Shown: one piece after another, positions 1-64,000 of the stretch | Layout of the letters: the number at the start of each line of letters is the position of its first letter | Position numbering within the stretch: the first letter of the stretch is position 1 | Origin: Dictyostelium discoideum | Taxonomy: Eukaryota | Length of the DNA stretch: 64,000 nt | Direction of reading: 5' to 3' | NCBI GenBank assembly: GCA_000004695.1 | Contig: CM000153.2 | Location: forward strand, 4,128,001 to 4,192,000 | Made by a program: the position numbers and the translations under genes | The notes under the pieces: generated by a model | Database searches by the model: none | What the model was told of the DNA's origin: nothing | Seen by the model: only the letters and a program-made list of their open reading frames with translations

Positions 1-1789
1 TCTCTTTAAGGTTATTAAATTCTCAATAATTATTGATTAATTTTTAACAGTTTTTTTAAAAAGAAAATAAAAAAAAGGCATCAAAATAAAAAAATAAAAA
101 TAAAAGTCGATGTTAAATAAAATAAAAAAAAGATATATCTCAGATGTGAAAATAAAAAAAAAAAAAAAAAAAAAAAAAAATTATTTTAATAATTTTTTTT
201 ATAAAAAGTGGATAAATTTTTAATTAATTGAAATTATTTCCAACTTTATAACTGATTATTATTATAAACAATGAAAGAAATAAAATTTAAAGGAGGTTGG
301 TTATTTATTATTATTTTTATTTATTTATTTTTTTTTTTTAAAAACAACTATATATTTGTTTAAATATATAACTAAAAATAGTTCAAAATGATAGTTTGAT
401 TAATTCTATTTATATCATTTTTTTTTATGATTAAAAAAAAATTTAACATAATTTATAATAATATTATTGAAATATATTAAAATAATATACGAAAAAAAAA
501 AAAAAAAAAAAAAAAATAATAAATAATAAAAAAAAAAAAAAATTAATTTAACACTATTATAACAACAACAAAAAAAAAAAAAAAAAAAAAAAACGGTTTA
601 TTTCAAACAATTATTTCAACAATAATTAAATTAACCCAATCAACTGGTGGTTCATCAAATTATTTGGATTTTTAATTTTAATTAAATTTTTATTTTTTTT
701 TTTATTTTTTTTTTTTTTAATTCAAATTGGATTTTCAAAATAAATTTAATTTTAATTTAATTTTATTTTTAAAACATTTCAATTTATTTATTTTTATAAA
801 TTTATTTTCTTTGTTTATCTCACAAATATTTATAAAAAACAAAACCCAAAAAAAGTAAAAAATTTTAATAATTGTTTATTTCATTTTTTATTTTTAATTG
901 TTTTTTTTTTTTTTTTTTATTTTAATTTTTTTTTTTTTTTTAATAAAATTATAAAACAGATTAATCTTTGTTCGTTGTTAGTTTTTTTTTTCCCAAAAAA
1001 AATTTTAAATTGCTAATTAAAATTTTTTATTCTTTCATTTTATTATTTTCAAAACAATTGTATACTAGTAATAATATTAATAATAATAATAACAACAACT
1101 ATATTTTTTTTATATTTTTTTCTCGACAATCTTAGATTTCAAATTTCCAATTATATTAAAATTAATTTAAAGCAATAATAATAGATCATTAATAATTTTA
1201 TTTTCTATTTGTTTGTTGATAATTATAAAAACAAATACACATAATAACCAATTATTTAAATTTAATATTTTTTTTTTAAAAAAAAAATAAAAAAAAAAAA
1301 AAAAAAACTTTTAAACAAATAAATTGTTGTTTTAATTTTATTAATATTAATAACATATTCATTAAAATAATAGCAAACAAATTTTATTTATTTATTTATT
1401 TATTTTTTTTTTTTTCATACCAACAACCAATTAACAACATTTTTTTAATTACCAAAGAGAAAATAAAATAATAATATACAAATATTTAAATAATAACAAA
1501 TATATATTTATCACACACAAACCAATATTTTTTTTTTTTTTAAAAAAATTTTTAATTTTTTAATTTAAATTACTACAATACATATCATTTTTTTTTTTTT
1601 TTTTTCATTTTTTTTTTTTTATTAACACACCACCCAGGTAATTATTTTTAGACACACTCATACAAATTCATTATAAATTACTATAAAAAAAATCAATAAT
1701 CTATACTTATTTATTGGTTATTTAGGCAAATTAATTAATTTAAACCTCTGGGGTTAATTTTTTTAAAAAAAAAAAAATTAAAAAAAACC

Positions 1790-1822
<33 letters not shown>

Positions 1823-2108
1823 AAAAAAAATTAAACCATTATTAATTAAATAATAAACAATAAATAAATAAATATAATAAAATAAATAATCAACCACAAT
1901 TTCAAACATTTTCATTTATTAAAAATTACAATAACTCTTATCTTTTTGTATAAAATTAAATAATTTAATAACTTAAAAATATATTTATAAATAAACAGAA
2001 TTCATATAAATAAATTATTTTAAATTAAATATAAATTAATAAATTAATTATTTTTTTATTTCAAAAAAAAAAAGAAATATTTAAAAATAATAATAATAAT
2101 TATAATAA

Positions 2109-3316
2109 ATGGATGAATGTACACAAATTTCAAATGTACCAGATCAAGAATCAATTGAAAAGGTTGTAACACAAATTTCACCTCATCAAAAAACAATGGA
2201 CCCATCTTCAGTGGGCTTTGTTTATCATTGGATGTTTTCAATGATGGCATCAGCATTAAACCTCAATAAATTACCAAACATAAATAATGAAAATAATTTA
2301 ATAATCGATAATAATAATAGTAATAGTATTAATAATAATAATATTTTAAAAAATAAAAAAATAAAATCAGAAAATGACAGTAATAATAATAATAATAATA
2401 TTAATGAAAATAGTACAAATAAAGATGGTGAAAGTTGCATTCAATCTTTAAATGAAATCATTTTATCATCACCAGAGTGTTCATCATCATCATCCTCCTC
2501 CTCATCATTATCATCATCATTAAATATTGAAGAATCCGAAAAAATTAAAAATTGTGTAGATGATTGTGACCATAATCAACATCAAAATGAAAAACAAGAA
2601 AAATGTATTAACCAAGATAATAATCAAAATAATAATAATAATAATACTAGTACAATTCAACATTTTAATGAAATTAACTCTTTAAATATTCAAAATTTAA
2701 ATCAACCAAAGAAAACATTAATTTTAGATTTGGATGAAACTTTAGTTCATTCAACATTAAAACCAGTAACACATCATCAAATTACAGTTAAAGTTTTAAT
2801 TGAAGATATGGATTGTACATTTTATGTTATTAAAAGACCACATGTTGATTACTTTTTGGAAAAGGTTTCACAATGGTACGATATAGTAATTTTCACTGCC
2901 AGTATGCAACAATATGCCGATCCATTACTCGATCAATTAGATACTCATAAAGTTTTCAAAAAAAGATTATTTAGAGATGTATGTATTAATTAATTATAAT
3001 TTTTTTTAAAAATGAATTTTATTTTAACTCTTTATTTTTTTATTTTTTTTATTTTTAGTCTTGTTTAGAAAAACATGGAAATTTCGTAAAAGATTTATCG
3101 ATGATTGATCAAGATTTAACTTCAACTATTATTATTGATAATTCACCAATTGCATACTCGAATAACCTTGAAAATGCTTTACCAATTGATAATTGGATGG
3201 GTGATAATCCATCTGATACTTCTTTGTTATCATTGTTACCATTCTTGGAAATGATTAGACATGTTCAAGATGTTAGAAGTATCCTCTCTTTGAGGTTAAT
3301 TAATAATATGCAATAA
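2109..3316 (+). CDS. CTD small phosphatase-like protein (FCP1-homology/NIF domain). Two exons: join(2109..2978,3059..3316).
   Basis: Seen: ORF 2109..2993 contains the DxDxT phosphatase motif 'LILDLDETLVHS' and 'YVIKRPHVDYFLEKVSQWYDIVIFTAS'. A GTATGT donor sits at 2979, and a T-rich intron ends at AG 3057-3058. Exon 2, 'SCLEKHGNFVKDLSMIDQDLTSTIIIDNSPIAYS...NWMGDNPSDTSLLSLLPFLE', reads in phase and completes the NIF domain (FRD|SCL resembles SCP1 FRESCV). The N-terminus carries a poly-N/S low-complexity insert. Inference: family assignment rests on the SCP1/NIF motifs. Confidence 0.8.
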
Positions 3317-3444
3317 AATAAAAATAATAAAATAATAAAAAATAATAAAAATATAATTATATAAAGTATTAATAATAATGATAAAAATAATAATAATAAT
3401 AATAATAATAATTCTTTTTTTTAATTTATTTATTTATTTATCTA

Positions 3445-3477
<33 letters not shown>

Positions 3478-4036
3478 TTAAATAAAAACTTTTTTATTGA
3501 TCATCACACTTCTTACGGTTGCTTTTTTTTGTTGTGTTTTTATTTATAAAATATAAAAGATTGGATAATGTGTCATTCTTTGACATTTTTCGTTTAATGA
3601 TCAATATTTCTTTTAATATTAAAAAATAACATTTATCTTTTTTTTATTTAATTTATTTATTTATTTATTTTTAATTTATTAATATTTTTTATTTAGGGGT
3701 ACCTTTCATTTGAATTAAAATAAAATGAAACCCTTTTCCAAATTTGGTAATTGTCCAAAACTAAAAACTAAAATATAAAAATTGGGAAAATTTCATTGAT
3801 TAAAAGCTGTTATATTTTTAAAAATGAAATATTAGATTTGTAATTAAAAAAGCATAATACTAAATTGAATATTAAGTTTTAAGGAAAAAAAAAAAAAAAA
3901 AAAAAAAAAAAATGAAAAAAAAAAAAAAAAAAAAAAAATGAAAAATTGAAAAAATTTTGGTTTATTGCATAACTTTAAAATAAAAAACTATAATTAGTTG
4001 AACGTTTAAAAAGATAAACGAGTTTTTTTGTACATA

Positions 4037-4572
4037 ATGTCTTCAACTAAAGCACCAGTTCCACCAACACAAGCTGAAATTCAACAAATTCAAGATCAAT
4101 TAATAAAAGCAAGAGATGCATTTCAAGTTCATGAAACAGGTAATGATTGTTTAATAATAGTGTATTTTAGGAAATACCAAATATTTGATGTGTGATCGCT
4201 ATAACAACAATTGTTATTGTTTATATTCAACAATTAATATATATCAATATATTTCACACAGTTAACTAATATATAGAATATATTTATATTAAATTTAATA
4301 TATATAGAATTACAAAAACTTTCAGCATCAAGATCTAAACTTTTAACTCAATTAAATGAAAATGAAATGGTAAAAAAAGAATTTGATTTATTAGAAAGTG
4401 AAGCTAAAATTTATAAACTTAATGGACCAGTACTTTTTAAACAAACAAAAGAAGAAGCAGAAAATACTATTACTTCTCGTTTAGATATTATAAATAATAA
4501 TTTGTAAGAATCAAATTTATCATATATATATATATACTTTTTTCTTAACTTTTAACACTGACATTATTATTA

Positions 4573-4641
<69 letters not shown>

Positions 4642-4766
4642 GAAAAACAATTGAAACTAATTTTAAAGATATTGAAAAGAAAGCAATGGAACAAAGAAAT
4701 AAAATTTTTGAATATCAAAATAAAATTAGAAGTTTAACAGCACCACCACCACCACAAGCACAATAA
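4037..4766 (+). CDS. pfdn6: Prefoldin subunit 6. Three exons: join(4037..4139,4308..4503,4643..4766).
   Basis: Seen: ATG at 4037, GTAATG donor at 4140 and AG acceptor at 4306-07. Exon 2, 'ELQKLSASRSKLLTQLNENEMVKKEFDLLESEAKIYKLNGPVLFKQTKEEAENTITSRLDIINNN', matches the prefoldin-beta motif and is 'LLGPVLVKQ'-like. A GTAAGA donor lies at 4504; intron 2 holds a (TTA)n microsatellite at 4575-4640. Exon 3 is 'KTIETNFKDIEKKAMEQRNKIFEYQNKIRSLTAPPPPQAQ*'. I checked the phases by hand. Confidence 0.85.
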
Positions 4767-4916
4767 AAGTAATAAAAAATATATATAAAAACAAACAAAA
4801 AAAAAAAAGATTATTATTTTAATTATACAATTTTAAAATTGTGGTTGTTTTTGATTTTGATTTTGGTTTTATTTTTTTATTTTTATTTTTTTTATTTTTT
4901 TATTTTTTTTTAATTT

Positions 4917-6165
4917 TTATTCTAAATCAGATTTAATAATATCTAATTTTGTAAATTGTTCAAAATATTTTTGAATTAAATTAATACCATGAGTGATATC
5001 AGCAACACCACAAGTTTCACGAATTGAATGCATTGATAATTGTGGATTACCAATATCTACAGTTCTAATACCATAAGTACCAGAAATGATTGGACCAATT
5101 GTTGAACCACATGGTGAATCATTTTTGACGAGGAATTCTTGAATTGGGATACCATTCTTTTTACAGATATCCAAGATAACAAAACTAGTTGGACCATTTG
5201 AAGCATAACGTAAATTTGCATTATATTTGATTACTGGACCTTTATTAAGAGCTGGTCTATGAAGTGGTTCATGATTTGCTGTGTAATTTGGATGAATAGC
5301 ATGTGCCATATCAGCAGAGATTAAGAAACTATTTCTTAAAGTTAAATCAATGAAATTGTTTAATTCATGTGGTTTACAAGTGGATGCAAACATTGAGCTA
5401 TTGACACGACTAATGGTATCATTGATCAATGGTGCACATGCACCTTGTGGTGAACTTGAGCCAACCTCTTCATTATCGAATAATATCACATTCAATACAT
5501 TCTCCTCTTGTGCCAATGTTGATTCTTTGACATTCAATAAACCAATCATTGCGCAATATGACATACCCAAATTATCACAACGTGGTGAGAAAATGAATTC
5601 ATCAAGTGCACCACCGATTGCAGCTGGTTGAGTATCGCAAACTGATAAATCAAAGTTTTGAATATCACCAACTGAACAACCCAATTCCTTACTTAACAAT
5701 TCCAAAAGTACTGCATGATGTTTAGTAGTACTTGAATTAACATCTTGTGGGTCACTTGTTTTTGGTGATTCAGTGGTGGTGGTGGTGGTGGTTGATTTAC
5801 TTTCTACTGGTTCTGATAATTTACTTGCAATCATTGGTACTAAATGATTTTGAGTATTATATTTAAATCCATCAGTGTTTACTGAACGATCGAGATGAAT
5901 TGCTAATGATGGAATTCTAAGAATTGGTTTCTTTATGTGAACTAATTTACTCTCATAACTACCATCACCTGATTTAACAATGACTCTACCTGCAACGGTT
6001 AAATCACGATCAAACCATGTATACCATAATCCACCACCATATGTTTCAACACCAACTTGTTGATATCCAACTGATTCAACTTTTGATACTGGTCTAACTT
6101 TAAAATTTGGACTATCAGTATGTGCTGCTGCAATATTAAAACCATTACCTGGTTTCTATTTATTA

Positions 6166-6222
<57 letters not shown>

Positions 6223-6488
6223 TTTATTTTTTTTTAAAATTTTTTTTTTTTTTTTAAAAAATAATTACATACATATTTACCACCAACTGCAAAAGCAGAA
6301 ATACATGATTGATTACGAGTAAAGAAATATTTTTTATTTGGTTGAATATCCCACATTTGTTTCTCTGATAAATGAATGAAACCTTTACTCTTTAAAATCT
6401 CTGAAAAGTATTGAACTGCATGATATGGTGATGGTGATTTATCAATAAATGAAATAAATTCCTTAGCTTGTGGTAAGTATTGTTCCAT
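4917..6488 (-). CDS. dnpep: Aspartyl aminopeptidase (peptidase M18, DNPEP-like). join(4917..6155,6273..6488) on the minus strand.
   Basis: Seen: the N-terminal exon 'MEQYLPQAKEFISFIDKSPSPYHAV...AFAVGGKY' ends at a GTATGT donor (plus-strand coordinates 6272..6267). The intron spans a poly(A/T) tract, and the acceptor AG lies at 6157..6156. Exon 2 begins 'KPGNGFNIAAAHTDSPNFKV...' and runs through '...HSIRETCGVADITHGINLIQKYF' to a stop at 4917. Established knowledge: these are M18 signature blocks (GNGF..AHTDSP, SPCGSTIGP). There is a Dictyostelium-style poly-T insert ('ESKSTTTTTTTESPKT'). Confidence 0.85.
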
Positions 6489-6649
6489 ATTTCTAATATT
6501 ACTTTTTGTTGAATAATTAAATTGAATTGACTATATTAAAAAAAAAAAAAAAAATAAAAAAATAAAAAAAAAAAAAGTTAAAATAAATTACTTTAATTTG
6601 TTTTAATTTGTTTAAAAAAAAAATAAAAAAATAAAAAATAAATAAATAC

Positions 6650-6760
6650 TCTTGATTTTGACACTAATGAAGTTTGGACGGGTAATTTAAAAAAAATTTT
6701 GAACATGTGATTTAAAAAAAATTAAAAAATTTTGGACATGTAATTTAAAAAAAATAAAAA
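6650..6760. promoter_or_regulatory. Direct repeats in the divergent intergenic region between dnpep (minus strand) and the sugar transporter (plus strand).
   Basis: Seen: near-identical copies of 'tttt(g)gaacatgtgatttaaaaaaaa' and 'ttttggacatgtaatttaaaaaaaa' occur at about 6680-6750. A second repeat pair, 'aatatctaattttgggttgcctttg' and 'aatatctaattttaatttgcctttt', occurs at about 7055-7130. Confidence 0.3.
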
Positions 6761-7482
6761 AAAAAATTAAAATTGGAAAATTAGAAAAAAAATAAAAAAA
6801 AATAAAAAAAATAAAAAAATAAAAATAAAAAAAAAATAAAAAAAAATAAAAAAAAAGTTGATGCTGGGAATTTATTTATAAAACTTGGAATCAATCCTAT
6901 GGAAAAGAATTAATCAGATATTAAAATAAGCATTAAAATTTTATTTAAATGAACTTAATCTTAATTTTTTTTTAATTTTTCTATTTTAATTTTTTAATTT
7001 TTTATTTTCATTTTTAAATTTATTTATTTTTTTTTAAAACAATAATATCTAATTTTGGGTTGCCTTTGTAATTTTATTTATTTTTTTTTTATCACAATAT
7101 CTAATTTTAATTTGCCTTTTTTAAAATAGGTGATCTTTAAATTAATTTTTTTTTTTAAAAAATAAAGTATAAAATATTTTTTATGAGTTTTTTTATTTTT
7201 TTATTTTTTTTTTATTTTTTTATTTTTTTATTTTTTTATTTTTATTTTTATTTTTATTTTTTTTTTCATCATTGTCCTAATTTTGTATTGCAGTACAAAC
7301 AAATAATAAAAAAATAAAAAAATAATGTATGAATTCTCTCTCTTTTTTTTTTTTTTTTTTTTTCATTTTTTTCAAAGTTTCTAATAAATTAACACTATAA
7401 TAATAATAATTATAATAATAATAATTATAATAATAATAATAATAATAATAATATAATAATAATAATAATAATAATTATAAAG

Positions 7483-8835
7483 GGATCCAATTAGTGAAAG
7501 ACAATCACTAATACCAAACTCTGGTAAGGGTAAAAATAGTGGTGGTATACCATCAGAACCAATATCAGCATCACAATCAACTAGATCATCAATTATTAAA
7601 TTATCATTAGTCAACATATCAGGTGGTTTAATTTTTGGATATAATACAGGTGTAATCTCACCAGTGTTAACATTGTTACCATTCACCAATTATACAGAGA
7701 TCAATCGTGGTTTACTAACATGTTCAATTTTAGTTGGTGCAATGATTGGTTCAATCGTTGGTGGTATCATTAGTGAAAGATTAGGTAGAAAATTATCAAT
7801 GCTAGTCATTTCAATCCTAACTCTCATCGGTACAATTGGTTCATCATTAGTACCACCAATGTGGTGGACTATGGCTTTTAGAGCTATCTTGGGTATTGGT
7901 GTTGGTATGTCTGCTATAGTTTGTCCAACTTATGTAGGTGAAATGTCACCAATGGAAAAAAAAGGAACATTAGGTACAATTTTTCAGGTATCTATTAAAA
8001 TTATATTATTTATTATTATTTTCATAACTATAATTTTATTAACCATATATATATTTTATATAATAGCTTGCAATTACATTTGGTATTTTCATAAGTAATG
8101 TATTTGGATTTGCACTTAAAAATGAAAAATATAATTTTAGAATATTGTTTGCAATTGGTGCAGCACCAGGAATATTCCTTTTAATTACATTCTTTTTCAT
8201 TCAAGAATCAACTAAATGGTTAAATAGAGTACAAGCAAAGAAATCAAATACAACTACTCTTTTAATTAATGTAATTATTTATTTATTATTTCCCCCTCTC
8301 CCTCCATCATTCTTTTTTTATATTTTTTTTTTATATAATTATTATTTTTTACTAATTTTTTATTATTTATAATTATTTTTTATAGCAAAAGAAAATTAAT
8401 AATAAAGTTGGAATTAAAGGTATTTTAACAAAACCAATTGGAAGATTTTCATTATTTATTGGTGTTATTTTAGCAGTTAATAATCAATTGACAGGTATAA
8501 ATGCATTTATGTTTTTCTCGCCATCAATTTTTGCAGCAGCTGGTATTAAGAATGGTAATGATCCAATGATTGCAACAATTTTATTGATGGCTTGGAATGT
8601 TGTTACAACTTTTATTGCAACTTTCTTAATCGATAGATTGGGTAGAAGAAAATTAATGTTGGTTGGTACATTGGTTATGACTTTATCTTGTATAGTATCT
8701 GCTATCTTAAATCTTACAATCAGTGGCACAACATTGGGTGTATTATCTGTAGTTTTCTTATTCATGTTTGTTGCAGCTTTTGAAGGTTCTGCAGGTCCAT
8801 TGGTAAGTCAAAAAAAAAAAAAAAAAAAAAATTTA

Positions 8836-8881
<46 letters not shown>

Positions 8882-9154
8882 AGTATATTAATATTTTATT
8901 TTTGTTATTAGTTTTGGATATTAGTTATAGAAATTTTCCCAGAAGATATTAGAGATGTTGGATCAACAATTTTAAATTCAGTTCAATGGAGTTTTAATAT
9001 TGCATTATCATTTAGTTTCCTTTCATTAGCAAATCTTATTGGAAATAATACATTTTTCATTTTTGGTGGATTTGGTATAATTTGTTTAGTCATTATGTAT
9101 ATCTATTTACCAGAAACAAAGAATGATGACGACGATGATGAAGATGAACAATAA
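7483..9154 (+). CDS. MFS sugar transporter (GLUT/HXT-like), 5' exon unresolved. Exons resolved: 7483..7987 (phase-2 start), 8067..8270, 8386..8802, 8912..9154.
   Basis: Seen: TM1 'GGLIFGYNTGVISPV' and a 'GRKLSMLVISILTLIGT' block. Exon A ends 'GTLGTIFQ' at a GTATCT donor (7988). Exon B, 'LAITFGIFISNVFGF...QESTKWLNRVQAKKSNTTTLLIN', ends at a GTAATT donor (8271). Exon C, 'QKKINNKVGIKG...GINAFMFFSPSIF...LIDRLGRRKLML...AAFEGSAGPL', ends at a GTAAGT donor (8803). Exon D is 'FWILVIEIFPEDIRDVG...LPETKNDDDDDEDEQ*'. The reading frame is closed by TAA at 7478, and no in-frame ATG is present, so a short 5' exon carrying the start codon is missing from my model. ATG 7325 is one possibility, but I could not support it with a donor site. 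Confidence 0.7.
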
Positions 9155-9164
9155 TCGAATCAAA

Positions 9165-9225
<61 letters not shown>

Positions 9226-9344
9226 TTACTTGTATTTTATTTTCTATATAATTTATAGATATATAATATCATAATATCAATCATTCATAATATCAATCAC
9301 TCATAATATCAAAATCAAATAGAATTAATAATTAAATTAATTAC

Positions 9345-9377
<33 letters not shown>

Positions 9378-9386
9378 TTATATTTA

Positions 9387-9420
<34 letters not shown>

Positions 9421-9732
9421 GTAATAATAAATTACCAAACAATCAGTAGAGTCGATACCAATCCAGATTCACACTTTTTTTTTATTTTTATTTTTTTTTA
9501 AAATTAATATGTGACAACCCATTTTTTTTTTTTTTTTTTTTTTCTTAAAAATTTAAGGTTAATTGATTATAACATTTTCTTTTTTTAAGTTTTTTTGTTT
9601 TTTTTTTTTTAAATTTTTAATTTTTTTTTTATAATTGTATAAATTCAAAATTAGGAAATAATTATTTTGTTTTAATAAATAAATAATTAAATAAATAAAA
9701 TAAATAATAAAATATATTAAATATAATAAATA

Positions 9733-12501
9733 ATGGAAGACTTGAAAAAAGAATTAGATAAATTATCAGGACTTGGAAATCAAGTTGAAAATGATGAAAT
9801 ATTTGTTGATAATGTTTCAAATAGTAAAATTTTAACATACAGTTGGGAAGAATTTTATAGTAAATGTAAACAATTTGAAAATGGTGAAGAATTATTATTA
9901 TTATTATTAACATGGGTTGAAATAATAATTAAATTTCAATCAATAATATCAAAGGACAATAATAATATTAATCAATTAAAATTACATAATTCTTGGTTTG
10001 AAAAAAAAAGATTTATTTTAAATAAATTATCAATTTTATCAACATCTGGTAATACATTAATTCAATTTTGTAAAATTTTAAATATTACATCAAATGATTT
10101 AAATAATACTAAAAATGAAGATGAAAATCAAGATGAAAATGAAATTTCAATATCACATTTAATAATTGAATTATCAAAAATGAATAATGAAATTAAAATT
10201 GATCAAATTAAACAACTTTTTAAATTTGGTCTAAATGTTAATCAAATTTATAAATTTAAAACACCATTGGATTGTGCCGCAGAACAAAAGAATATTGAAT
10301 TATTTAAAGAATTGATTGAATTGGGTTGTGGTGAATTTTCATCACATTGTATAATAAATAAATTATTTTATAAACAATTATCGTATGAACAAAAAGTTGA
10401 ATTAAAACCATACATGATGAAATTGTTTAATAGAAATCCAAAACTATCATTCAGAATTTGTTTTGACCAATTATTCCCATCAGAGAAAAATGTGAATGAA
10501 ATTTCATATAAATTTGAAACTTCAACAATGGGTCAAAGATATATAAGTGATGAAATATTTCAAAAGATTTTTCAATTTGGTATAGATTTTAAAAATCAAC
10601 CATCAAATTACTCACGTAGACCAGTTGCATCAGTTGAAGATGAAGTATTGGGGTTAAAATTATATGTTGAATTTGAGCCTGTTGCACCATCAATGACAAA
10701 GGCCTCAACAAGATTCTCACAACATTTATTGCAAATCGATAATTTACCAGATACAGAATTCTCTATAATCACTTTAAATAATGGTACAACCTATCCTTTA
10801 TTAATAATGCAAAATGTTTATAATGCTGAAAGTTTATTAAAATTATTACAATCAAAAACACAAAATGATTTACAAAAAATTGAAAATATTGACCCATTAA
10901 GTATCTCAAAATTAATTACATCAACAATTTTAATAAATCCAAGTGGTGGTTCATTATCTGATTATTTAATTTCACCAATTTTAAAAAATGATCAACAGCA
11001 ACAAAAGTATAATATTATACCAATTAATACAGATCAACCATTTGTTGAATCATCAAATGTTAGTATTGGTTTGTTCTTTTTAAATCAAATGAATGATCAA
11101 GTTCATCCACATTTAATTAAATTAATTAAATCAATTGATATACATCAATTTTTAACAGAATGGAGATTAACATTAAAACAACTTCATGAATTTTCAGTTG
11201 ATTTAATTTATAATAAAAATATTGAAAAATTAAATAATGGTATTGATGGTGGCAGTGGTGGTGGTGGTAATGGTGGTGATAATGGTGATTTAACAAAATT
11301 AAGATATGCTGGTATTATACCTGGTACTATTTTAACAATGTATTCAAAATTAATTACATTAAAGAATGAATTATTAAAAGAAAGAAAAAAACCAATAACT
11401 CATTGGAAATTATTATCAATTTTAGAACCAAAAGTTGCAGCTCGTTATTCCCAATTCATTATTGAACAACAAATTTCAACCAATTCTTCAATTATTCAAA
11501 GTTATCAAAATTTTAATCAAAAATCAATTTTTTCAATTTTTACTGAAACTTTTAAATTTAACAATCAACAACAACAACAACCATTGGAAATTGATGTAAA
11601 TCGTGAAATTGAAAATGAAGAATTAATATTTTTAAAATTTATTAATACAAAACATATAATTAATGAAGATATTTTAAAAATTTCAAAATTAACACCAGCA
11701 ACAATTCAAAAAATTATAAAAACTTTAGATTTTTCAAATTATGATAATAAAATTATAAATTGTTTATTTAAAAATATTTTACAACAAAATGGTTCAATTA
11801 AAGAATTATTTATAAAGAATTGTAAATCGTTAACTTTTGAAACATTAAAATCATTTTCAATATTTCAAGAGTTATATATTGGATCAATTAGAAAATTATC
11901 AATTATTGGGTGTTCAAAAATTTATGAAATCTCTGAAAAAGGTGTTTTTAATAGTTTATTTGGTACAACTAAACAATTAACAATGAATTCATTAGTTAAA
12001 TTAGAAGTTGATAGATGTAGTAGTTTAACCACTTTAAAATTAAATACACCAAATTTATTAACTCTTAGTGCAATTGATTGCTCCCAATTAAGGGTTTTTG
12101 ATGTTTTTGCACCAAAATTAAAAAAATTAAGAATTCAAGCTAATAAAGTTGGTTTAGAAACTTTTAATGTAATTTCAACATTTTCAAATTTAGAGTATTT
12201 AGATATTAGTAGAATTGTATCACCATCAACAAATGATTCAATCATTTCATTAGATTTGGATTTATGGAAGAATATTGAAATTTTAATATCAAAAGATGTT
12301 TTATCAATTGATAAAGTTATCATATCAAAATTAGAAAAATTAAAAACTTTAGATTTTACTGGTTGTTCTTCATTAAGAGAATTTGAAATTAAAAATGAAA
12401 CAATAATTATCAATAATTGTCCAAATTTAAAAACTTTATCTTTAAAAGGTACATTGATTAATAATGATCAAAAATATCATTTATTACAAACAATTTCCTA
12501 A
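9733..12501 (+). CDS. Large (922 aa) protein with ankyrin-like N-terminal repeats and C-terminal cysteine-containing leucine-rich repeats (F-box/LRR-like). This is paralog A of a tandem pair.
   Basis: Seen: one uninterrupted ORF. Motifs shared with the downstream paralog are 'PSGGSLSDY', 'IPINTDQPF' and 'KKRKKPITHWKLLSILEP'. The C-terminus has 'NCKSLTFETL..IIGCSKIYEIS..VDRCSSLTTLKLNTPNLLTLSAIDCSQLRVFDV...YLDISRIVSP..DFTGCSSLREFEI..NNCPNLKTLSLKG', the LRR_cc pattern. Family and function are inferred and otherwise unknown. Confidence 0.8.
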   Translation: MEDLKKELDKLSGLGNQVENDEIFVDNVSNSKILTYSWEEFYSKCKQFENGEELLLLLLTWVEIIIKFQSIISKDNNNINQLKLHNSWFEKKRFILNKLSILSTSGNTLIQFCKILNITSNDLNNTKNEDENQDENEISISHLIIELSKMNNEIKIDQIKQLFKFGLNVNQIYKFKTPLDCAAEQKNIELFKELIELGCGEFSSHCIINKLFYKQLSYEQKVELKPYMMKLFNRNPKLSFRICFDQLFPSEKNVNEISYKFETSTMGQRYISDEIFQKIFQFGIDFKNQPSNYSRRPVASVEDEVLGLKLYVEFEPVAPSMTKASTRFSQHLLQIDNLPDTEFSIITLNNGTTYPLLIMQNVYNAESLLKLLQSKTQNDLQKIENIDPLSISKLITSTILINPSGGSLSDYLISPILKNDQQQQKYNIIPINTDQPFVESSNVSIGLFFLNQMNDQVHPHLIKLIKSIDIHQFLTEWRLTLKQLHEFSVDLIYNKNIEKLNNGIDGGSGGGGNGGDNGDLTKLRYAGIIPGTILTMYSKLITLKNELLKERKKPITHWKLLSILEPKVAARYSQFIIEQQISTNSSIIQSYQNFNQKSIFSIFTETFKFNNQQQQQPLEIDVNREIENEELIFLKFINTKHIINEDILKISKLTPATIQKIIKTLDFSNYDNKIINCLFKNILQQNGSIKELFIKNCKSLTFETLKSFSIFQELYIGSIRKLSIIGCSKIYEISEKGVFNSLFGTTKQLTMNSLVKLEVDRCSSLTTLKLNTPNLLTLSAIDCSQLRVFDVFAPKLKKLRIQANKVGLETFNVISTFSNLEYLDISRIVSPSTNDSIISLDLDLWKNIEILISKDVLSIDKVIISKLEKLKTLDFTGCSSLREFEIKNETIIINNCPNLKTLSLKGTLINNDQKYHLLQTIS

Positions 12502-12636
12502 AAAATAAATAAAATAAAATAAAATAAAATAAAATAAAATAAAATTTCTTTTTTTTAAAATAAATAAATATAAATTCTTAATTATTATTATTATTTTTTT
12601 TTTTTATGAGATTTATTTAAAGACATAATATTTTTA

Positions 12637-12672
12637 AAAAAATCCCACTTAATATTTTAAGTGGGATTTTTT
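12637..12672. other. Perfect inverted repeat (hairpin) in the 3' flank of paralog A.
   Basis: Seen: 'aaaaatcccactta' + 'atattt' + 'taagtgggattttt'. This gives a 12-14 bp perfect stem with a 6-nt loop, about 140 bp after the paralog A stop codon. Confidence 0.5.
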
Positions 12673-12755
12673 ATTTTTTTAATTTTTTTTTTTTTTTTTA
12701 TCTGATCAGAATATTTTAATTTTTATTTTTTTTATTATACTTTAAATTTTGTTTA

Positions 12756-15233
12756 ATGGAGAAAGTAAAGATATTAAAAGAATACCTTGAAAATAATAAT
12801 TATACAATTATTAAAGAGCAAGTTGGACAATTAGTAAAAGATGTTCATGAAGTTGGTAGAATTCTTTATTATTTAGAATTGGATACTATTTTAATAGAAG
12901 GTGATAGTAAGCTATTAGAATGGGTGGAAATTATGTGCCCTTTACACTTTTTAATTGAAGATATTTTAAAAAACAATGATGATAGTCTTATTCAAGAAAT
13001 TCCAAGGTTAACATATCATAGTTCTTGGTTTCCAAATGGTAAATTGATTTTAAATAAACTTGCAAATCTTCCAACACCAGGTATTGTGTTGTCACAATTT
13101 TGTAATATTTTCAAAATAACTCTAAGAGAATTAAATTCTGTAAAAGAGAAAGACGAGGAATCAAATACTGAATCAGTTTTACATTTAATTGTAAATTCGA
13201 ATAATACCAAAACCGATATGAAAATCGATCAAATTAGAGAATTAGTAATGATTGGAACAAATATTAATATCATGGAGTATAATGGTATTGAACAATACAC
13301 AATTTTAGATTGTGCGGCATCAAAAAAGAATATAGAATTATTTAAAGCGTTAATTGATATGGGTGCAGGTGAAAACGCTGCTCGTTCAAATAATTTCCAA
13401 TTTTATAAAGAATTATCATATGAAACTAAAATACATATTAAACCATACATGAAGAAATTATTACAAAGAAATTTAATGGTATATAATAAACTTTGTTTTG
13501 AACAATTATTCCCAAATATTAATTATAAAATTAAAACTGCATCATATGGTATTAGATCAATTACCCATAATCAATTCAAATTATTATTTTCTGACAATAA
13601 TAATTTTCCATTTGGTAGTACAACAACAACAACAACAACTTCTACGAATACAAATAATAAATTAAAATTAATTGAAGATGAAAAATTAGGTTTAGCTATG
13701 ATAGTTGAATTTGAACCAAAATTTCCAACAATTGATAAACTAAAAAATAGATTAATTCAAGGAATTTTAGGACTTGATATTTTCTTGGAATCAGAGTTTT
13801 CATTAATTAAATTTAATAAAACAACTATTTACCCAATTTTAATTAAAGAGCATCAAGGTAGTACCAAAAATAATTTAATTTTACATGATTTAATTTTATC
13901 CAATGATACAGATAAATTGAATAATTTAGATTCTTCAAGTATTTCAAAATTAATTGTTTCCTCAATTGTAGTTAATCCAAGTGGCGGAACATTATCTGAT
14001 TTTATAGTTTCACTAATTGGTGATGAAAATAATAAACATGCTCAAAAATATAAATTAATTCCAATTAATACAGGTTCAGCATTTTCAGCAGCTGATAAGG
14101 TTGGTACATTTTTATACTTTTTAAAAGAAATGAATGATACAGTTCATTCTGATGTTATAGATAAAATTGAAAAATTAGATGTACATGAGTTCTTATCAAA
14201 ATGGTTTGGCGCAATTCCCACTTATAATTTATTATCACAAAATTTAGTTTCAAATAAGAAAATATATAATATTGAGCAAGGACAAAATGAATACTATGTT
14301 GGTGCTCAATTTCAACCAGATGAAATAAGATCTTTATATTCAAAATTATTTAAATTAAAGAGTTCATTATTAAAGAAAAGAAAAAAACCAATCACTCATT
14401 GGAAATTATTAGAAATACTTGAACCTATAACCTATTACATATATAAAAAACATATTGAAAAAACATCAAATCAATCACTTATCAAAAGGTGTGAAGAATT
14501 CTACCAAAAACAAAATGTTCTACCACAACTAAGGAATTATAACCCAAATTTACAAGTTGATTATCAGATGGAAATAGATAAAATCAAAAATGAAGAAAAT
14601 TTAATTAAGAATTTAAAATCAAAATTTCCACAAAATTTAGAAAATAAGTTTTTATTTAATCAATTAACTTATATAAATGCTGAAAAGTTATTTAAATCTT
14701 TAGATTTTTCAAAATTATCAAAAGATCAATTCCCAAATTATATAAAGAATTTATTTGAAAATCAAGATGAAATTAGAAAATTCCAAATTTTAAATTGTAA
14801 ATTTTTTACAACAGATAATTTATTAAATTCAAAATTTTTAAATAGTATTACAAAGTTATCAATAGTAAATTGTTCATCTTTCAAAGGATTACATGGAAAA
14901 TCTACATATTTATTTGCCAAACTATCAACTTCTTCGGAATTTTTGAAATTGAAATCATTGGTTGAATTGAAAATTATAGGTTGTAAAGAATTTATAACTT
15001 TAAAAATTGATACACCAAATTTAAAATATCTATCAACTCGCAATTGTCCAAATTTATCTGATTTTGATGTTAAATCACCAAAATTAAAGAAATTAGAAAT
15101 TCAAGGTAATATGGTGGGTAAAATTATGTTTGATGTAATTTCAAATTTTAAAAAATTAAAATATTTAGATATTAGTAGAATTATACCACCAAAATCAAAT
15201 ATAGCAGATAATAAACCTTTAAAAAAAAATTAG
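12756..15233 (+). CDS. Paralog B of the large LRR protein. The 825-aa ORF terminates inside an A9 homopolymer, and the true product probably continues to 16792 (next feature).
   Basis: Seen: the ORF is colinear with paralog A (shared 'VVNPSGGTLSDF', 'YKLIPINTGSAF', 'KKRKKPITHWKLLEILEP', and the CxxL LRRs 'VNCSSFKGL..IIGCKEFITLKIDTPNLKYLSTRNCPNLSDFDV..YLDISRIIPP'). It ends 'NKPLKKN*' with TAG at 15231-33, immediately after the A9 run at 15221..15229. Confidence 0.75.
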   Translation: MEKVKILKEYLENNNYTIIKEQVGQLVKDVHEVGRILYYLELDTILIEGDSKLLEWVEIMCPLHFLIEDILKNNDDSLIQEIPRLTYHSSWFPNGKLILNKLANLPTPGIVLSQFCNIFKITLRELNSVKEKDEESNTESVLHLIVNSNNTKTDMKIDQIRELVMIGTNINIMEYNGIEQYTILDCAASKKNIELFKALIDMGAGENAARSNNFQFYKELSYETKIHIKPYMKKLLQRNLMVYNKLCFEQLFPNINYKIKTASYGIRSITHNQFKLLFSDNNNFPFGSTTTTTTTSTNTNNKLKLIEDEKLGLAMIVEFEPKFPTIDKLKNRLIQGILGLDIFLESEFSLIKFNKTTIYPILIKEHQGSTKNNLILHDLILSNDTDKLNNLDSSSISKLIVSSIVVNPSGGTLSDFIVSLIGDENNKHAQKYKLIPINTGSAFSAADKVGTFLYFLKEMNDTVHSDVIDKIEKLDVHEFLSKWFGAIPTYNLLSQNLVSNKKIYNIEQGQNEYYVGAQFQPDEIRSLYSKLFKLKSSLLKKRKKPITHWKLLEILEPITYYIYKKHIEKTSNQSLIKRCEEFYQKQNVLPQLRNYNPNLQVDYQMEIDKIKNEENLIKNLKSKFPQNLENKFLFNQLTYINAEKLFKSLDFSKLSKDQFPNYIKNLFENQDEIRKFQILNCKFFTTDNLLNSKFLNSITKLSIVNCSSFKGLHGKSTYLFAKLSTSSEFLKLKSLVELKIIGCKEFITLKIDTPNLKYLSTRNCPNLSDFDVKSPKLKKLEIQGNMVGKIMFDVISNFKKLKYLDISRIIPPKSNIADNKPLKKN

Positions 15234-16792
15234 ATTTAAGAAATTGGGAATTCCTTGAAATTTTAATAGCAAATAATGTAACGGCAATTGAAAAAATTAA
15301 AATTTCAAATAATAAAAAGTTAAAAGTTTTAGATTTAGATGGTTGTTCTTCATTATCAAAAATTTCAAGTGATTGTTGTTGTAATGTTTTAGAAACATTA
15401 AAAACGAATAATACAATTATTAAAAATGATAATACTCAACTATTAACAGAATTAAATAATAGTAAAACGATATTTATCTATGGTGATTGTAATACTAAAA
15501 ATCAATTAAAATCAATAATTATTAAAAAAACACAACAATATTTAATTATAAATGAAAAACTTTATAAATTAAAATTTGAATGTGAAAATTATGATAATCA
15601 AACTATTCCAAAATCAAATGATTCAATCTTATTTTTAATTGATGAAAGCATTCCAATAATTGATGCCAAAAATCAAATTTTTAAACTAACAAAAGAAATC
15701 AATCAATCATCAATTGTTAATGTAATCTATTTTGGTAATGATCAATCATATATAATGGTATTAGATAGTGAGGAAGTAAAAGGTGAACCTAAAATAAATA
15801 TTACTAAATTCAGTGAAAAATATGGTAAATACAAAATTCAATGCTTAAAAGAAATTATCGAGTGTTTCCTAAATAAAAAACAATTTCAACAACAATGTAT
15901 AAATATTGAACAAACTTTAACTGGAAAAATAGATAAAGAATTAAATGAAATTTATTCATCATTTGAATTAAATGAATTAAAAGTTGTTGAAATACTTAAT
16001 AAATTAGAAGGTTGGGATTACAATGAACTTTTTAAATTTTTAAATATTAAAATTAATAATATTAATATTAAAATTAATAGTAATAATAATAACAATTTAA
16101 TTATAAACTTAAAGAAATTTTATTTCATTTGTAAAATTCAAGATGGTGATAAAGTTGATTTTTCAAAAATATTAAAAGAATTAGATAGACAATTCCCTCA
16201 AATAAATAATGAAGTACTAAAGTGTAGTGAAAATGAAGGATTAATTAATTTTCAATTCACATCTACAATATTATTAACTAGAATAATTGAATCAGGTTGT
16301 TTATCATCATTTTATTGGTTTGTTAAAAGAAATCCTTTACTTTTGGATGACATTTCTTTAGATGTTGATAAAGAATTTCAGCGTGATGGAAGTCCAATCT
16401 GTTTCTTGGTTAGATATAATTGTATGGAAATAATTAGATGGTTAAAACGAAATGGTTATTTAAATGAATTAATGTTAAAAGCAGCAATATTGAAATCATG
16501 TAGTCTTGGTAAAATGAAAATAACTCAACTTTTATTAGATTTAGGTGCAGACTATACCTTTATATATAGTGATGAAGATAATTTACCATTATCACCAATT
16601 TTCTTTGCTTTAAATAGTAATAATAAAGCATTGGTAATATTACTAGTTGAAAAGTCAAAAGAAAATGGTGATCCATTATTTAAATTAAAAAATTCAAGAG
16701 GGGAATTAATCACTCTAACCTCAAAAAATCCTGAAATTAATCAATACATTTCTTTACAACAAAATAATTTTAATAGAAATAAAAATATTTAA
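15234..16792 (+). CDS. Probable C-terminal continuation of paralog B in the +1 frame, including ankyrin repeats. This is a frameshifted gene or pseudogene.
   Basis: Seen: with one extra A in the 15221-15229 run, the translation reads 'PLKKKLDLRNWEFLEILIANNV...', colinear with paralog A's 'SLDLDLWKNIEILISKDV'. It continues through ORF 15755..16792, which carries ankyrin-like repeats ('LLDLGADYTFIYSDEDNLPLSPIFFALNSNNKALVILLV', 'ICFLVRYNCMEIIRWLKRNGYLNELMLKAAILKSCSLGKMKITQLLLDLGAD'). The frame switch falls inside aligned conserved sequence, and no GT..AG intron fits. Confidence 0.6.
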
Positions 16793-17337
16793 AAATTTAA
16801 AAAACTAAAATAATAATAAAGAGTTTTTTTTTTTTTTTTTTTATAAAATCAATGATAAAATTTATAAAAAAATAAACATTTTATAAAAAAAAAAAAAAAT
16901 ATCTTTTGTAATTATTTAAATAATTCAAAAAAATGTTTTTTTTTTTTTTTTTTTTATAAAATAATGATATAGTGCGTTTTGAGCAAATTAATCATAAAAA
17001 AAAAAATTAAAAAAACTCACTCAAGTCAAACAAAAAAAAAAAAAAAAAAAAAAAAAAATAAAAAAAGGGTTTAAACTCGCTATAAAATATTAAAAAACTT
17101 TCTAAGTTAATTATTATGAATATTTTTTTTTTTATTTTAAAAATTTAAAACTATACAATAAAAATATTTTATACTAAAATTTTTTTGGAAATAAAATAAA
17201 TTGAATTTTATTTATTTATTTATTTTTATTATTATTATTATTATTATTAATATTATTATTATTATTATTTTTAAAATAAAAAAAAAATTAAAAAAGTTAT
17301 CTTTGTTTTGATAAAAGATTTTATTTTTATTTTATTT

Positions 17338-17437
17338 TATTTTTCTTTTTTTAATTTAAAAAAAAGTGGGGGAAAATATCTCCAACTATTTTTCTTTTTT
17401 TAATTTAAAAAAAAGTGGGGGAAATGTTTCACAGTTA
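17338..17437. repeat. Tandem direct repeat, 2 x ~49 bp.
   Basis: Seen: 'tttttcttttttttaatttaaaaaaaagtgggggaaaatatctccaacta' is followed by 'tttttcttttttttaatttaaaaaaaagtgggggaaatgtttcacagtt'. The G-rich core is unusual in this AT-rich context. It lies about 480 bp upstream of the transposase ATG and may be a sub-terminal repeat of the mobile element. Confidence 0.6.
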
Positions 17438-17629
17438 AAAAAAAAAAATTCACTCATTATTTTAACCAACTATAAATAAAATGAAATACAATTGGCCATA
17501 GTTTTTATAATAATAAACCATCACATCTACATTTTTGGTTAAAATGATCATTTTTTATTTTAAATAAAAAAACCACTTGCAGTTTATAATAATAAAAACA
17601 ATTAAAAAAACATAATTAATAAAACCAAA

Positions 17630-17915
17630 ATAATAATATAATTAATTATATTTATAATTGTAATAGAAATAGAAATAGAAATAGAAATAGAAATATTAAT
17701 AGCAATAGCTATATAGTAGTAATGGTAATAGTAATAGCAATAGAAATATAGTAGTAATAATTGTAATAATTGTAATAATTGTAATAATAGTAATAACAGT
17801 AATAGCAATAGAAATATAGTGGTAATAGTAATAATAGTAATAGCAATATAGTAGTAATAATAGTAACAATAGTGATAGCAATAGCAATATAGTAGTAATA
17901 ATAGTAATAATAATC
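17630..17915. repeat. Complex tandem minisatellite of AATAG(A/C/T) units.
   Basis: Seen: 'aatagaaatagaaatagaaatag...gtaataattgtaataattgtaataattgtaataatagtaataacagtaatagcaatag...'. The repeat lies directly upstream of the transposase start at 17918. It generates the spurious minus-strand ORFs at 17602..17887. Confidence 0.7.
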
Positions 17916-17917
17916 TA

Positions 17918-18646
17918 ATGAAACCTAAAAGAAGTTTAACTCACTTAATTGAGCATACTGAGAGAATATACAATGCATTAGAATATGGGGTTAGAATCGG
18001 TAATATAAGTAGAGCTGCTCGTGAAAATGGTTTGACCAGAAATCAACTCAATTATTACCGTAGAGATATCAAAGATAATAGAATTAGACAATCCCATGGC
18101 GGCTCCAGATCTCCAAGTACATTTACTACAGAACAGTATGAACTCTTGGTGGCAACTGTGGTAGCAATGGTTAATGTCCGACCTAATCTCACAATGAGGG
18201 AGATCGCCCAAGAAATTAACTCAGATCAAAATAGTATTTTTTATAAAAAGGTCAACAAATCGAGGATATGTTCAATATTCAAAGAATTAAAATGGAATTA
18301 CCACTCTCCAACCTATAAACAAGTAAGTAAAAAAGTTTTAATATATTAAATTACCAACTATTTGTTAATTTTTTTTTTTTTTTTTTAGGAAAATAAATAC
18401 AAAATTGAAAATTTATTAAAATTATTTTATTTTAATACAATAATTTACAATACTGATTGGAAAAACATTTATTTTTTAGATGAATGCTCATTTTCTTCTA
18501 GAGGTATTATATTTTATTATTTTAGATTGAATATAAATATTTATACTAATTTTTTTTTTTTTTTTTTTTAAAAAATATTTTTAATTAAATAATTGTCTTT
18601 CTTTCCATCCATTCTGAATTCCACTATTAACATTATAAGGTAATTA

Positions 18647-18701
<55 letters not shown>

Positions 18702-19268
18702 TACAAAATAAATAATTAAAACTAATAAGGTTTTTTATTAGGATTAAGGAGATCTAAAGCTGTTGGACCGATTGGAGAGCCGGTTTATGTTACCAATAGC
18801 ACCAGCATTTCTGAGACCTACAATGGGTTTTTCACCATCAGTTTGGATGATTGTTTGTATAAAATCCGTGATAAAACCAATAATACTGAAGACTTCTTTC
18901 AATATGTTAGAGAACTTTTGGAAAGTGGATTTTGCAAGCCTGGTTCATTATTGGTAATGGACAATGCTCCAATTCACGGTGGTATCGAAGCTTTAAATGC
19001 ACTATTTGAATTGTTTAATCAATATTCGGTTCAATTGATATTTCTTCCTTCCTATTCTCCAGAGTTGAATCCCATTGAGCGTTTCTTTGGCCATATCAAG
19101 AACCATTTCTACCGAGAACGTAATTCCCATGGGTCCTTCCTTGATGAGATTATTGACACCATCGATAATTCTCTAATTAAAAACAAAGAACTGTTCATTG
19201 GATTTTATCGCCAAAGCCTAAACTTCTGGTCTGAAAAAAAAAGAAATCAATACCAAAGAAAAAGGTGA
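17918..19268 (+). mobile_element. Tc1/mariner-superfamily DNA transposon transposase gene (DDE_3 type, DDT-like). CDS join(17918..18322,18389..18503,18742..19268), 348 aa. Element termini not defined.
   Basis: Seen: exon 1 encodes an HTH/paired-like N-terminus ('RAARENGLTRNQLNYYRRDIKDN...LTMREIAQEIN'), with a GTAAGT donor at 18323. Exon 2, 'ENKYKIENLLKLFYFNTIIYNTDWKNIYFLDECSFSSR', carries the first catalytic D in the 'FLDECSF' block (compare Tc1 'FSDESKF'). A GT donor lies at 18504 and the acceptor AG at 18740-41. Exon 3, 'GLRRSKAVGPIGEPVYV...LLVMDNAPIHGG...IFLPSYSPELNPIERFFGHIKN', provides the second D and the E of the DDE triad in the classic 'DNAPIH' and 'YSP(D/E)LNPIE' motifs. The 3' flank (19270-19620) has direct sub-repeats ('ttattgggataataacaaaagatattttt' twice; 'tgtttgatttg(a/g)a' twice). 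I could not identify the TIRs or a TA target-site duplication by eye. Confidence 0.8.
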
Positions 19269-19649
19269 AAAAAGAAAAATAATAAAAAAAAAAAAATAAT
19301 AAAAAAAAAAAAACAAATAAAAAAAAAAAAAAAAAAAAAAAAAAAGTGTTTGATTTGAAAAATTTAAAAAAAAAAATTAAAAAATGTTTGATTTGGATAA
19401 TCCGCACAATAAAATTATAAAAAAAAAATAAAAAAAATAAAAAAAAAACATTGTTTTGAATTATTGGGATAATAACAAAAGATATTTTTTTTTTTTACCC
19501 AGATATTTATTGGATTATTGAGATAATAGCAAAAGATATTTTTTTTTTTTTTTTTTTTTATTTATAAAAGTTGAAGGTTTTTTTTTTTTTTTTCATTCCC
19601 ATTATTTTTTTTTTACACTTAAGATTATAAAATAAATTTACACACAAAT

Positions 19650-20310
19650 AATAATAATTATGTAGATGAAAATCTATTTTGGAAAGTTTATAAAAATTTG
19701 TTTATTAGAGATTTAATATTTGATAAAATCATTTCAACAACAGTCATTTATAAATATGATGATGATAGTCTTAGTGGTGGTAAATTTATTGTACCTACTG
19801 ATAGAGCACAATATTTTAAAATATAATTTCTTTATCATGGATGATTAAAAGAAATTTATGGTCATTATTAAAGTATAAATTAATTCATAATGAAGAATTA
19901 ATTATAAAGAAAAAAGCAGTAGAATTACTATTACAAGAATGTAAACATGATAAAGATTTATTAAAATTATTCTATCAAAACAAGTATTATCAAATGAATC
20001 AAATTGATTTAATTTTAAATTCAATTAAACATTCAAATTTAATGGCATTAAAATTATTCATTGAAAAATATAATTACCAACAGATAATAATTCAATGGAT
20101 ATGGCACTAGAAATTACAAGTAGACAATATTATAGAAATGAAGAAGAACAAAAACAATCATTTGAAATTTTCCAATATTTTTGGGAAAAGAAAAAAGATA
20201 CTGTTCAATGCACTCAATCAGAGTTATTCAATCCAAATAGAAATTATAATACATATATGTTACAATTAATTTTAAATAATCCAAGTTTATATGGTGAATC
20301 TTCACAATCA

Positions 20311-20370
<60 letters not shown>

Positions 20371-22879
20371 ATTGGTTTAATGACATCAAGACAATTTTTT
20401 AATCTTGCAATTATGTCAGTAATACCTGAAAAAATTAAAATTGAATTACTTAATAGAGGATTTGTTAAAAATGAAAAAAGTATATATCGTGATGGTGATT
20501 ATATTGCTAAAACAATTCAAAAGCAATCACCATATCTTCCACAATCAGTTTATAGTTATTTAGAAAAGAGTTATCATTTGAATGAATTATATGAAAATCA
20601 TACCATTTCAGTTTTTTATTTTTTTAAAATATTAATTGAATATCCTGAAAAAGAAGATTCTCTTTCAATTTTAAAAAATTTCGTTAATGTAGCACACAAA
20701 TTTACAGATTTAGAAATTAAATCATATAAAACATTATCAATTAATCCAAAAAGTTATAAACCAAGTCAAAAAGTAGAAATTTTACAAGCTATTTCAAGTT
20801 TTCATTTTACATTGAAAATTAAGATAATAGAATCACTATTTCCGATTGATTCATTAACATTAAAATCTACACGATTCATTTTTGATAAATTAAAATATTC
20901 AATTGATAATGTTGGAACAATAGAACATGTTCCAAATGCAGAATTAATTCCACAAAGTTTTTATCATTTGAATATTATAAAAACAGCAGATGTAGATTTA
21001 CTTGACCAATTTTTAAATGAATTTCATTCAGATGCTGAAAGAAATTTAATATTTAGAATATATGATGAAAATCCATTAAATAAAGATTATTTCAAAGATT
21101 GTTCAATTCAAGATAGTGAAAAGATATCAAAACTCATCGATAGACTATCAAGTGTTAAAGAATTCAATTCAAATTCAAATTCATTTTTAAAATTGTTTAA
21201 AATCAAAACTTTTACCAATTTCGAGTGAATTATATATTTCAAGTTTATTAAAATTTAAAGAAACATCACGTAAACAAACATATATACACGCTAAAGTTTT
21301 AGACCAAGCATTATGTGATTTCTTTTCAGAAAAGAATAATTTAACATCAAATTTAACATCATTCATTAAATTCATTAATTTTAGAACTCTTGCAATTACA
21401 TATCTCATTGAAAAAGTTTTAAATTCCAATGATTTAGAACTTACAGAATTATTATTAAATACAATATGTAATAATAATAACAATAATAATAATAATGGTG
21501 CAGGTATTATAATGGCTCCAGTTTCTTTTAAAACATCCAATCCTGACATAATTAAATTAATCATTTCAAAAAGTAATTGTCATAAATTATTTGATTTTGA
21601 AGGTTTAATTGATACAGTTATTAGCGCCAGCAATGTTTGTAATATTAGTAATCCAAATACTGATTCTCAAACCATTGAATTAATTGAAATTGTTATTGAT
21701 TTTTTACATTCAAATAAAATTTATCAAAGAAATTCAAAAGAAGGATTTGGATTTGGATTTGGATTTGGATTTGGATTTGGAACAACGAATCAACAAGCTG
21801 AAAAAACAATAATTTCCAACGATGCAACAAAGATTGCACTTTTAAAGAAGAAATCCATTGAAATTTTACAACTTTTATTTAAATATAAAAACCTGTTTCA
21901 TTGGGATTCACAATTATTTCCAAAACTTCCAAAATTACCAACTATTCAATTGGATGATGAAATACTTCCAAAATCAGATAAACCAATAATGTCAATTTAT
22001 GAACACCAAGATTTAGAAGACCAAGATATATATCAATGTAGAAGAAGAAAGCCAAAAAATAAACATGGTGGTGGAAGTGGTAGAAGAAGAATTGATACCT
22101 ATGATGACACTGATTATGATGGCACCAATAACAACATTCCCTATATTGGTAGTATTGGTGGTAGTGTTTTTGCAAGTACTGAAGATTCAGTCAATGGTGG
22201 TCTTAGTAGTAGTAATAACAATAATAATGAATTAGGTAGTAATCAAAGTCAATTTATTCTTGGTGGTAATTTTACAGGTTTTAGTGTAAATTATCAGAGT
22301 AAAGATAAAAATAAGATTAGAAATCTATACAATACCAATTTCCTTGATAAATTTAAAACTCATCAAGCTCAATCAATATTTGATTCAATGGATCAATTCA
22401 ATAGAAATAATATGTTTTCATTTATACACTCGAGTAGTAGTGTTTTTCAAGATTCAATATATCATTCAATAAAGAATAGAAGAATAGATGTAATTGAAAA
22501 ATTAATAACTATTCAGATGTTTACAGATGATCATGCAAAATTAATTTATTCAGATTTTTTAAAAAGAATTATTAGAAAAGATGATGGTGTTGATTTAATA
22601 GCTTTTAAATACCTTTTTTCACATAGATTCCTCAAGATATTCAGTACAGAGTTTTTACAAACAATGTCACAAGAATTATTAATTTGTGCTGTTTCAGAAT
22701 GTTGTTTTCATCTTTGTCATTGGTTATTGTCAACAGATAATCCATGCAATGTATATGTTGAATTCTTGCCATTTAAAACAACCTATATTTTGAATGTCGA
22801 GAAAAAATTATCACATTGCGAATCACCAGTTTTCAAAGAATATATGATGAAAAAATTAAAACCTTTTATTAAATACTAA
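19650..22879 (+). pseudogene. Frame-disrupted locus encoding a Dictyostelium-specific protein. Segments: ~19650..19829, 19838..20110, 20095..21228, 21230..22879. Probable pseudogene, possibly unannotated short introns.
   Basis: Seen: four consecutive ORF pieces lie on the same strand, with neighbours always in different frames. Each junction overlaps or abuts by 40 nt or less. At the 20071-20108 junction no GT dinucleotide exists, so no intron can rescue it. At 21190-21228 only a 49-nt GTTTAA..CAAG 'intron' (21195..21243) would restore frame; it has the right length modulo 3 but is atypically short with a weak donor. The pieces include poly-N runs and a (GF)6 repeat 'EGFGFGFGFGFGFGTT'. The locus lies immediately 3' of the transposon. 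Confidence 0.5.
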
Positions 22880-23187
22880 ATAACAAAATAAAAAATAAAT
22901 CATAAAATAAAAATAAATCATAAATAAAAAAATTAAATAAATTAAAAATACACTCAATAATATCCTCATATATTCCTTTTTTTTTTTTTTTTTTTTGTTT
23001 TAAATAAATATCTATAGCAAAAAAATACGCTTTATTATTTTAGTTTTTTAAATTTTTATATATCAACTGTTTTTTAAAAAAATTAATTAAAATAAAAAAA
23101 ATAAAAAAAAATAAAAAAAAAGAAAAAATAGTGGGGTTTGGGAATTTATAATTTATAAATAGTTTTTTTTTTTTTTTTCCCAATTAA

Positions 23188-23864
23188 TTAATTAAACTTT
23201 GCATTTGAAAAATCCATATCTGGGTGTTCATTTTTAAAAGTTTCAAATATTCTTTGTTTTTCTTCTTCATCAGTTGTTGGTAAACCTTGTGCTTTTCTAT
23301 TTTGATTATATAACATTTTTTCTACCATTGCTCTAGTTTCACCATCGAAATCTGATAAAGATGAATTTTGTGGTTTAATTTGTGTAACATCAATCTCTGA
23401 TTCGCCTTGAATAATACAACTCCACCATTCTTGTCCTTTTAATTTAAATAATTCAATTTCTAAATTTTTACCACTTTCTAAATAAAAAAATAAAAATAAA
23501 AATAAAAATAAAAATAAAATAAAAATAAATGTAAGAGAGTGTTTGAAAGAGTTGTTTATTGAAAATAAAAAAAAAATAAATAAAATAAAATAAAAAAATA
23601 AAATAAAATAAAAATAAAAATAAAAATAAAATACATACCTAAAGTCCAATTACAATCTGATTTTTTAACATTTTTATATAATTTACCATCAATAATTGTA
23701 TCATTTGTTATTAGATTCTTTACTGTGAGATGGTCATTGTCAATTTTAATAAATAAATCTTTTGATTTGACTGGATTTTCCAATTTGATTGACAATGTAC
23801 AATCGTTTAATGTTTGAGACCAAGTATATCTATCACATTTATTTACTTGAGATTCTTTACTCAT
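23188..23864 (-). CDS. NudC-family CS-domain protein (171 aa). join(23188..23477,23639..23864) on the minus strand.
   Basis: Seen: exon 1 'MSKESQVNKCDRYTWSQTLNDCTLSIKLENPVKSKDLFIKIDNDHLTVKNL...KLYKNVKKSDCNWTL' is CS/p23-like. A GTATGT donor sits at 23638..23633 on the plus strand, with a phase-1 boundary. Exon 2 is '...ESGKNLEIELFKLKGQEWWSCIIQGE...MVEKMLYNQNRKAQGLPTTDEEEKQRIFETFKNEHPDMDFSNAKFN*'. Established knowledge: the C-terminal 'HP(E/D)MDFSxAKFN' is the NudC signature. Confidence 0.8.
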
Positions 23865-23908
23865 TTTTTTTATATTTTTCGTGTAATGTGAGAGTGTTTG
23901 CTTTTCTG

Positions 23909-23949
<41 letters not shown>

Positions 23950-24138
23950 TTTTAATTTTAATTTTATTTTTTTTTTTTTTTTTTTTTTATTTAATTAAGT
24001 TTGACAAAATGTGTACAAAAATCGTTGTTAAATAAAATTTTTTTTTTTTTTTTTTTATTTTTATTTTATTTTATTTTACACACACTCACATAAATATACA
24101 TATTTAAATAATAATAATAAATAAAAAAAAATAAAAAA

Positions 24139-25407
24139 ATGAAAAAACAAATATTTTTTATTATTTTACTTTTTACATTTTTATTTTTTATTAATAATAT
24201 AGAATCAAAGAATAATAGTGTACTTGGAAATTGTGAAAAGAATCAAACTGCAAAATATAAAAAGATATCATCCAAATATGGTAATGAAGAAATTAAAGAG
24301 ATTACAACCAATCAATTAAGCAAAGATCAACTTGAAAAACATGAAATGTTTATGAAGATTGCATTGGAAATAGCAATTAAAAGTAAAGTTAAATTCGTTT
24401 CCATCATTGTATCACCAGATGATCGTGTACTTTGTTCAGGTATCTTCTCAAAAGAGAATGCCATTCTTCATAGTGAATTGGTTGCCATTACAAATTGCAG
24501 TTCGTCCCATAAAATGGTAACTTTTGAAAATCATACAATCTATAGTACTGCCGAACCAGATTCATTGTCTTCTTCTGCCATCGTATGGGCACGTTTCAAA
24601 CAAGTTGTCTATGGCTCTTCAATTAAACATCTCTATTGTAATGCTTGCTTCTCAAGTTTACCAATTGATTCAACTTATATTTTCTCAAGAGGTTATGGTA
24701 TTGGAGTTGAAAATATCCAATTGGTTGCTGGTGTTTTACAAGATCAAACCGATGCAAACTTTGGTTCCTATTGTAATTCGTCAATATCTTCAGTTTATAA
24801 AACAAATCCACAATGTAAATGTAAAAATCCAAAATTATCAAAAGAAAATACCAACAACAACGATGATGGTGATGATGATAACAAAAACCATCATCGTCGT
24901 CATAGTCAAAATAATGAAATTGATGTTGATACTAAAAATGAAAGAAATCAACACCACCATGACAAAGATGATAGTATTGATAACTTTTTCGATGAAATAA
25001 AATCTGATGATGATTTTGATAAAAGAATTGAATCAGGTAAACAAGCTGAAAAGTCAAAGAATAAAGAAAAAAAGAAACATCATTCTCACCATCACTCTCA
25101 CACTAGTAAAGATGGTCGTAGTAGAACAAGTACAAGTACAAGTATTTCAGGTAATGGTCATGCAACTGCTTCTGCCTCTGCTTCTTCTTCTTCTTCTTCT
25201 ACTTCTTTCTCTCATTCTTCCTCTTCAAATGATCATCACCATAAAAAGGATAAATCAAATAAAAACAAAGACAACAAAGAAAAAGGTGATAAAAAAGATA
25301 AAAAAGATAAAAAAGAAAAGAAAGATAAGAAAAAAGATAAAAAAGATAAATCAACCTCTGTAGAAGAAGAAATCAATACCTTAAAAGTCGAAAAGAATTC
25401 AATTTAA
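24139..25407 (+). CDS. Secreted cytidine/deoxycytidylate-deaminase-like protein with degenerate zinc-binding site and a His/Ser/Lys-Asp-rich tail (422 aa, single exon).
   Basis: Seen: the signal peptide 'MKKQIFFIILLFTFLFFINNIES'. The CDA-fold block 'HSELVAITNCSS...TIYSTAEPDSLSSSAIVWARFKQVVYGS' aligns to the canonical 'HAE...PCxxC...AxxxxxIxRVVyG'. The conserved H and E are retained, but both Cys ligands are replaced (PDSLSS). The C-terminus is low complexity: 'HHSHHHSHTSK', poly-Ser, and 'KKDKKDKKEKKDKKKDKKDK'. Confidence 0.65.
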   Translation: MKKQIFFIILLFTFLFFINNIESKNNSVLGNCEKNQTAKYKKISSKYGNEEIKEITTNQLSKDQLEKHEMFMKIALEIAIKSKVKFVSIIVSPDDRVLCSGIFSKENAILHSELVAITNCSSSHKMVTFENHTIYSTAEPDSLSSSAIVWARFKQVVYGSSIKHLYCNACFSSLPIDSTYIFSRGYGIGVENIQLVAGVLQDQTDANFGSYCNSSISSVYKTNPQCKCKNPKLSKENTNNNDDGDDDNKNHHRRHSQNNEIDVDTKNERNQHHHDKDDSIDNFFDEIKSDDDFDKRIESGKQAEKSKNKEKKKHHSHHHSHTSKDGRSRTSTSTSISGNGHATASASASSSSSSTSFSHSSSSNDHHHKKDKSNKNKDNKEKGDKKDKKDKKEKKDKKKDKKDKSTSVEEEINTLKVEKNSI

Positions 25408-25622
25408 AATTTTATTAAAATAAATTTAAAAGTATTTTTTATTAAAAAAAAAAAAAAAAATATATATATATATTTATTTTTTTTATTTGGTTATTTATTT
25501 ATTTATTTATTTTAATAAAACAATATATTTAAAAAAATTTAAAATTTTTATTTTTAATGTTATATAATATATTATTTTATTTATTTAACAATTTATATAA
25601 TTATTTTTTTTTTATTTTTTTT

Positions 25623-27652
25623 TTAAATATTTAATATTTTAATTGAATCAGGTATTATACCAGGTTGAATTTGATTATTAACACCTTTAAATAGATACAT
25701 TTCTTTTACAGTTGAAGGGACACTACCTTTGGTAATAGGTGGTTTAAAGCTATATATTATTAAACGTGAAACATTTGATGGAATAGTCTTTGGATGAATT
25801 ATATGAGAGAAACCATTTCCTAATTGTAATTCTTTGACAGTGTTTGGAATTGAATAAGGACTTAGAGGATATTTAATATTATAAAAGAATAAAGATTCAA
25901 CAGAGGAGGGTATGATATCAGAGGTTATAGGTTGATCGAAACCATTACCGAAATGAATTTCTTTAATACCAAATGGGATAGAACCTTGATTTAGTTGTTG
26001 TTTTACGTCGCCAATATACAAAAGTTTAAGAGAATGAGGTATGATACTTGGAGTGATTGGATGATTGAAACCACTTCTTAAATAAAGTTCACGCAAAGTA
26101 CTAGGAATACAACCAGAGAGTAATGGTTGTTTAATTTCATAGAGGTATAGTTTCTCAATTGAGTCTGGTATTATATTTGGTAGAATAAATTGATTGAAAC
26201 CATTATTTAAATGTAATTCTGTCACACCATTGGCAATACTTCCAGGTTGTAATGGTTGTTTAATATCGTACAATACAACTTTGCTAACGGTACTTGGTAT
26301 AACATTTGGCGCAATAGTATGAGAGAATCCACTACAAAAATGAACTTCTTTGACTGTCGATGGTATACTATTAGTCTTTAATGGTTGTGCAATATCATAG
26401 AAAAATAATTTTTGAATTCCTTTTGGTAAAACATGACTTTCAAATTGATGATTAAATCCATTTAAAAAGTGAATCTCTTTAATTGTTTCCGGTATTCTTA
26501 ATTCATTAAACTTTATTTTATTTGATAAACCTAATGATGAAATATCACTTGGAATTGGTTCACCATGTGTAACATAATAATTAAAATTACCACCTAATAA
26601 AAAAAAAAAAAATTATTAGTATTATTTTATTTTTTATTTTTTATTTTTTTAAATGAAAACTTACATTTTGCTAATTTATTAATTAATAAATATTGATTAT
26701 CTTTATCTTTAAATTCTTTTGATTCAATATTATAAAAATTACCAATTGATTCAGTGAAAACATCTTCTAAATCTTGATCAAAATGAATTGTATTATCAGA
26801 GAAAGGTTGAAAACGATTTGATTTTTTCTTTTCAACTAATTGATTACAAATTTCAGTATCTTTTATTATTGAAAGTAATTGTTTTTCTTTTTGTTGATCG
26901 TACATATCGAATATATCATAATTTTCTAAACAATGGTTATGTCTACTTATTACAGCATCTATAAGGTCGGAATCTTGTTGTAGTTGATTTTTAATTTTTG
27001 TATATAACTCTTCGTTGTCCGCATGGTTGGACTCCAGTATCATTGAAACGTTTGATTCTAAATCCAAAAGGACTTGATGTAATTGTTTAAACTTTTGATG
27101 AATTTTAATTAGATTCTCTTGATGGCGTGATTCAACTAAACCAAAGCAATGATCGACTGCATTCGATACCACTTTATCACTCTCTCTGTATGCCATTATA
27201 TTTGGGAGTTGATTGGCTTTAAAACTTTCTACTATATATTGACCATTCATTTTATTGATCTCTGATATCTTGTGGCCGGCGTGGTTTTCATCTATACAAA
27301 TTGGGCATACTCCACTAAGACAATCTTCACAAACTGATGTTAAGTCTAATTGATTATGTTTTAAACATTTTATATCTACATTTAAATTAAATTCATCTTG
27401 ATGTTGAAAATATTTATTATTACTACTACTAGCATTATTCGTTATATTTGTATTTTTATTATTACTATTATTATTAATATTAATATTAATATTATTATTA
27501 TTATTTTCTATATGATTGGTTTTTTGTGGTGATTGATTAAGTCTTCCTAATTTCGATTGAAATAAGGCGACTTTATTATTACTTTGATAATAATTCTGAA
27601 AAGAAGCTTTATCTTGTAAATAATTTAAATCTTGATTATTATTTGAAATCAT
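25623..27652 (-). CDS. B-box zinc-finger + coiled-coil + FNIP-repeat protein (~652 aa). join(25623..26593,26665..27652) on the minus strand.
   Basis: Seen: exon 1 carries a B-box-type motif 'CEDCLSGVCPICIDENHAGHKI' and a coiled-coil region. A GTAAGT donor sits at plus-strand 26664..26659 (phase 1), and the acceptor AG lies at 26595..26594. Exon 2 is open from 26593. It has repeated ~22-aa units 'GNGF(N/D/S)QxIxPxxIPxSVxxLxxxxIKQPLxxGSIP', the Dictyostelium FNIP repeat, ending 'IKILNI*'. The ORF track shows only a 216-aa piece because it starts at an internal TTG codon. Confidence 0.75.
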
Positions 27653-27714
27653 TTTATTTATTTTATTTTATTTTATTTATTTATTTTATTATTTATTTCA
27701 ATTTATGTTATTTT

Positions 27715-27830
27715 ATTTAATTTTATTTTATTTTATTTTATTTTATTTTATTTTATTTTATTTTATTTTATTTTATTTTATTTTATTTTATTTTATTTTA
27801 TTTTATTTTATTTTATTTTATTTATTTATT
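27715..27830. repeat. (ATTTT)n microsatellite, ~23 units.
   Basis: Seen: 'ttttattttattttatttt...' lies in the 5' flank of the FNIP gene. Confidence 0.9.
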
Positions 27831-28304
27831 TATTTTATTAATCTTTTTTTTTTTTTTATGTTTTATTATTTTTTTTTTTTTTTATGTATCTTTGTTTTAT
27901 ATAATGAGAGAAATTAAATATTTGTTTTATATTTTTTTTTAACAATAAACAAAAAAATTTGAGTTGATAAATATTTAATGGGCTAAAAAAAGAAAAGAAA
28001 AAAGTATAAAAAAAAAAAAAAAAATTTATCATTGCGTACTTTTTTTTTATTATTATTAAAAATAATAATAAAAAAAAAAGAAAAAAAAAATGGCTATTTC
28101 TTGTGAATTCAAGATATCACTGACTTAGTTCGCTGAGATTTTTTTTTTTTTTTTTTCATTCAATTTAAATTTATTTTTTTTTATTTTATTTTTCTTTTTT
28201 TTTTTTTTTTTTTTGTGCTGATCAAAAATATTTTCGGTCAAAGGATATTTTCTTAAAAAAAAAAAATAATCAAAAACAAAAAAAATCATTTTTTTTATTT
28301 ATTT

Positions 28305-28336
<32 letters not shown>

Positions 28337-28409
28337 CATCCATTTTTTTTCCCTTTCAGCCAATCAAAACCTTTTTTTTTTAAAATTGTCCAATGGCAAG
28401 TCCCATTCT

Positions 28410-28446
<37 letters not shown>

Positions 28447-29568
28447 AAATCACACTTTCCAAACTTTTTTTTTTTGACCAAGCCACAAACAAAAAAAAAA
28501 AAAAAAAAAATTGTTTGGATGTATCAATATTATTTTAATTTATTTATTTATTTTTTTTTTTTTACATTTTTATTATCTATTTATTTTTTAATTTTTTTTT
28601 TTTAATTTATTTAATATAAATTTTAATAAAGCATAGCTAGCTGGTCACCATATATATATATGTCGACAGTTGGGTTTTTTTTTTTTAATTTTTTAAAAAA
28701 AAAAATCTTTAAGGATTAAGAAAAGCCATCCTTTTTTTTTTAATTTTTTTAATTTTTTTTTTTTTTTTTTTTCCTTTGATTTGCAGTTTTCGAACCAATT
28801 AAATTTTATCTGAAAAGCTTGGGTCCCTCTTTAAAAATAAAAAAAAAAAAAAAATTTCATCATCAAAGATATTAATTAACCAATTTTCTCAATTCTCTTT
28901 ATAATCATTTATTTATTTTAATTTTCTTTTTTTTTTTTTAAAAAAAAAAAAAATAAAAAAAAAAAAAAAAAAAAAAATTCCAAGAAAAAAAAAAAAATAA
29001 AAATAAAAATAAAAATAAAACAATTAAAAAAAATTTATAATCGCTTGTTTATGCAAGATTTTGTTTTTTTAGAATATTATTGGTTTTATTATGATTTTTT
29101 TTTTTTTTTTATTATTCAAGATGTTGATTATTTTTTTTTTTTTGATTATTTAAGAATTTCCTGAAATTGAACCATCCCCAAGAATTTCCTCTTCCTTTTT
29201 CTTGAAAAATAATATTACCTATACCAAAATAGTTAATTTTGAAGAACTTAACATTTTAGTATTGTTTTAAATTCAAATAAAATTTATTTTCCTCTTTTTA
29301 ATAGGAATTGAGGGATATAAAACCCACCTTTTTTTTTTTCCTTTTTTCTTGAAAGTCGGTTATTTCTAGATGTTAAAAAAAAAAAAGAAGAATTAAAAAT
29401 AAAAAAAAGAATTTAAAAAAAAAAAGAATTAAAAAAAAAAAAAAAGAATTAAAAAAAAAAAAAAAAAAAAGATAGGTTGATTATTCAATATTTAGATTTT
29501 ATTATTAACATTATTATTACAGTGTAATTTTTTTATTTTTTTTTATTTATCTATTTTATTATTATAAT

Positions 29569-30198
29569 TTATAATTTTGCTTTTTTATTTACAATAAATT
29601 TTGTATGAGAACCTTTTGCAATAACTATACCACTATCTTCAGAATCTAAATAAATGGTTGTTTCAGTGAAAGCTAAATTTCTACCTGACTTATAAACTGA
29701 TGATACAATGAAAATTTTTCTGTCGACTGGTGCAGGATTAGAATAAACCATTGAAATCTCCACAGAAACACTTGGCACAATAGCGTCTAAGTTTGTTGTT
29801 AATATTGCTATACTTGAGATTACATCTGTTAATGTTGCTATTGCTCCACCATGTAAATTCGATAAAACATTACAATACTATTTTTTTTCATTTTAAAAAT
29901 AAAAAAAAAAAAAAAAAAAATTGACTTGTTAATCAAATTTTATTTTTGTTTTTAAAAAAAAAAAAAAAAAATAAAATAAAATAAAATAAAAAATAATAAT
30001 AATATTAAAAATAAAAATTATAATTACTTTTTCATCTACAGTCATTGACATTACAACTTTACCCTTTTCAAGTTTTTCACAGGTACAAAGCTCTAAAAAT
30101 TGTTTATCAAAACCTTCAAATTTAGTCCATTTATTTAATAAATCTGCTAATTGATTTTTCAATTTTTCATCATTTGATTTTATAATCATATTTGCCAT
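29569..30198 (-). CDS. Hotdog-fold acyl-CoA thioesterase (PaaI/THEM2 family, 159 aa). join(29569..29877,30028..30198) on the minus strand.
   Basis: Seen: exon 1 'MANMIIKSNDEKLKNQLADLLNKWTKFEGFDKQFLELCTCEKLEKGKVVMSMTVDEK' ends at a GTAATT donor (phase 0). The acceptor AG is at plus-strand 29879..29878. Exon 2 'YCNVLSNLHGGAIATLTDVISSIAILTT...' carries the 'HGG' thioesterase motif and ends '...KFIVNKKAKL*'. Confidence 0.8.
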
Positions 30199-30601
30199 TT
30201 TCTGATAATGTATATATATAAATATTGTTGGTGGTTGTTGTTATTACCAACCTAAATTTCTTTATAAATTACATTTTTTTATTTTCGCTGTGGTCATATT
30301 ATAAAAAAAATATAAAAAAAAATAAAATAAAATGAAAAAAAAAAAAATTAAAAAAAATTAAAATTCTTTTTTTGGAGGATTATTGTGATGAATTTTTTTT
30401 TTTTTTTTTTTTTTTTTTCGTTTCGTTTTATGATGGAAACAATTTTTTTGATTTTTTTTGATTTTTTTTTTTTGGTGAAAGTCAAGACAACTGTTTTTTT
30501 TTTTTTTTTTTTGATTTATTTTTAATTATATAAACATATATTTTTTTTATTTTTTTTTATTTTTTATTTTTAATTTTATTATTATTATTTTTTTTTTTTT
30601 T

Positions 30602-31795
<1,194 letters not shown>

Positions 31796-32390
31796 TCTAT
31801 CTCTTTTTTTTTTTTTTATTGTTTTTTTTATTTTATATTATTTTTTTATATTCTTTTTATACAGTTTTTTTTTGAACCTGTTTATATATATATTATTCGC
31901 TTTCCCTGTTTTTGTTTTATTTATTTGTTCGTTCACTATTTATTTAATATTACAATTTTTATATATATACACAAGAACCAAAATCAATAAAAAAAAAAAA
32001 AAAAAAAACCAAAAAAAAAAAAAAAAAAAAAAAAATCAAAATTTAAATAAAATTTTTTTTTTTTTTTTTTTAAGCGACTCACATTCATACATTTCCATTT
32101 TTATTATTTTTTTATTTTTTTATTTCTTTTTATTTTTGAATATACTGATTAAATCAAAAATCAATTGAAAACAACTTTTAAAATATTGATACTTGGAAAA
32201 GAAATAAATAAAAAAATTAATATTTTCATTTCATTTTTTTTTTTTGTTAACAATTATTTAATTTTATTTATTTTTAATATGGATTTACTATATAAAAATA
32301 GAGCTTTCAAAAAATACACACACAATGATATATAATATAAATTAAAAATGAATGAAATATTGGTAATTGGTTTAATTAATCCTTAAAGAT

Positions 32391-32692
32391 TTAAATATGG
32401 GCAACAGCAGCAGCAGTTAATAAACCTGGAATTACAACGAGTGCAGCAGCATCTAAGAGAGCAGCATTATTGTTAGATTGAGTGCTTCCTACTGAAATTG
32501 AAGAAATTTGATTCTTTTGGACTGAGCTAACACTTGAGATTGATTGTAATGATTCTAAAATAATTATTATTATTTTTAAAAAAATAAAAATAATTTTATA
32601 AAATTAATTAATAATTTTATAAAATTAATTAATAATTTTATCATATTTTTTTTTTTTTTTTTTTTTATATTTTAATACTTACTGAATAACAT
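32391..32692 (-). CDS. Small serine-rich secreted/hydrophobic-tail protein (57 aa), HssA/2C/7E-family-like. join(32391..32554,32683..32692) on the minus strand.
   Basis: Seen: the minus-strand ATG is followed after 10 nt by a consensus GTAAGT donor ('ATGTTATTCA|GTAAGT'). A ~128-nt AT-rich intron ends at '...ttattttag'. Exon 2 reads 'KSLQSISSVSSVQKNQISSISVGSTQSNNNAALLDAAALVVIPGLLTAAAVAHI*'. Inference: the N-terminus 'MLFKSLQSISSVSS' resembles the 'MTLFSSISSMS...' start of Dictyostelium hssA-like small genes. Confidence 0.45.
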
Positions 32693-33179
32693 TTTAGAAT
32701 TTAGTTTAATAGTACAAAATATATTATAATTTAATGATTAGTTAAAAAAAAAAAAATATATCCTTTTATACTTTTTTTTTTTTTTCAAAATTTTTTTTTT
32801 TTTTTTTTTTTTATATATTTTTTTTTATTTATTATTAATAATAATAGATTATTAAAAGAAATCAAAAAACAGTTTATTACTTGATCTGTCATTTCAAAAT
32901 CTTTAAGTATTTATCAAAAATTTTTTGATAAATTAAAAAAAAAAAAACCAATCTTTTTTTTTATCTCTTAATACTGTTTTTTATTAACAGATATTATTTA
33001 TTTATTGTTTATATTAAAAAAAAAAAATTTAATTTTCTTTTTTATTTTTTTTTTTATTAAATTTAATAAATAATTATTGATAATTAATAAATATTAAATA
33101 GAAAAATAATTATTAAATTTATTGATTTTTGTTGTCATTATTATTAAATTTTTTTAATTTTTTTTTTTTTTTATTATCA

Positions 33180-34133
33180 TTATTGTGGAATTTTATAAGA
33201 AACAAAAGCTTCTACTGCTTCAAATTCGGTTAAACCTAAATTATCATAAATTTTAGCGGTTTCACGATTTCTACATTCAGCACGAACCCAAAATTCTCTT
33301 TTATCAGTTCCAGGAAAAGCTGGAACATCTTTTTGAGATTGATGTTTAAAGATTGACATACGTTTTCTCATCAATTCGAAAGGAGACATTGGTACGGCCA
33401 TTTCTATTCTTTCAGGTTCCCATTCTTGCCAAGCTCCACGATATAACCAAACTTGACATTCTTTCATCCAATCTTGAGTTTTCAAACGATCGATAGCCGA
33501 TAGAATAGCTTTCAAACAAACTCTATGAGTACCATGTGGATCTGATAAATCACCAGCGGCGAAAATGATCTCTGGTTTGATTGATTCTAAAAACTGAACC
33601 ATGATTTCAATGTCTTCCTCACCCAATGGTTTCTTTTTGACAGCACCAGTTTCGTAGAATGGTAAATCCAAGAAATGAATTCTATCAGGAGCCACACCAG
33701 CATAACGGGCACCAGCACGAGCCTCAGTTTTACGTATTAACCCTTTAATTAATTGAATCTCCTTTGAATCTGGTTGACCTGGTTTCTTGGTTTTAATGAA
33801 TTCATTGACATTCTTTTCAATGGTATTCGATCTCTCCACTGATTCATTACCCAATGAAAAAAGTTTACTAAATTCACTAGCGAAATTTGCAAATCTAACA
33901 GCATCATCATCCCAAACTGCAATATTACCACTGGTTTGATATGCAACATGAACCTTATGACCTTGATCACATAAACGAATGAATGTACCACCCATACTAA
34001 TCACATCATCATCTGGATGTGGTGAAAATACAATTACTCTCTTTGAAACTGGTTTAATATTACTATCATAATCCCACATTTCATTAATAATATTAATTTG
34101 TTCAAAACTACTATTATCATGATGTTGATGTTG

Positions 34134-34198
<65 letters not shown>

Positions 34199-35021
34199 TA
34201 CTATTATCACTACTATTTGTTTTTGGTGAAGTTGGTGAAGTTGGATGATGTTGATTTGGTCTACCTCCTGGCCAACCATTAATAGTTGATTGTAAATATC
34301 TAAAAACTTTAAGATTTAAATTATGACATGGACCAAATACTTTAAGTAATGAGGATAGGTTATGGTCATGGTATTCCTCTTCCTCAAGTTTTAATATTGG
34401 TTTACCCAATTTCAATGATAACCAAATCACAGCTTTTCTAGCCAACAATGGTGACCACTTAATTGTAAGAGTTGTTCCAGTGGAATGAATAACCCATGGT
34501 TGTTTACAACGTGTAATCTCTACAGCTGCAGCCTCATCAATTATCAACTGACACTTTTGATGACGTTGAAAAATGGTTGATGGTATAGCAGGAGTGATCT
34601 CACCCTCGGTTGTCTTCTGAACTATCGATGCCTTACCCTCGGAGAAAGCCATCAATATAATTCTCTTAGAGTTAAACATTGTTGATAAACCCATTGTCAA
34701 TGCATGATGTGGAACATGTTCAGTACCAAAGAAATCACTTGCTGCATCGATTCTTGTATTTTGCTCCAAATCAACCAAACGTGTCTTTGTATTAGCCAAT
34801 GACCCCGACTCATTAAATCCAATTCTTTTTCCAATTGGAATTAACATTAAATCAATACCACCAACTTGTTCAATCTTTTCTTCATATTCTTTTAAATGTT
34901 TATCAATTTCATTCTCTGAAATTTCACCATTTAAAAAATTTATATTTTCTTTTTTAATATCAATTAATTCAAATAAATTTTCTTGCATATATCTAGTTAA
35001 AATAAAATTATGTTAATATTT

Positions 35022-35062
<41 letters not shown>

Positions 35063-35443
35063 TTTATATATATTTATTTACCTATAAAAACTTTGAATTC
35101 TATTTCTTTCAATTGGATAATATTCATCAACATTAAAAGTGATAACATTTTTAAATGAAACTTTATTTTCTTTATATAATTTAACCAATTGATCATAAAC
35201 ACCTGATGGAGTTGAACCACATGTTAAACCTAATACAAAAGGTTTTCCATTTGAATTTGAAATTTCAATAGCCTTAACAATCTCTGATGCAATGAAAACA
35301 TTAACTTGCTCTGGATCTTGATAAACAAGTGTTTCTAATTTTTCTTTACTTTTAAATTCTTCATTACATTCAAATAATCCTGTTTCTGAATTAATTTTAT
35401 TTACTCCTGAATATTGTTGTTGTTGTTGTTGTTGTGTGGACAT
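33180..35443 (-). CDS. Glucosamine-6-phosphate deaminase/isomerase (NagB) domain fused to a C-terminal LmbE/PIG-L-family (GlcNAc-deacetylase-like) domain, 724 aa. join(33180..34992,35082..35443) on the minus strand.
   Basis: Seen: exon 1 '...GKPFVLGLTCGSTPSGVYDQLVKLYKENKVSFKNVITFNVDEYY...SFY' aligns with E. coli NagB ('RPFVLGLPTGGTP..VSFKHVVTFNMDEY'). A GTAAAT donor sits at plus-strand 35081..35076 (phase 2), with the acceptor at 'ttttaactag' (AG 34994..34993). Exon 2 is 'RYMQENLFELIDIKKENINFLNG...' (NagB 'ENINLLNG'). After a poly-N linker it continues '...VIVFSPHPDDDVISMGGTFIRLCDQGHKVHVAYQTSG...FAAGDLSDPHGTHR', which has the PIG-L/LmbE signature 'HPDDD'. The poly-N(23) insert is typical of Dictyostelium. 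Confidence 0.8.
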
Positions 35444-35531
35444 TTTAATTTTATTTTACAAAATATGTATAAAAACACTAATTACTAATATATAATTTTT
35501 TATTTTTTTTTTATTTGTATTTATTTATTTA

Positions 35532-35568
<37 letters not shown>

Positions 35569-35853
35569 AAGATTAATGTGTTTGAATATTTCTTAATTTA
35601 CAAAAAAAAAAAAATAAATGAAAAAAAAAATTAAAAAAAAAAAAAAAAGGTGAAAATCAAAAAAAAATAAAAAAATAAAAAAATAAAAAAAAAATAAAAA
35701 AATAAAAAAATTAAAATTTTGATATCACCAGGATTTTAAAATGGGAAAATTGGTATCGAAAAAATATAAAATATCAAATCCCAATACCATTTTGGCATTA
35801 TTTCGAATTTTTTTTTTTTTTTTTTTGTTTTTTTTTTCTTTTTAAATTTAATA

Positions 35854-35887
<34 letters not shown>

Positions 35888-36496
35888 TCACTAAAAATAT
35901 AATTTTAAAATAATAATCAAAAATTTAAATATTTGTTAGTTAAATAATTTATTTTCGTTTTAAATATTTTACCACAACTTTTTTAATAAGAAGAAAAAAT
36001 GATCATACAAAAAAAAAAAAAAAAAAAAAAATAAAATTATTAAAAAAAAAAAAAAAATAAAATAAAAAAAAAAAAATTAAATAAAGTTAGGAAATAAAAA
36101 AAGTAAAAAGGAAGAAATAAAAAAAGTAAAAAAGAAAAAAATGTAAAAAAATTTATGCTTTAGGTTTTTATTATTTTTATTACACTAAAAACACAATGTG
36201 AATGTGTAATCCCTAAAGAACTTCACCAATCACTGCAATTGTTGTTGTCATCGTTTCACTTTTTTTTTTTATATTCTTTTCGCCTTTCGAATAAAAAACA
36301 AAATAAAAAAATAAAAAACAAAATAAAAAATAAAAAATAAAATAAAAAAATAAAAAAAATATCTAATTTTTCAGAAGAAAAGTTTTTTTTTTTTTTTTTA
36401 TAGTTTTGATAACAAAATTTTATTTTATTTTGTTTTTTTTTTTTTTTTTTATTTTATTTTTTCATTCTCAACAGTTGACAACTATAAACAATAAAA

Positions 36497-38135
36497 ATGA
36501 ATAAAATTATTACATTTTTATTTGTAATATTAGTTTTAAATGTATCATTAATCAATTGTCAATATGGTACACCAACTTTTAAAATTGATAATTCACCAAC
36601 TCTCCAATTAGTTAAACAATAGTAAGTAAATATATATTTTTTTTTTTTTTTTAACACATTTAAAATATTAATATTTTTAATTTTTTTTAATTTTTTTCTT
36701 TAGTAATCAAAGTCAAATTTATTCTTTATCATCAAGTGGATATGAAAAACCAATTATTATTGCAAATTTAACAGGTACTCATTATGAAATGGGATTTGCA
36801 GCAGGTTATTTAATGGCACAAGAAGCTTATGAAAATTATAATGTTATGGTTGGAGCAGTTTTACCAAAAACTTGGGAAAAGGATGCATTTGAGAAATTCC
36901 TTGATTGGCAATGGAATGATTATTTAAGTAAACAAATTACTCAAAATTATTTAGATGAAATCCAAGGTTACTCCGATGGTGCAATAGCAAGTGGTTTCAC
37001 TCAATTAGGTAAAACCATTGAACGTGGTGTTGTCATTAGTAGTTTTCCAGGTGACCCAACCGAAAATATTGAATATTTATTAAGAAATGAATTATTAGGT
37101 GGTTTCTCTGACTATTTAATTAGAATCGATAGATTGGATGTTTTATCAAAAATTAAAGAAATCATTTCCAATCAAGAAGAGGAAGATACTACTAGATCTT
37201 CAAAAGGATTACAATGCTCACATTTCTCAACTTGGGGTGATAAAACTTTTAATGGTGATATGTTTAATGGTAGAAATTTAGATTGGTTAAATGGATCAGG
37301 TATTAGTAATAATAAATTGATTACATTCTATAATCCAGTTGGTCAATATTCACATGCCGCTATTGGATTTGCAGGTTTAATTGGTGCAATCGTTGGTATT
37401 AGTTCCAAGGGTATTTTCGTAGCTGAATCTGATAATGACTCTGTAAAGGTTACTTTTGATGGTTTTGCATGGTCAATGAGATTACGTTACATCATGGAGA
37501 ATGCAGCCAACATCGAGGAGGCAGTATCACTATGGGAGTCCACTAACAATACAATGGGCATGTGCCACAGTCTTGCAAGTGCAACTGAGGCATCAACCGC
37601 TGAGCATCCAGCATTCGCTTTGGAAACTATGAAGGGATACACCGCATTCTTCTCTGACAACGATCCAAACGAACATTACATTTACACTGATCCAAAGACC
37701 GGTGAACAAACTCAAATGGGTTACCCATTAGACAACGCAGTCTATCGTACAAATCATGGTTATGATGAAACTATTCGTCAAAATGAATGGGAGCCAGCCA
37801 TCCCAAATGGCGATTCATGGACTCGTTACATGCTCTTCTATAACACCTTTTCTTATTACACCGCATCCAACACCACAATCTCTGAACTCCAAGCCATCAA
37901 CATCACCTCTATCCTTGGTAACAAACATAGCATCCAAGATATCTACTCTTCACCAGCTCCATTCTACGATTGTACTAACGCTTGGATGGGTTACAACATC
38001 ATCTCTTCAACTTTCCATTTTGCATCAAATAAAATGTTTGTAGCTTTTGAAGAAGGTTTTGGTCAACAAAGAATTTGTGCTGCTTGTGGTACTTATGTTG
38101 AAGTTGATTTAACACCATTTTTTGGTCCATTTTAA
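36497..38135 (+). CDS. Secreted N-terminal-nucleophile (Ntn) hydrolase-like protein (~518 aa), possibly peptidase C45 / acyl-CoA:6-APA acyltransferase-like or phospholipase-B-like. join(36497..36621,36704..38135).
   Basis: Seen: the signal peptide 'MNKIITFLFVILVLNVSLINCQ'. The exon 1 donor is GTAAGT at 36622 (phase 2), and the acceptor AG lies at 36702-03. The long exon 2 contains 'SSKGLQ|CSHFSTWGDKTFNGDMFNGRNLDW', a candidate autoprocessing site that would expose a Cys nucleophile, and ends '...AACGTYVEVDLTPFFGPF*'. The family call is inference from the general pattern, so confidence is low on the subfamily. Confidence 0.55.
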
Positions 38136-38228
38136 AAAATAGAAAAAAAATAAAAAATAAAAAAATTAAAAAATAAACACATATAAATTTATACATATAT
38201 ATATACACATTAAAAATTTATTTTATTT

Positions 38229-39686
38229 TTATTTTTTAAAATGTTCATTTAAAAATTGATCATAATCTATATTTTCACCATCATCATCATCATCAAGATC
38301 AATATCATCAATATTATAAGATTTATTATTATTATTTTGTTGATGATATTGATTTTTTAATTGATCTTGATCAATAATATCTTTATTTTCTAATTTCTTT
38401 TGTTTTAATAAATCAATTTTTTCTTTCTTTTCTAATGCTTCTTTTAATTGATATTTATAAGAATCTAATAGACTATTATTAATTTCTTCTTCTTCTTCTT
38501 CCTTTTCATTATCAATTTTATCTTCAAGATCAAATTTAGTTAAATTTTGAATTTCAATTTCTTGTTTTTCAAAATTTTCTTTTAATTCTTGTTTTTCTTT
38601 TTCTCTTTGTTCTTTTTTTAGTTTTTTTTCTTCAAGAATTAATTCTTGTTTTTTCTTTTCTTTTTCAATTCTTGTATTAATTTTATTTACTCTTTCTTTA
38701 AGTTTTTCTTCTTTTCTTTTAGTTTTACCATCATTTTCAAATTCTAAATGATCAATTGCAATTTTATTTGGAAATTCTATATAACGATTAGTGATTTTAA
38801 CAAATTGTTCAATTTGTAAATTTTGAGTTCTAATTTTTGGATCGATATCATCACCCAATAATGATTCAGCATCTTTACCAAGTGTTTTAATTGTATTTGA
38901 TAGTTTTTTACGTCTTTGAGAGAATAATTCTCTACATACAAATTCGAAATAATGATGATCTTTAACTGGTTCATCACCCAATGGTGAAATTCTTGGTTCA
39001 ATTGCAACCACTGATGCATCAACTTTTGGTGGTGGTACAAATGCGGTACCTGGTATTGAATATACTATAGAGGGTTGACACATTTGTTGTACCATAACTG
39101 ATAGACGTGAATATTCTTCTGAGCCTACTTGTGCACAGATTCTATCAGATAACTCCTTTTGAAACATTAAATACATTGGTACTCTACCAAATTCATATAG
39201 TCCTTGACGTGGAGCAATTTGACGAATCCATTTCAACATTAAATGTGTACCAACGTTGAATGGAAGATTACCAATGATTTTCACTTTGGATTTGTCTTTC
39301 CAATTTGTGGTTTCTGCACCTGCATCTCTTAATAGTTTAGCTTCATCAACATCCATCATGTTGGCCATAATTAATGACATTCTACCTCCACTTGATTCTT
39401 CTAACATTTTCAATGCTGGATAAAATCTTGGATCCATCTCTACTGCTATTACTTTTTTCGCTCCACTTGTTAATAAACTTCTTGTTAATCCACCTGGTCC
39501 TGCACCAACTTCTATAACTGTACAATCATCAAATCCACCTGATTTCTTACAAATTTTATCCGTTATATTTTTATCAATTAAAAAGTTTTGTGATAATTGT
39601 TGTTTTGCACTTAATCCAAAAATTCTAATAATTTCTTGAATTTTTGGCATTGGTGGTAATGATGTTGTTAAATTTTTAATTGTCAT
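38229..39686 (-). CDS. tfb1m: Mitochondrial rRNA adenine N6-dimethyltransferase / transcription factor B1 (KsgA-Dim1 family) with a long Glu/Lys coiled-coil C-terminal extension (485 aa, single exon).
   Basis: Seen: 'LPPMPKIQEIIRIFGLSAKQQLSQNFLIDKNITDKICKK...VIEVGAGPGGLTRSLL...IIGNLPFNVGTHLMLKW...FVPPPKVDASVV'. Established knowledge: the SAM-binding 'EVGxGxGxLT' and the 'NLPF/Y' motifs identify the KsgA/Dim1 fold, and the N-terminal block matches the human TFB1M motif 'AAKQLSQNFLLDLRLTDKIV' in the TFB1M branch. Confidence 0.85.
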   Translation of the reverse strand: MTIKNLTTSLPPMPKIQEIIRIFGLSAKQQLSQNFLIDKNITDKICKKSGGFDDCTVIEVGAGPGGLTRSLLTSGAKKVIAVEMDPRFYPALKMLEESSGGRMSLIMANMMDVDEAKLLRDAGAETTNWKDKSKVKIIGNLPFNVGTHLMLKWIRQIAPRQGLYEFGRVPMYLMFQKELSDRICAQVGSEEYSRLSVMVQQMCQPSIVYSIPGTAFVPPPKVDASVVAIEPRISPLGDEPVKDHHYFEFVCRELFSQRRKKLSNTIKTLGKDAESLLGDDIDPKIRTQNLQIEQFVKITNRYIEFPNKIAIDHLEFENDGKTKRKEEKLKERVNKINTRIEKEKKKQELILEEKKLKKEQREKEKQELKENFEKQEIEIQNLTKFDLEDKIDNEKEEEEEEINNSLLDSYKYQLKEALEKKEKIDLLKQKKLENKDIIDQDQLKNQYHQQNNNNKSYNIDDIDLDDDDDGENIDYDQFLNEHFKK

Positions 39687-39774
39687 TTTTTTTTTTTTTT
39701 TTTTTTTAAAAATAATAATATATTAATCTATATACAAATGTTTGTTAAAAAAAAAAAAAAAAAAAAATATATTA

Positions 39775-39786
39775 ATCACTATTGGA

Positions 39787-39834
<48 letters not shown>

Positions 39835-39935
39835 AAACGATTGTTGGTTCGTTTTTTAATTTTTTCATTTTTTATTTTTTATTTTTTTAATTTTTTTTTT
39901 TTTTTTTTATAATAACTTGTCCAATGGTGATTATT
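39775..39935. promoter_or_regulatory. 19-bp inverted repeat pair carrying a CCAAT-box-like core, upstream of the 2OG-oxygenase array.
   Basis: Seen: 'atcactattggacaagttat' at 39775-39794 and its reverse complement 'ataacttgtccaatggtgat' at 39913-39932, separated by ~120 bp of poly(A/T). The same 'CTTGTCCAAT(A/G)G(C/T)GATTATTTTT' element recurs at 41545-41570 and, degenerated to 'CTTGCTCAATAGTGATTATTTTT', at 43393-43416. Each copy sits ~270-300 bp 5' of an oxygenase gene copy. Confidence 0.5.
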
Positions 39936-40228
39936 TTTTTTTTTTTTTTTTCAGGTATTTAAAAAACAAGTTTCCTGTTAACTTTAAAAGAAAATAGTGA
40001 ATATTAATATTTATACAAATGTAAAATTCAAAATAAATTATTGTTTCTATTTTTATTTTAAATAAATAATTATTTTTATTTTTTATTTTTTTGTGTTAAA
40101 TAATTATTATTTTTTAATTTTTTGTGTTAAAAAAAATAATTAATTATTTGATTATTTAATTTTTTTATTTTTTTTTTTATTCACATATATAAATAATAAT
40201 AATAAAAAAAAAAAAAAAAAAAAAAAAA

Positions 40229-41290
40229 AGATATTACCAACAATAACAACAACAAATGAAATTGAAAGTATACCATGTATTGATTTTTCAATATTAAAAA
40301 ATAATGGTAATGATAATAAAAATGCTTAAGAATTTATTTCAAAAGAAATTAAAAAAGCTTTTATAGAATATGGCTTCTTTTATATTTTAAATCACAGTAT
40401 TGAACAATCTTTAATTGATAGATTAATGGAATTATCAAAAAAGTTTTTTTCATTACCATTAGATGTTAAAATGAAATATAAAATTAATATTGGTGAAAGT
40501 GAATCTAATTTAGGTTATTTTTCACTTGGTCAACATGGAACAGATTATAAAGAGGGTACCTTTTTTAAATTTAGAGACTAATAATAATAATAAAAAAAAT
40601 AATAATACATCAAAAAGAATATCAGAATTATATCCAACAAAAGAAGAAGAAGAGCTATATGATATTGTAGGATTTAAAGATACTTGTGAAACTTTTATGA
40701 AATGTTTAAATCGATTTAGTATTGAGTTGATGGGATTGATCACAATAAATTTAAATTTACCAGAAGATTATTTTAATGATTTATATTTAAATCATCCACA
40801 TTTTAATTTAGGTTTATTAAAATATATGTCATTTGATGATGATGGTAATGGTAATGGTAAAATTACTAAATTTGGTAATGAACCTCATTGTGATTGGGGT
40901 TTATTTACATTACTTTATCAAGATGATGTTGGTGGTTTACAAGCTTTATCAAAATCAACTGGTCATTGGATAAATGTCAAACCAATTAGTGGTTCACTCA
41001 TTTTCAATATTGGTAATGTGATGGAAATCATTACAAGAGGTTATTACATTTCAATGTTTCATCAAGTAATTTATAATACATCTGGTAGAGATCGTTATTC
41101 ATTCCCATTCTTTTTTAATCCTCAACTTGGTAAACCAATAGTTCCAATAAATAATTTAGAAACAACAACGACAACAACAATAACAAAAATTGGAAATTAT
41201 ATAAAAGATCCAAATATATTAAATTTCAAAGGAACTTATAATGATTATCATAACATTGAAATGAATAAATTGTTTAAAAAACAAAATTAA
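40229..41290 (+). pseudogene. 2OG-Fe(II) oxygenase gene copy A, pseudogene.
   Basis: Seen: it is colinear with intact copy B, but ATG is replaced ('aaaaagatatt' versus 'aaaaATGatat'). There is an in-frame TAA ('NDNKNA*', 'gcttaagaattt' versus B 'ggtaaagaaatt'). A +1 frameshift and stop occur at 'ggtaccttttttaaatttagagactaataa' versus B 'ggtacctttttagatttagagactaat'. The 3' two-thirds (ORF 40526..41290) remains open and retains HxD...H ('HCDWGLFTLL','FHQV'). Confidence 0.75.
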
Positions 41291-41820
41291 TAAAAAAAAA
41301 AAAAAAAAGTTAACTAACAATTAATTGCCATTTTTGGTGTTTTGTTTTTTTTTTTTTTTTTTTTTTTTGAAAAACTTAAAATTTAACATTTTAAAAAAAA
41401 TTAGAAAAAAGGGGTAAAGATTTCTTATTTTATAAAAGAAATTGCGACTGTAAACAAAAAATTACTTAATATCTGAAAAAATTTATCTGACCAACCTTTT
41501 TAAAAAATTTTTTTTAAACAGCGATTTTTTTTTTTTTTTAAAACATCTTGTCCAATAGCGATTATTTTTGATATTTAAAAAACAAATTTCGTTAATATTA
41601 ATTTTAAAAGGAAATATTAAATATTAATTTTAAATATTTAATACAAATGTAAAACTAATATATAAATTCTAATTTATTGTTTTTAATTTTTTAATTTTTT
41701 GTTTATTAAATAATTATTAATTTTTTTATTTCCATTCACACAAACAATAATTTTTCATTTTTTTAATTGTGTTAATTGAATACTCTTGTGTGGAAAAAAA
41801 AAAAAAAAAAAAAAAAAAAA

Positions 41821-42846
41821 ATGATATCACCACCAACAACAACAAATGAAATAGAAAGTATACCATGTATTGATTTTTCAATATTAAAAAATAATGCCAA
41901 TGATAATATAAATGGTAAAGAAATTATTTCAAAAGAAATTAAAAAAGCTTGTATAGAATATGGCTTCTTTTATATTTTAAATCACAGTATTGAACAATCT
42001 TTAATTGATAGATTAATGGAATTATCAAAAAAGTTTTTTTCATTACCATTAGATGTTAAAATGAAATATAAAATTAATATTGGTGAAAGTGAATCTAATT
42101 TAGGTTATTTTTCAATTGACCGACATTATACAGATTATAAAGAGGGTACCTTTTTAGATTTAGAGACTAATATTAATAATGCATCAAATGGAATATCAGA
42201 ATTATATCCAACAAAAGAAGAAGAAGAGCTATATGATATTGTAGGATTTAAAGATACTTGTGAAACTTTTATGAAATGTTTAAAACAATTTAGTATTGAG
42301 TTGATGGGATTGATCGCAATAAGTTTAAATTTACCAGAAGATTATTTTAATGATTTGTATTTACAAAATCCAAATTTTATTTTAGGTTTATTAAAATATA
42401 TGTCATTCGATGATGACGGTAGTGATGATAAAACCACCAAATTTGGTAATGAATCTCATTGTGATTGGAGTTTATTTACATTACTTTATCAAGATGATGT
42501 TGGTGGTTTACAAGCTTTATCAAAATCAACTGGTAATTGGATAAATGTCAAACCAATTAGTGGTTCATTCATTTTCAATATTGGAGATATGTTGGAAATC
42601 ATTACAAAAGGTTATTATACTTCAATGTTTCATCAAGTAATTTATAATACATCTGGTAGAGATCGTTATTCATTCCCATTCTTTTTTAATCCTCAACTTG
42701 ATAAACAACTAATTCCGATAAACAATTTAGAAACAACAACAACATCCAAAATTGGAAATTTTGTAAAGGATCCAAATATATTAAATTTCAAAGGAACTTA
42801 TAATGATTATCATATTATTCAAATGGAAAAATCATTTAATAAATAA
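41821..42846 (+). CDS. 2-oxoglutarate/Fe(II)-dependent dioxygenase (flavonol-synthase/IPNS-like), intact copy B, 341 aa, single exon.
   Basis: Seen: ATG at 41821 (the ORF track starts earlier at an alternative codon inside poly-A). Established knowledge: the 2OG-FeII_Oxy facial triad and 2OG-binding residues are present: 'HCDWSLFTLL' (H-x-D), 'FHQVIYN' (second H) and 'RDRYSFPFF' (R-x-S). The N-terminal DIOX_N-like block is 'IPCIDFSIL...EIKKACIEYGFFYILNHSI'. Confidence 0.85.
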   Translation: MISPPTTTNEIESIPCIDFSILKNNANDNINGKEIISKEIKKACIEYGFFYILNHSIEQSLIDRLMELSKKFFSLPLDVKMKYKINIGESESNLGYFSIDRHYTDYKEGTFLDLETNINNASNGISELYPTKEEEELYDIVGFKDTCETFMKCLKQFSIELMGLIAISLNLPEDYFNDLYLQNPNFILGLLKYMSFDDDGSDDKTTKFGNESHCDWSLFTLLYQDDVGGLQALSKSTGNWINVKPISGSFIFNIGDMLEIITKGYYTSMFHQVIYNTSGRDRYSFPFFFNPQLDKQLIPINNLETTTTSKIGNFVKDPNILNFKGTYNDYHIIQMEKSFNK

Positions 42847-43133
42847 AATTAATTTTTTTTTTTTTTTAAATTTCAAACAATTATAAAGGAGAAAAGATAG
42901 CTTTTTTTATAAAATTAAAATTGAGAGTGATCTATCGCATTTTTATTTTAAAAAAAGTATTTTCACTTAAAAAAACGAATTTATTTATTTAAATGAAAAT
43001 AATTTCAAATAAAATGAAATTATGAAAAAAAAAAATAAAAAAAATAAAATAAAATAAAGTTATTAAATTTTTTATAAAATAAAAGAACATTAAAAAATTA
43101 AATTATAAGAAAATAGTTAATTTTATTGATTAG

Positions 43134-43200
43134 ATTTCAAAGGAACTTATAATGATTATTATAACATTGAAATGAACTAATTATTTAAAAAACAAAATTA
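43134..43200 (+). pseudogene. Isolated 3' fragment of an oxygenase copy (A-like terminus).
   Basis: Seen: 'atttcaaaggaacttataatgattattataacattgaaatgaactaattatttaaaaaacaaaattaag' matches the last ~70 nt of copy A. It is followed by the same 3'-flank block ('ttaattgccatttttggtgtt...gaaaaacttaaaatttaacatttt') that follows copy A at 41315-41400. Confidence 0.6.
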
Positions 43201-43262
43201 AGAAAAAAAATCAAAAAAAAAAAGTTATCAAACAAACCATTAATTGCCATTTTTGGTGTTAT

Positions 43263-43297
<35 letters not shown>

Positions 43298-43540
43298 AAA
43301 AACTTAAAATTTAACATTTTCAAAAACAATTGGAAAAAAGGGGTAAAGATTCCTTTCTTTATTAAAAAAATTATTTTATCCGACCTTAAAAACATCTTGC
43401 TCAATAGTGATTATTTTTAGGATATCTAAAAACCAAGTTCATTAATATTAATTTTAAAAGAAAATAGTATAAATAAATGTAAAATTAATATGTAAATTCT
43501 AATTTATTTTATTTAATTTTTATTTTTTAATTTTTTGTGT

Positions 43541-44350
43541 TAAATCATAGTATTGAACAATCTTTAATTGATAGATTAATGGAATTATAAAGAGGGTACT
43601 TTTTTTAGATTTAGAGACTAATTATAATAAAAAATCAAATGGAATATCAGAATTATATCCAACAAAAGAAGAAGAAGAGCTATATGATATTGTAGGATTT
43701 AAAGATACTTGTGAAACTTTTATGAAATGTTTAAAACAATTAAGTATTGAATTGATGGGATTTATTGCAATAAGTTTAAATTTACCAGAAGATTATTTTA
43801 ATGATTTATGAATCATTTTTACAAATCCAAATTTTAATTTAGGTTTATTAAAATATATGTCATTTGATGATGATGATGATGATGATGATGATAAAATTAC
43901 TAAATTCGGTATTAACCTCATTGTGATTGGAGTTTATTTACATTACTTTATCAAGATGATGTTGGTGGTTTACAAGCTTTCTCAAAATCAACTGGTAATT
44001 GGATAAATGTCAAACCAATTTGTGGTTCATTCGTTTTCAATATTGGAGATATGTTGGAAATCATTACAAAAGGTTATTATACTTCAATGTTTCATCAAGT
44101 AATTTATAATACATCTGGTAGAGATCGTTATTCATTCCCATTCTTTTTTAATTCTCAATTCGATAAACCAATAATTTAGAAACAACAACAACAACATCAA
44201 CAACAAAAATTGGAAATTATGAAAAAGATCCAAATAATTCCTATAAATAATTTAGAAACAACACCAACAACCACAACAAAAATTGGAAATTATGAAAAAG
44301 ATCCAAATATATTAAATTTCAAAGGAACTTATAAATAATGATTATCATAT
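43541..44350 (+). pseudogene. 2OG-Fe(II) oxygenase copy C, degraded pseudogene.
   Basis: Seen: it begins mid-gene ('cacagtattgaacaatctttaattgatagattaatggaattat'). There is an internal deletion straight into 'aagagggtac'. Multiple frameshifts or stops occur at 'gatttatgaatcattttt', a (GAT)8 expansion and 'ggtattaacctcattgtg'. The terminal 'aataatttagaaacaaca..aaaattggaaattatgaaaaagatccaaata' segment is duplicated. Confidence 0.7.
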
Positions 44351-44639
44351 TATTCAAATGAAAAAATCATTTAAATAAAATTAAGTTTTTTTTTTTTCTA
44401 AACAATCTAAAATTATCCAAGATTTTTTTTTTTTCTTCTCAGGCAATCTAGATACCATTTTCGTGTTTTTTTTTTTTTTTTTGAAACTTAAATTTCAACA
44501 CTGTCAAAAACAATTAGAAATGAGAAAAGATTGCTTTTTTTTATAATTAAAATTGATCGCTTTTTTATTTTAAAAAATGTATTTTCACTTAAAAAAAAGA
44601 ATTTATTTATTTAATAATTTCAAATAAAGTAAAATTATG

Positions 44640-44707
<68 letters not shown>

Positions 44708-44906
44708 AAAAAATAAAATAAAATAAAATAAAATAAAATAAAAAAAATAAAATAAAAATATAATTAAAATAAAAGAACAATAAAAAATTAAATCATAAAG
44801 AGTAAATAGTAAATTTTATTGACTAAATTCTTAAAATTTAAAGAAAAATATTAATTTTATTTATTTATTTATTTATTTATTTTTTTTTTTTTTTTCTTTT
44901 TTCTTA

Positions 44907-44959
<53 letters not shown>

Positions 44960-45357
44960 CACCCAAACATCATATTATAATCGGATTTTTTTTTTCCCAA
45001 CCAACAAAAGTTTTCTATACAAATTTTCTTCACGGGGCATTTTTTTCTTGAGAATTGAGGAAATTGCGCCATCATTCATTTTCTAAGTAAAAATTAATTT
45101 TTTACAGAAAATTTTTTTTTTCTTTTTAAAACACACACTCCCCAAACCTTTTTTTTTTTTTAATTTTTTTAATTTTTTTCTTCTTGCAAACATAGCAATA
45201 TTTATAAACAATAATAAAATTTTTAGATAACATAAAAAATAATATTTTATATAAATCCTTATTTATTAATTAACTCAAAAATAATATTTGTAAATAATTT
45301 TTTTTTTATTCTAAAACACAAATTTTAAAAAAAAAAAAAAAAAAATAAATATTTAAA

Positions 45358-46823
45358 ATGTCTCATCACCATCATCATCATCACCGTAGAAGTAGTAGTG
45401 TTTCATCACCATCATCACATAACAACTATTACAGTGGGCATCAACAACAAACACAACCACAACAATATAATAATTATTCACTTGACCAAAATTATGATCA
45501 AATGAAAAATGAATATAATAATTTATCAGAACTTGTACATAACATATATAATTCATTAAATTCATATTGTAATTCAATAAAAGGTAAACATATCTAATAT
45601 CTATTATATATATATATTTATAAATATTAAATAATAAACTAATTTAATTTATTTATTATTATTATTATATAAATAGATATTTATTTAAATTCAAATAGTT
45701 TTATGAATAATGTTTCAAAATTATTTGGTAATGAACATCCATTATCAAAATATGGTAATGGTGTTTTAATGATGGCAGATGAAAGTTTTAAAGATTGGAT
45801 GGATAATCAATCACCAAACTTTCAAATGTTGGGTGACTATTGTTATGATTTAAATATTGTAAAATCTAAAATCGATAAAGTCGATCAACTATCATTAGAG
45901 TTATCCCATCAAAATTTAGATGAATACATTCAATTAAAGGATGAAGTTTTTAGAGATGTTTCAAATCAATTTCAAGCAAGAGTAACAAGATTCGATATAC
46001 CTTTAATCAATACTCAATTCTCTCTCCCAAGTTTATATCAATGTTTAAATTCAATACATGAAACAAATGGTACTGAACAATTACAACAATCAATTGAAAT
46101 TGCTAATCCTGTAATCTCTTTATCACCTGATAATACAATTGCAATTAATACTGTAAATGATAATAATAATAATGATAATAATAGTAATAATAGTACACCT
46201 GAAATTATGACACGTGTTGGTATACCACCACAATCACAAGCACAACAACCACAAGCACAACAACAACCACCACAACAACAACAAAGAGTTAATACAGCAT
46301 CAACATTTTCAAGTCCAACAATGTTTTTATCTAAACCTGTAAAAACAGAGGTTACATATGCTGCACCACCAAAAACTTTACAAAAATTACCTGGTTCAAG
46401 AGAGTATACTAGACAATCTGTACCAACACCACAACAACAATCACCTTTAAAACCTATAGCTAGACCAAATTCTTTACCAAATAATAATAATATCAACACT
46501 ACAGCAACACAACCACCATTAAGACCAACACCAGTACCAACACCAGCACCAGTTGTTGAGCAACCAACACCAAGTGCACCACCACCTCAAAATCAACCAC
46601 CAATTATAATGGGTAGACAAGTTTTACCTCATAATCCAAATAGTAGTAATAATAATAATTCAATGGATAGTGGTAGTGGAGTTATTTCACAACCACTAAG
46701 ACCAGTACCCCATAAAAGTATTCAAAAAGGCTTCGTAGCTAGTAATGTTAATAAACCTCCTTTATCACCTTCTACTTCAACTCCAAATTTACAACAATAT
46801 CAACCACCACAACAATCACAATC

Positions 46824-46869
<46 letters not shown>

Positions 46870-47148
46870 CCTTTATCACTATCAAATTCAACTCCAAATT
46901 TATATCAAACACAACAACAACAACAACAACAACAATCACCTCTACCTCCAAAACCAAGACCATCTGTACAATTATCATCATCAACATCTACTTCACAACC
47001 ATTAAGACCTCAACCACCAATTTCTCAACAACAAGAGCAACCACCATCTAGACCAAGATCATTATCACTATCTCAACAACAAACACCAACCCAATCATTT
47101 GCAAGACCTTTACCAACAGCATTAAACAATAACAATAATAATAATTAA
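45358..47148 (+). CDS. P/Q-rich protein family member 1 (565 aa). join(45358..45583,45677..47148).
   Basis: Seen: exon 1 'MSHHHHHHHRRSSS...YDQMKNEYNNLSELVHNIYNSLNSYCNSIK' ends at a GTAAAC donor (phase 1). The acceptor AG lies at 45675-76. Exon 2 is 'DIYLNSNSFMNNVSKLFGNEHPLSKYGNGVLMMADESFKDWMDNQSP...FDIPLINTQFSLPSLYQCLNS...', followed by a long Pro/Gln/Ser/Thr-rich tail with poly-Q runs. The two ORFs in the track (45358..45597 and 45703..47148) are its exons. Confidence 0.7.
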
Positions 47149-47430
47149 GGGAAAAAACACTTAATATTAATATAATATAAAATATACCCCCAAGTACGTT
47201 AAAATTTAAAATTATAATAAAATTAATTTTTTTTTTCATTATTTTTTTTTTATTTTTTTTTAATTTTATTTTATTTCTTTGTTGTGGTGTGTTTAAACCA
47301 AAAAAAGAATTTTCATTAAGAGTAATTAAAATTAAAAAGTCTAAAATTTAAAAGGTTTTTCTTTTTTTTTTTCTTTGAGACTATTTACTTTTTAACAATA
47401 AATTTTTTTTTTTTATTTTTAGTCCAAACA

Positions 47431-48466
47431 ATGTCACCTATAGAAAATATAAATAATAATAATTTCATTTCAAAAGATTTTAATTTTCAAATTATAAAAA
47501 ATGAATTTAGTTTTCATTATGATAAAATTATTTTAATTTATAAATTAATTAATAATCAAGAAATTTCAAATAAAGGTATAACTTTTATTTAAAAAAAAAA
47601 AAAAAAGTTTTTTATAACCCATTTTTCATAATTAATTAATTAAATTTTTTTTTTTTTTTTTTTTTTGCCCATAAAATAAAGAATATATTAAAAATATTAT
47701 AAATTATTATGAAAAGGATAATTCTTGTACAAATTCATTAATTTATAATTATATTTCAATAATATCAAATGATATTGAAAGTTGTTTTGCTAATTGGAGA
47801 AATAGTTTAAAGAATGAATTTCAAATTATTAATAAATATTGTTTAGAATTAAATGTATTAAATGAAAAATTTGAAAATTTTTGTCAATTAGAGATTAAAT
47901 TATTAAATTCTATTTCAAGACAACAACAACAACAACCACCTATTGGATTTACTAAAAATGAATATTTTATTTTAAAATCTGAAATATTTAAAATGGTAAG
48001 AATATTATTAGAAAAAAGAAATTTAAATTTTGATGAACCATTAAAAAATATTCAAATTTCATTACCAATTTTATATGAAAATTTAAAATTAATTCATTTA
48101 AATTCACATAAATTAATTAATAAAGAAAAACAACAGTTAAATGAAAATGAAAATGAAAATATATCATTACATAATCAATATATAAATTCATTATCACCTG
48201 ATAATTCATTTTTAAAAATTAAACAATTGGATGGTGCTTCGTCTTTGTCTTCTGCCATTTTTAAACCATTACCACCATTACCGCAACCAAAACAATTACC
48301 ATCAATACCAATTTCACAAATAACTTCACCACAAAAAGAACCACAACAACAATTAAAAAAATTAAGACCTGCACCAATTCCAAAAGAACTTGAAAATAAC
48401 TATGTAATTTCTGTAACTCCAACTTCATCACAGGTTACAAACAATTTTTCTAACCAAAATGTCTAA
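47431..48466 (+). CDS. P/Q-rich protein family member 3 (309 aa). join(47431..47575,47682..48466).
   Basis: Seen: exon 1 'MSPIENINNNNFISKDFNFQIIKNEFSFHYDKIILIYKLINNQEISNK' ends at a GTATAA donor (phase 1). The acceptor AG lies at 47680-81. Exon 2 is 'EYIKNIINYYEKDNSCTNSL...CQLEIKLLNSISRQQQQQPPIGF...PLPPLPQPKQLPSIPISQITSPQKEPQQQ...'. The two-exon architecture and the conserved '(K/Q)NE(F/Y)..IY(N/K)(S/L)(L/I)N...KG' exon-1 end are shared with members 1 and 2. Confidence 0.6.
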
Positions 48467-48725
48467 AAATTAAAAATATAAATTAAAAAAAAAAAAAGTA
48501 GATCCCGATTCGTTATAGATATTTTCACATAAAAAAAAAAATTTATTTTTAATTTTTTAAATTTTTTTTTTAATTTATTTTTTTTTTTATTTTTTTTTTT
48601 ATTTTTTTGTGTTTGTTAAATTATAAGAAACAAATAAAAATAAAAAAAATAATTCACATTGCGCCTGAAAAAAAAAAAAAAAAAAAAACATTTAATTTTT
48701 TATATATATAAAAAAAATTAAAGAA

Positions 48726-48875
48726 ATGATAAAAAATACAGCTCCCAACAAATTTGTAGGCAATAATAAAATAGTTGACCCAAATTATGAAACATTAAAA
48801 AATGAATTTTTCAAATTATCTCAAAATATATTAACAATTTATAATTCATTAAATAATAATAATAAAACTATGAAA

Positions 48876-48923
<48 letters not shown>

Positions 48924-50160
48924 ATTTATTATTTCACATTGAATTTATTTATTAAAAATATGTTTTAATTATTATTATTATTAATATTTAGATATTTACT
49001 TAAATTCAAATAGTTTTTTAAATAATTTATCAAATTATTATCATAATAGTAATAATAATAATAATAATAATAATGGGTATGGGACGACTACTGAACAACA
49101 TCCATTAGGTGATTATAGTAATCAAATTTTAATAAATGTTAATAAAACATTCGAAGAATGGGAATTTAATCAATCTAGTCATTTTCAATCATTGAATGAT
49201 TATTGTAATCAAATTGAACAAATCAAATCAAAGATTGAAAGATTAGATAAACAAATGAACACAGAATCACAAGAATATCAAACTTTAAAAAATCAAATAT
49301 TTAAAGATGTTCAACAACTTTTCGATTCCAGAGTTAATCAATTTGATATACCATTAATTAATATACAATTCTCATTCAATAGTTGTTTACAATCTTTAAA
49401 TTCAAATCATAATGATTCTTCATTCTTACTTCAACAACCAATTAATTTTAATAATCCCGTACAATCATTACAACCATTAAATAATAATAGTGGTGTTACA
49501 CCATTAAGACATGCACCACCTGTAAATAATCATCTACAACAAATACCAAGACCAACCACTTCATATACACCACCAAAACAATATGTACCATCACCTCAAC
49601 AAAAACATCATCAATATACACCACCTCAACCATATACACCACCTCAACAACAACAACAACAACACCAATATACACCACCTCAACCATATAATCCACAACC
49701 ACAACAATATCAAGAACAAATGTATGAAAAATCACAAGAACAACCACCAGAACAACCACCAAATTCAGGACCAAGAAAAGGAAAATCACAATTGAAACAA
49801 ATTGAAAGACCCACTCAAATAGAGCTACCTGATAAATCAGTGATTGAACCAAATCTAAAGAGAAAGCCAGGTGACTTTTTAAGAGATCCTAATGCTCCAC
49901 GTTTTGTTCCTGCTTCATCTCAACAGCAGCAACAACAACAACAACAACAACAACAACATAGTAATAAACCTTCAATGGAACATCATTCAATGTCATTAAG
50001 TGAATCTTATAAACAAAAGGTTGTACTTTCAAATGATATAAATGAGCATGGATCACAAGGAAGTGATAATCATTCCAACACCACTTCTAAACCACCTGTG
50101 AGAAAATTAGATAATACAATAAGAACACCACCATCAAGACCTACTCCTTTACCAAAATAA
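48726..50160 (+). CDS. P/Q-rich protein family member 2 (439 aa). join(48726..48876,48992..50160).
   Basis: Seen: exon 1 'MIKNTAPNKFVGNNKIVDPNYETLKNEFFKLSQNILTIYNSLNNNNKTMK' ends at a GTAAAA donor (phase 1); a poly-A tract follows. The acceptor AG lies at 48990-91. Exon 2 'DIYLNSNSFLNNLSNYYH...' starts identically to member 1's exon 2 ('DIYLNSNSFMNN...'). It continues 'FDIPLINIQFSFNSCLQSLNS' (member 1: 'FDIPLINTQFSLPSLYQCLNS') and then a Pro/Gln-rich tail with 'YTPPQPY' repeats. Confidence 0.7.
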
Positions 50161-50266
50161 TAATAAATTGGAAACACATGCGCACTTTATCGTCTCCTTA
50201 AATATTTATATATTTTAATTGGGATTCTAATTTCATTTTATTTATTTTTTTTTAATTATTTTACCA

Positions 50267-50299
<33 letters not shown>

Positions 50300-50617
50300 T
50301 TTGCATTTATTATTTAAAAATTAAAAAAAAAAAAAATATATAATAAAATTTAAAAATATTAATTTTCGACCTCGTTATTGATTAATGGGCACTCTCGAAA
50401 ATTTAACCAATAAAATAATATCTCCCTTTTCATTGGACGCTTCTAAATTTTTTTTTTTTTTTTCATGGCTATTTGGTGTCATTTGCAGAATATTTTTTTT
50501 TTTTTTTTTTTTTTTATAATAAAATTTTTTTTTTTTTTTTTTTTTTTTTATTCGTGATCTATTTTTTTTATATTAAGAATAATATTTTATTTCTTTTTTT
50601 TTTTTTTTTTAATATAT

Positions 50618-51111
50618 ATGTTTTTCATTAAAAATAGAGTAGTTATTTTGATTTTCTTTTTATTTATTTGTTTCAAATTGAATCAAAGCCTAATTCAATC
50701 AGAATGTAGATATTTTAAAAATATTTTTATTTTTTTAAATTTTTTTTTTTTTGGGATTTGTTTTTAACCACTTTTTTTTTTTTTTCATTTTTTCATTTTT
50801 TTCACGGTCAAACAAAGATGAATGTTCATTTAATTTATTAAGTAAAATATTAAATGTTTCGCTTGAATACAGTAGGGATTCAAAAAATAGATATGATTTT
50901 TGTGGTTCAAGTAAAAAAGGTTTTGTATCGATGGTATGTGATGGGGAAAATGATTTCATTTCATCTATATCATTAGGTAGTAATAGAAGTACAATATTAT
51001 CATCTTCCGATTTTAATTGTTTTTCTTCGATTAGTATTATGTTTGTATTTAAATTTTTTAATTGTCATTATTATTATCATTCTTATTATTATTTTTTTAC
51101 AAATTATTAAT

Positions 51112-51148
<37 letters not shown>

Positions 51149-51580
51149 CAATTATATCTTAATTATAAATTTGAAAAAAATTTTTTATATGGATTTTCAA
51201 AAATAATTCCACACTTTTTATCATATTCTACAGATGAATCATTATTTGATTTGGATTTTAATATTGATAAAATGATATTAATAGATAGATTAGTTATTAA
51301 AAAATTAAAAATAAAAAAAAATTATAATCTTTATTTTTCAAGTTTAAAAAATGTCAGTATTTTCGAACTTGAATATGGACCATCAAATTTTCAAATTAAT
51401 TATATAAATGATTTATTTGAATTTAAAAATTTCATATCAATAAATATTTTTTCAAGTAGTATACCTTCAATGAATAATATAAATATTCTAGAATTGTAAG
51501 TAAAAATAATTTTATTTTTTTTTTATTTTTCAAATTAATAATAATAATAATAGTAATAAAAATTATTAATTAATGATAAA

Positions 51581-51656
<76 letters not shown>

Positions 51657-53976
51657 GTAGAGTTTTAAATTTATTACCAAGTTTTAATTTAAAATCATTT
51701 TCCAACTTTTCAACATTTTCAAATGTTGAGTCTATAAATTTAAATCCTACAAATCCATCAATGATTTTCCCATTCCCAATAGGATTGTGTAATCTTAATT
51801 TTAATAATAGTTTGGGAAGTTTGTAAGTTTTCTTTCTTTTTTTTTTTTTTTTTTTTTAATTTTTTTATTCTAATAATTTTGATAAAATCCACATTCTAAT
51901 ATAAATTATAAAGAGAAATAAACTACCAAATAGATAAACCATTAGATTTTATAGACCTTTCAGCATTGGGAAATTTATTTTTATTGTAAGTTTTTTTACT
52001 AATATTCATTATCATTACATTTTCTTTAATTTATTAATTAATTTATTATTATTTTTTTTTTTTAAAAAATAAAGTTTAATGCCAAATGTGGGACCTTTAT
52101 TTAATGTGGATGGTGAATTTCCTTTTATTAATATGATTAATAGATTTTATATAAGATTGTAAGTGTTTTTTTATATTGGTGAAAAACATTTACATTTAGA
52201 TTTTAATTATTTTAAATTTAATTAATTTTTTTTTTTTTTTTTTTTTAAATTAGTGAATTTTCAAATGGAAGAATTAATAGTTTTAATTTTATAAATGCAA
52301 CAACATTGACAATGGAAAATAATGGTATGGCAGGTACGATACCAACAGCTTTTCCTGGTGATAGGAACATTAATCTAAAGGGTAATAAGTTGGTAGGAGA
52401 AATTGATGAAAGTTGGTGTGGTAATTTATTTGATATTAGTGATAACTATATAAGTGGTGAGCTTCCATCATGTTTTAAATGTCATTATTTACAACCATTA
52501 ATTAGTTCAACACTATCTGGTAATAGATTTAAAAATTTCGATCCAAATAATTTAGAACCATGTTTAGATTTAGAATTAAATTTAGAATATAATCATTCTT
52601 TCAACAGATCATTAACATTATATGGTAAAAATCTTGGTCCATTTGATAATTCATTAAGAATTTATGATATAGATAATATTGGACCTATTACTATTATAGC
52701 ATGCAAAGAATATAAGATTAGAAAGTTTACTTGGGTACCGGGAGATGCACCAAAAGCAATTAATTTAACTTTTCCTTTTTTACCACAAGGCCCAAGAACA
52801 TTTGAAATCTCTGCATATAATGAATTTTTACCACATATCGATAGTATAATTAGATATTCAGATTATTTTATTATTAGTGGTAAATACTTTGCATATAATA
52901 AGAGTGTTATTAATGTTTTAATTTCAAATCATTCATGTTCAATTATAACAAGTAATTTCAATGAAATTCAATGTTATCTTTCAAATTCAAATCAAATAAT
53001 AAATAGTAATAGCAATAAATTAATTGCAAGTATTATTCAAGTTATGAATGTTTCAAGTACATTTAATTTCACAGCGAATCAAGCATGTAATGGTAATAAT
53101 TGTCCAATCGCAGATTGTAATAAATATGGTGAATATAATTATGAAAGTGGTGTTTGTGATTGTTATTCAAATGAATGGAGAGGCTATTCATGTGAATTAA
53201 AATCATTAAATTGTTTAAGTAATGATTGTAGCGGTAATGGCTATTGTAATAGTATCATTGGTAAATGTCAATGTAATAAAAATAGAGCATTCGATGATTG
53301 TAGTGGTATATTATGCAATGATGGTAATGGTTGTTTTAATGGAGGTAATTGTAATTTTCAAATTGGGGTTTGCAATTGTTCATCCAAATGGATTGAAAGT
53401 TCAGGATGTGCAACACCCAAACAATCAATTGATTCACAACAATTAGTACAAACAAAAAACAATCAAATATTAACATTAATTGGTTGGTTTGGTAATATTA
53501 ATATATTTTTAACAGTATTAATCGATGGTAAAATTTGTGACATCACTTCAAATAATAATGAAACCATTCAATGTATTCCACCAAATTATCATTGTGATTT
53601 CATAAAGACCTCATCATTAGAATTATCAGTTTCTCAAAATAATTACATATGGAATGGAGTTTATAATCCAATATTTATTAATGGCTGTAGTAATAGCAAT
53701 GAAGGCAGTAGTGGTATCAATAACAGTTATAGTAATAGCAATGAAAAAGAAAATTCATCATTATCATACAAAAATCAATCTTTAGTTTTAATCCTATCAA
53801 TTGTGTTATCTTTAATTTTATTAGGTTTATTAGGTTTAGTTTTCTTTAAAAAATTAGTCATAAAAAATAATTATTTAAATATAAATAATATTGAAAATAA
53901 AATAAGACCGAGTGAATATGATAATGATCAACCAGATGAATTTTTAAAAAATAAAATTAAATTAATTGACCTTTAG
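50618..53976 (+). CDS. LRR + EGF-like + single-TM surface protein, tandem family unit 1 (899 aa, 7 exons). join(50618..50705,50818..51040,51148..51495,51661..51822,51914..51985,52075..52158,52254..53976).
   Basis: Seen: a signal peptide 'MFFIKNRVVILIFFLFICFKLNQSLIQSE'. All seven phases are consistent (1,2,2,2,2,2). Exon 7 carries plant-type LRR motifs ('MENNGMAGTIPTAF..LKGNKLVGEIDESW..ISDNYISGELPSCF'). It then has four Cys-rich EGF/tenascin-like repeats ('CNGNNCPIADCNKYGEYNYESGVCDCYSNEWRGYSCE','CLSNDCSGNGYCNSIIGKCQCN','CNDGNGCFNGGNCNFQIGVCNC'). A TM helix 'LVLILSIVLSLILLGLLGLVFF' and a short cytoplasmic tail '...QPDEFLKNKIKLIDL*' follow. Confidence 0.75.
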
Positions 53977-54504
53977 AGGCAATACCCCAAATTAAAAAAA
54001 AAAAAAAAAAAAACAGGTTCCCTTAGAGATACTCCAATTAGTTGGGTGGGTTGTTTTATTTCTCAAATTTAATTGTTTTTTTTTTTTTTTTTTTTAGTTG
54101 CTTCATTTTTACAAATAAATAATAAAAAATTTTATTCAAAAAAAAAAAAAAATTAATTAGTCAACCCTTAAAAAATATATGAATTCAAGGTGAATCTAAC
54201 ATATTTTAATATTTATATGGTCGCAAAATAAAAAAAAGGCAGAGGGATTTCACTGAAAGTTTTGGTGCATTTTTTAAAAAAAATAAAAAATAAAAAAAAA
54301 AAAAATTTAAAAAAAAATCTTAAAAGCGATAAAACTTTTCTTAGGATGAAAATTTTTTTATTTTTTTATTTTTTTTTTTTTTTTATTTTTTTTTTTTTCG
54401 AATTTAAAAATATCTCAAATGATTTAACAAGTGCGGGCAAAACAAAATTGATTTTTTTTTTTTTTTGTTTTTTTTTTTTTTTTTTTTTTAAAAAATCAAA
54501 AGGG

Positions 54505-55560
54505 ATGAAAATGAAAAGTAGAGGGTTCATATTATTTTTTATAATCATACTTTCAAATTTAAGCCAAGCAACTCTAGTTGAATCAGAATGTAAAAATAAT
54601 AGAATTTTAATAACACAAATAAATAAATAAATATTAATTCTTTTATTTTTATTTCTTATATTAGATAAATGTTTATATAATTTATTAAGTAAAATTTTAA
54701 AAGTATCAAAAAACTTTTATAAAGAATCTAATAATAGATATGCATTTTGTCAGACTGCTGATAAATCAGATTTTCTTTGGGCACAATGTTCTGAAGGTTC
54801 AGTTGAAAATATTTTTTTAGGTTCCAATAATAAAAGTACAATTTTTTCAAACAATGATTTTAATTGTTTTTCTTCTTTGCAAAATATGTAAGTCCTAACA
54901 ATAACAATAATAATAAATATCATTTTATTAATACTTTTTTTTTTTAAAAATAAAAAATAAAAAAAAGAGAAATATTTTTTAAATACAAATTTGAAAGAAA
55001 TTTTTTATTTGGGTTTTCAAGTAATTTATTTAATTTTAAATCACATTCTTCAGATGAATCATTAATTGATATGGATGTCAATGCTAACAAAACAATTTCA
55101 ATTAAATATTTATATATTAATCAATTAATAATTAAAAGAGATTTTAATATTTATTTTTCAAATTTTGTTAATGTCCGAAATTTTGAAATTGACACACTCC
55201 AATCAAACTACCAAATTAATTATATAAATGATTTGGTTAGTTTTAAATGTAATTTTGATACAATTTCATTTTCTTCAAATAATATACCATCAATGAATAA
55301 TATACTAGTAAATAATTTGTAAGTTTTTATTATTCTATTCTTTTTTTTTTTTTTTTTTTTAATATGAAATAATACTAAATTAATTAATCTATATTTATAT
55401 AATAGATATATAAAACTACTTTCAAATTTTAATATTGATTCATTTTTCAACTTTTCAACAAATACAAACATTGGTACTATAAAATTAAATTCATCAGATC
55501 CATCAATGCTTTTTCCATTTCCACCCCCTTCTTCTGTTCAATCATTGTAATTATTAATTA

Positions 55561-55648
<88 letters not shown>

Positions 55649-57732
55649 AACTATTATATTATTATAAATAAGAGTAATAAATTATCTAATAGAGAAGCCA
55701 TTGAATTTTATTGATTTATCTAAATTTGAAAAATTAATTTATTTGTAAGTATTTTTTTATATTTTAAAATGTTTCTTTTCTAAACTTTTCACTAACTTTT
55801 TTTTATAATTTATAATTATTAAAAGAAAAATTCCAAATGTTGGAGTTTTATTTAATGTAGATGGTGAATTACCATTCATTAATATGCAAAATATTTATAA
55901 TTTGTAAGTATTTTTTTTTTTTTTTTTTTTTTTTTTCAGAATTTAATGATGATGATATTTAACTATTTTACATATTTTTAATTAGCGAGTTTTCAAATGG
56001 GAAAATCAATTATTTAAATTGGACAAAATTACCAACCGAAGTGGGATATTTAACAATGGAAAATAATGGTATGACAGGTACGATACCAACAAAGTATCCA
56101 GATTATTTATCCTACCTTTATGTAAAGGGGAATAAGTTGACAGGAGAAATTGATGAAAGTTGGTATGGTAAATTATTTGATATTAGTGATAACTATATTA
56201 GTGGTGAGCTTCCATCATGTTTTAAATGTCATTATTTACAACCATCAATTAGCTCAACACTATCTGGTAATAGATTTAAAAATTTCGATCCAAATAATTT
56301 AGAACCATGTTTAGATCTAGAATTAAATTTAGAATATAATCATTCTTTCAACAGATCATTAACATTATATGGTAAAAATCTTGGTCTATTTTTTAATTCA
56401 TTTAGTATTAGCAGTGTTAATAATGCTTTACAACCTTTGCCTATTGATATATGCAAAGAATATAAGATTAGAATGCGACCTACAGAACCAGGTGATGCAC
56501 CAAAAGCAATTAATTTAACTTTTCCTTTTTTACCACAGGGTTCAAAAACATTTCAAATCTCTGCATATAATGAATTTTTACCACAAATCGATAGTATAGT
56601 TAGATATTCAGATTATTTTATTATCAGTGGTAAATACTTTGCATACAATCAGAGTGTAACTACTGTTTTAATTTCAAATCATTCATGTTCAATTATAACA
56701 AGTAATTTCAATGAAATTCAATGTTATCTTTCAAATTCAAATCAAATCATTAATAATGAAGAATTAATTACAAGTATTATTCAAGTTATGAATGTTTCAA
56801 GTAAATTTAATTTCAGAGTGAATCAAGCATGTAATGGTAATAATTGTCCAATTGCAGATTGTAATAAATATGGTGAATATAATTATGAAAGTGGTGTTTG
56901 TGATTGTTATTCAAATGAATGGAGAGGCTATTCATGTCAATTAAAATCATTAAATTGTTTAAGTAATGATTGTAGCGGTAATGGTTATTGTAATAATATC
57001 ATTGGTAAATGTGAATGTAATACAAATAGAGTATTCGATGATTGTAGTGGTATATTATGTAATAATGGTCATGGTTGTTTTAATGGAGGTAATTGTAATT
57101 TTCAAAATGGAGTTTGCAATTGTTCATCCAAATGGATTGAAAGTTCAGGATGTGCAACACCCAAACAATCAATTGATTCACAACAATTAGTACAAACAAA
57201 AAACGATCAAATATTAACATTAATTGGTTGGTTTGGTAATATTAATATATTTTTAACAGTATTAATCGATGGTAAAATTTGTGATATCATTTCAAATAAT
57301 AATGAAACCATTCAATGTATTCCACCAAATTATCATTGTGATTCCATAAAGACCTCATCATTAGAATTATCAGTTTCTCAAAATAATTACATATGGAATG
57401 GAACTTATAATCCAATATTTATTAATGGCTGTAGTAATAGTAATGAAGGCAGTAGTGGTATCAATAACAGTTATAGTAGTAATAGTAATGAAAACAATCA
57501 AAAAGAAAATTCATCATTATCACCCAAAAATCAAATTCTAGTAATAATCATATCAATTATATTATCTTTAATTTTATTAGGTTTATTAGGTTTAATTTCC
57601 TTTAAAAAATTAATCAAAAAAAATAATTATTTGCATTTAAATAATATTGAAAATAAAATAAGGCCGAATAAAGATGATAGTGGTCAACCAGATGAATTTT
57701 CAAAGAATAAAATTAAACTAATTAACCTTTAG
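54505..57732 (+). CDS. LRR + EGF-like + TM surface protein, family unit 2 (898 aa). join(54505..54589,54665..54887,54968..55318,55406..55546,55673..55744,55826..55903,55986..57732).
   Basis: Seen: 'MKMKSRGFILFFIIILSNLSQATLVESE' ends at a GTAAAA donor. Exon 2 is 'YKCLYNLLSKILKVSKNFYKESNNRYAFCQ...FNCFSSLQN' with a GTAAGT donor. Exon 3 '...SDESLIDMDVNANKTISIKYLYINQLIIKRDFNIYFSNFVNVRNFEID...SMNNILVNN' ends at 'tt|GTAAGT'. Exons 4-6 are short (141, 72 and 78 nt), all phase 2. Exon 7 is 'FSNGKINYLNWTKLPTEVGYLTMENNGMTGTIPTKYP...', then EGF repeats, a TM 'LVIIISIILSLILLGLLGLISF' and '...QPDEFSKNKIKLINL*'. Exon sizes and phases match unit 1. Introns 4-5 contain long (ATT)n runs (55561-55650). Confidence 0.75.
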
Positions 57733-58250
57733 AGGTAAAATCCCAAAAAAACAGAAAAAAAAAAAATAAAAAAAATAAAAAAAATAAAAAAAAAAAAAAA
57801 AAAATTTGAAATTATCTATATCTGTGGGTCTTGATAATATCCATTATTTTATTCACAATAATCATTTTTTTTTTTTTTTTTTAATTTTGGGTTTTTTTTT
57901 AATTTATTTTTAGATTTTTTTTTTTTTTTTTTGGCTTTTTTTTTTTAATGGGCTCAAAAAAAAAAAAAAAAATTAAAATAAAATAAAATAAAACCCAAAA
58001 ATAAACTTTTTTAAATAAACAAATAAATAGGACACATAATCAAACTCCAAAATTTTTATTTTTAATTTTTTTTTGTTTAAGCATATTTTATTATTAGGAG
58101 CCGCATAAAAATAAAAAAAATAAAAGTAAAAAAAAAAGAGGCGACAAACCCACCAGCGCCCATAAAATTACTTTTCACCACTTTAATGTGAAGTGAACAA
58201 AAAAAAAAAATTGTTTTGTTTTTTTTTTTTTTAAACTCAAAATCTTTGTG

Positions 58251-59300
58251 ATGAAAAGAAGAGGGTTTATTCTATTTTTCTTTTTATTCATATTTTTTGA
58301 ATTAAACCAAACAACTATTGTTGGATCAGAATGTAACTATATTAAATTTATTTATTTATTATTAAAATTCTAATTATTATTTTTTTTTTTATTAGATAAA
58401 TGTTTATATAATTTATTAAGTAAAATATTAAACGTATCAAAAAACTTTTATAAAGAATCTAAAAATAGATATGCACTTTGTCAGACTGTTGATAAATCCG
58501 ATTTTATTTGGGCATATTGTAATGAAGAAGGTTTAGTTAATGATATTGTGTTGCGTGGTGATAATAAAAGTACAATATTTTCAAACAATGATTTTAATTG
58601 TTTTTCTTCTTTGCGAAGTATGTAAGTAATAAAAAATAAAATTAATTATAGTTTATTATAATTTATTATTATTATAATTTTAATACTTAATTATATCATT
58701 TTATTTATATTTTTCAAATAAAGAGACATATTTTTTAATTATAAATTTAAAAGAAATTTTTTACTTGGATTTTCAAATAATATAGTTAATTTCAAATCAC
58801 GTTCTTCAGACGAATCATTAATTGATATGGATGTCAATATTAACAAAACAATAGCAATTCAAATTTTAAATATTAATCAATTAATAATTAAAAGAGATTT
58901 TAATGTTTATTTTTCAAAATTTGTTAATGTCCGAAATTTTGAAATTTACACACTACGATCAAAACATCAAATTAATTATATAAATGATTTGGTTAATTTA
59001 GGATGTAATTTTGATATAGTTTCGTTTTCTTCGAATAATATACCATCAATGAAAAATATACAATCAAATACATTGTAAGTTTTTATTTTATTTTATTTTA
59101 TATTAAATAATATTAAATTAATAACCTAAATTTATTAAATAGAAATATAAATTTAAATTCAAATTTTAATATTGATTCATTTTCCAACTTTTCAACATAC
59201 ACAAAAATAGGTGCTATAGAATTAACTCCATCAAATCCATCAATGATTTTCCCATTCCCACCCCCATCTTGTGTTAATGTTTTGTATTTATTATTTATTA

Positions 59301-59361
<61 letters not shown>

Positions 59362-61097
59362 CATTATTATTATTATCATTATTATTATCATTGTTTTTTA
59401 TTATTTATTATTGACTATTGATTTATTTTTAACTATTGTTATTATATAAAGAAAAATAAATTATCAAATAGATAAACCATTGGATTTTATTGATTTATCT
59501 AAATTTGAAAATCTGTATGATTTGTGGGTATTTTTTATTTTTAAATAATTTTTGTTTTCTAAACTTTTCACTAATTTTATTTTTATAATTTTTAATTATT
59601 AAAAGAAAAATACCAAATGTTGGAGTTTTATTTAATGTAGATGGTGAATTACCATTCATTAATATGCATGTTATGGATACTAGTATTTTGTAAGTTTTTT
59701 TTTATTATTTATATTCTTGTTTTCATTGTAATTATGGTACGATACCAACAAAGTTTCCAGATAAATTATCAATTCTTTATTTAAATGGTAATAAGTTGAT
59801 AGGAGAATTCAATGGAAATTGGTATGGTGAAGATTTTGATATTAGCGATAACTATATTGATATTTATCTTCCATCATGTTTTAAATGTCACTATTTACAA
59901 CCATCAATTAGCAGACCAATATCTGGTAATAGATTTAAAAATTTCGACCCAAATAACTTAGAACCATGTTTAAGCATAGATTTAAATCTTTCATATAATA
60001 ACTCCACTGATCAATTACTATTGTATGGTAGTGATCTTGGATTTCCAACATCAATCATGATATTAGATAACCCAATTTTAGTATTTGATTATGGTGAAAA
60101 ATGTAAGGAAATTAGAATTTTAAAGCCTAGATGGAAGATAGGAGAAGTACCAAAAGCAATTAATGTTACATTTCCTTTTTTACCACAAGGTCCAAGAACA
60201 TTTGAAATCTCTGCATATAATGAATTTTTACCACAAATCGATAGTATAGTTAGATATTCAGATTATTTTATTATCAGTGGTAAATACTTTGCATACAATC
60301 AGAGTGTAACTACTGTTTTAATTTCAAATCATTCATGTTCAATTATAACAAGTAATTTCAATGAAATTCAATGTTATCTTTCAAATTCAAATCAAATCAT
60401 TAATAATGAAGAATTAATTACAAGTATTATTCAAGTTATGAATGTTTCAAGTAAATTTAATTTCAGAGTGAATCAAGCATGTAATGGTAATAATTGTCCA
60501 ATTGCAGATTGTAATAAATATGGTGAATATAATTATGAAAGTGGTGTTTGTGATTGTTATTCAAATGAATGGAGAGGCTATTCATGTCAATTAAAATCAT
60601 TAAATTGTTTAAGTAATGATTGTAGCGGTAATGGTTATTGTAATAGTATTATTGGTAAATGTCAATGTAATACAAATAAAATATTCGATGATTGTAGTGG
60701 TATATTATGTAATAATGGTAATGGTTGTTATAATGGTGGTAATTGTAATTTTCAAAATGGAATTTGTAATTGTTCATCCGAATGGATCGAAAGTTCAGGA
60801 TGTGCAACACCCAAACAATCAATTGATTCACAACAATTAGAACAAACAAAAAATGATCAAATACTAACATTAATTGGTTGGTTTGGTAATATTAATATAT
60901 TTTTAACAATACTAATCGATGGTAAAATTTGTGATATCACTTCAAATAATAATGAAACCATTCAATGTATTCCACCAAATTATCCGTGTGATTTCATAAA
61001 AAACTCATCATTAAAATTATCAGTTTCTCAAAATAATTACATATGGGATGGGATTTATAATCCAATATTTATCAATGGTTGTAGTAGTAGTGAAGAC

Positions 61098-61191
<94 letters not shown>

Positions 61192-61457
61192 ATAGTAATA
61201 GTAGTAGTAATAGTGGTAGTAATGAAAACAAAAAAGAAAAAGAAAATTCATCATCTAAAAAATTAATTATAATAAGTTTATCAATTTTATTTTCTTTAAT
61301 TTTATTAGGTTTATTAGGTTTTGGTTTCTATAAAAAAACAATTAAAAATAATTATTTAAATTTAAATTATATAAAAATTAAAATAAACTCGAATGAATAT
61401 GATGATGACCAACGAGATAATTTTTCAAAAAATAATATAAATTTAGTTAACCTTTAA
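58251..61457 (+). pseudogene. LRR + EGF-like + TM family unit 3, pseudogene. Exon-like blocks: 58251..58332, 58396..58621, 58724..59074, 59143..59284, 59452..59523, 59606..59689, then a remnant ORF 59796..61457.
   Basis: Seen: exons 1-3 are intact and in phase ('MKRRGFILFFLFIFFELNQTTIVGSE', '...MDVNINKTIAIQILNINQLIIKRDFNVYFSKFVNVRNFEIYTLRSKHQ...'). Exon 4 has a 1-nt insertion, 'ggtgctatagaAattaactcc', where unit 4 has 'ggtactatagaattaactcc'. This creates a frameshift and an in-frame TAA at 59276-78. Relative to unit 4, ~110 nt are deleted at the exon 7 acceptor and start ('ttttcattgtaatta[...]tggtacgataccaacaaag'). No in-phase acceptor remains, and every candidate AG gives an immediate stop. 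The remnant exon 7 ORF also carries an (AGT)~35 poly-Ser expansion (61090-61200) that the other units lack. Confidence 0.65.
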
Positions 61458-61883
61458 AGTAAAAAAAAAATAAAAAATAAAAATAAAAAAAGAATAAAAT
61501 TCTTTTTTTTGTGGGTTTGAATCTATATCTGCCTTATATCTATGGGTCTTTGATAATATCTCTTTTTTTTTTTTTTTTTAATTATCTAACTAAATGCATA
61601 GACAACCTTCAAAACACAACCACTTAAATGTGGTTTTTGTTTTTTTTCGAAATTGTGGAGATATTTTTTTTTACGAAAAAAAAAAAGAAAAAAAGAAAAA
61701 AAAAAAAAAAAATTTTTTAATATGACAATCACTCCTAAGGTTTCCATTAAAAAAGGACTTTTTTTTTTTTTTTGTTTCCAATCACATATAGTTTATTATA
61801 AACAGTGTTTTATTTTTATCTTTTATCTTCCCAACGCAAAACAATTTTTTTTTTTTTTTTTTTAAAAACTCAAAATCTTTATA

Positions 61884-62717
61884 ATGAAAAGAAGAGGTTT
61901 TATACTGTTTTTCTTTTTATTCATATTTTTAAAGTTAAACCAAACAACTATGGTTGAATCAGAATGTAATATTTTAAATTTATTTATTTATTATTTTATT
62001 ATTAAAATTCTAATTATTATTTTTTTTTTTTTTTTATTAGATAAATGTTTATATAATTTATTAAGTAAAATATTAAACGTATCAAAAAACTTTTATAAAG
62101 AATCTAAAAATAGATATGCACTTTGTCAGACTGAAGATAAATTCAATTCTAAATGGGCAGAGTGTTCTAATGGTTTGGTTGGATTTATTTATTTGGGTGG
62201 TAATAATAAAAGTACAATATTTTCAAACAATGATTTTAATTGTTTTTCTTCTTTGCATTTTATGTAAGTAATAATAATAATAATAAAAATAAAAATAATT
62301 ATAAAAATAATTTTAATACTTAATAAATATCATTTTATTAATATTTTTCAAAAAGAGAAATATTTTTTAATTATAAATTTGAAAGAAATTTTTTATTTGG
62401 ACTCCCAAATAATTTAGTTAGTTTAAAATCACATTCTTCAGATGGATCATTAATTGATATGGATGTCAATGCTAACAAAACAATATCATTTAATTTTTTA
62501 TATATTTATCAATTAACAATTAAAAGAGATTTTAATATTTATTTTTCAAATTTTGTTAATATTGTAGATTTTGAAATTGAAACCCTCGAATCAAACTATC
62601 AAATTAATTATATAAATGATTTGGTAAAGTTTAAAATTTTTAATCATGTTTCATTTTCTTCAAATAATATACCATCAATGAATTATATACAAACATATAT
62701 GTTGTAAGTTTTTAATA

Positions 62718-62749
<32 letters not shown>

Positions 62750-62938
62750 TTAAATAATACTAAATTAATAATCTAAATTTTATTAAATAGAAATATAAAT
62801 TTAAATTCAAATTTTAATATGGAATCATTTTCCAACTTTTCAACATACACAAAAATAGGTACTATAGAATTAACTCCATCAGATCCATCAATGATTTTCC
62901 CATTTCCATTCCTTCCTTCTATTCAATCATTGTATTTA

Positions 62939-63030
<92 letters not shown>

Positions 63031-64000
63031 GACTTTTGATTTATTTTATTATTATAATTATTATAATATAAAGAACAATAAATTATCAAATAGATAAACC
63101 ATCGGATTTTATTGATTTATCTAAATTTGAAATTTTAACGACTTTGTAGGTATTTATTATATTTAAAATGTTACTTTTCTAAACTTTTCTCTAACTTTTT
63201 TTAATAATTATTAATATAATTTAAAAGAAAATTGACAAATGTTGGAGTTTTATTTAATATAGATGGTGAATTACCATTCATTAATACGCAGAATATTTAT
63301 AATTTGTAAGTTTTTTTTATTTATTTATATTTTAGTTTTCATTGTAATTAAAGTATTAATTTTATCTACATCCTTTTTTCAATTAGAGAGTTTTCAAATG
63401 GGAAAATCAATTATTTAAATTATACAAATTTACCACCCAATTTACGTTATTTAACAATGGAAAATGATGGTATGACAGGTACGATACCAACAAAGTATCC
63501 AGATAATTTTTTAACCCTTTTTTTAATGGGTAATAAGTTGACAGGAGAACTCGATGAAAGTTGGTTTGATAAAATCTATGATTTTGATATTAGCGATAAC
63601 TATATTGATATTTATCTTCCATCATGTTTTAAATGTCATTATTTACAACCATCAATTAGCAGACCAATATCTGGCAATAGATTTAAAAATTTCGACCCAA
63701 ATAATTTAGAACCATGTTTAAGCATAGAATTAAATCTTTCATATAATAATTCCACTGATGAATTACTATTGTATGGTAGTGATCTTGGAGATTCAATGTC
63801 AATGAAGATATTAGATAACCCAATTTTAGTAATTGTTTATGGTGAACTATGTAAAGAATATAGAATTTTTAAACTTGCATGGAAGATAGGAGAAGTACCA
63901 AAAGCAATTAATTTAACATTTCCTTTTTTACCACAAGGTCAAAGAACGTTTGAAATCTCTGCATATAATGAATTTTTACCACAAATCGATAGTATAATTA
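61884..64000 (+). CDS. LRR + EGF-like + TM family unit 4, 3'-partial (runs off the window). join(61884..61965,62041..62263,62356..62703,62791..62931,63074..63145,63228..63305,63387..>64000).
   Basis: Seen: 'MKRRGFILFFFLFIFLKLNQTTMVESE' ends at a GTAATA donor. Exon 2 is 223 nt, like units 1 and 2. Exon 3 is '...MDVNANKTISFNFLYIYQLTIKRDFNIYFSNFVNIVDFEIETLESNYQINYINDLVKFKIFNHVSF...'. Exon 4 is 'LNINLNSNFNMESFSNFSTYTKIGTIELTPSDPSMIFPFPFLPSIQS' (141 nt); it ends at a non-consensus GTATTT donor, followed by a (TTA)n-rich intron. Exons 5 and 6 are 72 and 78 nt. Exon 7 is 'LEFSNGKINYLNYTNLPPNLRYLTMENDGMTGTIPTKYP...', still open at 64000. Confidence 0.7.

Follow-up and report, generated by a model that had tools for sequence, protein, structure and literature searches.

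A five-gene tandem array of ComC-like LRR surface-protein genes in Dictyostelium discoideum AX4, with evidence for gene conversion in the TIG-EGF-TIG region

The closest described relatives of the proteins considered here are the ComC-like proteins (e.g. DDB_G0268314 and DDB_G0277431), which are restricted to the dictyostelids and are often encoded in tandem arrays, as here. comC is listed among the S+T proteins that are essential for development, has EGF domains, and is found in group 4 only (PMC4931340), its phenotype is given as "aberrant aggregation" (PMC2873529), and a passage of PMC8865844 cites Kibler et al. 2003 for the role of ComC. The Tgr ("Tiger") proteins TgrB1 and TgrC1 are likewise dictyostelid surface proteins of type I, carry IPT/TIG domains, and are clustered paralogs, for which a role in developmental cell-cell interaction has been described (PMC3188802). 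Tgr ectodomains are IPT/Ig-like arrays without LRRs, whereas the proteins of the present array contain at most two TIG-like domains and are dominated by LRR and EGF parts. Plant LRR receptor kinases and RLPs (RGFR1, PDB 5hz1; Cf-9-type RLP clusters) share the "NxLTGxIP" consensus with the array proteins and include their best structural match; RLP clusters are also tandem, with sequence exchange between paralogs.

A window of 64,000 nt from chromosome 4 of D. discoideum AX4 was analysed, in which a reading of the sequence alone (the sequence-only reading) had proposed a tandem array of four surface-protein genes. Self-BLASTN confirmed four head-to-tail paralogous units at 50.6-64 kb (U1 to U4; ~50589-54013, 54468-57772, 58204-61499, and 61838->64000), which are co-linear and 75-91% identical, with all E-values 0. 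The array continues past the window end with a fifth and last unit (U5, DDB_G0286217, full model 882 aa), and the whole spans only ~17 kb. A separate signal peptide, TM helix and tail, stop codon, and A/T-rich spacer belong to every unit, by which a single giant gene is ruled out, in agreement with the earlier view of separate genes. The family, which the sequence-only reading had not matched to a name, is not a nameless one, as cluster look-ups returned AX4 names (DDB_G0286209 for U1, DDB_G0286329 for U2, DDB_G0286211 for U4, and DDB_G0286217 for U5); the genes are real, previously annotated in AX4, and fall within the Pfam ComC-like LRR family. Literature searches on the gene identifiers and Pfam names found no paper. 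TBLASTN before 50.5 kb gave chance-level matches only, and no tRNA or functional RNA was found in the spacers by ARAGORN or Rfam searches. The locus is very probably a five-gene array of ComC-like type I membrane glycoproteins with a predicted surface binding role, evolving by duplication, unequal exchange, and gene conversion.

U1 (DDB_G0286209, 50618-53976, forward strand as are all units) is assembled from exons at 50618-50705, 50818-51040, 51148-51495, 51661-51822, 51914-51985, 52075-52158, and 52254-53976 (88/223/348/162/72/84/1723 nt), and its spliced translation of 899 aa is identical to KAM9942139.1, a recent and independent GenBank protein; the older AX4 model, of 754 aa, lacks the N-terminal part and matches the remainder of this product. 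U2 (DDB_G0286329, 54511-57732, 896 aa) has exons at 54511-54589, 54665-54887, 54968-55318, 55406-55546, 55673-55744, 55826-55903, and 55986-57732 (79/223/351/141/72/78/1747 nt, with exon 1 reaching 85 nt if an in-frame upstream ATG is used). Its translation is identical to another such GenBank protein, KAM9942138.1, and exon 7 matches P0001 (DDB_G0286329) at 100% identity. U4 (DDB_G0286211, 61884-64000), which is cut by the window end, has exons at 61884-61965, 62041-62263, 62356-62703, 62791-62931, 63074-63145, 63228-63305, and 63387->64000 (82/223/348/141/72/78/>614 nt), giving a 519-aa translation that is an exact prefix of KAM9942136.1 (909 aa). The introns, all of them GT-AG, measure 75-165 nt and have an A+T content of 84-97%, compared with 76-77% for the exons; intron 1 is in phase 1 and introns 2-6 are in phase 2, and each lies where an LRR beta-strand begins, with the phase-2 introns at the first hydrophobic residue of the strand. 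Splice sites were predicted from conservation, ORF continuity, and agreement with an automated annotation. The phases agree with those first read. The seven-exon architecture was said to be common to all four units, which is correct for U1, U2, and U4; U3 is damaged, leaving three of the four window units intact.

U3 (58251-61457) was delineated by aligning it with U4 and with its ortholog from a different strain (L001). Exons 1-6 lie at 58251-58332, 58396-58621, 58724-59074, 59143-59283, 59452-59523, and 59606-59689 (82/226/351/141/72/84 nt), followed by an exon-7 remnant at 59736-61457. Relative to U4 and the L001 ortholog, ~136 nt are missing at the junction 59735/59736. Intron 6 lacks its 3' end, AG included, and exon 7 lacks its first ~28 codons, which correspond to one LRR; the same junction is present in an independent assembly (L002). 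Read-through past the intron-6 donor gives TTG TAA, an immediate stop. From the canonical donor, no splice into exon 7 is possible at the usual junction or close to it; the sole in-frame acceptor for this donor lies ~110 nt into the remnant (59846), and its use would cost further codons. The frame is restored solely by cryptic GT-AG pairs and, as the intron-6 acceptor and one LRR are deleted, rescue is possible by cryptic splicing only; an 878-aa product is called in the newer annotation. Judged from its sequence, U3 is disabled, or at least one LRR shorter, in the AX4 lineage. Three old AX4 gene models are thus corrected and one damaged copy is flagged, and as it stands the analysis provides a clean annotation of a duplicated surface-protein gene cluster.

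The encoded proteins consist of a signal peptide, a Cys-containing N-cap, ~12 LRRs, a beta-sandwich, an IPT/TIG domain, three EGF-like repeats, a second TIG domain, a Ser/Asn-rich stalk, a TM helix, and a 42-aa tail. LRR_ComC (PF24141) was matched in U1, U2, U4, and U5 at 55.5-74.7 bits against a cut-off of 27 (E ~1e-18 to 1e-20), covering nearly all of the 288-position model (residues 94-390 in U1). The TIG domain exceeded its Pfam cut-off in U1, U2, and U5, and EGF_TEN was found at 36-38 bits (E ~1e-9), below its 65-bit cut-off; three six-cysteine EGF repeats can be read in the sequence, with cysteines that are invariant in a 20-sequence alignment. Signal peptide, TM helix, tail, and 16-17 N-glycosylation sequons were also read from sequence, and the tail has a conserved NNYLxL motif and no Pfam domain. 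These results bear out the earlier description of LRR + EGF + TM surface proteins, whose quoted peptide motifs are present in U1 and U2 and whose TM helix and tail are present as well; EGF-like repeats, put at three to four, number three. Two TIG/beta-sandwich domains had been missed in the first reading.

With the ComC-like proteins, the array products have in common the signal peptide, N-cap, LRR_ComC, beta-sandwich/TIG, tenascin/teneurin-like EGF, TIG, and single TM helix, and U2 aligns co-linearly with the full-length ComC-type protein DDB_G0268314 from residue 24 to ~790 (~770 residues, E 5e-35). Identity is ~25%, however, and just three EGF repeats are present. The array proteins gave no Pfam match to the first ComC beta-sandwich (Beta-sand_ComC_1st, PF24142) and 19.6-27.1 bits to the second (PF24143), for which the cut-off of 27 was reached in the U3 ORF only; in this region the alignment with DDB_G0268314 is co-linear and a beta-sandwich fold is seen in the AlphaFold2 model. 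Canonical ComC-type proteins carry ComC_SSD (PF22933), whereas the array proteins have a low-complexity Ser/Asn stalk before the TM helix instead; no match at E<=0.01 was obtained in U1, U2, U4, and U5, against 245-340 bits in the controls P0024, P0060, and P0084. Because ComC_SSD is absent and Beta-sand_ComC_1st undetected, the functional analogy with ComC is weak. Protein searches and cluster look-ups returned many ComC-type paralogs, none labelled comC, so that the array is tied to ComC through the Pfam models.

AlphaFold2 predicted the LRR solenoid with confidence (pLDDT 80-93) and placed beta-sandwiches at ~430-510 and 710-800 and the TM helix at 841-864, whereas the TIG1-EGF part is of low confidence (pLDDT 35-60). 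The top Foldseek match in the PDB was the plant LRR receptor RGFR1 (E 3e-4), followed by the IPT domains of plexin and Met and by TLR8, all with low TM-scores (0.19-0.25). The plant-RLK-style LRRs noted at first sight are thus upheld as the nearest resemblance, both by weak sequence matches to plant receptor kinases and by fold. These likenesses raise the alternative that the ectodomains are environmental or microbial pattern receptors, sensing bacterial prey, pathogens, or secreted peptides, with an array diversifying like plant RLP clusters or animal TLRs. The nearest folds are indeed a peptide-hormone receptor and TLR8/TLR1-2, LRR dN/dS is elevated, and clustering with converted conserved parts and diverged LRRs is typical of such families, as in plant R/RLP clusters. 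LRR solenoids look alike whatever their function, however, TM-scores are as low as given above, TIR, kinase, and other signalling domains are absent, and ComC, the nearest relative that has been characterised, acts in development rather than immunity, which makes this reading unlikely. Similarity to plant LRR receptor kinases is limited to a few repeats (~10% coverage); those proteins have a kinase domain, whereas the array proteins have none and carry a TIG + EGF stalk that plants lack. Most likely, the likeness goes no further than the generic LRR fold and arose by convergence or common ancestry.

The earlier suggestion that near-identity of exon 7 alongside divergent N-terminal exons reflects conversion was supported by dS, identical tracts, and tree incongruence. 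Paralogs are 46-85% identical in the N-terminal and LRR parts versus 85-96% in TIG-EGF-TIG. Between U1 and U2, dS falls from 0.64 in exons 1-6 to 0.14 in the middle and 0.017 in TIG2, and between U2 and U3 it runs 0.21, 0.49, 0.11, and 0.40 along the gene. A 441-nt tract in the TIG1 and first EGF region of U2 (56555-56995) is perfectly identical to U3 at 60205-60645, being their longest common substring, within an exon 7 that is 86% identical overall; 2000 permutations gave no run longer than 85 nt (p<=0.0005), and the tract is a recent gene-conversion tract. Identical tracts of 441, 387, and 261 nt connect pairs of units, and U2 is a mosaic, with a 5' half nearest to U3/U4 and a middle region and tail nearest to U1. 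Bootstrapped neighbour-joining trees, in which the orthogroups U1, U2, and U3 were tested, recovered each of them in 200/200 replicates from exons 1-6 and in 0-1/200 from TIG-EGF-TIG, where the paralogs of one genome cluster instead (D. citrinum, 200/200; strain FIZ, 191/200). The U1 LRR orthogroup reaches D. citrinum (200/200). On these sequence comparisons, gene conversion in exon 7 is well supported, and the cluster offers a clear example of domain-restricted concerted evolution among protist surface proteins. Within each genome, conversion very probably homogenises the TIG-EGF-TIG stalks of the paralogs, and the N-terminal LRR exons escape it and so keep paralog-specific, orthologously inherited, and faster-evolving sequences.

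Recent duplication and conversion might also lend apparent conservation to a redundant cluster that is in fact decaying. The disabling U3 deletion in two AX4-lineage assemblies, dN/dS of ~1 for the U3/U4 LRR exons and for the AX4/FIW fourth units, and several short models (675-747 aa) among the homologs in other strains would fit such decay. Against this, U1, U2, U4, and U5 keep full ORFs and six spliceable introns, orthogroups persist to D. citrinum, and invariant Cys, Gly, and Pro columns run through distant paralogs. In the polymorphism comparison, made for one strain pair (AX4 and FIW), the three clear ortholog pairs (U1-U3) gave dN/dS of 0.42-0.64 with no stop codons in the FIW copies, and the intact genes are therefore under selection rather than decaying; decay of the cluster is highly improbable.

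The same comparison bears on the proposal, made in the sequence-only reading, of kin or self recognition, in which variable LRR heads would serve strain-specific recognition as in tgrB1/tgrC1 with their Ig-like/IPT domains. The locus is a tandem surface-protein array with variation concentrated in the putative binding domain, dN between AX4 and FIW is 0.040-0.054 for the array proteins versus 0.010-0.014 for three flanking ORFs (~4x), identity between the two fourth units is just 77.5% (dN/dS ~1.0), and copy content varies among strains. ComC, moreover, reportedly has its role in the developmental setting of adhesion and communication to which lagC/tgrC1 also belongs. Yet no segment of the three ortholog pairs exceeds a dN/dS of 0.83, the U1 LRRs of strains FIR and FIW are nearly identical, a ligand-receptor gene pair is not evident, and the LRR exons form orthogroups that are stable from one D. 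discoideum lineage to another, the opposite of hyper-polymorphic alleles. Tgr recognition involves extreme allelic polymorphism of a ligand-receptor pair, whereas here the LRR head is stably orthologous between lineages with dN/dS <1. Allorecognition found no direct support, with dN/dS of 0.4-0.65 between clear orthologs, and we consider it very unlikely. Between paralogs, LRR dN/dS is 0.6-1.05, which could reflect relaxed constraint instead of diversification in binding.

Under the preferred reading of a ComC-like array, the LRR solenoid is likely the ligand- or partner-binding part, and the proteins may be cell-surface adhesion molecules or co-receptors with specificity in the LRR head, signalling through partners and not through the non-catalytic tail. 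ComC, which cells need in development to communicate with one another and to aggregate, suggests by analogy a cell-surface binding function. A more elaborate and rather improbable version is a modular recognition locus, in which five orthologously stable, fast-evolving LRR heads would provide distinct self/partner or microbe specificities on an interchangeable stalk kept by conversion, with U3 loss and fourth-unit turnover tuning lineage repertoires. If the LRR heads were specificity determinants, the array would represent a second, LRR-based Dictyostelium surface recognition family beside the IPT-based Tgr proteins, and a genetically tractable one because of its small span.

Conserved intergenic blocks had also been noted. 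One such block, tctatatctgtgggtcttgataatatc (57815-57841, forward strand, downstream of U2), was found by pattern search and spacer alignment to be shared with the U3 flank (61522-61555) and is absent from the U1-U2 spacer and upstream of U1. The blocks are present downstream of U2 and U3 only, as part of a duplicated 3' flank, and were rejected as regulatory elements. An (ATT)n microsatellite, identified with Tandem Repeats Finder and unit alignment, fills intron 4 of U2 (55550-55665, forward strand) and is also present in intron 4 of U3 (59288-59445) and U4 (62936-63064), though not of U1.

Self-comparison of the 48-64 kb segment against the window by BLASTN resolved four co-linear units on the forward strand with 75-91% identity and E-values of 0, at about 50589-54013 (U1, DDB_G0286209), 54468-57772 (U2, DDB_G0286329), 58204-61499 (U3), and 61838 to the window end (U4, DDB_G0286211), which bears out the tandem paralogous units proposed in the sequence-only reading. 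The 1.7-kb ORF of U2 is 100% identical to DDB_G0286329 on AX4 chromosome 4, and the G+C content of the window (15-28%) is as expected for the D. discoideum genome. No family members were found in the window upstream of 50.5 kb. The ORFs directly upstream of the array (47993-48466 and 49192-50160) encode Gln/Pro/Asn-rich low-complexity proteins that are unrelated to the family and 97-98% conserved in strain ACTFIW. U4 runs to completion past the window end, and a fifth unit comes next, DDB_G0286217 (U5; full model, 882 aa), beyond which no further family member was found and the array ends, having spanned ~17 kb in all. An A/T-run inverted repeat in the U2-U3 spacer (57870-58005), in which T-rich 23-mer repeats face an A-rich stretch, is probably mere low-complexity sequence.

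Spliced models were built from GT/AG sites conserved in the four-unit alignment. Exon lengths are 88, 223, 348, 162, 72, 84, and 1723 nt in U1; 79, 223, 351, 141, 72, 78, and 1747 nt in U2; 82, 226, 351, 141, 72, and 84 nt, followed by only a remnant of exon 7, in U3; and 82, 223, 348, 141, 72, 78, and >614 nt in U4. Intron phases are 1,2,2,2,2,2, and the introns (75-165 nt) are 84-97% A+T compared with 76-77% in exons. At every residue, the predicted translations of U1 and U2 match two proteins annotated on the independently assembled genome of a near-identical strain, KAM9942139.1 (899 aa) and KAM9942138.1 (896 aa), and the 519-aa translation of U4 is an exact prefix of KAM9942136.1; the predicted gene structures are thus established by sequence and independent annotation together. 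The identical seven-exon architecture proposed earlier holds for U1, U2, and U4, on these GenBank matches and the predicted splicing, but not for U3, which carries a deletion. The starts of exons 3-7 each coincide with the first hydrophobic residue in a beta-strand of the LRRs (IQLYLNY, LVLNLL, LEINYQ, FLMPNV, and FEFSNG), and the 72-nt exon corresponds exactly to a single LRR of 24 residues. Judged by the predicted splicing, the AX4 reference models look wrong: DDB_G0286209 (754 aa, 50618-53976) is truncated N-terminally, DDB_G0286329 (850 aa, 54511-57732) omits some of exons 2 and 3, and with it an LRR segment, and DDB_G0286211 (896 aa, 61884-64000) retains intron 6. Outside the window, the last model also has part of the TM helix spliced out. 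A perfect T67 homopolymer lies within intron 3 of U1 (51587-51653), and most of intron 4 is an (ATT)n microsatellite, about 115-160 nt long, in U2 (55550-55665), U3 (59288-59445), and U4 (62936-63064), but not in U1; these microsatellites cross-match an unrelated (ATT)n tract at 30934-31090.

As had been read from the sequence, the genes encode LRR, EGF, and TM surface proteins. In Pfam, LRR_ComC (PF24141) scored 55-75 bits (cut-off, 27) with nearly the full model covered, TIG exceeded its threshold in U1, U2, and U5, Beta-sand_ComC_2nd was borderline, and a teneurin/tenascin-type EGF model reached E~1e-9, yet remained under its cut-off. Three six-cysteine EGF repeats are visible in the sequence, where three to four had been counted. 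The proteins also start with a hydrophobic signal peptide, carry 16-17 N-glycosylation sequons, and end in a TM helix of 23 residues and a tail of 42 aa (KKLIKKNNYLHLNNIENKIRP..QPDEFSKNKIKLINL in U2). In the AlphaFold2 model of the U1 ortholog (mean pLDDT 68.7), the LRR solenoid (residues ~60-420) is modelled confidently, beta-sandwiches occupy ~430-510 and ~710-800, the TM helix spans 841-864, and the TIG1-EGF segment is poorly defined. The top Foldseek match of this model in the PDB was RGFR1, a plant peptide-hormone LRR receptor (E 3e-4), ahead of TLR8 and the IPT domains of plexin and Met, and a profile search gave weak matches to LRR receptor kinases of plants (E 1e-17, 10% coverage), so the earlier description of the LRRs as plant receptor kinase-style is fair.

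The array was largely read correctly and is real, and its genes, which had not been matched to a named family, are annotated, uncharacterised members of the known dictyostelid ComC-like family. New here are the revised gene models, the recognition that the third copy is damaged, and a well-supported case of domain-restricted gene conversion. Residues 24 to about 790 of U2 are co-linear with DDB_G0268314 (25% identity, E 5e-35), a protein in which all the ComC domains are present: LRR_ComC (332 bits), the two beta-sandwiches, EGFs, TIG, and ComC_SSD. Searches for ComC_SSD in the array proteins gave no match, with controls at 245-340 bits, and a Ser/Asn-rich linker takes its place; the array proteins thus constitute a short-stalk subfamily, confined within this analysis to D. 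citrinum and the D. discoideum complex, with more distant relatives in D. dimigraforme. Group-4 dictyostelids have a large ComC-like superfamily, often in tandem arrangement. For ComC itself, PMC8865844 cites Kibler et al. (2003); the comC mutant shows aberrant aggregation (PMC2873529), and ComC, a secreted/transmembrane protein with EGF domains, is essential for development and occurs in group 4 only (PMC4931340). A second related group on chromosome 4, outside the window (DDB_G0286437, DDB_G0286431, and DDB_G0286417), has 45-49% identity to the array proteins, includes some members with ComC_SSD, and lies roughly 110 gene numbers from the array in the ACTFIT annotation.

Aligned with U4 and with the orthologous unit of strain ACTFIW (locus L001), U3 is short of about 136 nt at 59735/59736. 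The 3' end of intron 6, acceptor site included, is deleted, as are ~28 codons at the start of exon 7, equivalent to one LRR. Read-through of the intron-6 donor gives TTG TAA. The same junction is present in the independent assembly L002 (99.53% identity to the window across 19.3 kb, 7 mismatches, 13 gaps), which rules out an assembly error. The frame is restored only by cryptic GT-AG pairs, e.g. 59669|GTTATG to CAACAAAG|59754, with 59682/59761 as another candidate; a product of this type (878 aa) appears in a newer annotation, and orthologs in other strains are intact (928-934 aa). U3 in the AX4 lineage is therefore a probable pseudogene or LRR-deleted allele. Its juxtamembrane stalk contains an (AGT)47 microsatellite (61081-61221) encoding poly-Ser of about 45 residues, whereas the Ser/Asn stretches at this place in U1 and U2 are short, so stalk length differs among the paralogs.

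The paralogous proteins are 46-85% identical over their N-terminal and LRR portions, and identity increases to 85-96% over TIG1-EGF-TIG2. Constraint alone does not account for this gradient, because dS (Nei-Gojobori, per segment) shifts along the gene incongruently between pairs: for exons 1-6, middle domain, TIG1-EGF, TIG2, and tail, it is 0.64, 0.14, 0.146, 0.017, and 0.144 in U1-U2 and 0.21, 0.49, 0.11, 0.138, and 0.40 in U2-U3. On these sequence comparisons U2 is therefore a mosaic, with a 5' half akin to U3/U4 and a middle and tail akin to U1. U2 (56555-56995) and U3 (60205-60645) share a 441-nt tract with zero differences, whereas their exon-7 sequences are 86% identical overall and the longest identical run in 2000 permutations was 85 nt; other identical tracts are of 387 nt (U2-U4) and 261 nt (U4-U5). 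In neighbor-joining trees of 22 proteins from AX4, four other "discoideum"/"cf. discoideum" assemblies, and D. citrinum, exons 1-6 recovered each of the three orthogroups tested (U1, U2, and U3) in 200/200 bootstraps, compared with 0-1/200 for TIG1-EGF-TIG2, in which same-genome paralogs group together (D. citrinum, 200/200; strain FIZ, 191/200). The gene conversion suspected in exon 7 is thus confirmed by mosaic dS, identical tracts, and tree incongruence, and these sequence-based patterns show concerted evolution limited to the stalk, with the LRR head diverging orthologously.

Between AX4 and ACTFIW, the one strain pair compared, orthologs of U1-U3 have dS of 0.084-0.098, dN of 0.040-0.054, dN/dS of 0.42-0.64, and 89-91% amino acid identity, against 0.043-0.055, 0.010-0.014, 0.17-0.32, and 97-98% for three flanking ORFs. 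The family thus appears fast-evolving, yet under net purifying selection. The fourth units (AX4, 61884-64000; ACTFIW L001, 18522-21977) may be non-orthologous, because protein identity is only 77.5% and dN/dS about 1.0. ACTFIW has at least one family member more than AX4 (ACTFIW_013005); together with the divergent fourth unit, this indicates that array copy content turns over between lineages.

The array proteins would be plasma-membrane proteins whose LRR solenoid faces outward and binds a ligand or partner; having no catalytic tail, they may act as adhesion molecules or co-receptors. By analogy with ComC, a role in developmental cell-cell communication can be proposed speculatively. Allorecognition is likewise speculative, and the stable inheritance of the LRR heads is unlike the pattern of tgrB1/tgrC1; on one strain pair, the data speak neither for nor against the kin recognition that had been suggested. 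Microbial sensing is another speculative role.

Flanking single-copy ORFs at 44.7-50.2 kb have dS of about 0.045-0.055 against L001, which is large for a single species, and the ACTFIW assembly is labelled D. discoideum. Several of the new assemblies named "D. discoideum" or "cf. discoideum" seem to represent separate lineages.

Follow-up and report, generated by a model that had tools for sequence, protein, structure and literature searches.

The window, by which we mean the whole stretch of 64,000 nucleotides analyzed here, was placed by protein search on chromosome 4 of Dictyostelium discoideum AX4. Its GC content is ~20%, and its introns are short and very AT-rich. Self-comparison of the window revealed, within 50.6–64 kb, four tandem plus-strand genes of seven exons each that encode ComC-like LRR / TIG / EGF membrane proteins (Table 1). 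Our analysis concerns the third of these. An earlier note on this DNA had delimited it correctly, as one of four tandem paralogs running from the ATG at 58251 to the TAA at 61455–61457, and had described it as a recent pseudogene carrying three independent lesions, namely a frameshift in exon 4, a deletion reaching into exon 7, and an expanded serine tract. Units 2 and 4 are known in AX4 as DDB_G0286329 and DDB_G0286211, both of them named "EGF-like domain-containing protein" in UniRef; unit 3 has the seven-exon structure in common with these two paralogs, and its DNA identity to the neighboring units is 80–90%. The gene comC itself stands apart from the members of the array and has a role in development. 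A search of the literature on DDB_G0286329, DDB_G0286211, and DDB_G0286217 found no publications, nor did it return anything relevant for comC / EGF / LRR, and a protein search against 5.8 billion sequences gave no close match to unit 3, the best being 87% identical.

Table 1. Positions of the array units, the features of unit 3 and the orthologs of unit 3 (window positions unless a locus is named)
Feature	Position	Strand	Remarks
Unit 1	~50618–53976	+	7-exon model, clean ORF of 899 aa
Unit 2	54511–57732	+	DDB_G0286329; 7-exon model, clean ORF of 896 aa
Unit 3	58251–61457	+	ATG at 58251, TAA at 61455–61457
Unit 4	61884 to >64000	+	DDB_G0286211; clean ORF up to the window end, which cuts the gene
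Unit 3 exon 1	58251–58332	+	ATG; donor GTAACT; collinear with units 2 and 4 and P0001
Unit 3 exon 2	58396–58621	+	226 nt, open
Unit 3 exon 3	58724–59074	+	351 nt, open; start of LRR_ComC domain
Unit 3 exon 4	59143–59283	+	141 nt, intact
(ATT)n microsatellite	59288–59445	+	Within intron 4, non-coding
Unit 3 exon 5	59452–59523	+	72 nt, open
Unit 3 intron 5 donor	59524–59529	+	GTGGGT; GTAAGT in L001, GTAGGT in L002 and unit 4
Unit 3 exon 6	59606–59689	+	84 nt, open; private NMHVMDTSIL signature
Unit 3 intron 6 remnant	59690–59735	+	46 nt; GTAAGT donor kept, acceptor lost
Deletion junction	59734–59736	+	GTAATTA/T/GGTACG, from alignment to L001, L002, and units 1, 2, and 4
Unit 3 exon 7 remnant	59736–61457	+	573 open codons, closed by TAA at 61455–61457
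Candidate cryptic intron	59683–59760	+	GTATTT...CAG, 78 nt; 881 aa, or 878 aa with intron 5 donor 59515
Candidate cryptic intron	59690–59845	+	156 nt, from the GTAAGT donor to a TAG acceptor; 855 aa with the frame kept
Tract identical to unit 2 (56555–56995)	60205–60645	+	441 bp, 0/441 sites differ
Pure (AGT)31	61098–61190	+	Poly-Ser in extracellular stalk, in frame
Ortholog P0001	L001:10001–13479		Syntenic with unit 3; intact, 928 aa
Ortholog P0104	L002:4781–8224		Syntenic with unit 3; intact, 934 aa

The Pfam call for the family combines LRR_ComC (PF24141), IPT/TIG, Beta-sand_ComC_2nd (PF24143), and EGF_TEN. The product of unit 3 exons 1–6 scored 52.2 bits against LRR_ComC (gathering cut-off 27), in comparison with 67.1 bits for unit 2. 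The match spans profile positions 18–213 of 288, whereas that of the ortholog P0001 spans 17–286, and the part absent from unit 3 consists of the deleted segment and everything after it. In the remnant of exon 7, the TIG domain scored 31.7 bits (cut-off 20.9), Beta-sand_ComC_2nd 27.1 bits (cut-off 27), and EGF_TEN 37.4 bits (cut-off 65), and Cys-rich repeats of the form CxxxxxC...GxC were seen in the translation. Judged by eye, the N-terminus of unit 3, MKRRGFILFFFLFIFF, is hydrophobic and signal-peptide-like, and a putative transmembrane segment, LIIISLSILFSLILLGLLGFGFY, lies near the C-terminus.

Coding Sequence and Splice Sites of Unit 3

Exons 1–6 of unit 3 form 318 stop-free codons collinear with the orthologous protein P0001, and the open remnant of exon 7 carries the last LRRs, the TIG / beta-sandwich part, the probable EGF repeats, the Ser-rich stalk, the putative transmembrane segment, and a short tail. 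Across the ~2.6 kb of coding sequence, the deletion is the sole hard disabling change. The remaining splice sites are all present, with a possibly weakened donor at intron 5: GTGGGT is unique to this intron among the 23 donors of the array and may be a second, soft lesion. All of the family acceptors (n = 23) are AAG or TAG, 13 of them AAG, and the family introns are 63–168 nt long with a GC content of 3–16%.

Of the three lesions described before, the deletion alone is real. The single-A insertion attributed to exon 4 was an error in reading the frame. The exon has 141 nt and no indel in units 2, 3, and 4, and the same length in both orthologs; the motif GAAATTA, in which the extra A was placed, is absent, the actual sequence being ATAGAATTAAC (GAATTA), which is the same in unit 4 and in both orthologs. 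The TAA that was thought to follow from the frameshift is an off-frame triplet at 59275–59277, where the coding frame reads GTT AAT GTT. The (AGT)n tract is present as claimed (TRF reported 47 imperfect copies over 61081–61221), but it is ordinary in-frame sequence, and it makes the stalk longer only than those of units 1 and 2: the Ser/Asn stalk measures 60 aa in unit 3, 63–67 aa in the orthologs, and 31–34 aa in units 1 and 2. A lesion by expansion was ruled out by the gapless alignment of the tract to an equally long, complex S/N-rich stretch of the orthologs, and on this alignment the tract is a homogenized microsatellite rather than an expansion. Such microsatellites are commonplace in Dictyostelium coding sequence.

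Deletion at the Start of Exon 7

In comparison with the orthologs, unit 3 lacks 134 nt (corresponding to L002:6332–6465), and the same gap, of ~126 nt, appears in comparison with units 1, 2, and 4. Intron 6 has thereby lost its final 44 nt, among them the acceptor AG, and exon 7 its initial 90 nt, equal to 30 codons. The deletion and the loss of the acceptor had been recognized correctly in the earlier note, but the size given there, ~110 bp and ~35 codons, has to be corrected to these values. The residues lost from exon 7 (EFSNGKINYL.FTNLPPNL.YLTMENNGMT) are a conserved stretch of ~1.4 LRR repeats, and the pattern F-S-N-G-x-I-N...L-x-M-E-N-x-G in the deleted part is at least 90% conserved among 19 other family members. 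At the junction, the T at 59735 is a 1-nt mismatch or filler. Slippage between direct repeats was considered as the mechanism of the deletion and not adopted: the breakpoints offer no more than an A-GTA microhomology, which is imperfect, and the junction carries a mismatch of 1 nt.

Through a 90%-identity protein cluster, we reached a second D. discoideum assembly, GCA_054883475.1 (locus tags ACTFIT). Its locus, L003, contains the same five-unit array and is 99.53% identical to positions 44685–64000 of the window, the 18 differing sites all lying in homopolymer runs or in A/T-rich non-coding sequence. Within unit 3, the two assemblies are identical at 3,207 of 3,207 nt, the deletion junction and both microsatellites included. 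The second assembly comes from a project that produced de novo assemblies from Nanopore and Illumina data for AX2-214, for the diverged isolates CR116C and OT3A, and for sister species (Holland et al., PNAS 2025; PMC12745789), and at another locus AX2 is 99.5% identical to AX4 (PMC12745789). We infer that the ACTFIT assembly is that of AX2-214; if so, the identity of unit 3 in the two assemblies means that the deletion predates the split of AX2 from AX3/AX4 within the NC4 lineage.

Predicted Splicing Outcomes

The consequences of the lost acceptor were predicted from the sequence. Retention of the intron 6 remnant would lead to the TAA at 59691–59693 and a reading frame of 319 codons. Splicing to the AG at 59752–59753 would remove an intron of 64 nt, shift the frame, and stop translation at codon 328; this acceptor is family-like, since it is AAG as in 13 of the 23 known cases and since an intron of 64 nt fits the length range of the family. 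From the donor at 59690, the nearest AGs (59753, 59760, and 59795) all give stops at 319–328 codons.

The claim that no in-phase AG remains was nevertheless inexact, as the donor at 59690 combined with the AG at 59844–59845 yields 855 aa in frame, and 29 GT...AG combinations in unit 3 preserve the frame. Both candidate cryptic introns listed in Table 1 have a GC content of ~23–24%, which is exon-like in comparison with the introns of the family. The annotation of the AX2-like assembly predicts an 878-aa product across unit 3. We rebuilt this call by brute-force enumeration of introns and obtained 34 solutions, of which 1 was plausible: it combines the cryptic 59683–59760 intron with an intron 5 donor at 59515, bypassing GTGGGT. 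An exact-sequence database look-up of the reconstructed 878-aa protein gave no match.

Orthologs and Age of the Deletion

Each of the two intact orthologs sits directly after the ortholog of unit 2, and both have the NMHVMDTSIL signature of exon 6 in common with unit 3. Exon 7 has 132 diagnostic sites outside a tract of sequence exchange described below, and 117 of them are of the unit-3 type. A chimeric assembly of two units was rejected on the same count and because both halves of unit 3 best match the same ortholog. As the syntenic orthologs in the two diverged isolates are intact and carry the exon 6 signature of unit 3, the deletion is derived in the NC4 lineage.

The earlier note had taken paralog identity of >90% as proof that the loss is recent. 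This reasoning is unsound: units 2 and 3 have a 441-bp tract without a single difference (Table 1) against a divergence of 10.6% outside it, and the tract, to judge from this contrast, is the product of gene conversion. Paralog identity is not a dating tool here because the two units exchange sequence in this manner. As for the direction of the conversion, the run tested (60401–60645) holds one diagnostic site only. The orthologs give a different scale, the protein identity between the isolates and AX4 being ~97.5% for a nearby housekeeping rRNA dimethylase and ~87% for unit 3. A "recent" loss is thus one that followed the split from the two diverged isolates and is not necessarily very recent.

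We estimated a dN/dS of 0.58 for the unit 3 (AX4) branch and of 0.28 and 0.42 for the intact alleles. The counts are small, with 49 nonsynonymous to 20 synonymous changes on the AX4 branch and 30 to 21 on the other two branches pooled; the direction is suggestive, compatible with a short period of relaxed constraint, and is not decisive. A dN/dS of 0.58 without a second hard lesion implies that unit 3 either died very recently or is still alive.

Discussion

We interpret unit 3 as a non-processed, lineage-specific pseudogene with a single lesion, that is, a disabled allele of a gene for a ComC-like type-I membrane protein, in the NC4-derived lineage, and give this reading a probability of roughly 0.7; alternatively, it is at best a crippled allele. 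As in a non-processed pseudogene, homology and intron–exon structure are kept, the canonical ORF is blocked, and the lesion is genuine. Neutral decay would be marked by several lesions and a dN/dS of ~1, and unit 3 has one hard lesion and a dN/dS below that value. The description as a young pseudogene is probably right, but the basis on which it was originally made, three lesions, was wrong. A loss restricted to the lineage is better supported by the intact syntenic orthologs, the lack of a second hard lesion, and a dN/dS still below 1. In the sequence of events that we propose, the 134-bp deletion would have arisen after NC4 split from the lineages of the two isolates' alleles and before AX2 separated from AX3/AX4, stripping intron 6 of its acceptor and exon 7 of 30 codons and leaving the strong GTAAGT donor at 59690 in place. 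The main product would then be a truncated, secreted fragment with no TIG or EGF part, no stalk, and no transmembrane segment; this fragment probably has no function and may be degraded. Unit 3 otherwise looks intact and, through gene conversion, would still be exchanging sequence with unit 2.

Two further explanations concern the nature of the damage. A tandem array with gene-conversion tracts is hard to assemble, and the deletion might on that account stem from an error in the reference assembly or from the cloning of AT-rich DNA; the earlier note had itself allowed for the collapse of a repeat. We regard this as highly improbable: an independently made assembly, produced de novo from Nanopore and Illumina reads (PMC12745789), contains an identical unit 3 over all 3,207 nt, the breakpoints have no common repeat that could cause a collapse, and both flanks of the deletion are of the unit-3 type. 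Even less credence can be given to an older pseudogene damaged several times over by frameshift, deletion, and repeat expansion. The deletion and the soft change of the intron 5 donor to GTGGGT are the marks of damage that would agree with it, against which stand an exon 4 free of indels and in-frame stops, a Ser tract that keeps the frame and does not exceed the length seen in the orthologs, and a coding sequence that is stop-free throughout with a dN/dS still at 0.58.

A more serious contender, though an unlikely one, is that unit 3 has remained functional, splicing having moved after the deletion to a cryptic donor/acceptor pair that yields an in-frame receptor of 855–881 aa with an LRR solenoid shorter by 2–3 repeats; unit 3 would then be a structural variant and not a pseudogene. 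The many frame-preserving combinations offer the means for this, and two of them respect the repeat structure of the protein: the 59683–59760 intron drops ~42 aa, close to two LRRs of 22 aa, and the 59690–59845 intron drops 66 aa, exactly three. The GTATTT donor needed for the former is also the donor of intron 4 in both unit 3 and unit 4, and the automated annotation of an independent assembly arrived at a product of 878 aa that the same pair reproduces. All other exons are open, and dN/dS is below 1. On the other hand, the canonical GTAAGT, only 7 nt further downstream, should outcompete the cryptic GTATTT. The acceptor at 59760 is CAG, a type absent among the 23 acceptors of the family, and the intron that it would close is exon-like, with 23% GC; for the acceptor at 59845, six AGs lie upstream. 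The reconstruction of 878 aa has no exact database match, and the homology search found no protein close to unit 3. Should unit 3 nonetheless be alive through cryptic splicing, the ComC-like array could be a second diversifying surface-receptor locus comparable to tgr, a broader proposition that we consider decidedly doubtful; if it were true, partly disabled copies would be raw material or conversion donors within the array.

Returning to unit 3 as a probable pseudogene, its loss is an ordinary death of a gene copy within one strain lineage. The value for annotation is that there is one genuine lesion, not three, and that it is common to the AX4 reference and the inferred AX2-214 assembly. 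As the lesion is genuine and common to both, unit 3 should be treated as probably null in knock-out and expression studies.

In the order of its domains, unit 3 conforms to the ComC type, with a signal-like N-terminus followed by LRR_ComC, TIG / beta-sandwich, probable EGF repeats, Ser/Asn stalk, and putative transmembrane segment; it differs from its ComC-type relatives in that the acceptor of intron 6 and 30 conserved LRR codons are gone and the canonical ORF is broken. Alleles with a deleted splice acceptor in general lose the 3' splice site and, by intron retention or the use of a cryptic AG, run into a premature stop, and unit 3 was probably inactivated in the same way. Unlike such alleles, unit 3 has also lost 30 codons, and a rescued transcript would still encode an altered LRR domain.

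A further parallel is with the strain-variable pseudogenes in the tandem tgr families of Dictyostelium surface receptors, which evolve by birth and death (PMC12745789; bioRxiv 10.1101/2025.10.22.684067). The two sources do not appear to discuss the ComC-like array. Like tgr, the array consists of tandem genes for TIG-containing type-I membrane proteins, and, as in tgr, other isolates keep an intact version of a copy that is probably dead in the laboratory strain. The number of copies varies between isolates, with at least seven gene calls at L001 and at least six at L002 in comparison with five at L003. Gene conversion takes place, and the protein identity of 87%, in comparison with ~97.5% for the housekeeping gene, points to faster divergence. 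The ComC-like array differs from tgr in belonging to the LRR_ComC family.

Gene Conversion and Copy Number in the Array

Units 2 and 3 of the array share a stretch of 441 bp with 100% identity, while their divergence in exon 7 outside this tract is 10.6%. As perfect identity over such a length stands against the divergence of the remaining exon, the alignment indicates a gene-conversion event between the two units in the lineage of the window. The number of units also varies among isolates. Counting the gene calls of the family within ~23 kb, we found at least seven and at least six in the loci of the two diverged isolates (L001 and L002, 23.5 kb each) and five in the AX2-like locus (L003), the additional units being located between the orthologues of unit 3 and unit 4.

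Upstream of the array, GC skew is strongly negative (-0.36 to -0.40) across a region covering two ORFs, for which no match was found in Pfam. The identity of this flank to the matching flank of L001 is just 84.7%. In long homopolymer runs, the window has 4-28 nt more than the independent AX2-like assembly, with the largest gap at a T run; one of the two assemblies, the reference or the Nanopore-based one, has misjudged the length of these runs.

Coordinates of the features in the window
Feature	Position	Detail
Negative GC skew	46000-50000	
ORF	45703-47148	
ORF	49192-50160	
Homopolymer length differences	44926, 48888, 51121, near 51614, others	28 nt at the T run near 51614
Unit 1 ATG	50618	
Unit 1 intron 1 donor	50706-50711	GTAGAT, atypical
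Unit 1 intron 2 donor	51041-51046	GTTTGT, atypical
Unit 2	54511-57732	
Identical tract, unit 2	56555-56995	
Unit 3 intron 5 donor	59524-59529	GTGGGT
Identical tract, unit 3	60205-60645	
Unit 4	61884-64000	

Splice Donors and Gene Models

Unit 3 has the weakest-looking donor of the array at intron 5, where the orthologues and unit 4 have GTAAGT or GTAGGT; this donor may represent a second, soft lesion that was absent from the earlier note. The ATG of unit 1 lies 9 nt upstream of the point where the unit alignment starts, and its 7-exon reading frame is open for 899 aa despite the unusual donors of introns 1 and 2; the AX2-like gene call at this position is equally long.

The conserved 7-exon structure is not followed by the AX4 reference models of units 2 and 4, which are probably misannotated. 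The 850-aa model of unit 2 (DDB_G0286329) leaves out 46 aa across the exon 2/3 junction, and the AX2-like annotation has 896 aa, the length of the 7-exon model built here. In the model of unit 4 (DDB_G0286211), the peptide FINFIYILFSIR derives from an intron, and 10 aa where exons 2 and 3 meet are missing, as is most of the transmembrane segment. A fifth paralogue, DDB_G0286217, is found in AX4 downstream of the window end. Its AX4 model starts inside exon 6 and has only 573 aa, compared with 882 aa in the AX2-like annotation at this position; this could reflect an N-terminal truncation of the AX4 model or damage in the 5' exons.
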